Assembly (NCBI GenBank): GCA_951406725.2
Contig: OX597829.1
Location: 19,034,001-19,098,000 of the forward strand
DNA: 64,000 nucleotides
Direction of reading: 5' to 3'
From: Octopus vulgaris
Taxonomy: Eukaryota
Shown here: positions 1 to 64,000 of the stretch, piece after piece
Layout of the letters: each line of letters begins with the position of its first letter
Position numbering within the stretch: the stretch's first letter is position 1
Notes under the pieces: model-generated
Database searches by the model: none
Told to the model about the DNA's origin: nothing
Seen by the model: only the letters and a program-made list of their open reading frames with translations
Made by a program: the position numbers and the translations under genes

Positions 1-480
1 TCATCGTCGTTTAACGTCCGCTTTCCATGCTAGCATGGGTTGGACCGTTCAACTGGGGTCTGGGGAGCCCAAAGGCTGCACCAGGCCAGTCAGATCTGGC
101 AGTGTTTCTACAGCTGGATGCCCTTCCTAACGCCAACCACTCCGAGAGTGTAGTGGGTGATTTTATGTGCCACCGACACAGGTGCCAGACGAGGCTGGTG
201 AACGGCCACACTCGGATGGTGTTTTTTATGTGCCACCGACACAGGTGCCAGACGAGGCTGGCAGACGGCCACGCTCAGATGGTGTTTTTTATGTGCCACC
301 GACACAGGTGCCAGACGAGGCTGGCGAACGGCCACGATCGGATGGTGTTTGTTACGTGCCCACAGCACGGAGGCCAGTCGATGCGGTACTGGCTACGGCC
401 ATGTTCGGATGGTTTTTCTTATGTGCCATCGGCACTGGTACCACAAAGATACAAATTCCATTGATGTTCATCTATTTTGA
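1..480 (-). mobile_element. RTE-LINE 3' end with tandem 63-bp unit array
   Basis: Matches the 3'UTR and (GAT)n tail of the RTE at 30306-33029; ATGTGCCACC-type unit starts at 165, 228, 291, 354, 421. Confidence 0.85.
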
Positions 481-525
481 TTTGGTTGAAATATATATAA
501 ATATATATTTATATGTATGTATGTA

Positions 526-563
<38 letters not shown>

Positions 564-883
564 CCCATAAACCAGCCTACTTCACTATAATATGTATATA
601 AATATATAAATATAAATACACACACGCATGCACGCACACACGCATACACACACACACACACGTACTTGTGTGTGTGTCTGTGTTTGTTCTTCCCACCACC
701 ATCACTTGACAACAGATGTTGGTGTGTTTATGCCCCCTAACTTAGTAGTTTTGCAAAAGAGACCAATTGAATAAGTACTAGGCTCACAAAGAACAAGTCC
801 TGGAGTCGATTTCTTCAACTATAAACCTTTAAGGCAGTGCTCCAGCATGGCCACAGTGAAATGACTGAAACAAGTGAAAAAGC

Positions 884-1040
884 AGGAGTGGCTGTGTGGT
901 AAGTAGTTTGCTTATCAACCACATGGTTCCAGGTTCAGTCCCACTGCGTGGCATCTTGGGCAAGTGTCTTCTGCTATAGCCCCGGGCTGACCAATGCCTT
1001 GTGAGTGGATTTGGTAGACGGAAACTGAAAGAAGCCTGTC

Positions 1041-1083
<43 letters not shown>

Positions 1084-1295
1084 CGTGTGTGTGTGTTTGT
1101 CCCCCTAGCATTGCTTGGCAACCGATGCTGGTGTGTTTACGTCCCCGTCACTTAGCGGTTCGGCAAAAGAGACCGAAAGAATAAGTACTGGGCTTACAAA
1201 GAATAAGTCCCGGGGTCGAATTGCTCGACTAAAGGCAGTGCTCCAGCATGGCTGCAGTCAAATGACTGAAACAAGTAAAAGAGAGTAAAAGAGTA
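884..1295 (+). mobile_element. tRNA-derived SINE family A (CORE-like), full length, with internal microsatellite
   Basis: A box TGGCTGTGTGG, B box GGTTCAGTCCC, CTTGGGCAAGT segment, internal (TA)n(TG)n, tail ATGACTGAAACAAGTAAAAGAG; more than 20 copies in the window. Confidence 0.9.
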
Positions 1296-1305
1296 AAATA
1301 TATAC

Positions 1306-1485
1306 AATAACGATTTTTTTACCAACCTAATGTTGGCAGTCCCATTTTGGCCCCAGGAGACATCATCTCCAGCTGGCTATACGACGTTGTATAGCCAGCT
1401 GGAGATGATGTCTCCTGGAGCTAAACAACAGTAGCATTTGCCCTAAAATGGGGCTGCCACATTAGGGTGGCAAAAAATTGTTATT
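1306..1485. repeat. Fold-back palindromic element, related to 11233-11567
   Basis: CCAGGAGACATCATCTCCAGCTGGCTATAC and its reverse complement flank a centre near 1385; outer arms imperfect. Confidence 0.8.
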
Positions 1486-1556
1486 TCAAAGTGGTGCTAC
1501 TCTCTTTGAGAGATTTAGGAACAACAGTGTTTCTATTTTAAAGAATATATATATAG

Positions 1557-1965
1557 GTGTAGGAGTGGCTGTGTGGTAAGTAGCTTGCTTACGAACCACG
1601 GGTTCGGTCCCACTGTGTGGCACCTTGGGCAAGTGTCTTATACTATAGCCTCGGGCCGACCAAAGCCTTGTGAGTGGATTTGGTAGACGGAAACTGAAAG
1701 AAGCCTGTCGTATATATGTATATATATATATATGTGTATGTGCATGTATATGTTTATGTGTCTGTGATTGTCCCCCCAACGTTGCTTGACAACTGATGCT
1801 GGTGTGTTTACGTCCCCATAACTTAGCGGTTCGGCAAAAGAGACCGATAGAATAAGTACTAGGCTTACAAAGAATAAGTCCTGGGGTCGATTTGCTCGAC
1901 TAAAGGCGGTGCTCCAGCATGGCCGCAGTCAAATGACTAAAATAACGAAAAGAAAAGAAAGAAAA
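1557..1965 (+). mobile_element. SINE family A, full length
   Basis: Same head, body and tail as 884-1295. Confidence 0.9.
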
Positions 1966-2181
1966 AAATATATATATATCTAAATTTATATATATACATA
2001 TATATATAAAATTAAGTCACTTTATATGGATTCAAGTAATTTGGGAGTACTCATAAAAAAGTTCCTTAATGTATCATAATACAAAACATATAGAATATAT
2101 AATATGTTAAGAGAGAAAATTATAAGGAGTGTATAACGTCATAAATGACAGAGGAATACTTTGTTGAAATTTTATTTTTAC

Positions 2182-2555
2182 AGGCATGGCTCTGTGGTAA
2201 GAAGCTTGCTTACCAGCCACATGTTTCCGGGTTCAGTTCCACTGTGTGGCACCTTGGGCAAGTGTCTTCTACTATAGCCTCAAGCCGACCAAAGCCTTGT
2301 ATGTGGATTTGGTAGATGGAAACTGAAAGAAGTCCATCGTATGTGTGTGTGTGTGTGTCTGTGTCTGTGTTTGTCTGCCGCCATTGCTTGACAACCAATG
2401 CTGGTGTGTTTATGTACCTGTAACTTAGCGGTTCAGCAAAAGAGTCCAACAGACTAAGTACTAGGCATACAAAGAATAAGTCCTGGGATCAATTAGTTTG
2501 ACTAAAGGGGGTGCTCCAGCATGGCCACAATGAAATGACTGAAACAAATGAAAAA
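2182..2555 (+). mobile_element. SINE family A, full length
   Basis: Same head, body and tail as 884-1295. Confidence 0.88.
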
Positions 2556-2845
2556 AAAAGAATAATTAACAAATTTTTAATAGATTGAGAATTTAGTATT
2601 TAACAAAACTTTTTTTTACCTGAAGATATAGCTTAAATTTTGCATTGTTTTAAAGGTTTTTTTTGGCATTTTACATTAATGCAGGCATGTAATTAATTTA
2701 TTTATCATTAAATATAATAATATAAATTATTTACATGCTTTTAAGTTACAAAACAATTTGTTGTGATATTAGAATTCTCTGATTGTTAGACAAAATTTCA
2801 CCAACCTATATCTCTGTCATTTATGACTTTACATATATATATATA

Positions 2846-2911
<66 letters not shown>

Positions 2912-3502
2912 AGATAAGAAAATGGAGAAATACATCTAAATCAAATATCAATTACCAGATAATACTCAATCACATACTTTATTAAACCACCACATAAGAG
3001 TCTGTAGGGTTAGATATAAAAAGCAGAACAAATCAGTGTACATAAAGGAATGTCCATAAAAAAGTGTACATAAAAAAGTAATGTTGTATAATAAGTAGAA
3101 TATATATAAAAGAGAATATAAATATAAGAAAATATAAAAATATAAGTATAGATTACATCTTACAGCTGCTTCGGCCATGTAGATAAGTATGTCTCATTTT
3201 ACCAATATTAGCCCTTTATGGTAGGTCAATATATAGATATAAATGAGACATTTACAAAAATATACTTAAAAGGTAAATTAGTCATGACAGAGGTGAAAAT
3301 AATCAGTGTTTCATAAATAATGTTTTGAGACATACTGGAGTGAAAGTTAGTTGAACATAAGACTTGAGGTCAAGGCTAAGAGACTGTATAAAGTAGTGGT
3401 TTTGAAGCATCTTTTTTTATATGTGGTCCTCTTTGGTTCTTATTTTATTCTTGTGTACCCCTGTTTTCATTTGATGTTTAAGATCTAGTTCTCTCTCTAT
3501 TT

Positions 3503-3868
3503 TCTTTTACTTGCTTCAGTCATTTGACTGTGGCCATGCTTGAGCACCGCACCGCCTTTAGTCGAACTAATCGACCCCAGGACTTATTCTTTGTAAGCCT
3601 AGTACTTATTCTATCAGTGTCTCTTTTGCCGAACCGTTAAGTTACGGGGATGTAGACACACCAGCATCAGTTGTCAAGCGATATCAGGTGGCAAACACAG
3701 ACACACAAGCATATACACACACACATACACACACACACACACATGTATATATATATATACATATATATGATGGGCTTCTTTCAGTTTCTGTCTACCAAAT
3801 CCACTCACAAGTCTTTGGTCAGCCTGAGGTTATAGTTAGAAGACACTTGCCCAAGGTGCCATGCAGTG
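3503..3868 (-). mobile_element. SINE family A, 5'-truncated
   Basis: Reverse complement of the family A body and tail. Confidence 0.85.
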
Positions 3869-3931
3869 GCATACTTCTTTCAAAATCCTTATTTTGTTTT
3901 TCACATGTCCACTTGTGTAGGTTTGCTGTGC

Positions 3932-4090
3932 TCGCTAGCGTAGCTAGGGTGTTTGCCGCCCGGAGTGGCCCTTCTGTTTTTCACCCCTGGACCCCACAAA
4001 AAACGCACATTACCTACAGCAGACCCAAAAGTTCCACGCGGAGCAGACCACCCCCTACTGCCTCCATCCCACTCCTAGTTATGCTAGTGG
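3932..4090. mobile_element. Putative MITE
   Basis: Imperfect terminal inverted repeats CTAGCGTAGCTAGG / CCTAGTTATGCTAG. Confidence 0.5.
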
Positions 4091-4377
4091 CTGTGGCCCT
4101 CTCTGATGGAACACGTTTCAGTGACCAGAAACATGTTAAACTATATTAAACCTAGTTGTCTCTTGCAATAAGTGCTTCTAAAGCAAACTGCATTCATGGA
4201 CCCTTAGAATACTATTGTGAATGTCCAATTTACTATTTTGCTTGTGTGGACCTCCAGAATATTTATATGGACCTCCAGAGGTCATGTGGACTCCAGTTGA
4301 AAAAAACCGGTATAAAGTATAAAAGATTTGATAAAAAAAAAACAACAAAAGAAAAATTGTGTAAATTAAAAGGTCAA

Positions 4378-4850
4378 GTCATCATCATCATTTGACGTAT
4401 GTTGTCCATCCTGGCATGGGTTGGGCAGTTTGACCAAGGCTAGCAAGCTGCAGAGCTGCACCAGGCTCCAATTGTCTGTATTGGCTTGGTTTCTACAGCT
4501 GAATGCCCTTTCAAATGCCAAGCACTTTACAGAGTGTACCGGGTACTTTTACATGGTATCATACTAGCACTTTAACATAGCACCAGAATGAGTGCTTTTT
4601 ACATGGCAATAGCTCAGGACTCTTGCAGGCCAATCCTAATCACCAGGGAGTTGGGGACCAGCCCTTAACACTTTTGCTGTATAGGACGGGTCTTCTTGAA
4701 TATAGCAAGGCACCAGGTATCTCGGTCCTCTGTCATCTTGCATGAAGAGTTCAGTGTCTTCCTTCAGGTCGTCCTCCAGTACTTCGTCCCATGTCTTCTT
4801 GGGTCTCCCATTTCCACATGTTCCATCGACTTTGAGAGATTGGCATTTCT
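4378..4850 (-). mobile_element. Old RTE-LINE 3' fragment
   Basis: (ATC)n tail, degenerate UTR, and ORF-end sequence TCCCATGTCTTCTTGGGTCT homologous to about 31041-31060. Confidence 0.75.
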
Positions 4851-6949
4851 TGTATTTATTAAATGTTATATTTATATATTTAATATTAAATAATTAAGAA
4901 AGGAAATTTAAAAGTTTATTTTAAAAAACAGAAGGGCAATAAAAAGGAAAGAATAAATTATAACAAAGATGGACTTGACATGCTAGAAACTATACACGTC
5001 AAGGCAGAGATGAAGGGTTAATAAGGCAAAATAGAAATGAACGATCTTGTGAAAGCATTAAACTGCATCTCTTGTAGGGTTTCAGGGTTAGGGTAAGAGT
5101 TAGGAGTTCAGGAATCTTTGGGGAGTATAGTGCTACCCCTTAGTTGTCCCTACTCCCAGATTCACTATGGCCAGTACCATCTTAAGGCATGGGAACACTG
5201 AGCAGTTGCCTGAGGCCACATAGGTCTAGGGGCCAAATTATGATCTATGTATACTGTCAATAAATAAATACTATGGGACTGATGTATTGAATAGTGTTAA
5301 GGTGGCCCTGACTCTGGGCTCAGAATGGCACTACTTGTCAAGGGTCCTGGTTGCGGGCCAAATAGCAGGAGACGGTTGTGTGGTTATGACATAAAGAACT
5401 CAACACAGAGGTGACCCTTAAACAGAGTCAAAGGTCAGGAAGGCTGGAGACTAGTGGAATAAATGCCAAATAAACTAGCAAAAAGCAATGACAAACCACT
5501 ATTGTATGGTTTCCAAAGGGGAAAACAATTATGAATTTTCAGACTTTGGCATGGGAAGTCATGGCTGTTGATGTGTGTAAAACATATAGGACATATGCAG
5601 AGAAGGAGAGAGAGAGAGATTGTCATGGATGGAATGCTTTTGATCACAAGTCTGTTTTATCATGGTTTACTTAGAGCTAAACATTTAGCTTTTATCTTTT
5701 GCTTGTTTCAGTCATTTGACTGTGGCCATGCTGGAGAACTGCCTTAAGTGGGGTTTAATCAGGAAATACCTAAATGATAGTTAGTTGACTTGAAGCAAAT
5801 GGTAAGGCTTAAAATTGAAAATTAAATATAAAGTTTAAAAGGTTTGGGGAAGGAAAAAATTACTGTTTATAGGGTAAAACATAAATGAAAAGGAATGGTG
5901 CATTTATAGGCTACATTAAAGGTATCACATAATTAAGGACAGAAATTTTAAAGTTATATTTTGAAAAATAAGATATTAAAAGTATTATAAGAGAGGCAAT
6001 AAAAAAAAAGAGGAGAAAGATTAAATTTCTATTGTAATTGAAGTGATATAAATGGGTGAAGATAAAGATTAATTAGGGTTGTTATAAAAATGAGAGAGAG
6101 AGATTGTGAGGGATCATTATAAACACAGTAATGAGGATTATGTGAGGAAAGTTAAAATATTAATAGAGCATTAAAGGAGGCAGAGAGATAAAAACAGAAA
6201 TAGAAATAGGGTTAAATTACATATATATAAAAATAAGAAAAGGGCATTTGGGAATAAAAGGGAGATAACTGAAAAGCTTGAATAAAAAAAATAAATGCAA
6301 ATTAAAGTTAAATAAAATAAGTGAGGAATGATTATATAATTAAGTTAAAAGTCCTATATTAAAATGGGGGTAAAGATGGAATTTGATATGAGTAAAGTGA
6401 CTAATGGATGTAAACAATATAATTTAAAAGAATAAAAATTTTTGAATTTATTTAAAAAGGATGGAGTGGAAGCAGAATGTATGTGGGTCTGCTAAGTGAA
6501 TAAATATCATCATCATCATCATCATTTAATTTCCATTTACCATGCTGGCATGGGTTAGGCAATTTGACAGGAGCTGGCCAACCAAAAAACTGCACAAGGC
6601 TCAAATTGTCTGTTGTGGCATGGTTTCCATAGCCTGATGACCTTCCTAATGCCAACTACTTTACAGAGTGCATTGGGTGCTGTTTACATGGCACCAGCAC
6701 CAATACTTGTGTATAAATAAAATAAAATAAATGGACTGCAAAAGGAAATGTATTACAAGGTTTGTAAGTGGCAGTTGAATGGCTACTGCAATCTACAGGC
6801 TAATGTTCAAAGTAGACTAGACTTCAATATAAAGGAGTATTATAAAAGTAATAGTTCTAAGCTTTTAATATGATGCCACTAAACAAAATATGCATCAGAT
6901 ACTATATATGTATAAGAATTGAATTTGGAGGCCAATGAAAGGTTTAGTA

Positions 6950-7480
6950 CCTCAGTTTAAAAAGTTGATAGTCAGAGTGTGGTAAGTCAATGTGTAGGTC
7001 CTTTTATCTGTATTACAATGTTTGAGCTTAAAAGTATAGGTAAATTTTGGAGGACAATTTTCCTACTGTGTTTATTTATGATATTACCTTAATCAAATAT
7101 GTTCACCATAATTTCCATAATGTATAAATGACATGGTCTCTTGTTATGATATGACTTAGCTCCAGATATTATGTTCTCTTTGAGTGCATGGTTAATATGA
7201 TTCTCCTCTAACTTTCAAATAATTTCGGAGAGTGAAGTTTCATTTTTATTTTCTTTTAGGCTTCTGAATGTGTATGTGTGATTATTATAGAGCATTTTAA
7301 ATGAGGTGACAGTTAATCCTACATATTGTGTATGAGTTATTGAAATTTCATTGAAGTCATAAACTATTTATCTTTCTAGGCTTGTCATTTAAGGGTCTTT
7401 TACAATTACAGTTAATATTAAGGTCAAGGTTACCACTGATTTTCAACTATAATTCTTTTATATTGAATCTACGACACTAA
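6950..7480 (-). pseudogene. Highly degenerate Penelope-like GIY-YIG endonuclease remnant
   Basis: Minus-strand peptide pieces CNCKRPL, QYVGLTVTSFKMLYNNH and NETSLSEII resemble the PLE C-terminus; stops present. Confidence 0.5.
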
Positions 7481-7969
7481 AGACTGTTGCCCTAGTAACT
7501 TAAACTTCCTTGAATTTTTATACTTGTAATGCATTTTTCCATAATCTGTTCCACCTCACACTTTTCGCTCTAATATCATTAGGTTCTTCTCTCTCACTCT
7601 CCTGTCCTCTTTCATTATTTGTATATCTCTTTCTTTCTATGTAGATATTTTTCTTTCTAAATAAATCTGTTTTGAATTGAAGCCTACTGAAAACTTCTTG
7701 TTTATTCACACAATCCCCACTCACCTATCCACACATACTCTCTATATTCCAAAAGTTGCCATAGCTGCTTTCTATATCCATAAGGTCTCTCACCTGATCT
7801 TATTTTGTATTCATTCAATGAAGTCAATAAATTGAAGCATGCATCAGTTTATCAACAATCATTAAAAATGAATAAATGTAATATAGGACTCACACACTCA
7901 CACATGCACACACACACAAACACAAACACACACACACACATATGTATACATATACATATAAATATATGT

Positions 7970-8021
<52 letters not shown>

Positions 8022-8258
8022 ACATATATATATATGTGTGTATACATATACATACATACATACATACATGCATACATGCATACATACATATACACATATA
8101 TACACACACACATACACACACACATATACATATAGATTATAGCACAAGCATAATTCAAGGACTATGATACAAGGAAGTGTATTGTAACCAGTGATGTATA
8201 ACAACATCTGATAGCCTGGTTGATACAGTGATACCATGATACAGTGATATATATATAA

Positions 8259-8310
<52 letters not shown>

Positions 8311-8897
8311 TTTACATATACACTTACATATATATACGTGCATGTATATGTATATAATATACATACATACATAAACTCTGTGGTTGTTGCATGTTTTGGT
8401 TTTCATTTCCCAACCCCTCTTCATCTTACAGATCAATGCAACTACTTGCTTTCACTTCAGGAATGACCACTCCCACTCAGATGATATCTCATTCCATTCT
8501 TCTGGAATCCATAACTTTCTGCACCATAGCATTTATACACCCTCTCTCCAAACCTGCACTGATTTCATGAACAGATATCTTGGAAACATTTTTCAATGGG
8601 AATCATATCATACCAATCTAGATTCATTCAATAGTGCATTAACACTTTCATTACATATATCAAAAAAATACTGTGGTGCCTCCATCCCCATGTAAACATA
8701 GACATCATGAAACTATAACCCTCAAAGATATTGCATATTCTAAATCTTACTGTTATAGAGGATCTCTCCTGGAAAGCATGCATCTTCAGCATAACAATGA
8801 ATGTTCCACAAGGACTGATTTGCCTCTTCAAGGCTTGAAAATCCTTCACCATTATGTTGATGGCAGCGGCAGTGATGATAGTGGTGGCATATGGCAT

Positions 8898-9245
8898 CAC
8901 AATCATTAAACATCTATTTTCCATGCTGGCATGGGTTGGATGGTTTGACAAGAACTGGTCAGCCATTTGTCTGTCTTGGCATGGTTTCTATGGCTGGATG
9001 CCCTTTGTTATGCTAACCACTTCAGTGAGTGTACTGGGTGCTTTTTACATAGTGCCAGCATGGGTGCTTCTATGTGGCCCCCAGCGGAGGTGCTTTTGAA
9101 ATGGTACCAGCATGGGTGCATTTTACATGGCACAAGCTCACTCAGGTGCTCATGTGACACCACCATGAGTGCTTTTTTACATGGTACCAGTATGGGTGCT
9201 TTTTACATGGTACTGACATGGATGCTTTTTCATGTGGTACCATCA
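8898..9245 (-). mobile_element. Old RTE 3' end with about 26-bp short-unit array
   Basis: TTTCCATGCTGGCATGGGTTGGA tail motif followed by repeated TTTTACATGGTACCAGCATGGGTGC. Confidence 0.7.
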
Positions 9246-9335
9246 GTTCAGTTAATTTTAAAAAAAGTAAAAGATCAAAGGTCTTTCCAATGCCATAGAT
9301 TTATAAGGCTGGTTTCTTGGATTCTGTAGCATATA

Positions 9336-10743
9336 TTGGGTCTCCCATAACTAATGCGGTGTTTTCAACTGCATGAACTAAAAGTCAGAGGGGAATGGGA
9401 TAAACTATCTGCATCAACTTGCTATAAAAGCAGGTAGTAATTTTACCTTGTCTTTATTTTTAATACAAGTTTTGAAGAATGCAGTTCGATTTTAACAGTT
9501 ATTTTTTCAAAGCTATAATGGAAGTGACAAAGAAGCATATTCAGTATCATCATCATCACTTAACATCCGCTTTCCATACTGGCATGGGTTGGACAATTTG
9601 ACTAAGGCTGCACCAGGCTCAATCTGATCTCGCAAAGTTTTTACAGCTAGATGCCTTTTTTTACATGCCACCAGCACGAGGCCCAGTCAGGCAGTTCTGG
9701 CAACAACCATGCTCAAAGGGTGTTTTTATGTGCTACCTGCATGGGAGCTAGTCCGGTGGCACTGGCAACGACCATGCTTGAATGTTGTTTTTCACATGCC
9801 ACCAATACATGTGCCAGTAAGGCGACACTGGCAATGATCACACTTGAATGGTGCTTTTCACGTGTCACCAGCACAGGAGCCAATCCATGACCCTGGCAAC
9901 GATCATGCTCGAATGTGCTTTTAATGTTCCACTGGCACAAGTGCCAATCAGGTGGTACAGTCATCGGCCATGTCAGTAATTTTGATTTGTTTACTCTTGC
10001 CTCAATAGGTCTTCACAAGCAAAGTTCATTGTCCAATGAATGAGGGGTGAGTTCAATAAACACAACAATGCAATGGAAAGTGCAAGGAATATTAATGCAG
10101 TATATGGGGATTGGACAGTAAACATAAGCCAGTATCAATAGTGGTTCCAGAAATTCTGGGCCAGAAACTACAGCCTAGAAGACAAGTCGCATCATGGAAG
10201 ATTTGTAGAGCTCAATATGGATGTCCTGCGAACTCTGGTGGAACAAAATCCCATCATAGCAGTTGAGGAACTAGCAGAGAAGCTTGAATTTAGTCATTCA
10301 ATTGTTCATTGACACCTATGCCAGAAGAAAATCGACCATTTTTAGTTTCAAGATGAAAGGTGTTCTTCTATCAGGATAATGCTCAGCTACATACAGCAAG
10401 GACATTCCAAAGGCTGGAGCAGTTTGAATGGGAAATGATGCCCCACCCACCATATTCGCTGGACATTGCCCATCTTATTATCATTTATTCCGCAGTCTTC
10501 AAAATCATTTGGACGGAAAAAATATGAATTCTGTAGACGAGGTCAGAACAGCACTGGAGGAGTATTTTTCATCACAGACACGTGAATTTTGGAAGAGGGG
10601 CCTTGGAAGTCCACCTGATAGATGGAAGAGCATTGTAGAAAATGAAGGAGAGTATATTTTAGATTAAAAAAGATCTATGTTTATCTTTGTTTTGAAAAAT
10701 AAAAGAAGTATAAAAAAACTGCATTATTTATGGGATGACCCAA
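9336..10743 (+). mobile_element. Defective mariner DNA transposon, interrupted by an RTE fragment
   Basis: TIRs TTGGGTCTCCCATAACTAATGCGGT / ACTGCATTATTTATGGGATGACCCAA with TA flanks; transposase remnants QDNA, HPPYSLDIA, YHLFRSLQNHL, RWKSIVENEGEY. Confidence 0.9.
9546..10040 (-). mobile_element. RTE 3' end with about 65-bp unit array, nested in the mariner
   Basis: (ATC)n tail plus five degenerate ACATGCCACC-type units. Confidence 0.8.
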
Positions 10744-11232
10744 TATATTCTTCCCCTGACAGGATGCTGGTCCATTGCAGGATTAATTATTTTTACCAGT
10801 TGAGTGGATGGAGTGACATGAAAGTGAAGTATTTTCAGCACATCATCCAGTGTCAAAATTGACACCACAAACACGCAATCATGAGTGCTACACCCTTTTC
10901 TACTAAACCATGCACCTCCACAATTCAGTTGATAATCCCCTGCAAAAATAGTTCAGAAACCTCACAATACACCACAAGGGTATTGTGAGGTACACAATAC
11001 CCAACAATAGGGTACTGTTACCACTTCCGAGAGAAGCTGCTACACACAGATGTCTTGGATCACATCCACAGAAGGGTCATTCAGCCAAATAGAACAAAGT
11101 AGGATAGTTTGCTGTAAAACCATCAGGTATAATTAATTCAAAATCATTATCCTTCACTTGATAATTTTATAATCATCGAAAATTACTAAATGTAAATCTC
11201 TCAATGAGAGGTATTCAGCAACAGTACTTTGT

Positions 11233-11567
11233 AGTAAAGATTGTTTGCCAACATAACATGGCAGTCCTGGTTTAGGATGAATGTTGCTGTAATTTAGCCC
11301 CAGAAGACATCATCTCCAGCTGGCTATACAACATGATCTGTGTCCCTATACTTTCGAACAAGGGAATCTAGCACCCCTACTCAGCTCAAAAACAATACAC
11401 AGATATTGTTTTGTGCTGAATGGGGATGCTAGATTCCCTTGTTCGAAAATATAAGGACATAGATCATGTCATGTAGCCAGCTGGAGATGATGTCTTCTGA
11501 GGCTAAATTACAGCAACATTCATCCTAAACCAGGACTGCCGTGTTATGTTGGCAAACAATCTCTACT
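11233..11567. repeat. Fold-back element of about 335 bp (MITE-like)
   Basis: Arms of about 160 bp are reverse complements around AAAACAATACACAGATATTGTTTT. Confidence 0.88.
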
Positions 11568-11939
11568 CTATAATCATTGTCCATCACTTGATAATCTTAT
11601 TGTGAAGTAATTACTTTGTAAGACAACACTTCATTATACAAATTACATTGTTATGCAAATTTATTGTTATGCAATATAGTATGTTGGTAAGTTCGTCATT
11701 ATTCTTTTTTTTCATCTCATCTGCAGAGTAAATACATTACTAAGCATTATTTTAAGTTTTTATTCATGGTAAGGGTCTGTGACATTGTTTTCTCAAGTTT
11801 TGGAACTCACAGAGCCATTTCTCTGGTTTCCATGGCATATAAGTGACCAAAATCACAACATTCCCCCTCAACAGAATGCTGATCAACTGTAGGGTCATGC
11901 TTTTACAGCTGAGTAAAGGTAAAAATAAAAGTTATCATC

Positions 11940-12178
11940 TCAAGTCATGCCGACTCATAAAGACTGGTTTACCAGTTCCATGGCGAATAAGTTCCCCACC
12001 TGGATGGGATGCTAGTCCACCACAGGATTACTCATTTTTGCCGGCTGAGTGAACTGGAACAATGTGAAATGAAGTGTTTTGCTCAAGAACACAACATATA
12101 ACCTGGTCCAGGAATTGAAACCACAATCTAGCAATTGGAAGTGCAACAACTTTACCACTAGGCTACATGCCTTCACAG
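11940..12178 (-). mobile_element. tRNA-derived SINE family C (V-domain-like); other copies at about 10745-10925, 28375-28560, 28760-28920
   Basis: Head GTGAAGGCATGTAGCCTAGTGG...GGTTTCAATTCC and CCTGTGGTGGACTAGCATCCCATCCAGG segment; the V-domain label is from memory. Confidence 0.7.
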
Positions 12179-12701
12179 CTTTTATTCATAGAAAGAATAT
12201 ATTGCATTTTCTTCACAAAAGAAATGATATTCAAAGGTAACATCCCGCACCACCACCAAAAAAAAAAAAAGATGCTATCTTGTGATCATCTGGAAATTTT
12301 TAGAAGCCTTGAAAAAGCAACAATGATAAAACAAAATAGTAGTTGAACAGCATTTCATAAATTCTGCATTGCAATAAGAAATACAAAGATGGTATAGAGA
12401 GAATTTAATGCATTGTCAATGAATAGCAACATTGCATAATACTGAATTATTTAAGAGGCATTGCTCATAATTTGTCTTTTCAGTTTAAAGTGTTTATTCG
12501 TTCTTTCATTTTGAAATAATATTATCTTAAAACAGCATTATTTTGTGATTCTATTTTAGGAAGAAGCTTTGATTTGTTTTTCATATATTATAGGTGCATT
12601 GTCCAGTCCAGGAACTGTAACCACAATTTTAATATCATGTGTTCAACACCCTAACCACTAAGACACATGCCTCCACTTCTAGGTGAGTGAATGTCGTGTG
12701 C

Positions 12702-12729
<28 letters not shown>

Positions 12730-12736
<7 letters not shown>

Positions 12737-13147
12737 GATGGTAGTGGGTAGCTGTTTTCTTCACTACTTCAGGGAGTGACCACCCTGCCTGACACAAGTC
12801 CTGGGCTCAGCTCGCTCCAGCTGACAGTACCCGGTATGGGTCCCTATCCAGGGTTACGGAAAGGAGACAATCTTCAAAGAAATCTGGAATGGAGCCCCGT
12901 AGGCGGTTTAGTGTTCTTCCGGCAGCTTCTGCAACCAAGCTGGTGCCAAAAGTAATGCTCTGCACTCCTTTGTACTATGTCAGCAAGGTCAAGAAAGGAA
13001 TCCTGATGATTGGGCTACCCAGGATTTTCTTACATTTAGCCCAGGCCTGCGCAAAACTGGAGAGGACATGAAATGTAAAAACCAGACTGGATTAGTTTAT
13101 GCGCAACTCCATTGTCTCCCAAGACAAAAGGATGCCAGCAACAACAA
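12730..13147 (+). mobile_element. GC-rich non-autonomous retroposon resembling Ingi/Vingi 5' sequence
   Basis: TTCCGGCAGCTTCTGCAACCAAGCTGGTGCCAAA segment recalled from Vingi-type elements; short (CAA)n end. Confidence 0.45.
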
Positions 13148-13159
13148 TAGGTACATGCA

Positions 13160-13375
13160 AGGTGGTGAGCTAGCAGAATCCTTAGCATGCCAGGCAAAAT
13201 GCTTAGTGGCATTTCAGCTGCCCTTATATTCTGGGTTCAATATCTGGTGAGGTTGGCTTTGCTTTTCATCCATTAACAGTCGATAATATAAATACCAGTT
13301 GAACTCTGGGGTCACTGTAATCGACTTAGCCCATTACCCTGAAATTTCTGGGCTTGTGCCAAAATTTGAAACCAA
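13160..13375 (+). mobile_element. MetaSINE-like SINE family B
   Basis: GGTGGTGAGCTAGCAGAA head and degenerate GCTTTTCATCC...GTCGATAA...TACCAG Meta-like core. Confidence 0.7.
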
Positions 13376-14492
13376 TATATTACAAGTGCATGTATGTCAT
13401 ACATTATAGATACAGGTATAGCTATGTAGTCAGTGGTTTGCTTTCCGACCCAATGGTTTTGGGTTCAGTTCCACTGTGTGACGTCATGAGTAGATCTGGT
13501 CTTGTGGATCTGGTGGGTGGAAACTGAAAGAACCCCATCGTATATATTTGTGTGTTTATGTGTACATGTGTGTGTGTATTCTTTTATTCTTTCATGTGTG
13601 TCACTAATTTAACTGTGACCATGCTGGAGCACCACCTTAAAAGCTTTTTAGTTCAAGAACTCAACCCCAGGACTTATTCTTTGTAAGCCTGGTACTTATT
13701 CTATCAGTGTCTTTTGCTGGACTGCTAAGTTATGGAGATGTAAGCATACCAGCATTGGTTGTCAAGTGATGTGGGATGGGGACAAACACAGACACAAAGA
13801 CATACACATATAAATATATGCATATATATATAATATAATATAAATAATATATAAATATATGCATATATGCATACATATATGTATATACCCACATATATAT
13901 GTATACATACATATATGGATACAGGACATCAAAAAGACGTAGACACAATGAGAAACAAAAACATAGAAAATGAACTTTTTTTCGTACAACGAAAAGAAAA
14001 CAAACATGAGACATACAACATAAAGAATATTCCCTTCATCAGTTGTCCCTGCTTTATCTATTCTGCGTTTTGAAGGTAAGGACAATATGCGACTTCATTA
14101 AAACAGACCTTCCCGCAAAGCAAATTGAATAAAATTTGGGATTTTTTGCAGAGGGTGAAAGTGGTAACAAAAACAGGACAGTGAGAACAAAACAGTAAAA
14201 ACAAACGGTGAGGGTTGTTAAGCCAAGACGATGTGAGGTGATGAATGATGGAAAATTGAGCTTTGAGAAGAGACAGATAAAAGCACATCAAGTCTCTAGG
14301 AAGGAAGTGGAAGAAAGAAAGATGGATGGCCGTTGGTCATGTGTGAGCAACAAGAGAGTCAAGGAGGAAGAGTGAGAGAGAGAGAGGGAACAGTGAAGGG
14401 GAGAGGAGAAGAATAGGGAAAGGGTGAGAGAGAAAAACAGAAAAGAAGAACAAGATAAAACTTGGAAAAGGATGCGTATATTTATATATAAT

Positions 14493-15059
14493 GTGTGTTA
14501 TGAGCATTTATAGAACACATATCCTATAGAAACTCAACAAACTATTAAAGATGGAGAAGAGGTGTTAAAAGTTTTAAAAGAATTTAATTCATGCATATGA
14601 TTGTTTCGAAAGTTAATATTAACATATAAATAACATGGTAAAAAAAATTAGAAATTGATTCAATTATAATTAAATATTACTGTTTTGAATGGTAATATTA
14701 ACATGTAAATAACATGGTAAATAAAATTAGAAATTAATTCAATTATAATTAAATTAATTTCTGATTTTTTTTACCATGTTATTTTCATGTTAATATTACC
14801 ATTCAAAATGATCGTATGCATAGATTAAATTCTTTAAAAATTTTTAACATCTTCTCTTCTCCATCTTTAATAGCTTGTTGAGTTTCTATAGGATATTTGT
14901 TCTATAAATACTCATAACACACCTTATATTTGTAGCATTTTCATATTCGAAAAATTCTTACAACAGTAAGTTACCATTGAAATATGAAGAATCTTTATAA
15001 GAAATCGACTTTTGGAACCCACCAAAGTAAAGGATGAAATAGAACTCAACCTTTCTCTC

Positions 15060-15060
<1 letters not shown>
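14493..15060. repeat. Penelope-type fold-back terminal repeat remnant in (TA)n
   Basis: 14493-14700 is inverted to 14740-14922; internal duplication of about 65 bp; related copy at 55240-55437. Confidence 0.7.
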
Positions 15061-15157
<97 letters not shown>

Positions 15158-16040
15158 GTTTCTTTCAGTTTCCATCTACCATATCCACACACAAGGCTCT
15201 GGTCAGTCCAAGGCTATAGTAGAAAACACCTGCCCATGGTGCCATGCAGTGGGACTGAACCTGGAGACTTGTGGTTGGGAAGTTTGCACCTACGTGTATA
15301 TAAAAAAAAGAGAAAAAGAAAAAGACCAGTGGAATAAGTAGTGGAATTGATCTGTTCAACTAAAAGCCTTTAAAACTGGTATCCCAGCATGGCCATGGAT
15401 CATTGATTGGAACAAGTAAAATAAAAAGATTCAAAAAGAAAAACAAGATAAAAGATGTCATTTCTAATCCCAAAGATTTAGGGTTGTACACATGTTATCA
15501 ACGAAGCATTTGTTACAAGTCCAACTTTATACACTTCTCTCTTTATACACTTCCTTCTCTCTTCCTTTCTCTCCCTTCCCCATTCCCACCAACCGCTTTC
15601 TCTCTCTCCCTTTCCCCTCCCATCAACCTCACTTTCTCTCTTCATCTTTCACATATGTATGCATCAAGTATACACTGGGTTGACTATTACATAATTCTGA
15701 GCCCCCCAGAAACAGCTGTTGGACTTGAAATTCCGTGCCCCCTCCCCTTAGTTTTCAGCATATTTTTGTACTGCATGTAAATTTGTTCTATAAATATACA
15801 AATATCTACATGCTTATAGATGACTATTTTCAGTGTTTGTTTTTATCTCTTTCTATATAATATATTCCTACATTTATATATACATGGATATATGTATATA
15901 TGTGTATTTTATATAGTAAGCTCAAGTGTGTTTATCTGCATCACTGTTTCTCTCTCTCTCTCTCTCTTTCTTTCTCTATGCACTCATATATCTGTCAATA
16001 GAGTGGGTATGTTATCCAAAGTGTACAGTATCACATATCC

Positions 16041-16140
16041 ATCACAGCTGATCTTACCAATCGGTTTCGTGCTAGGAGTACTACAGAGTGTTAGGTAACA
16101 AACCAATTATATAATCCTACACTCATCAGAGGTAGCCGAT
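16041..16140 (-). ncRNA. Type I hammerhead ribozyme motif within fold-back 16012-16277
   Basis: Minus strand: CGGCTACCT-CTGATGA-GTG..(long stem II)..CAC-GAAA-CC GATT GG-TA-AGATCAGCTG. Confidence 0.7.
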
Positions 16141-16311
16141 ATGGAATAAAATATGGTGTCATATTTCATTCTATATCGGCTACCTCTGATGAGCATGAAG
16201 TTATATAGTACCCCTAGTGCAAAACTGATTGGTAAGATCAGCCGTGATGGATATATAATACTATACACTGCAGATAATATATATATATGTGTAGTGCTTC
16301 CACACTGTTTT

Positions 16312-16498
16312 TTATTTCTTTATTGGGATTAAGTTGATTACATCGACCCCAGTGCATAACTGGTACTTAATTTATCGACCCCGAAAGGATGAAAGGCAAA
16401 GTTGACCTCAGCGGAATTTGAACTCAGAACGTAACGGCAGACGAAATACCGCTAAGCATTTCGGCCAGTGTATTAACGTTTCTGCCAGCTTGCCGCTT
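16312..16498 (-). mobile_element. MetaSINE-like family B with TSD
   Basis: Meta-like core TTTGCCTTTCATCCTTTCGGGGTCGATAAA; flanking direct repeat TTCCACACTGTTT. Confidence 0.88.
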
Positions 16499-16913
16499 TT
16501 CCACACTGTTTCTGTCCACCAAATTCTTCACTCACAAGGAATTGGTCAGCCAGAGACAGCAGTGGATGAAATTTGCTTTAGGTGTAGCTGCCACACAGTG
16601 GGACTGAACCTGGAACCACATGGTTGTGAAGAAAGCTGCTTAACCGCAAAGTCATGCCCATAAACATGACATCAGAGTTTCATATAACTCTGCAAGGAAA
16701 GAGGATATAAACATTATGTTGCAGTAAAAAAAAAAAGAAAACGTGTGTATAAAAATAGACCAAACTAATTAATATCAAACACACTGACACTTTAAATTGC
16801 TGTATGCTTTACACAGATTATTTACAGTAAACCTGCCGCCACTACCATCACTGCCACCACCATCACCGCCACCACCACCACCCACCTACAAATAAACAAA
16901 TACACGCACGTAC

Positions 16914-16947
<34 letters not shown>

Positions 16948-17029
16948 TATGCACGTGTATGCAATCAAACATTGTAGATAAAAATGTATAAAACATATTT
17001 ATAGTGTACCACTTGTAATAAAATGACAA

Positions 17030-17200
<171 letters not shown>

Positions 17201-17364
17201 CTTCTGTGTCACAGAATCTCTTGCAGCAGGAAGAAGAATAAAAAAATTTCCATTTTTTTCCCTTTTATTTTCTAATTGACTATAATTTTTGAAACTCGAG
17301 TGCCTTCAGTTGTCTCCACCAATAAATCCTGTTGACTCATGTGTTGGTCACCCTGTTGCTAACA

Positions 17365-17366
<2 letters not shown>

Positions 17367-17409
<43 letters not shown>

Positions 17410-17655
17410 ACTACTACTACTACTATTACCACTACCACCACCACCACTACTACCACTACCATTACCACCATCACCACAACCACCACTACAGCTATTACTA
17501 CTAGTACTACTACTACACAACTGCCATTACCACCACCACCACCACCTCCACCACTACTACCACCACAACCACTACCATTACCACCACCACCATCATCCCC
17601 ACCACCCCACCACCACCACTACTACTATACTACTATTACTATACTACTATTACTA

Positions 17656-17693
<38 letters not shown>

Positions 17694-17740
17694 ATAATAA
17701 TAATAATAATAAACTAAGAAGAAGAAGAAGAAGAAGAATC
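17367..17740. repeat. Compound trinucleotide repeat (GCT)(ACT)(ACC)(AAT)(AAG)
   Basis: Directly visible. Confidence 0.95.
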
Positions 17741-17759
17741 ATTCTTAGCCTACCAATGT

Positions 17760-18760
17760 ATATAATGAGTCTCTTTGCACTAGGTGTCGTGAAGACACTT
17801 TTCAAGAAAAATAGAAAGAAGAGGATAATAATGAAAATAATAAACAGCCAGTAAGAGAGAAGAAATCCAACTCTGTATGGAATTACATGTTCAGTTTCAC
17901 TATAAAACCAACAAATTAAAAGAGCAGGAAGCATCATGGAGATGGTTCAGCAAGGGTGACCTAAAAAGAAGACAGAAAGCCTAATCATTGCAGCCTAGGA
18001 TCAGGTATTAAATACCAACTTAGTGAAAAAGAATGTATACTACATGAGTGCAACAGATCTCAGCAGAATGTGTGGGAAGAAGGTCGAAAGCGTGACTCAC
18101 ATTGTTAGTGTTTGTGAAAGTCTTGCGCAGAAAGAGTACAAGCATAGATACAGCAAGGTAGCCCAAAACCTCCACTGGCTACTATGCTCTAAGTATGGAT
18201 ATGAGGTTACAGGTGCTTGGTACCAACATACACCAGAAAAGGTAATGGAACGAAAAGGGGAAGGCAAAAATCCTCTGGGACTTTGACTTCCAGACAGACA
18301 AGGTGTTAGAGCATCAAAGGCCGGATTTAGTAACCTTTAGGAGGGAGAAACAAGAGTGCCTGATAATCGATGTGGCAGTGCCAGGAGATCAACATATCAT
18401 CATGAAAGAAAGAGAAAAGTTTGGTAAATATGGAGACCTGAGAATTGCGATTGCTAAGATGTGGTAGCTACGAGACTCAAACATAAAGGTTATCCCTATT
18501 GTCATCAGAGCATTGGGTTCAATACCAGCCAATCTGAAAAATATGCTTGCAGTTCTGAAAATGAAACATCTAAAAACCTTAGAATTACCCTACAACCAAG
18601 ATGTATTGCAAAGGTTGGCATTACTTGGAACTGCACACATATTGCATAAAGTAGTGACTGTCTGAGGTCCTTGTTGTGACTTGACAAACAGTACAAACCC
18701 CCTGGTAGACAAAATATCTTCAATTAATAACCTCACAATATTGTATACTGTGTGACGTTT
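17760..18760 (+). mobile_element. R4/Dong-like LINE 3' fragment (Zn knuckle plus restriction-like endonuclease), pseudogenised
   Basis: RMCGKKVESVTHIVSVC, KILWDFDFQTD, RPDLV, IIDVAVP, EKFGKY and LLGTAHIL motifs; flanked by (AAT)n. Confidence 0.88.
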
Positions 18761-18782
18761 ATAATAATAATAATAGTAATAA

Positions 18783-18998
18783 TCTTTTCTACTCTAGGCA
18801 CAAGGCCCAAAATCTTTGGGGAGGGGGCCAATTGGTTAGATTAACCCCAGTACACAACTGGTACTTTATTTATTGACCCTGAAAGGATGAAATGCAAAGT
18901 CGACCTTGGCAGAATTTGAACTCAGAACATAAAGACAGAGGAAATACCACTAATCATTTTGCTTGGTGTGCCAACGTTTCTTCCAGCTCGCCGCCTTA
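18783..18998 (-). mobile_element. MetaSINE-like family B; further copies at about 19525-19705, 21150-21298, 49908-50112
   Basis: Meta-like core and GGCGGCGAGCTGG head. Confidence 0.85.
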
Positions 18999-19004
18999 AT
19001 AATA

Positions 19005-19265
19005 ATCATCATCATCATCATCATTTAGCGTCCGTTTTCCATGCTAGCATGGGTTGGACGGTTCAACTGGGGTCTGTGAAGCTGGAAGGCTTCATCAGGC
19101 CCAGTCAAATCTGGCAGTGTTTCTATGGCTGGATGCCCTTCCTAACGCCAACCACTCCGTGAGTGTAGTGGGTGCTTTTTACGTGCCACCTGCACAGGTG
19201 CCAGACAGAGCTGGCAAACGGCCACGAACGGATGGTGCTTTTACGTGTCACCAACACGGGGGCCA
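19005..19265 (-). mobile_element. RTE 3' end, same subfamily as 63380-64000 and 49163-49405
   Basis: Near-identical to 63381-63640. Confidence 0.88.
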
Positions 19266-19463
19266 AATGATAATAATAATAATAATAATAATTATAATAA
19301 TAATAACAATAATAATTATAATAATAATTATAATAATAATAACAATAATGATAATAATAATAATAATAATTATAATAATAATAACAATAATAATTATAAT
19401 AATAATTATAATAATAATAACAATAATGATAATAATAATAATAATAATTATAATAATAAAAAC

Positions 19464-19525
<62 letters not shown>

Positions 19526-19711
19526 TCCTTTCAACTAAAGGCGCAAGGCCTGAAATTTTGATGGAGAGAGTAAGTTGATTACATCAACCTCAATGCTCAA
19601 CTGGTACTTATCTTATTGATCCCGAAAGGGTGAAAGTCAAAGTCGACCACAGTGGAATTTGAACTCAGAACACAAAGACAGATGAAATGTTGCCAAGCAT
19701 TTTGCCTACTA

Positions 19712-19729
19712 TTGCTGCTGCTGCTGCTG

Positions 19730-19778
<49 letters not shown>

Positions 19779-19794
19779 AACAACTACTACTACA

Positions 19795-19859
<65 letters not shown>

Positions 19860-20076
19860 CACTACTACAACTACTACTACCACTGCTACTACCACCACTG
19901 CTACTGCCACCGCTGACACCACCACAACCACCACCCCCACCACCACCACTGCCACCACTACTACCACCAGCACCAGCACCACTACTACTACAACTACTAC
20001 TACTACCACTGCTACCACCACAACCACCACCACCACCACCACCACCACTACTACTACTACTACCACCACCACCACC

Positions 20077-20128
<52 letters not shown>

Positions 20129-20130
20129 AT
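19712..20130. repeat. Compound (GCT)(ACT)(ACC)(ACT) microsatellite
   Basis: Directly visible. Confidence 0.95.
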
Positions 20131-20583
20131 GAGCTGAAAATCTAAGTCTCTGCACAGTCATGGGTGTTAGTCATCTGTTTCATGTATTCTTCCTGGTGTT
20201 GTTCTTCTGTTTGCAAATGAAAAATCTGTCTTCATTGATCCCCACTTTGAGTTCCATGCTGCCACTATGATGGAACCACAAAGTCTGTGAATGTGTGTGT
20301 GTGTGTGTGTATCTGTCTGTCTGTGTTTTGGCATGTATGCACATATATGTATGTATGTGTTCATGTATGCATGTATATATGTGTGTGTGTGTGTATTTAT
20401 GCATGTATATATTTGTGTGTGTGTTTTTATGCATGTATATATTTGTGTGTGTATATATGTATGCCAGTGTTATTGTGTTTGCTCCTATATATGTGTGTAT
20501 ATATGTATATATATGCATGTATGTATGTTTTTACATGTGTATGTATATATGCTTGCATGTATGTATGTAAGTATGTATATATA

Positions 20584-20618
<35 letters not shown>

Positions 20619-20634
20619 TTATTTTATAGAAGGA

Positions 20635-20683
20635 GCTTCTACAGGACTAGAGCTGTTTCATTCAGATGAAATCTTCAGGAAGC
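20635..20683 (-). ncRNA. Type I hammerhead ribozyme motif
   Basis: GCTTC-CTGAAGA-TTTCATCTGAAT-GAA-ACAG CTCTAGTC CTGT-A-GAAGC. Confidence 0.72.
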
Positions 20684-20730
20684 TTCCTGAAGATTTCATC
20701 TGAATGAAACAGCTCTAGTCCTGTAGAAAC
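20682..20730 (+). ncRNA. Type I hammerhead ribozyme motif (mirror copy)
   Basis: Same motif on the plus strand with one stem I mismatch (GAAAC). Confidence 0.68.
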
Positions 20731-20813
20731 TCCTTCTATAAAATAAATTACTTTACTCTGCTATGTATTGAGTACCTTATTTACTGTGGTTAACCCTGAC
20801 TCAACCCGGGACC

Positions 20814-20860
<47 letters not shown>

Positions 20861-21297
20861 AGAAATGAGATGGCCTATTTGGTCATATACAGTTGTTTTG
20901 TGGTTAGCAAAGAGAATGGGTGACATGAGAAGTTTTCCTTTTCCTGGATGCACCAAGTTGAATATCAGAACAGAACTTTCCTTATATTTTCCTTGGACAT
21001 GGTAAAGTTCTGTAAATAAAAAAAGCACAATTGATTGGTTCATGGCTGAACAAATCAAGTGCAGAGGGCGTCACTTATATCTTGTGTTCCTGGTGGAAGT
21101 GCTAAGGAATATTGGACTTCTAGAAATTTTGAATCAAAGTGCTTTTAGTAATATTGACTTTAAATTTTGGCACAAAGCCAGCAATTTTGGATGGATGGCT
21201 GGGGGTGGGGTTAAATCGATTATATTGAATCCCAGAGTTCAGCTCGTACTTATTTTATTGACCCCCCAAAAGGATGAAAGTCAAAGATGGCAGAATT

Positions 21298-22238
21298 TGA
21301 GGAGACCTGTCGAGTCAAGTGCATATACATGAATATCGAACCAAATACCAATGGAAACAGTAGCTGTGATACCTGTGCCGGTGACACATAAAAAGCACAA
21401 ACCGAACGTGGCCGTTGCCAGTGCAGCCTTGACTGGCTTCTGTGCCGGTGGCACACAAAAAGCACCATCCGAACGTGGACCAATGCCAACCCCACCTCGA
21501 ATGGCTTCTGTGCCGGTGGCACATAAAAAAGCACCATCCGAACGTGGCCAATGCCAGCACCGCCCCGACTGGCTTCTGTGCCGGTGGCACATAAAAAGCA
21601 CCATCCGAGCGTGGCCGACGCCAGCACCGCCTCGACTGGCTTCTGTGCCGGTGGCACATAAAAAGCACCATCCGAGCGTGGCTGACGCCAGCACTGCCTC
21701 GACTGGCTTCTGTGCCGGTGGCACAAAAAAAGCACCAACTGATCGTGGGATCCCGGAACATCTCGCTGTGCTTGAGGAGACCTGTTGAGTCAAGTGCATG
21801 TACATGAACATCGAACCAAATATCAATGGAAACAGTAGTTGTGATACCTGTGCCGGTGACACATAAAAAGCACCATCCGAACGTGGCCATTGCCAGTGCA
21901 GCCTCCACTGGCTTCTGTGCCGGTGGCACATAAAAAGCACCATCCGAACGTGACCAATGCCAACCCTGCCTCGAATGGCTTCTGTGCCGGTGGCACATAA
22001 AAAGCACCATCCGAACGTGGCCGATGCCAGACCCCTCTGGCACCTGTGCAGGTGGCACGTAAAAAGCACCCACTACACTCGCGGAGTGGTTGGCATTAGG
22101 ACGGGCATCCAGCTGTAGAAACACTGCCAGATCAGACTGGAGCCTGGGGCAGCCCCTGGCTCCCCAGACCCCGGTCGAACCGTCCAACCCGTGCTAGCGC
22201 GGAAAACGGACATTAAACGATGATGATGATGATGATGA
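21298..22238 (+). mobile_element. RTE 3'UTR with duplicated 67-bp unit arrays
   Basis: GGTGGCAC units at 21380, 21447, 21515, 21583, 21650, 21717, then a UTR restart and units at 21855, 21922, 21989, 22051; (GAT)n tail. Confidence 0.9.
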
Positions 22239-22267
22239 TATATATATATATATATATATATGATAAT

Positions 22268-22647
22268 AATAATAATAATAATATTAGGGAGTATAACTCC
22301 AAACATACAGGGAAAAATTCAATTTAGTATTAAATCAAATTTCACAATATATATATATCACGTGATCACGTGACCGACCAGACCATCAGATGTTGTTACA
22401 CATCGCTGGTCACAATGCGTTTGCATTGTTTTTAGCCTTCGAATGACGGCACCCCGCTGGCTAAGCGAGCAGGCCAACAGAAGAAAGAGTGGGAGAAAGA
22501 GTGGTGAAAGAGTACAGCAGGGATCACCACCCCCTGCCAGAACCTTGTGGAGCTTTTAGATGTTTTCGCTCAATAAACACTCACAACGCCCGGTCTGGGA
22601 ATCGCGACCGTGAGTCCGCTGCCCAAACCACTAGGCCATTGCGCCTC

Positions 22648-22721
<74 letters not shown>

Positions 22722-23080
22722 ACATATAAATTAGAGATAAAACCACTATTATGCAATTCAAACAATGATAGACATATGTATATATATATTAGGCAAATCA
22801 TACAATGAAAAACTTAAGCCAATACATAAGATTAATTAATTTATATTATTTTAAATATATAACAAAATTATTAAAAAAATAGAAAAATAATTTTGTTATA
22901 TATTTAAATAATATAAATTAAATAATCTTATGTATCGGCTTAAGTTTTTCATTGTATGATTTGCCTAATAGTGGTTTTATCTCTAATTTAATATAATATA
23001 ATTTTTTACTATAAAATTGGATTCAATCCTAAATCTGATTTTTCCCTGTAAGTTTGGATTTATTCCCTAATATTTATTAT
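22268..23080. repeat. Penelope-type fold-back remnant (family of 45868-47315) interrupted by a SINE
   Basis: 22787-22872 inverted to 22886-22970; 22268-22350 inverted to about 23010-23080. Confidence 0.7.
22358..22650 (-). mobile_element. tRNA-derived SINE family D
   Basis: Head GTGGAGGCGCAATGGCCTAGTGG...GATTCCCAGACCGGG; tail (CACGTGAT) repeats. Confidence 0.75.
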
Positions 23081-23666
23081 GATATATGTATGTATGTGCG
23101 TGTGTGTGTGTATGTATGTATGTATGTATGTATGAATGTATGTATGTGTTGTGGCAAGAGTATGATACCCTCTGACAAGAATAGACAGGACCACTACATA
23201 TAAATAATGGTGGTCTGACATAGTGGGCAGTTTGTAGTTTGGTCTTCAAAGTCCAGGTACAGTTTACAGTTAAAGTTAGTGTGTTGGAAATATTGATTGT
23301 TGGTTCATAAATCATTGTTTGTTTGCTGCATGTTTGTTACTGCTGCTGTTTCTATTTTGTATTGTTACAACATTGTTACAATGTGTTCTTTATCTATCAT
23401 CGACATTATCAACCATGCTACGAGATAGTGGAGGCATAATGATATATCATCTGGTGACGAGGACTTTTCGAAGCTCATGTGGGTTATTTGACAATATATT
23501 CTTATTCTTTACTTGTTTCAGTCATGTGACTGTGGGCATGCTGGAGCACCACCTTTAGTCAAACAAATCAGCCCCAGGACTTATATTTTGTAAGCCTAGT
23601 AATTATTCTATTAGAATAAGTAACACTAAGTCACAGGGACATAAACACTCCAACATTGGTTACCAA

Positions 23667-23732
<66 letters not shown>

Positions 23733-23749
23733 CAGGCTTCTTTCAGTTA

Positions 23750-23995
23750 CTTATTTCTTTATTTACTTATTACTTATTACTTATTTCTTTATATATAGAG
23801 GGGACAAACAAGGACAGACAAAAGGATTAATTCGATTACATCGATCCCAGTGCGTAACTGGAACTTAATTTATCGACCCCAAAAGGATGAAAGGCAAAGT
23901 CAACCTAGGCAGAATTTGAACTCAGAACGTAAAGACAGACAAAATACCACTAAGCATTTTGCCTGGCAGGCTAAAGTTTCTGCCGGTTCACCACC
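23750..23995 (-). mobile_element. MetaSINE-like family B nested in a family A SINE (23505-24150)
   Basis: Flanking direct repeat CTTCTTTCAGTT splits the family A copy. Confidence 0.85.
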
Positions 23996-24179
23996 TTCTT
24001 TCAGTTTCCGTCTACCAAATCCACTCACAAGGCTTTGGTCGACCCGGAGCTGTAGTAGAAGACCCTTGCCCATGGTGCCATGAAGTGGGACTAAATCCAG
24101 AACTGTGTGGTTGGGAAGCAAGCTTCTTACCACACAGCCATTCCTGCACTAACTTGTGCATCATGCAAATTGTTAAATT

Positions 24180-26165
24180 ATGGAGACCCTATTAGCTGCA
24201 GTAATACATCTTCAAGTGAAGCAACAGGAACAACCACAGGAGTTGCAGATGCAAGTATTACAACAACAGCAACAATTAATAAAGTTGCAGTCAAGGAAGT
24301 CCAGAAATCCAATAAGTTCATTTATGTCAGACGGCTTGGCAAACTCGATTTCTGAATTCACTTATAATCCAGAGGAGGGTATTATATTTCCTGTGTACTG
24401 TAGAAGGTACAAGGAAATTTTTAACAAATAATGCAAGTCATGGTCGGATGAGGAGAACGCAAGGCTTTTACTATGCAAGGTAACGCCAACCAGGCATGAA
24501 CACTACTGTAACTTTATTTTGCCCAAAAAGTCAAGTGAGATCAGTTTCGGAGAAACTCTTGAATTACTATCAAAGACCTTTTGTGACAAAAGTTCATTAT
24601 TTAACTCTCGAATGGAGTGTTGGTACTTAACAAAAAATGACAATGATGACTTTATTACATATGCCGGAGTAGTCAACCATATGTGTGAAAATTTTAAACT
24701 TTAGGAACTCACTCAGGATATGTTTAAATCCCTTATCTTCATACAAGGTCTTACGGCAACTGAAGATAAAGAAATTCAGGCAAGGATTCTCTCAAAAATG
24801 GAGCAAGCAAACCAAGACTTAACCTTACAGACTATTGCAGAAGAATGTCAAACTATAGTAAACCTGAAGCATGATGTGAAAAAATTTCAAGAGAAAGATT
24901 CTGCAAAAATGTAGATGTATTGACCCAGAAAGTATGACCAAAGAAGAGTGCCAAGTCCCAATCCAGGTTATGGATATGGAAGCCTATACTTCAGAAAAGA
25001 GTGTCTGTTTAAAAACTGAAAATGCTATAGTTGTCAGAAACTTGGTCACAAGAGTTCACACTGCAGGACAAGATTACGCGGGTCAAAGGTTAAAAGTTCT
25101 AAGGTGTCTTCAGCAGAAAGTGAATACGACACAAAAACAAGAAAATTCATACATGTAAAAATAAATGATGTAAACATTAAATTACAGTTGGATACAGGTA
25201 GTGATATTTCAATCATACTGCAGATACATGGAGAAAAATCAGGAAACTAAGGTTATGCAAAACAGCAAAAATTGTGCATGGTATAACGGGCGATAAATTA
25301 CATTTTATAGGCGAAATGTGTACAGACATTTTGAGGACAAACATGTGAAGCAAAACTATTCATTGTGGAGAATACAATCAATCTGTTTGGTACAGTTTGG
25401 TTGGAGTTATTTGACTTATGGCACCTCCCCATAAGTCTCTACTGCAAAAAACATAAATGGTTGTTCTGTTAAAAATAAATCGTGTGAGGAATTGAAGAGA
25501 AAATGAAAAAAGATGTTTCCTCAAGCAATATCAGAGGACGTAGGTTTATGTAAAAAGACTGAAGCCTGCTTTCAAGTAAGTGAAAATGTTATGCCTGCAC
25601 TTAAATCTAACAGAAAAGTACTGTTTGTGGAAAGTGAAATTGTAAATGAAGAGTTGGACAGACTGGAAAAGAGTGGAATCATTAAAAACTGTGTGCATTA
25701 AAAAGAAAAATAATGACATTAGGCTGTGTGCTGATTTCTCTACAGGATTGAAGAGTTGCTTAAAGACATGCCACCATCCACCCCAATGACATTAGGCTGT
25801 GTGCTGATTTCTCTACAGGATTGAAGAGTTGCTTAAAGACATGCCACCATCCACCCCAGAGGACATTTTTACAAAATTAAATGGTGGAAAAATTTTCTCC
25901 AAATTGGATCTGTTTGATGCTTATTTACAGATTAAAGTAAATGATAAATGCTCAAAGTATCTGGCAATAAATACACATAGAGGATTGTACAGATATACCT
26001 GGTTACCTTTTGGATTAAGGGTTGCACTGGCAATATTTCAGCAAGTCATGTATTCTATGTTATCTGATTGTGAATTTGCAATCTCCTATTTTGACGATAT
26101 ATTGATTAAGAGTAATTCACATGAACAGCATGTGGAACATATAAAAGCTGTGAGTGAAGAAAATT
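24180..26165 (+). pseudogene. Ty3/Gypsy LTR-retrotransposon gag-pol remnant
   Basis: Gag-like NSISEFTYNPEEG, knuckle CYSCQKLGHKSSHC (about 25023-25064), protease LDTGSD (about 25190), RT FSKLDL..AYLQ, LPFGL, YFDD; many stops; internal duplication of about 74 bp at 25712-25857; no LTRs seen. Confidence 0.92.
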
Positions 26166-26243
26166 TACAGTGTAATCATTATCTATTGTTGGCAATATCA
26201 ACTGTACTATGATATTGGAGGCTTAAGGATATAACATTATATA

Positions 26244-26293
<50 letters not shown>

Positions 26294-26306
26294 CAGACAG
26301 ATAGAC

Positions 26307-26367
<61 letters not shown>

Positions 26368-26901
26368 TTTGTGTGTGTGTGTGTGCATGATGGACTTCTT
26401 TCAGTATCCATCAACCAAATTTACACATAAGTCTTTGGTCAGCCCTAAGCTATAATAGAAAACACTTGCCAATGGTGCCAGGCAGTGGGACTGAACCCCA
26501 AGCCATGTGGTCAACAAGCTAACTTCTTACCACACAGCCACACGTGTGCCTTCTTCCTGCACGGCCTTTGAATTTTCAATCAGGCTTGAAAGGACTAGAT
26601 TTTTGAAAGAGTTATCCAGAAAAATATTCTCCTTCTCACCGATTTTGGGGATGTTCACATTTGCAAACAAAAGTAGCAAATCTCTTTGACTCTACATAAT
26701 CTTTTTCCTTTTCATACAGGCTACATTTGCACATGGTAGAATTCTATTTCTTTTTTCTTTGTCGCAAGGGACTTCTCCACTAATATTCTTTCTGTTGCAA
26801 TGCACATATTCAAAACCAGAGTAGGTCTTAGTTATATATATATCCCAGAGCTGTCTTTCCTGCAAATATTTTACAACAGAATTTTACATATATTTTACAA
26901 C

Positions 26902-27310
26902 AGGCGCAGGAGTGGGTGTGTGGTAAGTAGCTTGCTAACCAGCCACATGGTTCTGGGTTCAGTCCCACTGCGTGGCATCTTGGGCAAGTGCCTTCTGCTA
27001 TAGCCCCAGGCCAACCAATGCCTTGTGAGTGGATTTGGTAGATGGAAACTGAAAAGAAGCCTGTCGTATATATGTATATATATATGTATGTGTATTTGTG
27101 TGTCTGTGTTTGTCTCCCTAGCATTGCTTGACAACCGATGCTGGTGTGTTTACGTCCCCGTCACTTAGCGGTTCGGCAAAAGAGACCAATAGAATAAGTA
27201 CTGGGCTTACAAAGAATAAGTCCCAGGGTCGATTTGCTCGACTAAAGGCGGTGCTCCAGCATAGCCACAGTCAAATGACTGAAACAAGTGAAAGAGTAAA
27301 AGAGAGAGTA
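26902..27310 (+). mobile_element. SINE family A, full length
   Basis: Near-identical to 884-1295. Confidence 0.9.
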
Positions 27311-27636
27311 AAAGAGAATCATTGTACACTGTTAAACAACAAGGTAATATTACAATGAGTGGTGGTTCTTTGGTGACATTTTGGGACAGCTACTAATCAT
27401 GTTAAATATCTTTCACTGAAAAGTGACATACTGCAGTACTTGCTGTTGTATCTTGGGAGCTTAGCATTTTAACATACATACATACATACATGTATGCATG
27501 TATATACACATGCATACACACATGTACATACATATACATATGTGTGCGTGTGTGCGTGTGTGCATGTGTGTGTGTATGTGTGTGTGTGAGTATATCTGCA
27601 TGTGCATGTATATATATCAGTATGCATGTGTATGTG

Positions 27637-27682
<46 letters not shown>

Positions 27683-28611
27683 CATACATATATACACATA
27701 TATATACATATATAAATGTATATATATTTATATACATATATACACACATAAACATATATAAATGTTTATATATGCATATATATATATATGTATATATGTA
27801 TATATATTGTATATATATGTATATAGGTATATGTATGCCTATGTATATGTATATAGGCATATGTGTGTGTGTATATATATATATATATAGGTATGTGTAT
27901 GTGTGTGAATATATATATGTGTGTGTATATATATATATATATATATGAATGTGTGTGTGTAGTGATCTTCATCTAAGTAAGATGTTTACCAACTGAGAAT
28001 GCTCAATGATTCAACAGGTAGATGGTGTTATGACTTACCATTTGTTTCAGTCGTAGAACACTCCATCAGCTGCTGTTGAGCAAATAATGTGAACACATAT
28101 ACACTCATTTTCCCATGCTATATAAAGTATTTGCTGACATTATGAATGGCTGGCTATATAAACTGACAAAGAATGGACAAAGATACAAGGTGATCATTTT
28201 ATATGCCTTTGAGATATAACAACTGAAAAAGAAAAATAACTCTCTTACCGACTCAGTCAGGATTGAACTAGCAGCATTGTTGTCTCAGCCACCATCTCTT
28301 TCTTTACCATACAGAATGACAAAGGTAACAGGTATGTACTCCAGGCAAAAAGGGAGGGATTCTTTGTTAAGAAGGTGAAAGTGCAAGGCTTGGTGATTAG
28401 GGTGTTGGGCTCATTATCAGAAGATTGTGGCTTCGATTCCTAGACCAGGAAAGGTGTTTGTGTTCTTGAGAAAAACGTTTCATTTTATGGTGCTCCAGCT
28501 CACTCAGTTGGTAAAAAGGGAGTAAACCTGCAATGCACTGGCATCCCATCCAGGGAGGAATATATGTCTATGTATGTGTATGTGTCTGTGTATGTGTGCA
28601 TATATTTATAT

Positions 28612-28646
<35 letters not shown>

Positions 28647-28936
28647 CACACACACACATATATCTATACATGTATATATACGCACATATATATATACATG
28701 TATATATGTGTGTGTGTGTATCTATATATATCTATATATATACATGTATGTATATATATATGTGAAAGTGCATGGCTCAGTGTCAGGCACACAGTCATGA
28801 GGTAATGAGTTCGATTCCCAGATCAGGTCGTATGCTGTGTTCTTAAGCAAGTCACTTTATTTCACTTTGCTCCAGTTCACTCATCTGTAGAAATGAGTTG
28901 CAACATCACTGATACCAATACGTGTATATATATATG

Positions 28937-29101
28937 TAGGAGTGGCTGTGTGGTAAGTGGCTTGCTTGCCAACCACATGGTTCTGAGTTCAGTCCCACTG
29001 CATGGCACCTTGGGCAAGTGTCTTCTACTATAGCCTCAAGCCGACCAAAGCCTTCTGAGTGGATTTGGTAGACAGAAACTGAAAGAAGCCCATCGTATAT
29101 A

Positions 29102-29167
<66 letters not shown>

Positions 29168-29385
29168 TGAGTGTGTGTGTATGTTTGTGTGTCTGTGCTT
29201 GTCACCAACATTGCTTGACAACCGATGCTGGTGTGTTTCTGTTGCCATAACTTAGCAGTTCGGCAAAAGCAACCGATAGAATAAGTACTAGGCTTACAAA
29301 GAATAAGTTCTGTGGTCAATTTGTTCAATTAAAGGCAGTGCTGCAGCATGGCCACAGTCAAATGACTGAAACAAATAAAAGAAAA
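28937..29385 (+). mobile_element. SINE family A, full length
   Basis: Head, (TG)n and tail present. Confidence 0.9.
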
Positions 29386-30305
29386 TGAACAACATAACAA
29401 GCTTTAGTTGACTAAAGCACTTATAGTTGAGGCATGAGGTTAGGTCAGAATAAAATGCACATACTACAATTGTAGATGACTGCCAACTTCGGTGCAGATG
29501 TACTTGGCAGAATGATATTCAGGTAATGAATGCTGTTAATTGGACCCAACTGAGTATACAATCTGCTCTTGAGCTATTCAGATTCATACATTTTAATTAA
29601 ATATACAGACCTTTGTGCCGTAGTGTTGCTCCCCTCCCACTATACTACTTGGATGTACATTGCTTTTGGTTAAGCTCATTCTACAGCAATAGCCAGTCAT
29701 AGAATCGCTAAATGTGTATCTGCTGCAGATTTTGAATTATTTTGAATTATTTTTTTTTTCAGATGTATTTAATTGTAAGAATCGTGTATTCGTCTGAAGA
29801 AAATATTTTTTTTGTTATGATGATAAAATGTAATCATTGATCAATTAAAAAATTCGTTATAAACGGCTGTAATGAATTGACACCTGTCCATCAATTGTTA
29901 CTTTAATATATACATATATATATATAAATATATGTGTGTGTGATGTGTGTGTTTGTGTGTATATATATATATATGTCCAACCCATGCTAGCATGGAAAAC
30001 GGACGCTAAACGATGATGATGATGATGATGATATATATATATATACATATCTATCTATCTATCCATCTATCCATCCATCCATCCATCCACGTATATATTA
30101 CTAGTTTTATCTTGTCTTTTTGTCTTCTCTCCATGTTGCTATATGAACACTTAAGGTGGTTTTAGAGTTAGATTTAGAGTCAGATCATAAAGTTACAATT
30201 TTAATAATTATTACCTTTGAAGGTTATTTTTTCCATACTGGCCACTTGATAAGATTGCTATTTTATTTTAAATTTACGATCCTATCCTTATATATATATA
30301 TATAT

Positions 30306-33029
30306 ATCATCATCATCATCATCACCATCGTTTAACGTCCATTTTCCGCGCTAGCACGGGTTGGACGGTTCGACTGGGGTCTGGGAAGCCAGGGCTGTAC
30401 CAGGCTCCAGTCTGATCTGGCAGTGTTTCTACAGCTGGATGCCCTTCCTAACACCAACCACTCCGCGAGTGTAGTGGGTGCTTTTTACGTGCCACCTGCA
30501 CAGGTGCCAGGGGGGTCCGGCGCCATGATCGGTTGGTGCTTTTAACATGCCACCGGCACGGAAGCCAGCCAAGGCGATGCTGGCATCGGCCACGTTCGGA
30601 TGGTGCTTTTTATGTGCCACCACCACAGAAGCCAGTCGAGGCGGGGCTGGCAACGGCCACATTCAGATGGTGCTTTTTGTGTGCCACAGGCACAGAAGCC
30701 AGTCGAGGCGGTACTGGCATCGGCCACATTCGGTTTGTGCTTTTTATGTGCCACTGGCACAGAAGCCAGTCGAGGCAGTGCTGGCAACGGCCACGTATCA
30801 CAACTACTATTTCCATTGATATTTGTTTCGATGTTCATGTACATGCACTTGACTCAACAGGTCTCCTCAAGCACAGCGAGATGTTCCGGGATCCAAGGTA
30901 CTTTGAATGGGCAGGGACTATGCGGAACTGGTGCCGGAAGCATCCCGGGTCTTTGTAGTCACAGCACATCTCCAGAGATCTCGGTCCTTCGCCATTGCCT
31001 CAGTGAGGGCCAACGCTCTGAGGTCATGCTTGACTACCTCATCCCATGTCTTCCTGGGTCTACCTCTCCCCCTGATTCCTTCAACTGTTTGGGAGCGGCA
31101 CTTCTTCACACATCTCTCCTCATCCATCCGCAGTACATGACCATACCATTGCAAGCGTCGCTCTTGCACACTGCATCTGATGCTTCTTATGTCTAGCATT
31201 TCTCTCAGGGTGCTTACACTCTGTCGTGCATTCACACTGACATTACACATCCAGCAGATCATGCTAACTTCATTTCTTTCAAGTCTATGCATGTCTTCTG
31301 CAGTCACGGCCCATCTTTCACTGCCATGAAGCATGGCAGTTCGCACACATGCATCATACAATCTACCTTTCACTCTGAGTGAGAGACCTTTTGTTGCCAG
31401 TAGGAGTAGGAGCTTTCTAAACTTTGCCCAGGCTATTCGTATTCTAGTGGTGACACTCTATGAGCATCCACCTCCACTACTAACTTGGTCACCCAGGTGG
31501 CGGAAACTATCAACTACTTCTAGTTTCTCCCCCTGGAGTGTGATGGAATCTGTTTTCTGAGTATTTGTGGTGTCTATTGTCCCTGTGCATCTGCCGCACA
31601 TGAAAGCTATCTTATCAGTTAATTTCCCTTTGATGTTGCTGCACCTCTTATGCGTCCATAGCTTACACTGGGTGCATCTTATGGAGTTTCTATCTACACC
31701 TTTCCTACAGATCGAGCAGGGCCACCTGCTCGATGGGGTGTGTGCTGAGTTCGCCTTTCTGCTTACTATAACTTTGGTCTTCGCTACATTTACTCTAAAG
31801 CCCTTTGATTCTAACCCTTGTTTCCACACCCGAAATTTCTTTTCTAGTTCCGGTAGTGATTCTGCTATGAGAGCCAGGTCATCAGCATAGAGGAGCTCCC
31901 AGGGGCAACCTGTTTTAAATTCCTCTGTTATATGCCTGGAGGACTGTGATGAATAAAAGGGGACTGAGGGCTGAGCCTTGGTGTACACCTACTTCTACCC
32001 GGAATTCTTCACTATATTTGTTGCCAATCCTAACCTTACTGACAGCCTCTCTGTATAGAGCCTGTACAGCCCTTATTAGCCATTTGTCAATCTCCAGTTT
32101 CCACATCGACCACCAGATAAGGGATCGGGGAACCCTGTCAAAGGCTTTCTCCAAGTCCACAAAAGCTATGTAGAGGGGTTTATCTTTAGCTAGGTACTTC
32201 CCCTGCAGTTGTCGGACCAGGAATATAGCATCAGTGGTGCTTCTACCCGGCACAAAACCGAACTGCATCTCATCTAAGCAAATTCTCTCCCTAATGAGAT
32301 GGGTTATGACCCTCTCTGTGACCTTCATCACCTGATCCAACAGTTTAATACCCCTATAGTTATTTCTATCTAGAGCATCACCCTTACCCTTGTAGCAATT
32401 GACTATGGTACTGCTACGCCAGTCATTGGGTATGACTCTATTATGAACTACCTGGTTTACAATGCGGGTGACTAGGCCATAGCCCACATAACCAGCTGTT
32501 TTAAGCATCTCAGCAGTGATACCTGATGGGCCGGGGGCTTTACCTGGTTTCATACCCTTAATTGCCTTAACTACAAGGGAGCTGTCTATTTGGATAGCTG
32601 GTCTCTCCACTGGGTCAACATTTGGCAGGCTCTCCTCCTCCCATTCTTTCTCCACATTCAGCAGTCTTTCATAATGGCTTCTCCAAGCCTCTTTCTTTTC
32701 ACCAACATTAAAAGCAAGTGCCCCATCATTTCTCTCCTGTAACATCACTATTTTCTCTCACACACTGTCTAGCAATCCGAAATACCTCAGTTCTTTGGTC
32801 CTCACATCGCTGGACATTGGCAAACTTCTTCTTTTCTGCTATATCTTTGGCTATGTATACCTGCCGCCCAGCCTCCCTTTTGGCTACTTGGTACGGTTCC
32901 CTGCTACCCCCATCCCTCCAGGCCTGTTTCTTTGCACTAATGGCTTTGTCTACTGCACTATTCCACCACCATGTAACTCTAGGTCTGGAAGGGACTTTTC
33001 ACCATCCACAGACTTGGTCTGTGGCTCTC
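30306..33029 (-). mobile_element. 5'-truncated RTE-clade LINE with frameshifted reverse transcriptase, 3'UTR array and (GAT)n tail
   Basis: KAPGPSG, NYRGIKLL, QFGF, FVDLEKAFD, GVHQGSALSP, LYADD (31878-31889), [21 protein letters not shown]; (TA)n on both sides. Confidence 0.95.
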
Positions 33030-33174
<145 letters not shown>

Positions 33175-33315
33175 CATATATATATACACATAGTTATATA
33201 CATGTATATATATACATATATATACATATATATATATGTATATATGCATATAGTTTACAGTTCCATTATATATCAGATCAACAAAACTTAAGTAATCCAT
33301 CCAGTGACAGACAAA

Positions 33316-33507
33316 TATCATTTAATATGCACAATTTATGAAAGAGCTACTAATAGAAGGCTTAAGAGATACAATAAAATGTCAGATTTTTACAACATGC
33401 CATGTATCTTGAAGATACATGGGCATGTTATATAAATCTGCCAATTTATTGTACCTCTAATGCATGAAACTATTACCAGTTGTTTCACAAATTGTGTATA
33501 TTAAGTG

Positions 33508-33510
<3 letters not shown>
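33316..33510. repeat. Old fold-back remnant with degenerate hammerhead-like core
   Basis: Inverted arms around CATGTATCTTGAAGATACATG; TTGAAGA...ATGAAAC on the plus strand. Confidence 0.5.
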
Positions 33511-33555
<45 letters not shown>

Positions 33556-34158
33556 TTACATACATATGCAAGCAATTACAAGCAATGCACCGGCTGTTAT
33601 GACCTACAGGCACATTGTATTATTTGTTCCTTTCTTATGGGCAGAATTGGCACATGAGGAATATGAAGCAAACAACGCTTCTTTATAAATATGTTTTTCG
33701 GTCATTTTCTGATGAACAATGCTGCAGTTTCTGTCTACCAAATTCAGTCACAAGTCTGTGTTGGCCTAGGGCTATAATAGACAACACTTGCCCAAGCTAC
33801 CATGCAGAGGGACTGAACATGGAACCATGTGGTTGGGAAGCAAACTTCTCAACCACACAGTCATTCTTGCATCTTATGTGTGTGAGCGTGTGTGTGTGTG
33901 TGTGTGCATGTGTGTGTTTACATTTGTTGTTAAATTGAGTATTGTGTCCCACTATGTCTCAAAGTTAGCAGTTCATCAAGCAGAGATCTATAAAATAAAT
34001 GCCAGATTGAAATATGTACTGAGGTCAGTATGATCAGTTAAATTTTGGAAGGTAACATCCCATCATGGCGACAGTCGAAAGACTAAACCCAGTAAAATCA
34101 TGTTTAAAGACTTAATGACTTCAAATTTAAGGTAATGCATTACTAACCACAAGATAAT

Positions 34159-34392
34159 TATTCTTTATTACCCACAAGGGGCTAAACATAGAAGGGACAA
34201 ACAAGGACAGACAAAGAGATTAAGTCAATTGCAGTTACCCCAGTGCATAACTGGTACTTAATTTATCGACCCTGAAACGATGAAAGGCAAAGTTGACCTC
34301 GGCAGAATTTGGACTCAGAACGTAATGGCAGATGAAATACAGCTAAGCATTTTGCCCGGTGTGCTAACAATTCTGCCAGCTCACCGCCCTCA
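34159..34392 (-). mobile_element. MetaSINE-like family B with 17-bp TSD
   Basis: ACTAACCACAAGATAAT at 34142-34158 and 34393-34409. Confidence 0.9.
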
Positions 34393-35959
34393 ACTAACCA
34401 CAAGATAATGAGCTCAAAACTTCGTATTGAACTTCCACTCCGTACAATAAGATTATATGTACACACACACACTCACAGGTATGTCTGTGGTAAGTTGAGC
34501 TACAAGAAATAGCAACCAAATCTCTCTTAAAACACACCCTTTCATCAAAAGAAAGACACAGATTTACAGTATTTCAGGAAGGAAAAATTATGCGATGAGT
34601 CTGCTAGATCAGAGACAACACTGGGCTAAACAGAACACAGACAAACATACTTTACATTAAAAGATAATCTACTAAATAATACGAATAAAGTTGACAGTAT
34701 ATCTCCAAAGTGTCATTCCCTGGTAAAACTCATTATACGCTAAGACATAAAGTGTTGCTTCCCTTAGCTAAAGACCTCAAAATTGTACAACCTGACCTCA
34801 TTTCCAAGGTTATTTTTGTAGTAAAAATAAGTTTTTGTGTAAAAAAAACATACTTTATTCAGTAGCTCTGAATCTTTTGATATCATACATCAAAATCAGC
34901 AACTCAGTTTTTGAGTCCATAAGGAACATATGCATACATGCGGGCACACACACACACACACACACACACACGCTCGCACAAACTCTGTTTTATATATTAA
35001 GAAGTACATATATATATATATATATATATACACAAAAAAATATATATACTCATATATATATATATATCTTTATATACATATATATTACTGAATATATATA
35101 TATATATGTTTGTCATTCTACGGGGTAGCTGGAGTTAGGAAGGGCATCCAGCCATAAAAACCCTACAAAAAACACACAGCAACCTGGTTTAGTCTTCTAC
35201 CTGGCAAGCTCCTGTGAAACCATCCAGCCCACGGAAGATGAATGTTAAATGATGATGATGATGATGATGATATATATGTATGCATGTATGTATGTATGTG
35301 TGTGTATATGTATGTATGTGTGTGTATGTATGTATGTATATGTGCGCATATATATGTATTTATGTATGTATGTATGTATGTTTGTATATCTTGTTGAGAG
35401 TAAGTGCTTTGTGTTTTTAATGAAATAAGAAGTAGGAGATAAGTCATTTTCTTATATATATATGTGTATTATCATTACTATTGTTGTTGTTGTTGTTGCT
35501 GCTGCTGCTCTTGTTGTTGTTGCTGCTCTTGTTGTTGCTGTTGTTGTTGTTGTTGTTGTTAGAGAGTAAAACTAATTAGTCAGGTCACAATGGACCCAGA
35601 GAAATGTACAGGGAAAACAAACAACTGAAAGTCTGTAGTGAATGGAAGCTTGCATTGTCTTTTTGTTATTACAAACATGTATGTGTTACACTGGTTCTGT
35701 ATGTCATGTCAGAATATTCTTGGTGACATATATAGCCTTTTCCATGTGTGTGAGCTTGGGTGTGTGGGTGCATGTGCATGTGTGTGAGTGTGTGTGTGTG
35801 TGTGTGCGCACACACACGCATGCTAGCATGAAGCAACTGTTCTTGACAAAAAAAAAATTCATTGGTTGCAGGTGTAGCTGTGTGGTAAGAAGTTTACTTC
35901 CCAACCCCATAGTACTAGGTTCAGTTCCACTGTGCATCACTTTTGGCAAGAGTCTTCAT

Positions 35960-35992
<33 letters not shown>

Positions 35993-36008
35993 TTATTATA
36001 TAGAAGGA

Positions 36009-36057
36009 GCTTCTACAGGACTAGAACTGTTTCATTCAAGAGAAATCTTCAGGAAGC
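36009..36057 (-). ncRNA. Type I hammerhead ribozyme motif (mirror copy)
   Basis: Exact reverse complement of 36059-36107. Confidence 0.72.
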
Positions 36058-36058
36058 T

Positions 36059-36107
36059 GCTTCCTGAAGATTTCTCTTGAATGAAACAGTTCTAGTCCTG
36101 TAGAAGC
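36059..36107 (+). ncRNA. Type I hammerhead ribozyme motif
   Basis: GCTTC-CTGAAGA-TTTCTCTTGAAT-GAA-ACAG TTCTAGTC CTGT-A-GAAGC. Confidence 0.72.
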
Positions 36108-36191
36108 TCCTTCTATATAATAAATTAATTTTACTCTGCTATGTATTGAGTACCTTATTTACTGTGGTTAACCCCGAATCAACCCGGGACC

Positions 36192-36230
<39 letters not shown>

Positions 36231-38169
36231 AAAGGTATTTTTTACTTGTTTCAGTCATTTGACTGTGGCCATGCTGGAGCTATGCATTCAGTCAAACAAA
36301 TCAATCCCAGGACTTATATTTTGTAAGCCTAGTACTTATTCTATTGGTCTCTTTTGCTGAACCACTAAGTTATAGGGACATAAACACACCAACATCAGTA
36401 TTTTGCATTCCATTAATTAATAAGTTTTAAAAAAAACATATAATAAATGGGAAACAGACACAGAAGGACACCAAATCCTCATCAGTTATTGACGAGATGG
36501 TCAAACGCAATGTATACACACATATATATATATGTATGTGTGTGTATGTATATGTGTGCGTATGTGTGTGTGTATGTATATGTGTGTGTATGTGTATGTA
36601 TATGTGTGCGTATGTGTGTGTGTTTATATATATATATATTTATATATATATATGTATATATATAGATAGATTATATATGCATCATCATCATCATCATCAT
36701 CATCATACATGTGTATATTTAAAGAGCTAAAAAACACTATGTGGACAGCAATATGCTAGAAGTAGATCACCTACGATCAAACTACAAAGAAAGAATGTTC
36801 TCTAGAGAAAAATTCAGCGGACACCAGACACACATATATATATACATATATACATGTGTGTGTGTGTATATATATGGTGGTTGTTTGCTCCTTATGCAGA
36901 GTTTCACCACCTCCTGTACCTACACCTTATTACAATCATGGCATCTGATGACTTTTCAACCCAGACAATGTTTTGAAAAGACACCCACATAGATTACATA
37001 TCTGATTTGGACCACCAAGAGCTGCAGATCAGTCATATATATGTGTGCGTCTGTAATGTGTCCCCACTGCTATATGGCAACCAGTGTTGGTTTGTTTACA
37101 TCCCCACAACATTGCAGTTTGAGTAAAAGGGATCGATAGGATAAACACCAGACTGAAAAGAAAAGAAAGAGAGAGAAAGAAAGAAAGAGAGAGAAAGAAA
37201 GAAAGAGAGAAAGAAAGAAAGAAAAGAAAAGAAAGTACATTTCAACTGAAGCCCTTCAAGGTGATGCCCCAGCATGACCGTAGACCAATGATGACTGAAA
37301 CAAGTAAAAACAATAAAAAGACTAACGAGGTGAATGAATATTTGGTAAAACAAGTGAAGACATCAACAGTGACAGGCTCTGCTGTCGCTGTGTGGTGGAA
37401 AAAAACCCCAAAACACAAAAAAAAAACGATGAAGTGGTCTCTATGTCTGTCTTGCATCAGATGATGTTTTCCTGTCTTGAATGCTTTAAACCAAAATGAA
37501 AAATGGCAATTTATTTATTTATTTATTTATTTTTCCCTTTTTGTTTTATTTATGTATTTTACATTTTTTTTAATTTTCTTTCTTTATTTATTTTTATCTT
37601 TATTTCTATCTATTTATTTATTTTTTTATTTTATTTATATATTTTTCATTTTTTAAATTTTATATATTTATTACGTTTTTTATTTTGTTTCTTTCATATC
37701 ATCAGCATTGCAAAGGTGAGTCATGAAATATGAATCAAGTGGATATAATTGATTGGTCAAATTAGACCAAGGAATAAATTTGTTTGTTTTGTGGATTTAT
37801 TTTGTTTTGTTTCTTTTTTGTTTCTTGGCTCGTTAAAGAAATGAGAAATATAAACATCATACCCTTGGGGGATTTTTTTTTTGTTTTGTTTCATTTGCAA
37901 CATTTTTTTTTTTGTCAGATGTGCCTAGAATTTTGGTCAGTGAACAAGATTGGATGTTTGAGTTGTGATGTAATGAGCAGAATTATCCTGCAGCAGATAC
38001 TCACACATGCGCACACGCACTCATACACACATATGCACACACACACACACATACACCCACACACAAGCACACACACACACGCACACACATTCATACATGT
38101 ACACACATAACACATACATCCACACACAAATACACGCACAGAAACTACAAATGTGCATGCACACACATA

Positions 38170-38396
38170 CTCTTTTACTCTTTACTTGTTTCAGTCATTT
38201 GACTGTGGCCATGCTGGAGCACTGCCTTTAGTCAATCAAATCGACCTCAGGACTTATTCTTTGTAAGCCTAGTACTTATTCTATAAGTCTCTTTTGCTGA
38301 ACCGCTAAGTTATGGGGACGTAACACAACAACATCGGTTGTCAAGCGATGTTGGCCAGGGACAAACACAGACACACAAACATACACACACATATAC

Positions 38397-38491
<95 letters not shown>

Positions 38492-38680
38492 CGACAGGTT
38501 TCTTTCAGCTTCCGTCTACCAAATCCACTCACAAGGCTTTGGTCGGCTCAAGGATATAGCAGAAGACACTTGCCCAAGGTGCCACGCAGTGGGACTGAAC
38601 CCGGAACCATGTGGTTCGTAAGCAAGCTGCTTACATCGTGGCCACTCCTACACCTATCCACACAGCCACTCCTACACACA
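38170..38680 (-). mobile_element. SINE family A, full length; similar minus-strand copies at 41022-41425, 43316-43732, 50878-51332
   Basis: Reverse complement of the family A consensus. Confidence 0.9.
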
Positions 38681-39424
38681 AGCATATACACAAACATGCA
38701 CATACACATGCATAAATGCAAATATGCACACACACGCATATGCACACAAATGCACAGTAACACAAATACAAACACACTCATACTTATATGTGTCTATTCA
38801 TTGCAGGTTCATCACAAGAAATGCATTTATATCAGTGTTGCTGCACATGATGTGTGCATATGTTGTAAAATTATAGATGTTTACTAACCAAGACACAAAT
38901 ATATGCATCTATATGTGTAAAAGAGTGTATGTGCATGTGTGTGTGTGTATGTGTATGTGCATGTATGTGTGTGTGTGTATGTGTATGTGCATGTGTGTGT
39001 GTGTGTGTGCACCTGCCTGCATGCATGCCTGTGTGCATGTGTGTGTGTGAACATGTGTGTGTGTGTGTGAGTGTGTGTGTATGTATGCGTGTGTTTGTGT
39101 GTCTACATGTCATTCAGTTTGGTGGATTCCCCCTTGAGAATCATTCAATATTAACAGAGGAAGGAAACAGGGTTGTGTGTTGACCCCACCCCACTCCACC
39201 CTGTTAACCATCTTTATCACCATCGTGCTGAAAGCACACATTTGGAGCAACTGATGGGGTTTTTTTTAACTTCACACCTACACAGGGTCCAACAGGGAGC
39301 TGTTCATTCCGTCTCAACCAAGGGTATCATCCAAAGTCTGCAAAGGACTCATGAGGGAGGAGATGCTGTTTGTATATGATGTACCACTGGCAAATACATC
39401 CATAGGAGCAACTGCAATACCTTA

Positions 39425-39815
39425 TAGGTACAGGAGTGGTTGTGCAGCAAGTAGCTTGCTTAACAACCACATGGTTCCAGGTTCAGTCCCACTGCGTGGC
39501 GCCTTGGGCAAATGCATTCTACTATAGCGTTGGGCCGACCAAAACTTTGTGAGTGGATTTGGTAGACGGAAACTGAAAGAAGCCCGTCGTATATATGTAT
39601 ATGTATAGATAAGTGTGTCTGTATTTGTACCCCCAAGATCGCTTGACAACCAATGCTGGTGTGTTTACGTCCCCATAACTTAGTGGTTTGGCAAAAGATA
39701 CCGATTAAGTATTAGGCTTACAAAGAATAAGTCCTGAGGTCGATTTGTTCAATTAAGGCAGTGCTTCAGCATGGCCACAGTCAAATGACTGAAACAAGTA
39801 AAAGAGTAAAAGAGT
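39425..39815 (+). mobile_element. SINE family A, full length
   Basis: Head, body and tail present. Confidence 0.9.
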
Positions 39816-39829
39816 GAGAGTCTTGCAAG

Positions 39830-40215
39830 AACCTGTCAAGACTTCAGCAAGACCATCTGTCTGAAGAAAACAAAATACTGGGTGAAGATGTTGAGCAATT
39901 TTCTATTATTATCATCAACAATTGCAAGCTGGATGTAGTCCATGAATTGACACACCTCAGCTCTACCATCACATATAATCTCTCGTAAGAGTCTTTGTCC
40001 AGCAGATATAATGGTAGTACAACCTCTGCAATCGGTTGATTCTGTTTTTTGTAAGGGCACAGAAGACCAATAAGCTAATGTGCCCACCAAAGTTACAGTG
40101 TACAGAGATTATTGTAGTGTTATTATCACTGCTTAGTTCTCCTCCTCTGTAAATTCGCAGAGAATATGTCCACAGCACACTACTTTATGGCAGTGATGCT
40201 TGGAGCATCTACTCC
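39830..40215 (+). pseudogene. Degenerate RTE/BovB-like RT C-terminal fragment
   Basis: Peptide remnants CQDFSKTICLKKTK and INNCKLDVVHE resemble RTE post-catalytic motifs. Confidence 0.5.
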
Positions 40216-40529
40216 AGACAAAAAGTGATACAAAGTGGTATCAAAAAAGTTCTTGGATTTGACAAGAGTTTAAAAAAAGACAAGTGGTGCAGTTGAGATT
40301 TCTTTCTTTCTTTGTTTTTACTTGTTTCAGCCATTTGACTGTGGCCATGCCGGAGCACCACCTTGAAGTGTTTTTCGTCAAACAATTTGACCCCAGGATT
40401 ATTTCCTAAGCCTGGTACTTATTCTATTGGTCCCTTTGCTGAACTGCTAAGTTACAGGGATGTAAACACACCAACACTGGTTGTCAAGCAGGGGCTGGGG
40501 GAGACAAACACAGACAGAAAGATACACAC

Positions 40530-40571
<42 letters not shown>

Positions 40572-40978
40572 CAAATAAGAATTCTGACTGAATCCTCTTT
40601 GTGTCAACATGTGCTTCCTTGCAATAATGTAAACTTTAATCTAATCAAGATATCCTTGCCCTGAAGAGTAGCCAGTGGTATACACCTCACTTGGATTTTA
40701 CCACTTCTGAGGTTCCACTCACTGTAAAACATATGTAGCCTGGATCTTTCCTTCTCCATTCCGTAACCCTTTTGTATTCTCTTTCGCACACTTGGCAACC
40801 CTGATTGCCTACCGTGGAATATTAAAAGAACTTTTTCAGCTTATCATTCTTCAATACAAAAATAATCCACAACCTTCGATCTCAATAAACCACTAATGTG
40901 CCTGAAAGTTGTTCTTTATATCTACTACGGATTGCTTGAAACTAACTTTCTTCCTACACCCCAATCCTTCAAGCTTAC

Positions 40979-41017
<39 letters not shown>

Positions 41018-41231
41018 CTATTTATTATTTTACTTGTTTCAGTTATTTGGCTGCAGCCATGCTGGAGCACCACCTTTAGTCGAGCACATCAACCCCAGGA
41101 GTTATTCTTTGTAAGCCTAGTACTTATTCTATCGGTCTCTTTTGCCGAACAGCTAAGTTACAGGATATAAACACAGTAGCATCGGTTGTCAAGCAATGTT
41201 GGCGGGACAAACACAGACCAACAAACTTATG

Positions 41232-41262
<31 letters not shown>

Positions 41263-41788
41263 GATGGGCTTCTTTCAGTCTCCATCAACCAAATCCACTC
41301 ACAAGGCTTTGGTCAGCTCGCGGCTATAGTAGAAGACACTTGCCCAAGGTGCCATGCAGCAGGACTGAACCTGGAACCATGTGGTTGGTAAGCATGCTAC
41401 TTACCACACAGCCACTCCTGCGCCTATATATATATACATATATACAATAGGCTTCTTTCAGTGTCCATCTACCAAATCCACTAAGAAGGCTTTGGTCAGC
41501 CTGAGGCTAGAGTAGAAGACACTTGCCCAAGGTTCCACGCAGTGGGACTGAACCCAGAATCATGTAGTTGGGAAGCAACCTTCTTACCACACAACTGCAC
41601 CTGAAAAATGAAGGAAAATATAATTGACAGAAATACAACACCTGGATAGGAATTAGTGGGTAGACAACACCCTCAGGTGCAGTCATTGCAGGTGGAAAAA
41701 TCATTCACATGAAGGTCATCTCAATTGTTACAGTAGATCTTGTTCTGCTAACCAGACAGAAGCATGGTCTCACAAGTCTAATGGGTGT

Positions 41789-41838
<50 letters not shown>

Positions 41839-42087
41839 ACTATGTTAGGTCTTCGTGTTATATGTGTCTGCATCTTATTGATGACAGTGTTGTGACTTAT
41901 ATTTGGAGGATCCCATCACTGTCACCTCTGGACTGAGATGACACCTTGGTAACACATTATCTTTTTGTTTGCCCATGTATTTTGTATCATCTGTAATAGG
42001 TAGATAGACAGACAGACAGACAGAGAGATAGAGAGATAGATAGACAAATAGATAGACAGACAGGCAGATCGACAGAGAAATAAGGAT

Positions 42088-42129
<42 letters not shown>

Positions 42130-42657
42130 TATATTCAGCAGAACAAAATAGCATTAAAATTATTTTTGTCAAAGTGGAATTAATGATAATCATTTAAAAC
42201 ACGTAAATGCTGTTCTTGTTGCTTGTTTTATTTTTGTGACAAGATTTTTATATTATTAAGTTGTAAAAATAGAAATAGATTCAAAAGCAATAAATGTTTA
42301 ATGAAAGCTTTTATAATACCTTATAGTACATCATAAACTAAAAACAAATTTAAATACTACAGTAAATAGGTCTTTTGAATGGGTTATGCAAACCCTGAAG
42401 AAACCACTCACCAAACAAGTACAACTTCAAAATGTACAAAGTAAAAGTAATTTATAAATAGAACAGGCCAGACACTTTAGAATTTTTCAAGCAGATGGCT
42501 TAGGAAATTACCCACTCCAAAATAAAACTACCATTATCTCATGGTTCACCTGGGGTGGCAGGTGACTCTGAAAAAGACATGCTCATCCAAAGCTTTTCCC
42601 TCGTTCATTGTTGTACTCATTGCATTAGGTTTGACAGTATAGCTTAAGTGGGTTACA

Positions 42658-43255
42658 TTAATCATTTAGCATTTAAACTGACTGTATCTAATCAAAATAT
42701 TCTACTTCTTTTATGTTCAAACTGGCCAGATCTGGCCTCTCACACCTACCCTTCAAAGTCATTCTAAAAATAAACAATCACATCATTGAAATCTCAAAGC
42801 TATGAGATAAGCCACAACTAATTAAAAAAAAAAAAGAATGTGAATGCTAATTAAGGGCCAAGCAGGCCCTATTTTACCTGTTGTACGTTCATACCAACCA
42901 GATCCGGCCTCTCACACCTTTTCTTACAATGTCATTCTAAATCTAAACAATCACATCATCGAAGTCTCAGAGCTATGAGATAATGCATGGTTAATTCAAA
43001 ATAATGTGAATAAATAATCAATACAGATGACAGAGTAATCCAAATGATAATAGGCTAAGCCTTTAGCATTTACACTAGTTGCATCCAGCCAAAATAATCT
43101 AGATGCATTTCTTCAAATTGGCCAGATCCAGCCTTTCACACTTACCCAACAATATTACTCTTAAAATAAACAATCACATCACTGAAGTCTCAAAGCTACA
43201 ATGTGAATAAATAAGTATTACATTTGGCAGAGTAATCTGAATTCTAAAGGGTCAA
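42658..43255. mobile_element. Three head-to-tail copies of an approximately 200-bp piggyBac-like MITE
   Basis: Repeated GGCCAGATCCGGCCTCTCACAC...AAACAATCACATCA; degenerate TTAA-CCCTTTAGCATT / AATGCTAAAGGG-TTAA ends. Confidence 0.7.
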
Positions 43256-43525
43256 GCAATTAAGATATATCTTTGTGTCATATGTGAACATTGAAATATT
43301 TCTCCGTATTAGGTAACTCTTTTACTCTTTTACATTTTTCAGTCATTTGACTGTGTCCATGCTGGTGCACTGCCTTTAGTCAAGCAAATTGACTCCAGGA
43401 CTTATTCTTTGTAAGCCTAGTACTTATTCTATCGGTCATTTTTGCCGAACCGCTAAGTTACGGGAATATAAAAACACTAGCATTGGTTGTCAAGCGATGT
43501 TGTAGGGACAAACACAGACACACAA

Positions 43526-43573
<48 letters not shown>

Positions 43574-44123
43574 GACAGGCTTCTTTCAGTTCCTGTCTAC
43601 CAAATCTACTCACAAGGCTTTGGTTGGCCCAAGCTACAGTAGAAGACACTTGCCCAAGGTGCCATACAGTGGGACTGAACCGGGAACCATGTGGTTGGTA
43701 AGCAAGCTACATACCACACAGTCACTCCTACACTTAAGGTAAAGTGAGAATAAATAAAAACACACCCAGAAATGTGTGCATGTATTTGTGTCATTACAAA
43801 TTTAGACATGCACAAATATATATAATATCTACAAGGCTTTGGTCAACCCGAGGTTATAGCAGAAAACACTTGCCCAAGGTGCAATGCAGTGGGATTGAAC
43901 CTAGAACTATGTCGTTGGGAAGCAAGCTTCTTATCACAGAACCATGTAGCTTGATGTAGTCTTTGGACACATCAGTTCTTGTGAAACCGTCCAACCACTG
44001 CCAGCATGGAAGATGGATGTTAAATGATGATGATGATGATGTGTATATGTGTTGCATGTGTGTATACTTAAGTAATTATATTATTAAATCTATGCCACAA
44101 GTTCACGGATATTTGAATAGATA

Positions 44124-44989
44124 CAAGGTCAGATCAATAAGTATCTGAACTGTTGCCAAAATAACAAAGCTAAACTACACATAGTAAAGCCACTTGACAC
44201 AGACTGACCTTGAACCCTGCTGTGCATGCACACTAAATTTTAACATTCTAGCTTACTTCTGCTGCGTACAGCAGTGCTTGGAAGGAAGGTGTGTAGTGTG
44301 TGATCATGGCATTGACCATGACAAAGAAAGTTGTCATGGCGATACCTGCTCAGAGGCCTACACAAAGTTGCAGAAAGTGTACGGAGAGGAGTGTATGAGC
44401 CTCACACAAGTGTACAAGTGGTTCAAACGTTTCCGAGATGGCTGGAAAAATGCTGACATTGAAGAATATTCTGGGTGACCTGCAACGAGCAGAACTGAGA
44501 AAAACATCGTAGATGTGTGTGCAGCTGTGAAGGTAAATCGATGAATCACCATCTGTGAGTTATCAGAGGATGAGCAGATTAGTTACGGTTCAGTTCAGTC
44601 CATTATCACTGAAGATTTGGGTATGAGATTCATGTCTACCAAGTTTGTGCCAAAACTGCTTTCAGCTGACCAAAAAAGTATTTGGGTTTCAGTTGCACAA
44701 GATCTTGATTGTGTTGAGAACAATGTAAACTTTTTGAAAACTTTGTGTAAGCCTCTGAGCACATATCACCAAGCTTCTGGCAAAATTTGATGCAGATTCT
44801 CTGCTAAACTATCTCTGTTATGGGTAACACAATAATCACACGCTACACACCTTCCTTCCAAGCACTGCTGTAAAGATCAGAAGAGAGCTAGAACGTTAAA
44901 ACTCAGTGTGCATGCTCAGCAGTGTTTAAGGTCAATCTGTGCTAAGCAGCTTCACTCTGCATGTCTGGATACTTATTGATCAAACTATG
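44124..44989 (+). mobile_element. Non-autonomous mariner derivative with long inverted arms
   Basis: TA flanks, TIR GATCAATAAGTATC / GATACTTATTGATC; transposase HTH remnant LQKVYGEECMSLTQVYKWFKRF. Confidence 0.85.
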
Positions 44990-45149
44990 TATAAGCGAAA
45001 GGAAGTGAATCATTCGCTCTTTCCTTTGTCAGCCTTTAAGGAGCAGCGATACCAACTGTGGAACCAATATGAAGAAAATAGGAAAGAGTAAATTACGAAA
45101 TTACCCTCATGTGTGTCTGCTCAATGTCTTATCTGTCTGCATGTGCTGT

Positions 45150-45824
45150 CTGTTTATGTATGTATGTATGTATGTGTAAGTGTATGTATTAATGTATATA
45201 TGTGCGTGTATGTGTATGTATATATGTATGTATGTAAGTATGTATGTATGTATGTATGTATGTAAGTATGTATGTATGTATGTATGTATGTATGTATGTA
45301 TGTATGTATGTATGTATGTATGTATGTATGTATGTATGTATGTATGTACATACGTACATACGCATGCATGCATGTATGTATGTATGTACGTATATATGTA
45401 TGTATGTGTGTGTATGTGTATGTATGTAGGTGTGAGTATGTGTATATCTGAATGTATATATGTGCATGTACGTGTATGTATATATGTATGTGTGTATGCA
45501 TGCAGTCATGTATGTATGTATGCATGAATGTATGTATGTATGTGTGTATATATGTATGCATGAGTGTATATATGTGTGTGTATGTGTATGTATGTATATA
45601 TGCAGTATGCATATGTATGTATATGTATGTAGGTGTGTGTATGTGCATGTATGTATGTATGTGTGTATGTGCATACGAGTGTATGTATGAGTATATATGT
45701 GTGAATGAATAAATGTATGTACATGTGTATGTGTGTATGTAAGTATGTATACATATAAGTATATTTGTAATGGTTGTACATATATACATATGTGTGTGTA
45801 TGCATGCCTATATGTAATCTATGT

Positions 45825-45867
<43 letters not shown>
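45150..45867. repeat. (TATG)n/(TG)n/(TA)n microsatellite tract
   Basis: Directly visible. Confidence 0.95.
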
Positions 45868-45873
<6 letters not shown>

Positions 45874-46053
45874 TAAATTAGAGATTAAACCACTATTAGG
45901 CAAATCAAATAGTGAAAATCATAAACCAATACATAGAAATAAAATTAATTAATAAAAAACATATAGAATATAAAATTCGAAATTTAAAATATTTAAATTA
46001 AAGTTAAAAATTTTTAAAATTATCGAAATTAATAATTTATACTTATAAATTTT

Positions 46054-46095
<42 letters not shown>

Positions 46096-47314
46096 ATATA
46101 TATTTTTTTAAATTTTATTTATTTATTTATTTATTTATTAAAAAAATTTTTTTTTTTACATATAACTATCAAAAAGTATTAAAAGTTTAATATAAGATAA
46201 AGAGTAAAACCACTACGATCGTTTCATGCCCATTAACCAATTCGAATAACAATAATTTAAATTCAATTAATAATTCGAATTGTGGTCATAGTCAATCTTC
46301 AGGTTAATTATAATATTTAAATAAATGATTATAAATATTTGAACAATATTTTTTAAGAAATAAATAAAATAATATTTTTTCTTATAAAAAACTCTATTAT
46401 CAAACTAGAAAATTAACGATTATTATTATGTCATACAATCGATTATAATGTTAAATATTAATTTTCAATTTTTAAGTATTAATTTTTAAGGTAAGAAACC
46501 CACAAATAATCTAATATCAGTTATAGTCAATATCTAATTACATAAATATTTTACAAAAAAAAAGACTATTCATATTATTAAATATATAATATTTGAATAA
46601 TATATAAATTATCAATGAAAATATATAAATGTATATAAATATTAGAATTAAGATCTAAAATTATCTCTATCAATAAATATATATGCATGTATAATAAAGA
46701 CCTAATAAATTAATTATTCATTATTACTAATAAAAATATTAAAATATTAAAGATGAAATAGCTAATTGCAAAAAAACAAACAAACAATCTTAAACAAACG
46801 CTATAGAAAATTAACTATCTATATATCTCGTTGGCTAACTAATAACTTTCAAAAATCGTATGGTTAAAATAAAATAATATAAAATACTTAATGAAATAAT
46901 CAATTCGTAGTTATATAGAATCAAATAAATACTACAAATATATTTATCAATGGGAAGAATATTAATACCAATTATCGATTTAGAAAGACAATATATAAGT
47001 TATGATAATAATTATAAGAAATATAAAATAGCTATCAACAAATATAGTTATTTAAGACTAAAATTAATGCTATCAATACATGTATATACATGAAACCTAA
47101 CTTTAAACAACTCGTATAACTGTTAACGAACAATAATTAATTAATTTTATTTCTATGTATCGGTTTATGATTTTCACTATTTGATTTGTTATTTAGTTGT
47201 TTTATCTCTAATTTAATATAATATATATATATATTTATACTATAAAATTAGATTTAATCCTAAATCTAATTTTTCCCTGTAAGTTTGGATTTACTCCCTA
47301 ATATTATTATTATC

Positions 47315-47315
<1 letters not shown>
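45868..47315 (-). mobile_element. AT-rich non-coding Penelope-related element with inverted termini
   Basis: 45868-45955 inverted to 47135-47225; internal hammerhead; flanked by (TA)n. Confidence 0.65.
46207..46308 (-). ncRNA. Hammerhead-like motif with long stem II and palindromic stem III
   Basis: CTGAAGA-(hairpin containing CAATTCGAAT/ATTCGAATTG)-GAA-ACGATCGT-A-GTGGTT; stem I weak. Confidence 0.55.
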
Positions 47316-47367
<52 letters not shown>

Positions 47368-47369
<2 letters not shown>

Positions 47370-47534
47370 CTACACTCTCGGAGTGGTTGGCGTTAGGAAG
47401 GGCATCCAGCTGTAGAAACACTGCCACATCTGACTGGCCTGGTGCAGCCTTCGGGCTTCCCAGACCCCAGTTGAACCGTCCAACCCATGCTAGCATGGAA
47501 AGCGGACGTTAAACGATGATGATGATGATGATGA

Positions 47535-47538
<4 letters not shown>
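47368..47538 (+). mobile_element. RTE 3' end
   Basis: TGGTTGGCGTTAGGAAGGGCATCC...(GAT)n inside (TA)n. Confidence 0.88.
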
Positions 47539-47581
<43 letters not shown>

Positions 47582-47650
47582 TATATATATATATATATGC
47601 ATGGATAGAAGAAAATGTGTATATTTACATATACATATATATATACATAC

Positions 47651-47683
<33 letters not shown>

Positions 47684-47740
47684 CATACATATATATATAT
47701 ATACATATATATATATTTATATATATATATATATATATAC

Positions 47741-47742
<2 letters not shown>

Positions 47743-47771
<29 letters not shown>

Positions 47772-48080
47772 TATCGTTTAATGTCCATTTTCCATGCTAG
47801 CATGGGTTGGACAGGTTTCGTCATTGCTTCTGTGAGGCCCAACATTCGAAGGTCATCCTTGACTACCTCATCCCATGTCTTCCTGGGTCTACCTCTACCC
47901 CAGATTCCTTCAACTGTTCGGGAGTGGCACTACTTCACACATCTCTCCTCATCTATCCATAGTACATGACCATACCAATGCAAACGTCTCTCCGGCATGC
48001 AACATCTGATGCTTCTTATGTCCAACATTTCTCTCAATCTGTTGTGCATGCACGCTGACATTACACATCCAGCGGATCAC
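47743..48080 (-). mobile_element. RTE fragment with ORF end fused directly to the tail
   Basis: 47818-48075 is homologous to about 30988-31260 and joined to the terminal 40 nt. Confidence 0.8.
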
Positions 48081-48140
48081 AGGAGAGAACTGCCTTCAAC
48101 AAGGCTTGTTGAAGGCAGTTTCTCTTGTACACTATTTTTG

Positions 48141-48188
<48 letters not shown>

Positions 48189-48467
48189 CGTGTGTGTGTG
48201 TATACATATATATATATATGTGTGTGTGTGTATACATATATATATATGTATGAATATATATATATCTATATGTATATACATATATATGATTCACCATGAT
48301 AGATCGCTACCCACTTCACATTCTTTATTTTCTCTTCTTGTTTCTTTCTGTTTTCATTTCTGTGGAAGAGTGTAGCCTCGAAACATTAAAGACTTTTTAA
48401 CTTCCTGAGCATTATACTAATACATCTGTTTGTTGTCTACACCACCTGTCTTGGTTTTTTTGTTTTT

Positions 48468-48550
<83 letters not shown>

Positions 48551-49404
48551 TGGCTCATAACTAACAATTTTTCTTTTATCTTTCTATGCAAAAATCCGAT
48601 TCTTTCACTTTTAATCTTTCAATTTACCCTTTCCTGTACACCTATTTCCTACTCATCATCAACAATTTTCATACAAAAATGAAAAAAGAAATTAATATTT
48701 TTCATTCAATTTTTTATTTCTTTATTTTTTAAATTCTATTATCAGAAGCATTTTATTGCTTTAATCACATTGAATTTAAACCATTGTTATAATTTGATTT
48801 ATCATAAAATATTATATCTCCATTCTTTTATGTACATGTAAACACACACATACACTTACACAGAATGACATGCATACACCCAAATATGCACACATATATT
48901 ACTTGCATATATTATATATGTGTTTATATATACATATATAATACATGCAAGTTCACCAACATACAACACTTACATATAATATTTAGTCACACACACACAT
49001 ACACACACACATACACACACACACAGACACAGACAGACAGACAGACACACACACACACATACAGGAAGCAAGTAGGAAAAATAGAAATCAGAATATAAGT
49101 TTATATATATTTCTATTAATCACTCAGTTACTTCTACTAAATATTCATATATATATATATATATCATCATCATCATCATCATCATCATCATTTTGCGTCC
49201 GCTTTCCATGCTAGCATAGGTTGGACGGTTCAACTGGGGTCTGTGAAGCCAGAAAGCTGCTTCAGGCCCAGTCTGATCTGGCAGTGTTTCTACGGCTGGA
49301 TGCCCTTCCTAACGCCAACCACTCCGTGAGTGTAGTGGGTGCTTTTTACGTGCCACCCACACAGGTGCCAGACAGAGCTGGCAGACGGCCACGGACGGAT
49401 GCTG

Positions 49405-49519
<115 letters not shown>

Positions 49520-49527
49520 CAACAACA

Positions 49528-49905
49528 ACAAGAGCACTCAGTGAGTGCAAACTTCCAAGACAACACCAACATCCTCTCAACAATTAGCCAGATACGATTC
49601 TTAAAATGAAATTATCTCAAATAACCTCGACTGCTCTCACAAACGAGAATACTAAAAATGAACCCGACTGCTCTCAAAAATTAAGTAAAAGAACAGGAAA
49701 AATAATCCAGAATCCTTGTCCGGTACCAGATCAATCCCAAAATCTAATCAGTTTGTGCCAGTCATGAGGCCAAACATTCCAGAAATTTTCATTTGAATCC
49801 ATCCAGCTGTTCTTGAGATATCTTGTCCATGGACAAACAAAAGAAAAAATAAAACAAATGCGACTGAAAACAAAACCTCAGCCTTTGCTAAGGCAGAGGT
49901 AATAA
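49528..49905. mobile_element. Helentron/DINE-like non-autonomous element
   Basis: AACAAGAGCACTCAGTGAGTGCAAAC start hairpin and GGCAGAGGTAATAA end. Confidence 0.55.
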
Positions 49906-50146
49906 AAATCCTTTCTACCGGAGGCACAAGCCTCAAATTTGGTGGGGAGGGGACTAGTTGATTACATAAACCCCAGTGATTCCATGGTACTTAATCGACC
50001 CAGAAAGGATGAAAAGGCAAAGTGAACCTTGGCAGAACTTGAACTCAGAGCATTGTGACAGGAGAAATATCACTTAGCATTTCTGCAGGGTGCTAACGAT
50101 TTTGCCAGCTCATAATAATGATGACAACGACGATGATAAAAAAAAG

Positions 50147-50310
50147 ACAGCATTGTTGGGTACAGCTCACATTCTAAGGAGAGTATTGTCTCTTTGAGTC
50201 ACAGGAGAAGGCACTAATTGAAAACTTTGGTGATTTGTTGTTGCCTGCTTTCAAGTAAAGAATAACCAGTAATTAAGAACTATTCGAGAGTCTTTCAGAA
50301 TAATAATAAT
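50147..50310 (+). mobile_element. R4/Dong-like LINE extreme 3' end
   Basis: ALLGTAHILRRVLSL* followed by UTR and (AAT)n. Confidence 0.65.
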
Positions 50311-50498
50311 TATAATGATAACAATCATTCTTGGATGGAATTTATAAACATTTAAGGCATCGGTATGTGCGTTTTCATGAATCACATGACTCTTAAGTCC
50401 TGGGATGATTATAATTTAGTCCATAGCATCTTTGGGCATCAGGTAGATCATCTTCATGGATTCATGTCTTCAGGTGATACAACATTAATGGATGTACC

Positions 50499-50735
50499 TA
50501 TTTCTTTATTACCCACAAGGGGCTAAACACAGAGGAGACAAACAAGGACAGACATAGGTATTAAGTCGATTACATCGACCCCAGTGCGTAACTGGTACTT
50601 AATTTATCAACCCCGAAAGGATGAAAGGTAAAGTCGACCTCGGTGGAATTTGAACTCAGAACGTAACGGCAGACGAAATACTGCTTAGCATTTAGGCCGG
50701 CGTGCTAACGTTTCTGCCAGCTCGCTGCCTTTGGT
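50499..50735 (-). mobile_element. MetaSINE-like family B with 17-bp TSD
   Basis: ACATTAATGGATGTACC at 50482-50498 and 50736-50752. Confidence 0.92.
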
Positions 50736-51088
50736 ACATTAATGGATGTACCATAGAGGGATGTTTTTCTTTGGATTCCTTTGCTTTTCTATAATGAGTT
50801 ATTTCATTTCAAAATATGCTTTTCTAAACTCCATGAATGATATTTTTACTCCTATAAATACATATATATATATATATCTTTTACTTGTTTCAGTCATTTG
50901 ACTGTGGCCATGCTGGAGCATCGCCTTTAGTCAAGCAAATCGACCAGAGGACTTATTCTTTGTAAGCCTACTACTTATTCTATCAGTCTCTATTGCCGAA
51001 CTGCTAAGTTACGTGGACATAAACACACTAGCATCGGTTGTCAAGCGATGTTGGGGGGACAAACACAGACACACAAACATATATATAT

Positions 51089-51163
<75 letters not shown>

Positions 51164-51512
51164 TATATATATATATGACGGGCTTCTTTCAGTTTCCGTC
51201 AACCAAATCCACTCACAAGGCTTTGGTTGGCCTGAGGCTATAGTGGAAGACACTTGCCCAAGGTGCCACGCAGTGGGAATGAACCCAGAACCATGTGGTT
51301 GGTAAGCAAGCTACTTACCACACAGCCACTCCATATATGCATATATGGGTACAGGACGTCACAGGCCATAAACAACATGAAATATAAAAACATATGAGTT
51401 GAATACACAAACAACGAGAGAGAGAAATGGAAAACAGAACAAGTAACATAAAGAACGACCCTTCATCAGCTGTCAGCTGTGTATCTACTTTTCCTTTCGA
51501 GCATTGAATATA

Positions 51513-51550
<38 letters not shown>

Positions 51551-51992
51551 AATTGAGATAATTTGAATGTATTTCTCCATTTTCTTATTTTGTGTGTATA
51601 TATATATATTATATTATTTATTATTCATTATATATATATATATATTACAGATATAGGGTGAAATATAATTGATTTAATAAAATCAACAAATTTCACCTAG
51701 TAGTATTTCGGTATGGAAAAAGACCATATTCGGTAAAAACTTATATAATTATAACAATAAGGGTTCCTGCAACAAGTTGCCCGACCACAGTCTGTGGAGA
51801 ATTGTTTTTGTAGAAGAGGGGAAATAGTAGTCCTTTGGCTGCTGTTTCTAAGATTTTTGGTGTGTGGTCGGGCAACTTGTTGCAGGAACCCTTATTGTTA
51901 TAAATATATATATATTGTCTGTAGAAAACATAAATCTGGAGACGAAACAGGCTCTAAGATATAAACCAGTGTATATTTTTATGGGGAAGGTT

Positions 51993-52112
51993 GGTTTATA
52001 GGATTACCCTAGGTTTCCCATCCATAAATGACCAGTTTATAGGATTAGCCTGGGTTTCCAATCCATAAATGACCGGTTTATGGAATTAGCCTGAGGTTCC
52101 CGTCCATAAACA
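51993..52112. repeat. Three 41-bp tandem hairpin units
   Basis: Units start at 51993, 52034 and 52075. Confidence 0.85.
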
Positions 52113-52129
52113 TACTACCCCTCCGATGC

Positions 52130-53620
52130 ACCTTTCTCCAAGCTCTCCTGTGACTCCAGTCCAACACATCAACCTCACACATCTTCTCTAACTAATCCCT
52201 TTCTTCCCTCAAACAAGCCCATAACCTGCATGACCTCCTAGTCCATAGTTTCTTCTCTACCTCTGCGTCCCATCCTGGCTCCTTCCCCTGCTCTCACCGA
52301 CACTGTCACATCTCTCCAACACCTCTCAAAAACCACTATCCTCACTGGCACCCACCACTGTCCCTATAATATCACTGACTCCTTTACCTGCACCTTCAGT
52401 AATGTTATTTACTGGATCTCCTGCTCTCTCTGTCTTTCCTTGTACATTGGTCAAACAGGACGTTGCTTAACTGACCGGTTTGAGGAGCACCTCCAAGACA
52501 TCAGACTTGCAATGACCTATCTCATGCCCACTTCCACTCTAACAGTCATTTACTACAACGTCTGTCTGTGTTCAGGCTGTCTTTGCATAGGGGCCACCTG
52601 GACTCTCACCTGCACCGTGAACAGGAATTGACTTTCTCCCTTCATTCCTTTGCACTTTATAGGCTCAACTCACTACCTCTCTTCATCTAACATCACCTCA
52701 CACAGATTACCATACACCTCCAACATTCAACTGCCGCCCCCTCCATCTACACGCTGCCTACCTCAGTACTCTTACCACACACACCACCATACAAACACGC
52801 ATACACACTGTTCAGCTCATTACCCACTTCACACACCTACAAACACCTTCCCACCCCCTACACTATCACCAAACACTTCTCACCCACATCAAACACCATT
52901 ATCCACACATCCACACACAATCTTCAACAGCGTCACCACACATACCACTATACAAGCACCCCTCACACTGTTCAGCTCAGTACACACACCACTCACCATC
53001 ATGCACACTTCCACACCCACACAAGCACATAATACCTAAACACAGACAATATATATACATGCACACGCAACACACATTAACACATGCAACACACATAGAC
53101 ACAACTTTCGCCCACAAACATACACCCACACTCATGCCAATGCGTTTGCACACACACACACACACACACACATATCAGTATGTGTAATGTAAATCACTCC
53201 ACATAATGTATGCACTGGGTCACTTACACGCATGCACTGGTCCACGTATTTTTCAGCTTGCCCACACATACATACTCACACAATCACCCCTTATTCATAA
53301 ATACACATTCACACTCAGCATTCTCACATATACATGCACATGCAAGAGCAAATTCGTTTGACTGGGTCACCATCATTATCTCCCTTTCATTCAGCCTCTT
53401 TCTTCTGGTTATTTTATCATGTTGAACTCTTAATTCCTTCACAATTTTCTCTCTCTCCATTTTTTTTCATTCTCCTGTTTTTTCTCTTAATCCTTTCTGT
53501 CGAAGAGCATAGCCTCAAAACATAAAAGACTTCTCCATTCTTTCCGAGTGTTAAACTAATATACCTGCTTCTTGTTCCTACACCTGTCTTTTGTTTTCTG
53601 TAAATTTGAACACTATAAAT
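52130..53620 (+). mobile_element. Degenerate Penelope-like 3' region (GIY-YIG remnant and terminal repeat)
   Basis: FTCTFSNVIYWISC and YIGQTGRCLTDRFEEH; terminal repeat 53400-53620 is homologous to 48300-48480. Confidence 0.75.
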
Positions 53621-53629
53621 ATATGTATG

Positions 53630-53741
<112 letters not shown>

Positions 53742-54651
53742 TATAAATGTGTGCCTGTGTTCCTGTATGTATCTATCTATCTAACTATACATACATACAT
53801 ACATATATATATTAATGTGTGTCTGTGTTCCTGTATGCATTTATACATATATATTTATGTATATGTGTATACACACTCACTCACACGCACATATATACAC
53901 ACAAACACACACACATGCATAAATATGCACGTACATATATACACACATACATTATGCCTGTATCCATTTCCATTAAACAAACATACATAGATATATTCAA
54001 AATGTATATAATATATTTAAGTAGTAGAGAGAAGAGTACGTCTATCTGTTTAGGAAGAAAAACTCCACATATGTTTGCAATTTATCATGGGTCTGTAAGA
54101 TGTTTGCTATCCATACTACTATTTTGATAAGCCTTTGAAATTAATTGGAGACTGTTGCTATCTTGGAGAAATATTCTAATGTAGGTCTGTTGCTAAATTT
54201 GTCATTACAGGAAGTATCTTGGTCCATGTCAACGCTATATGTAGCTATTTTGGGAAACTTTTACAGCATTTGCTTCTTGTTAATGTAAACGGATGTTATA
54301 TAAAATATTCGTTTTGTAACATAGATTTACGTCTCTTCTGCAAGACTTTTCCTGCCCTTCCATGTTTTATAATATAAGACTTTTTACATTTGATTCTTTT
54401 CAGTTTCATATTTATTTTGATGTTTTAGAAATGAATTACTCTGCTTCCATTTTAATTTTTTTTTTAAATTTGTATTATTTACACAACATGATAGTAATAT
54501 TCTACAATGAGTCAAAGACGGAATAGAAAGAAAGATGCCATTATGAGTCAAGAAGAACAGAGACAGTATGGTGAAGGAAAAGAGAAATGGTATAAAGACA
54601 GATTCTATGATGAATCAACGCATGGACAGAAAAAGATAAGCGAATAGAGGA

Positions 54652-54682
<31 letters not shown>

Positions 54683-54683
<1 letters not shown>

Positions 54684-55135
54684 CATCATCATTAGCATCA
54701 TTTAACATCTGTTTTCCATGCTAGCATGGGTTGGACGGTTTGACTGGGGTCTGGGAAGCCAGGAGGCTTCACCAGGCTCCAGTCTGATCTGGCAATGTTT
54801 CTACAGCTGGATGCCCTTCCTAATGCCAACCACTCTGTGAGTGTAGTGGGTGCTTTTTATGTGCCACAGGCACAGGGACCAGGGTAGGCTGGCAATGGCC
54901 ATGATCGGTTGGTGCTTTTTACGTGCCACCGGCACAGGTATCACAACTACAATTTCCATTTGATTTTTATTTTGATGCTGATGTACTTGACTCAATAGGT
55001 CTCCTCAAGCACAGCAGGTCGCCCTACGATCCAAGGTAAGCACAGCAGGCTGTCCTGAGATCCAAGGTACTCTGGAAGGGCTGTGAAGCTGGTTATGTGA
55101 AGCTGGTTAAGCTGGTGCAGGAAACAGCCATGAAG
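54683..55135 (-). mobile_element. RTE 3' end with a two-unit array
   Basis: Tail motif plus UTR homologous to 30330-30930. Confidence 0.85.
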
Positions 55136-55225
<90 letters not shown>

Positions 55226-55457
55226 GTTAAAATCTTCTCTTCCCCATCCTCAATTGTTTGTTGAGTTTATATAGTTTATATTGGATACATGTCCTATAAA
55301 TGCTCATAACACACCTTATCCCTGTAAAATTACATATTTTTTATAAAATACAATAGTAAGCTATAAATTTAATATCCACAATCTCTATTAGAAATATAGT
55401 AAAAGTAAAAGGATGAAATTGAACACAACCTTTCTCATATATATATGTATGTATGTA

Positions 55458-55540
<83 letters not shown>

Positions 55541-55598
55541 AATATATATATATATGTATGTATGTATACATATATATAAATATTAAAAAATTCATACC

Positions 55599-55654
<56 letters not shown>

Positions 55655-55936
55655 TACACAGAGTGTGCATAAGCTATTTGAAGACAGAATTATATTTATT
55701 AAAAAAAAAAAGATATATAATAGCAGATAATAACTTTATCGAAAAATGCAATGAGGATAAAAATAAACCTTCTTTTCTCTAATGTTATTCACTAAAGCCA
55801 ACTTCAACAACTGCTTCTAAATGGGACCAAAATCATCTACATGCTTGAATCAAATGATGCTGGTTCATTGAACTTGCTGGATAAATTCAGGTGTTCTGAT
55901 GATTTCAGAGTGTTTAGAATGCTTTCTATGGTTTGA

Positions 55937-56712
55937 CTAGCAGCATAGCCCGGCATTGCCCGGCTATGTAACAAACTTTGTCGATAAGCAATGCTCTTTA
56001 CCTTTTTACCCTTTTTTGTACTCATTGAACCGTTATTTTGTAAAATGAAGCCTAAAAGGCATTAAGGCATTCAAGGCACCGTTCCCTTGCATGCATGAAG
56101 AAGTAGGGAATATCTATTTGAACTTTCAAAAAATATCGCAGAAAAATCGGTTTGGTATGTGTGCCACAAATGATGTAATCATCCGACTTTTTCCAGTAAT
56201 AACGTATCCTATTGGAATCAAAAGGGCCATATAGCTCCTTGGAGCAGACATGATGCTCGCTGTGAATTTCAAAAAAAATTCCTGCCAATTTGTTAAAGAT
56301 ATTGTTGAAAATATGTCATCTTGAATTTGAACGCGATTTCCCAAAATGGCATGATTTTATCGATTTTTTCTGATGGTAAGGTATTGCATGGAAAACTAAC
56401 GTCAGAATTAAGTTCCTTAGGGTAACATTAAGCTTCACCATGAGTTTAGTGAAAATCGATTGCAAGTTGCAAAAACTACAACGGAAAATGTGTTGCATAT
56501 GATAAGCTTAGATTCTGGACCCCATGTCAAATTTATCGATTTTTTTCAGAACTGGGGGAACTTTTCAAAATTTTTGCTGCGTTAGTTTTGGATTATGACA
56601 TTGGGCTATGTGTGTGTCAAGTTTCATCAGAATCGGTTGAAAGCCATGGTCAGGGTGAGGGTACAACTTGACAGACACACAGACAGACAAACTGCCTTTT
56701 ATATAGAGAGAG
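55937..56712 (-). mobile_element. Non-autonomous Helitron-like element
   Basis: Minus-strand 3' hairpin CATAGCC-GGGCAATGCCG-GGCTATG followed by CTAG; 5' TCTCTATAT and (CTGT)n. Confidence 0.65.
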
Positions 56713-56714
56713 AT

Positions 56715-57077
<363 letters not shown>

Positions 57078-57151
57078 GATATATATATATAGTACGTTTA
57101 AATATTTGTTGTGCAAGATTTTTTATGTGAAGTCGTGTGTTGAAACAGATA

Positions 57152-57598
57152 TTGTTATATTTCGGAATGGTCATATTGCCAGTTTAGCCAATAAAAACAC
57201 ACGCACTATATATTTGGTGTTATTTTGCTTCAGTGATATTTATTTTTTACTTTAATCTTAATCTTATTTCGGCCAGAGTTCTTTCCTCACACTCCTGTGG
57301 TCCTTTGTTTTCATCAGTGGTCCTTTGTTTTCTTCTTTCTTATTTGTTTGTGTCTCTCCTTACTAACCGTCAGCCATTTTGTATTTCTATTGTTAGTAAG
57401 GAGAGACACAAACAAATAAGAAAGAAGAAAACAAAGGACCACTGATGCGGTCACAGGAGTGTGACGAAAGAACTCTGGCCGAAATAAGATTAAGATTAAT
57501 GTAAAAAATAAATATCACTGAAGCAAAATAACACCAAATATATAGTGCGTGTGTTTTTATTGGCTAAACTGGCAATATGACCATTCTGAAATATAACA

Positions 57599-57599
<1 letters not shown>
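57152..57599. repeat. Fold-back with arms of about 210 bp and a hammerhead-like motif at 57436-57480
   Basis: 57152-57367 inverted to 57392-57599; GGACCA-CTGATGC-G-GTCAC..GTGAC-GAAA-GAAC-TC-TGGCC. Confidence 0.8.
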
Positions 57600-57643
<44 letters not shown>

Positions 57644-58516
57644 CATACATATATTTTATTGTGTCTGGTGAGAGTCATTCTCTTTTAGTGCCTTATTATT
57701 TAACACACTCACTGGTAAAATTTCCACTTATTTCTTATTTTTATTTTCTAAAATTTTCGTTGCGTCTTGCAACCTTTTCAGTAGTTTTGTGGGTCAGTGG
57801 GTCAGTATGTATGTGTGCCTATACATGCATGCATGTACGTATGTATGTGTGTGTGTGTGTTTGCATGTGTATGTATGTATATATGTGTGTGTATGCATAT
57901 GTATGTGTGTGTGTGCATCTGTATGTACGTATCCTGCATACACGAGTAAAACGACCCCCCCTCGTCCAATGGACGGTGCTGAGTTGTCAAACATTTAAAC
58001 CAAATTTTCTCAAAACAACTTGTCCAACCGTTCCATAGGCCTCCCCTTTGAGAAACACTGATTTAACCTAAATTTGTGACACCAGCAAAAGAAGAAATAA
58101 GGATAGACTTTTTCTCGCATACGCATAGTATCGATCACAACAGCTGATGTACTTGCATGTACAAATGCACATTCCCATGGCTTTATTGATCGCATTCTCA
58201 CCTGGAATTGATTTTTGCAATTTAAAATAATTAAGTTAATGTCCGGTCATAGAGTGACCCATGGTTATGCATCCACAAAGAGCTTAGCGTCATGGATGTC
58301 TCATTAGCCAAAGACAAATATATTAATATATCGTTTGTAAAAAATATAAATCTGAAAAAAGATGCACACTCTAAGATGTAGAGCAGTATATATTTTTAAG
58401 AGATCATGGGCCAATAGGTTCTGGGGATCTGATACTACACCATAAAGCTAAATCCTTTATGGACAGGAAACCTAAGGTAGTCCTATAAACTAGACTCCCT
58501 CATTTTTTATTCATAT

Positions 58517-58690
58517 AGGCATAGGAGTGGCTGTGTGGTAAGTAGCTTGCTTACCAACCACATGGTTCCAGGTTCAGTCCCACTGCGTGACACCTTGGGC
58601 AAGTGTCTTCTACTATAGCCTCGGACTGACCAAAGCCTTGTGAGTGGATTTGGTAGACGGAAACTGAAAGAAGCCTGTTGTGTATATGTA

Positions 58691-58721
<31 letters not shown>

Positions 58722-58940
58722 GTCTGTGTGTGTCTGTGTTTGTCCCCCTAGCATCGCTTGACAACCGATGCTGGTGTGTTTATGTCCCCGTAACTTAGCG
58801 GTTCGGCAAAAGGGGCCAATAGAATAAGTACTAGGCTTACAAAGAATAAGTCCTGGGGTCGATTTGCTCGACTAAAGGCAGTGCTCCAGCATGGCCACAG
58901 TCAAATGACTGAAACAAGTAAAAAAATAAAAGAATAAAAA
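58517..58940 (+). mobile_element. SINE family A, full length
   Basis: Head, body and tail present. Confidence 0.9.
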
Positions 58941-59645
58941 GAATATATATATATTGTGCACGCACACACACACACACACATACATATGTATGTATTATCT
59001 GTGTGTGTGACTTTGTGTTTGTGTTTGTCCCTGCCACTGCTTGACAGTCAGTGTTGGTTTTCTCACATCCACATAACTTAGCAGTTTGACAAGGAGACTG
59101 ATAAAATAAGTACCAGACTTAATATAAACACAGGTGGGGGGTGAATATTTGGTTAAAACTCTGTGGAGGTAGTGCCCCAGCATGACCACAGTTCAATGAC
59201 GAAAACTAGTAAGTTAAGAATATAAACAAGTATATATAAAACCAAAAGAGGAATGAAGAGAGATTCTATGAACAGAAAAAAAAAGAGACATAGGTGCAAA
59301 TGTGGCTGCGTTTGTAAGAAGCTCACTTCCCAACCACATGGTTCCAGGTTCAGTCCCACTGCATGGCACCTTAGACAAGTGTCTTCTACTATAGCCTCAG
59401 GCCAACCAAAGCCCTGTGAGTGGATTTGACAGACAGAAACTGAAACAACCCCATCTATATATATATTTTCCAAAAAGACAAAAATATTTTTCTCCTCTTC
59501 TAAACAAAGCAAAAAAAAACAACATCCGATTGTTATACAAAGGAATATTCTGTTTTTTATCATTTTGATTTTGTCTTGACGAGTTCGATAAATAAAGCGC
59601 TAATAGAGAATTATCCAAAATTCTGATTGTCTCCTTTCTTCAAAC

Positions 59646-59694
<49 letters not shown>

Positions 59695-59697
<3 letters not shown>

Positions 59698-60512
59698 TTA
59701 TAATACTAAAACGCTAGATGTTTGACTGTACGCGAAATATCTCAGAAATAGTATATTATATCTTAATTTTTTTGCATATTTATTTTCATACTTACCTTTG
59801 GCATTGATACTTTTGTGATATTTGAATCTCTATTTATTAATGAAAATGATTAAACACAATTTTTGTCTGTTATTTCTTAACGAAAAACACATGGCTTCCA
59901 TGACATCAACATACATACACACATACAGAATACACACACATATGATAAATGTCATGGTCAGTCAATCAACACAAACACACATCCGCTATCTGTGACATAT
60001 ACACACACATAGTCCTCGTGCTCTCCAAGGAAAGATGTCGACTTTTTGACATACACAATATTTTAATCATTTAGAAATATTTTTAACTGCATATGATTTC
60101 AAAAATGTAAGTTGTTTGTACAGTAAGTATTTATATTTTAGCTTTCTTTAAACAGACAATATTTTAATTTTTTTTTTATTATTTTCAAGTCAATAGCAAT
60201 CTTCACTTTGACTATCAGAACTGTCATCCGGAATTCGTTACTTTTCATAAAAATTTTAATTTTTTTACTTTTGTTTTAAAGGGAAAGTGAGGAGAAAGTA
60301 AAAGATGTATTATAAGTGTATATGAAATGGACGTGTGTGTGTGTTTGTGTGAAAGAGAATAGAGAGAAAGAGATATATATAGAGAGAGAGAAAGGAAGAG
60401 AGAGAGGGAAAGAGAAAGAAAAAGGGAGAGTGAGTAAAAGGGTGTCATGTATAGGTACATACATCATTGCATGTGTATATCTTCTTTGTATGTACGTGTG
60501 CATGTGTGTGTA

Positions 60513-60543
<31 letters not shown>

Positions 60544-61092
60544 ATGAGTGAACATGTGTGTTCTCCTGTTTGTGTAAGTGGCACTTTCTCTTGCTCTCTC
60601 CCTCTCTCTTTCACGCACACACACATCCATTTCGTATACATATTCATACATCTTTCACTTTAAAAGAAAAGTAAATAGATAAAAAAATTTTATGGAAATT
60701 AATGAACAATACCAGCTGATTCAGATGACAGTTCTGAGAGTTGAAGCGAATGATTGCTCCAAGGAAATACTATTACAAAGGATTTTTCAAGTGCATTCAC
60801 TGTATCTCAGCTCCAAAGATTTGGCTGCAATTTCTAGCATGCCCTACTACCACGTAACAGGTATTTGTGATAAAGGACCAGAAATACCTGTTACATGGTA
60901 GCAGGGCAGGCAAGACATAGCAGCCAAATGTTTCCTTTTCCGGGGAAAAGAGCCATTTACCTGTGATTTTAATGTCACATTCATTGAAAGCATGCAAAAT
61001 AACTTGGTAAAGGAAAAAAAATCCAAGAAACAAAACCTCGTTGCTGGGAAACTCAGATTTTCCAGGTAACCCTACAGGTCATGAGTAATCTA

Positions 61093-61093
<1 letters not shown>
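59695..61093 (+). mobile_element. Putative non-autonomous Helitron-like element
   Basis: Ends in CTAG next to (TA)n after a weak hairpin; internal 20-bp hairpin at 60847-60901. Confidence 0.35.
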
Positions 61094-61135
<42 letters not shown>

Positions 61136-61287
61136 TGAGAAAGTTGGTGTGTGAAAGCACGTGGTTGAATATATAGAAAATAGTAAAAAGTGAAAAAACT
61201 ACAGAAGGCTTGTTTTAAAAGGTTAAAAAATATATTTGAGTCATTATGTCAGAAGAATGTTATACAATTTTTTCATAGTGACATAGT

Positions 61288-61335
61288 TTTTGAAGAAATT
61301 ACCGGTTTCGTGTTAACTTTTCAAATTTCTCAAAA
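61288..61335 (-). ncRNA. Minimal hammerhead motif, U3-A8 variant (element-sense copy)
   Basis: Reverse complement of 63124-63171. Confidence 0.65.
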
Positions 61336-63123
61336 CATCGTGTTATGTCTTTGTTATGAAGTGCAAAGAAGAGTTCCAGGTAGGGGGAGGTAATAAGCGA
61401 TTTTTTCCAGTATAAGGGAGATAATCGCTTTATATTTCTTTTCCCTTTTATTTAATGGGGTGAATTTCTCTGTATAAGAATGTTAGAGTGGTTAAGTTTG
61501 GATTTATATTTTTCAATGAAGAATGTTTCCTTGTTTAGTCTAATTTGTGTTGGTGTTCCGATAGCACATTGATAAAATGGAAAGATTAAAAATTGTGGTA
61601 GTAGTTGCTTTGCGCATTTTTCAATGTGGTCACTAAAGGGTATCATTCTGTATTCTGGGAATGCAATCTGTTGTCGATGCAGAGTGCATCTACGTCTGAG
61701 TAATATTCCCGTGGACCCCACGTAGTTTTGGTGGCAGCCCAAGCATCTTATGACATAAATTATGTTTTCAGAAGCACAAGTAAAATTAAATTTGATCTTG
61801 AATTTTTGTCCCTCTTTGAAGAGGAATTCTGATCCTTCTAGAAGGTTTGGGCATGTTGCACAGTTTGATCTACCACATTTTTTTACTTTTGCATCCGTAA
61901 TATCAGAAAGCAATTTTGCCTTTGTGAGAATCTTTTAAGTGATTTAGGTTGTTTGTAGCTTTTAATGATTTTATGTATGTTTAGAATTTCCTTTAATTTG
62001 GGGTCCTTATCAAGTATTGGTAAATTCTGGGTGATGATGGTGAAGGCTTCTTTGTTTCTGGGGTTGTATGTGGATATGTAAGGTAGTATTTTCGGGGAAG
62101 GTGTGTTGTTGTGTTGAACTTTTCTCAAAGTTTTTATGTCGATTTCTGTTGCACGTCTGATCCCATCCTCTATGAGTTGAGCTGGGTAGTGTCTGTCAAA
62201 TAGGGTGTTTTTGAGTTCTTGTAGTCTAAGGTTCCTGGTATTTTGTTCTGACACTATTGTGCATATCCTTCTTGCAAGGTTGAAGGGGATGTTTGTTTTA
62301 GTGTGTCTTGGGTGGCATGAATCAAAAAGTAGGTATTGTTTAGCGTCTGTGGCTTTGTAAAAAATGTCTGTTTCTATTTTAAGGTTAATTTTTTTAATTA
62401 GTATATCTAAGAATGGAAGCTCCTTTTGGTTGTATTCCATTGTGAACTGTATATTTGGGTTGATGCTGTTCAATAGGTTTTTGAATTTTAGGAGTTTATC
62501 TGTGTTTTCATTCCAGAGTATAAAACAATCGTCCAGGAATCGTTTCCAATTCTCTTTTATGTATTGAGAGAGGGGTTTCCAAAGGTCGATAAAGATTCCT
62601 GGTATACAATTATTTCCAGGTAGCCCAGTGTTAGGTTCGCAATGACTGGTGCTGCCCTTGTACCCATAGCAATTCCGGATTTTTGACAGTAAAATGTATT
62701 GTCAAACATGAAGTGGTTATTATGTAGGATGAATTCAACCGATTTAGTAATGAATTATTTACTGATCCTTTTTGATATTTCTTCCAGAAATTGGTCCAGC
62801 CAGAACTGTATTGCCTCTAGTCCATAATTATGAGGTATACTGGTATATAAATTAACTACATCAAATGAAACCATGATTGTTTCTTCCTTGACTTTTTTTG
62901 GAAGGTGGTTTAACATATCCAAGTCATCTCTGATTAAGTCTATTTATGGACATCCTCCTGAAACCCTTCCTTAAACATATCGATAGTCATATGGCTATCA
63001 ATGGGCTACCTGGAAATAATTGTATACCAGGAATCTTTATCGACCTTTGGAAACCCCCTCTCTTATTACCTCCCCCTACCTGGAACTCTTCTTTGCACTT
63101 CATAACGAAGACATAACACGATG

Positions 63124-63171
63124 TTTTGAGAAATTTGAAAAGTTAACACGAAACCGGTAATTTCTTCAAAA
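63124..63171 (+). ncRNA. Minimal hammerhead motif, U3-A8 variant
   Basis: GAGAAAT-TTGAAAA-GT TAAC AC-GAA-ACCGGT-A-ATTTCTT. Confidence 0.65.
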
Positions 63172-63323
63172 ACTATGTCACTGTATGAAAAACTTTATAA
63201 CATTCTTCTGACATAATGACTCAAATATATTTTTTAACCTTTTAAAACAAGACTTCTGTAGTTTTTTCACTTTTTACTATTTTCTATATATATATGAATA
63301 TATATGTATGTATGTATATAATA

Positions 63324-63379
<56 letters not shown>

Positions 63380-63384
<5 letters not shown>

Positions 63385-64000
63385 TCATCATCATCATCAT
63401 TTAGCGTCCGTTTTCCATGCTAGCATGGGTTGGACGGTTCAACTGGGGTCTGTGAAGCTGGAAGGCTTCATCAGGCCCAGTCAGATCTGGCAGTGTTTCT
63501 ACGGCTGGATGCCCTTCCTAACGCCAACCACTCCGTGAGTGTAGTGGGTGCCTTTTACGTGCCACCCGCACAGGTGCCAGACAGAGCTGGCAAACAGCCA
63601 CGAACGGATGGTGCTTTTACGTGTCACCGGCACGGGGGTCAGGCGAGGCTGGCAACGGACACGAATGGATGGTACTTTTACGTGCCACCGACACGGGGGC
63701 CAGACAAAGCTGGCAAATGGCCACGAACGGATGGTGCTTTTATGTGTCACCGGCACGGGGGTCAGGCGAGGCTGGCAATGGACACAAACGGATGGTGTTT
63801 TTACATGCCACCGACACGGAGGCTAGACGGGGTGGCGCCGGCAACGACCACGATCGGATGGTTCGCTTAACCACAGCTGCAATTCCCACTGATGTTGATC
63901 GACCTCAATTTGGTTCTGCTTTCTGATATATGAATTGATTTGGTTTGATTTTGATTTTGACTGTTCTCACTGGTCTTGCCAGGTTTTCTCACACACAGCA
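63380..64000 (-). mobile_element. RTE 3' end with alternating 62/61-bp unit array
   Basis: Units at 63557, 63619, 63680, 63742, 63803; (ATC)n tail abutting (TA)n. Confidence 0.9.

What the first reader, a model, noticed from the sequence alone, without database searches (positions are those of the whole stretch)
20617..20815. Twin-hammerhead palindrome with copy-specific arms
Seen: same element as 35991-36195, but both arms here read TTTCATCTGAAT/AGCTCT while both arms at 36 kb read TTTCTCTTGAAT/AGTTCT. These substitutions fall in the hammerhead loops and leave stems and core intact. Both copies fold back within or beside stem I. Inference: each palindrome was made by fold-back synthesis from its own template (or homogenised later), and the ribozyme structure is under selection.
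Basis: partly seen in the sequence, partly recalled or inferred. Interest (0 to 1): 0.72.

Follow-up and report, generated by a model that had tools for sequence, protein, structure and literature searches.

The report
Capped Penelope RNA start copied twice
This 200-base hairpin is one of at least 744 back-to-back stubs of an abundant Penelope-like jumping gene; each was likely made when both ends of a cut TA repeat copied the capped front end of the element's RNA, which likely begins at the first base of its hammerhead ribozyme motif.

Summary
The palindrome is real: 66-nt arms, one mismatch, a 69-nt one-sided tail, inside (TA)n. It is a stub of a young Hydra-clade Penelope-like element (PLE): at least 5,101 tails, 744 short twin-hammerhead palindromes, and an intact 713-aa RT/GIY-YIG parent. 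The loop-II difference is a subfamily marker (351 arms), not copy-specific; only the loop-III C is nearly private (3 of 351). Arms agree within a copy (69 of 69, 81 of 82), but rare changes are mostly one-armed (35 versus 4), so there is no homogenisation. 5' ends pile up at the first base of stem I. A TATA-like box lies 29 nt upstream, and an untemplated G precedes that base in 40 of 77 solo copies. That base is likely the capped start site. The tail-less arm often holds sequence missing from the tailed arm, which favours two cDNAs joined at the self-complementary AGCT over fold-back. Few copies start at the ribozyme cut. Selection on the ribozyme is only suggestive. Inverted pLTRs with tails and hammerheads are published; this mechanism was not found in seven literature searches. 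This scan has noted two-site priming before, on other DNA.

The parts
20586..20616 (.). (TA)n target microsatellite, left part
   Evidence: sequence
20617..20684 (-). Tail-less inverted arm: element positions +68 to +1 (+1 = first A of stem I). Inferred cDNA primed at the internal site +68.
   Evidence: inverted arms end at +68 in 33 of 58, range +60 to +76
20634..20684 (-). Type I hammerhead motif on the minus strand; predicted cut between 20640 and 20639
   Evidence: motif scan; manual assignment; cleavage not tested
20681..20684 (.). AGCT shared by both arms, the palindrome centre; inferred 4-bp annealing of two cDNA 3' ends
   Evidence: the same junction in 16 of 50 listed palindromes, plus 4 one-letter variants (counted by hand)
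20681..20731 (+). Type I hammerhead motif: stem I 20681-20686/20726-20731, core CUGAAGA 20687-20693, short stem II with loop ATCT 20698-20701, GAAA 20706-20709, stem III with 8-nt loop 20713-20720; predicted cut after 20725; G>A at 20729 in stem I (possibly an assembly error)
20698..20701 (+). Loop II ATCT, a subfamily marker
   Evidence: 351 arms genome-wide
20713..20713 (+). Loop III C (mirrored at 20652), a nearly private variant present in both arms
   Evidence: 3 of 351 ATCT arms
20749..20817 (+). One-sided tail, +69 to +137: the stretch between the two inferred RT start sites
   Evidence: tailed arms end at +137/+138 in 92 of 100; the parent continues from here into the ORF
20818..20858 (.). 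(TA)n target microsatellite, right part
35991..36195 (+). Second, independent insertion of the TCTT/TT subfamily; one arm reaches +1, the other begins at +2

Best explanation
The palindrome is a short head-to-head insertion of the front end of a Hydra-clade Penelope-like retrotransposon, likely made when both ends of a cut (TA)n repeat primed reverse transcription on the same uncut, capped RNA and the two cDNAs ran off its 5' end and were joined. Shown: the parent unit (5.1 kb) has a TATA-like box at -29, the hammerhead at +1 to +51, AT-rich points at +68 and +138, an ATG at +183 and a 713-aa RT/GIY-YIG ORF. Also shown: short copies end at +68 on one side and +138 on the other, and their 5' ends pile up at +1 with an extra G. 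Inferred: +1 is the Pol II start and the G is the copied cap. The endonuclease opens both strands of (TA)n; one 3'-OH primes at +68 and the other at +138. Both cDNAs end in GAAGCT(C), anneal through the self-complementary AGCT (or a 1-4-nt microhomology, sometimes after a short snap-back), and are filled in. Long inverted copies would arise the same way from the 3' pLTR of longer transcripts. The arms match because they copy one RNA or RNAs of one source locus. The stub has no promoter, and its RNA is predicted to form a 64-bp hairpin, not a ribozyme, so it is likely an inert by-product.
For: Parent: 20 of 30 ORF loci have the hammerhead directly upstream of the ORF, 19 of them through the tail (counted by hand); intact ORF L226:772-2913; unit 5,104 nt.
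Wall at +1: of 100 position-ordered tailed copies, 23 end exactly at +1, none between 0 and -10, 5 between -11 and -41, and 30 run past -100; 16 of 58 inverted arms end at +1.
Promoter: the TATA-like hexamer starts at -29 in 66 of the 68 arms in which it was scored, across subfamilies.
Cap: among 77 distinct solo copies joined to (TA)n at +1, the base before +1 is G in 40, C in 15, T in 13, A in 9; only 2 have GG (first 100 of 113 matches, de-duplicated by hand). The native base is T or C in three subfamilies. A full-length ORF copy also starts TG then +1 (L222), and a short-read run shows a joint with one G before +1 (table 5c). Untemplated G is attributed to the cap in L1/SVA (PMC3287187, passages).
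Two cDNAs: the tail-less arm reaches further 5' in 25 of 57 short palindromes (tailed 21, equal 11), 6 versus 4 among differences of 8 nt or more, and 5 versus 4 of 14 long inverted copies. The commonest junction has no loop (16 of 50).
Precedent: a purified PLE cuts and extends both strands from two internal RNA sites that delimit the tail and uses uncut RNA (PMC11167929).
The same three boundaries (+1, +68, +141) appear in two independent DNA-like runs (table 7).
Against: No RNA 5' end was mapped: only contigs were available, and they also cover -125 to 0. Palindromes are unstable, so later one-sided deletions could mimic the arm asymmetry. Some junctions hold short fold-back insertions (L003, L094, L107, L163), so snap-back does occur. 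The hairpins carry an error hot spot (1-nt losses at +46/+49 in 20 of 170 hairpin arms versus 1 of 103 others). The 7-nt junction class (16 of 50) may therefore be the 8-nt class minus one base; without that class and the 3 arms ending in the same CAGG, 10 of 12 remaining joins have G at -1 (one search gave 26 of 28 with them). A 1-nt snap-back on the cDNA mirror of stem I, or terminal addition of C, could also give the G. D. virilis Penelope has a TATA-less internal promoter with its start well upstream of helix I (PMC2377424 passages; PMC4209133), so this layout is not general. That one RNA serves both cDNAs needs strand displacement, which is inferred only.
Confidence: 0.65

Rival explanations
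1. Fold-back (self-priming): a single cDNA runs to +1, folds on itself and is copied back until the AT-rich stretch near +68 anneals to the (TA)n target. The asymmetries come from later deletions. This is the first reader's model and is close to the self-priming model of Arkhipova et al. 2013.
For: It explains arm concordance and the 4 rare variants shared by both arms. The 7-nt junction fits a hairpin with a 3-nt loop (16 of 50). Short snap-back insertions occur. Some long copies are near-perfect palindromes (L072). Proposed in PMC3846280 (passages).
Against: The commonest junction would need a loop of 2 nt or less. The tail-less arm holds 0.6-2 kb or more that the tailed arm lacks in 5 of 14 long copies, with the arms abutting in the four mapped (L074). 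The antisense-template version does not explain a G at the sense 5' end.
Confidence: 0.22
2. The +1 wall is a splice or processing boundary, or a stop caused by snap-back of the cDNA on its own stem-I mirror, and not a transcription start.
For: AG at +1/+2 follows a T-rich stretch; in D. virilis the intron ends at helix I (PMC4209133); the stem-I mirror would also supply a G.
Against: No shared upstream exon sequence in 77 solo junctions, and single G far outnumbers GG (38 vs 2). The TATA-like box is fixed at -29. No joint at this place in four RNA-like contig sets, which is weak evidence.
Confidence: 0.08
3. The palindrome is itself a mobile unit (retrozyme- or MITE-like) that spreads whole and keeps two working ribozymes under selection, or its arms are homogenised by gene conversion.
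For: Identical junctions recur; L031 shares this copy's junction and has the rare loop-III C on one arm.
Against: The same junction occurs in all four subfamilies, so it forms repeatedly. The stub has no promoter. The RNA folds as one hairpin. Rare variants are one-armed in 35 of 39. Post-insertion changes hit stems as often as loops.
Confidence: 0.04
4. Assembly or library artefact (fold-back chimeras).
For: Hairpin-specific single-base errors exist in this assembly.
Against: The inverted junction at +1 is seen as loose ends in an independent DNA-like contig set (X16, 19 contigs). The one-sided tail, fixed ends and one-armed mutations are not expected of chimeras.
Confidence: 0.01

Closest known systems
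Hydra clade of C-terminal-EN Penelope-like elements, including Hydra-1_Obim (Craig et al. 2021, PMC8557442; section 11, passages and supplement passages seen)
   Same: Single RT + GIY-YIG ORF, RW(R/K), DKT, CxCX5C linker, CxxC and CxH, no CCHH, hammerhead in the pLTR, (TA)n target, inverted 5'-truncated copy with a one-sided tail.
   Different: A different family: protein and hammerhead differ from Hydra-1_Obim by eye, and four motifs of this family gave 0 hits in that supplement. The unit is 5.1 kb with a ~2.9-kb microsatellite-rich 3' region (Hydra elements are usually under 3 kb). The tail is ~70 nt, not 30-40.
Poseidon of Anolis (PAc) in vitro (Frangieh et al. 2024, PMC11167929; parts 1-2 of 4 read)
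   Same: Two internal RT start sites delimit the tail, AT-rich target, both strands cut and extended, uncut RNA used as template.
   Different: In the parts read it does not treat inverted junctions, the cap or the start site. Its ORF starts inside the hammerhead, here at +183.
Inverted pLTRs with palindromic junctions in Adineta Penelope (Arkhipova et al. 2013, PMC3846280; passages)
   Same: Head-to-head palindromes, one-sided tail, TATA/Inr-like motif in the pLTR.
   Different: Explained there by self-priming on an antisense template; the data here point to a capped sense template and two cDNAs.
PLE hammerheads (Cervera and de la Pena 2014, PMC4209133; parts 1-2 of 4)
   Same: Type I motif in the pLTR, most copies truncated, pairs of motifs on opposite strands already noted (100-700 bp apart).
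   Different: Here helix II is short, with U opposite U in place of G10.1-C11.1, and helix III has 4 pairs with an 8-nt loop. The paired motifs touch (4-10 nt).
LINE-1 twin priming and untemplated cap G (PMC3287187 passages; the twin-priming paper seen only as a reference entry, content recalled)
   Same: Two primers on one RNA giving an inversion; an extra G at full-length 5' ends.
   Different: In L1 (recalled) the second primer anneals at variable internal sites and the arms do not overlap; here both sites are fixed and the arms duplicate each other.
Non-LTR retrozymes (bioRxiv 10.64898/2026.07.22.740005; part 1 of 5)
   Same: Type I hammerhead, PLE-related, non-coding.
   Different: Retrozymes are tandem direct repeats; this is an inverted stub of a coding element.

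Membership tests
EN+ Penelope-like element | Single ORF with RT and GIY-YIG endonuclease linked to the repeat | tested here: met
   713-aa ORF 183 nt after +1; YRDD and YIG motifs by eye; nearest Atlas clusters at 0.96-0.99 carry HTH_animal, GIY-YIG or RVT_1 in part of their members. Pfam itself gave no RT or EN hit.
EN+ Penelope-like element | Partial tandems forming pLTRs, inverted 5'-truncated copy, one-sided tail | tested here: met
   tandem units 5.1-5.2 kb apart; 57 of 100 tailed copies are short palindromes
Hydra clade | RWK-like, DKT, CxCX5C, CxxC and CxH motifs; no CCHH | tested here: met
   RWR, DKT, CNCPDKTTC, CDLC, CMH read in the ORF against the definition
Hydra clade | Insertion into (TA)n and a hammerhead in the pLTR | tested here: met
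Hydra clade | Placement in an RT phylogeny with named references | not tested
   no reference set among the session's sequences
Type I hammerhead ribozyme | Core CUGANGA/GAAA/UH with three helices | tested here: met
   motif and helices assignable; Rfam gathering search found nothing; the monomer fold is not better than shuffles (z 0.05 to 0.9)
Type I hammerhead ribozyme | G10.1-C11.1 pair closing helix II | tested here: not met
   U opposite U, invariant in 227 bases scored; the G-C pair is called highly conserved in PMC4209133
Type I hammerhead ribozyme | Covariation in helices | tested here: inconclusive
   no compensatory change among 123 copies; the family is too young
Type I hammerhead ribozyme | Self-cleavage | not testable with these tools
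   0 of 100 tailed copies begin at the cut site; 23 loci on (TA)n near it, 3 not explained by the native TA
Non-LTR retrozyme | Tandem direct repeats, each with a hammerhead | tested here: not met
   head-to-head stub of a coding parent

The most novel reading that the evidence does not exclude
Penelope-like elements integrate by obligatory two-ended priming: a dimeric RT-endonuclease copies one capped, sense, uncut RNA from two fixed sites onto both ends of a double-strand break. In this family the hammerhead starts at the cap nucleotide, so its cut would remove a 45-nt capped leader and act as an off switch on the mRNA rather than as a step of replication. Every promoter-bearing pLTR then seeds 200-nt hairpins that feed A-to-I editing.
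Probability: 0.35. Interest if true: 0.7.

Novelty: new member of a known kind. Interest (0 to 1): 0.42.

Why it matters
How PLEs make their inverted ends and tails is stated as unresolved (PMC8557442), and the published reading is self-priming, perhaps on an antisense RNA (PMC3846280). This family gives countable footprints: fixed ends at +68 and +138, a wall at +1 with a cap-like G, and AGCT joins. They point to a capped sense template and two primers, and they can be tested with the existing in-vitro PLE assay and with CAGE. The locus itself is an ordinary by-product, one of hundreds.

Tried and rejected
Rfam (gathering threshold) found no family in the window. Pfam found no RT or EN in the Hydra ORF.

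The first 30 loci were ranked by identity to the 36-kb copy and so were biased to T at +1; they were not used for frequencies.

The Neptune-type ORF in L066 and the ORF in L079 were first taken as possible parents. Rejected: each ends in its own hammerhead-like 3' region, and L066 is only 21% identical to the true ORF.

A hot spot of 1-2-nt losses at +46/+49, beside the predicted cut (39 events in 221 arms), looked like RT crossing a cleaved RNA. Rejected as a likely assembly error: it is confined to hairpins (20 of 170 vs 1 of 103) and is not listed in two deep contig sets at a 1% threshold (table 4).

Anchor-walking of long arms was noisy in low-complexity DNA and was replaced by BLAST; 5 of 14 long copies stayed equal or unclear.

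Sequencing runs: no RNA holder listed on record. Only contigs were available, so no start or end could be mapped.

Target-site duplications cannot be read in (TA)n. Genome-wide arm discordance could not be counted; it rests on 83 palindromes. PMC3774820 was opened by a mistaken DOI and not used. The supplements of the bioRxiv preprint were not seen and may list related families.

Full report
1. Observation. The window holds a spacerless palindrome at 20617-20748 (66-nt arms, one mismatch at 20729) with a one-sided tail to 20815-20817, between two (TA)n runs. A 91% identical copy lies at 35991-36195. Each arm carries a type I hammerhead motif. I number the element from the first A of stem I (+1 = 20681 on the plus strand, 20684 on the minus strand): stem I +1 to +6 with +46 to +51, core +7 to +13, loop II +18 to +21, loop III +33 to +40, predicted cut after +45. 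Rfam does not detect the motif. One arm folds no better than shuffles, while the whole palindrome folds as a single hairpin at z = -20.

2. Family. The window lies in a 2.8-Gb genome of 227 contigs; earlier scan notes call it an octopus, which I did not test. Exact patterns give 4,460 hammerhead arms, 5,101 tails and 744 short twin palindromes with 0-13 nt between the cores. These are lower bounds; the first and third omit the CUGAUGA subfamily. Four subfamilies differ at N7, loop II, loop III and in the flanks. The loop-III C occurs in 3 arms only: both arms here and the tailed arm of L031.

3. Parent. Long copies lead to several ORFs. One recurs in two subfamilies. Of 30 loci fetched with it, 20 have the hammerhead directly upstream, 19 of them running through the tail into an ATG at +183 (counted by hand). 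L226:772-2913 is an intact 713-aa ORF, and units repeat every 5.1-5.2 kb. Its motifs (RWR, DKT, CxCX5C, CxxC, CxH, no CCHH) meet the definition of the Hydra clade (PMC8557442 section 11). It differs from Hydra-1_Obim, and four of its motifs are absent from that paper's supplement. No tree was built.

4. Ends. Among 100 position-ordered tailed copies on contig C1, 30 run past -100, 57 are short palindromes and 13 are short without a scored inverted arm. Tails end at +137/+138 in 92 of 100. Inverted arms end at +68 in 33 of 58 (range +60 to +76). Both points are AT-rich, like the target. 5' ends of tailed arms: 23 at +1, a decreasing series downstream, none from 0 to -10, 5 from -11 to -41. None begins at the predicted cut (+46). 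A genome-wide pattern found 23 loci joined to (TA)n near the cut, only 3 of which are not explained by the element's own TA (de-duplicated by hand). Two DNA-like contig sets from another study show loose ends at the same three places.

5. Why +1. A TATA-like hexamer starts at -29 in 66 of 68 arms scored, although the bases between differ among subfamilies. Among 77 distinct solo copies joined to (TA)n at +1, the preceding base is G in 40 (31 read TG), C in 15, T in 13 and A in 9; GG occurs twice (first 100 of 113 matches). The native base is T or C and the target has no G. A full-length ORF copy starts the same way (L222). In palindromes G precedes +1 in 26 of 28 joins not explained by AGCT or AG overlap. 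Sixteen of these belong to the 7-nt class or end in the same CAGG and may be explained otherwise; 10 of the other 12 have G. Untemplated G at full-length 5' ends is attributed to the cap in L1 and SVA (PMC3287187 passages). I infer a capped start at +1. No RNA end was mapped: the available runs are contigs and also cover the upstream region.

6. One cDNA or two. In 83 short palindromes the arms differ at 51 of 4,225 sites (1.2%), against 3.9% across copies. Subfamily sites agree in 69 of 69 (+11), 71 of 73 (+19) and 81 of 82 (+34), where random pairing would give 57-64%. So both arms come from one lineage, which both models allow. Rare variants are one-armed in 35 cases and two-armed in 4, which excludes steady homogenisation. 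Fold-back from the tailed cDNA requires the tail-less arm to be a subset of it. Yet the tail-less arm reaches further 5' in 25 of 57 short copies (tailed 21, equal 11), and in 6 versus 4 with differences of 8 nt or more. Among 14 long inverted copies it is longer in 5 (L067, L074, L075, L076, L082), shorter in 4, and equal or unclear in 5. The commonest junction, the one in this copy, has no loop (16 of 50, plus 4 one-letter variants) and is what two ends in GAAGCT give when they anneal through AGCT. Against this: later one-sided deletion can mimic asymmetry, short snap-back insertions exist, and hairpins in this assembly carry single-base errors.

7. Selection. Among 123 tailed copies, recurrent variants lie at 5 of 13 loop/N7 sites and 2 of 38 stem/core sites (P = 0.008). 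One of those two lies in the error hot spot and the other next to the junction. Stems and core are not more conserved than the tail (7 of 87; P = 0.72), there is no compensatory change, and rare changes hit stems and loops alike. Any selection acts on source elements, not on these stubs. Helix II lacks the usual G10.1-C11.1 pair, so activity is unproven.

8. Mechanism. Shown: parent, promoter-like spacing, three fixed boundaries, extra G, arm concordance, arm asymmetry. From the literature: a purified PLE cuts and extends both strands from two internal sites that delimit the tail, on uncut RNA (PMC11167929, parts 1-2 of 4). Inferred: two-ended priming at +68 and +138, run-off at the cap, joining by AGCT, fill-in (0.65). 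Fold-back of one cDNA remains the main rival (0.22).

9. Prior knowledge. Inverted truncated copies with a one-sided tail (PMC8557442), palindromic junctions explained by self-priming (PMC3846280 passages) and hammerhead pairs on opposite strands (PMC4209133) are published. Seven searches of an open-access library listed no paper whose title or abstract start explains PLE palindromes by twin priming or reports a cap G at helix I; subscription papers are not covered. My reading was written down before I opened the scan's notes. Those notes report two-site priming for other families in this and other genomes, some with a probable cap; they are unchecked and not independent support.

10. Verdict. 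A real, ordinary by-product of a new Hydra-clade family. Its interest lies in the mechanism that the copies record. New member of a known kind; interest 0.42.

Noticed in passing
L194:935-1001 and hammerhead (element -68 to +30): Clustered A>G changes at 17 and 16 places in two RNA-like contig sets (different studies) and at none in two DNA-like sets; some edited contigs alter the hammerhead core. Looks like ADAR hyper-editing of the inverted arms; needs matched DNA.
   Followed up: partly
L070, L076, L224 (two copies), L225: All five TA-subfamily ORFs examined share a frameshift between RT and endonuclease, whereas the TT-subfamily L226 is intact: recoding, or a defective lineage moved in trans.
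   Followed up: no
L066:4252-6609 (-), L079:5269-7191 (+): Other PLE families (one Neptune-type), each with its own hammerhead-like 3' region, are joined upstream of this family's microsatellite-rich 3' region: trains of PLEs moved together.
   Followed up: partly
L225, between ORF end and the next pLTR: About 2.9 kb of the 5.1-kb unit is (TA)n/(CA)n-rich sequence copied with the element, so it spreads microsatellites and its own target.
   Followed up: no
L001-L030: A recurring variant 5' end with T in place of A at +1, often preceded by G (14 of the 30 T-biased loci); possibly misreading of a modified cap-adjacent A.
   Followed up: partly
L072:396-7127: A 6.7-kb near-perfect palindrome (97.9%) of this family.
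   Followed up: no
L022: Three-armed insertion with tails on both outer arms and an extension into the sequence before the ORF.
   Followed up: no
G000:C2:62516262-62516302, C30:13753179-13753218: Two small palindromes whose arms both begin at or next to the predicted cut with a TA spacer; possible rare copies of cleaved RNA.
   Followed up: no
window 61455-62701 (-): Broken ORF of another PLE (RT plus GIY-YIG motifs by eye).
   Followed up: no
window 30921-32757 (-): Broken LINE-type RT ORF, RTE-like by eye.
   Followed up: no
window 882-1953, 27066-29382, 41207-43573, 50877-51332, 58508-58933: Several dispersed ~240-nt repeats in both orientations, SINE-like.
   Followed up: no
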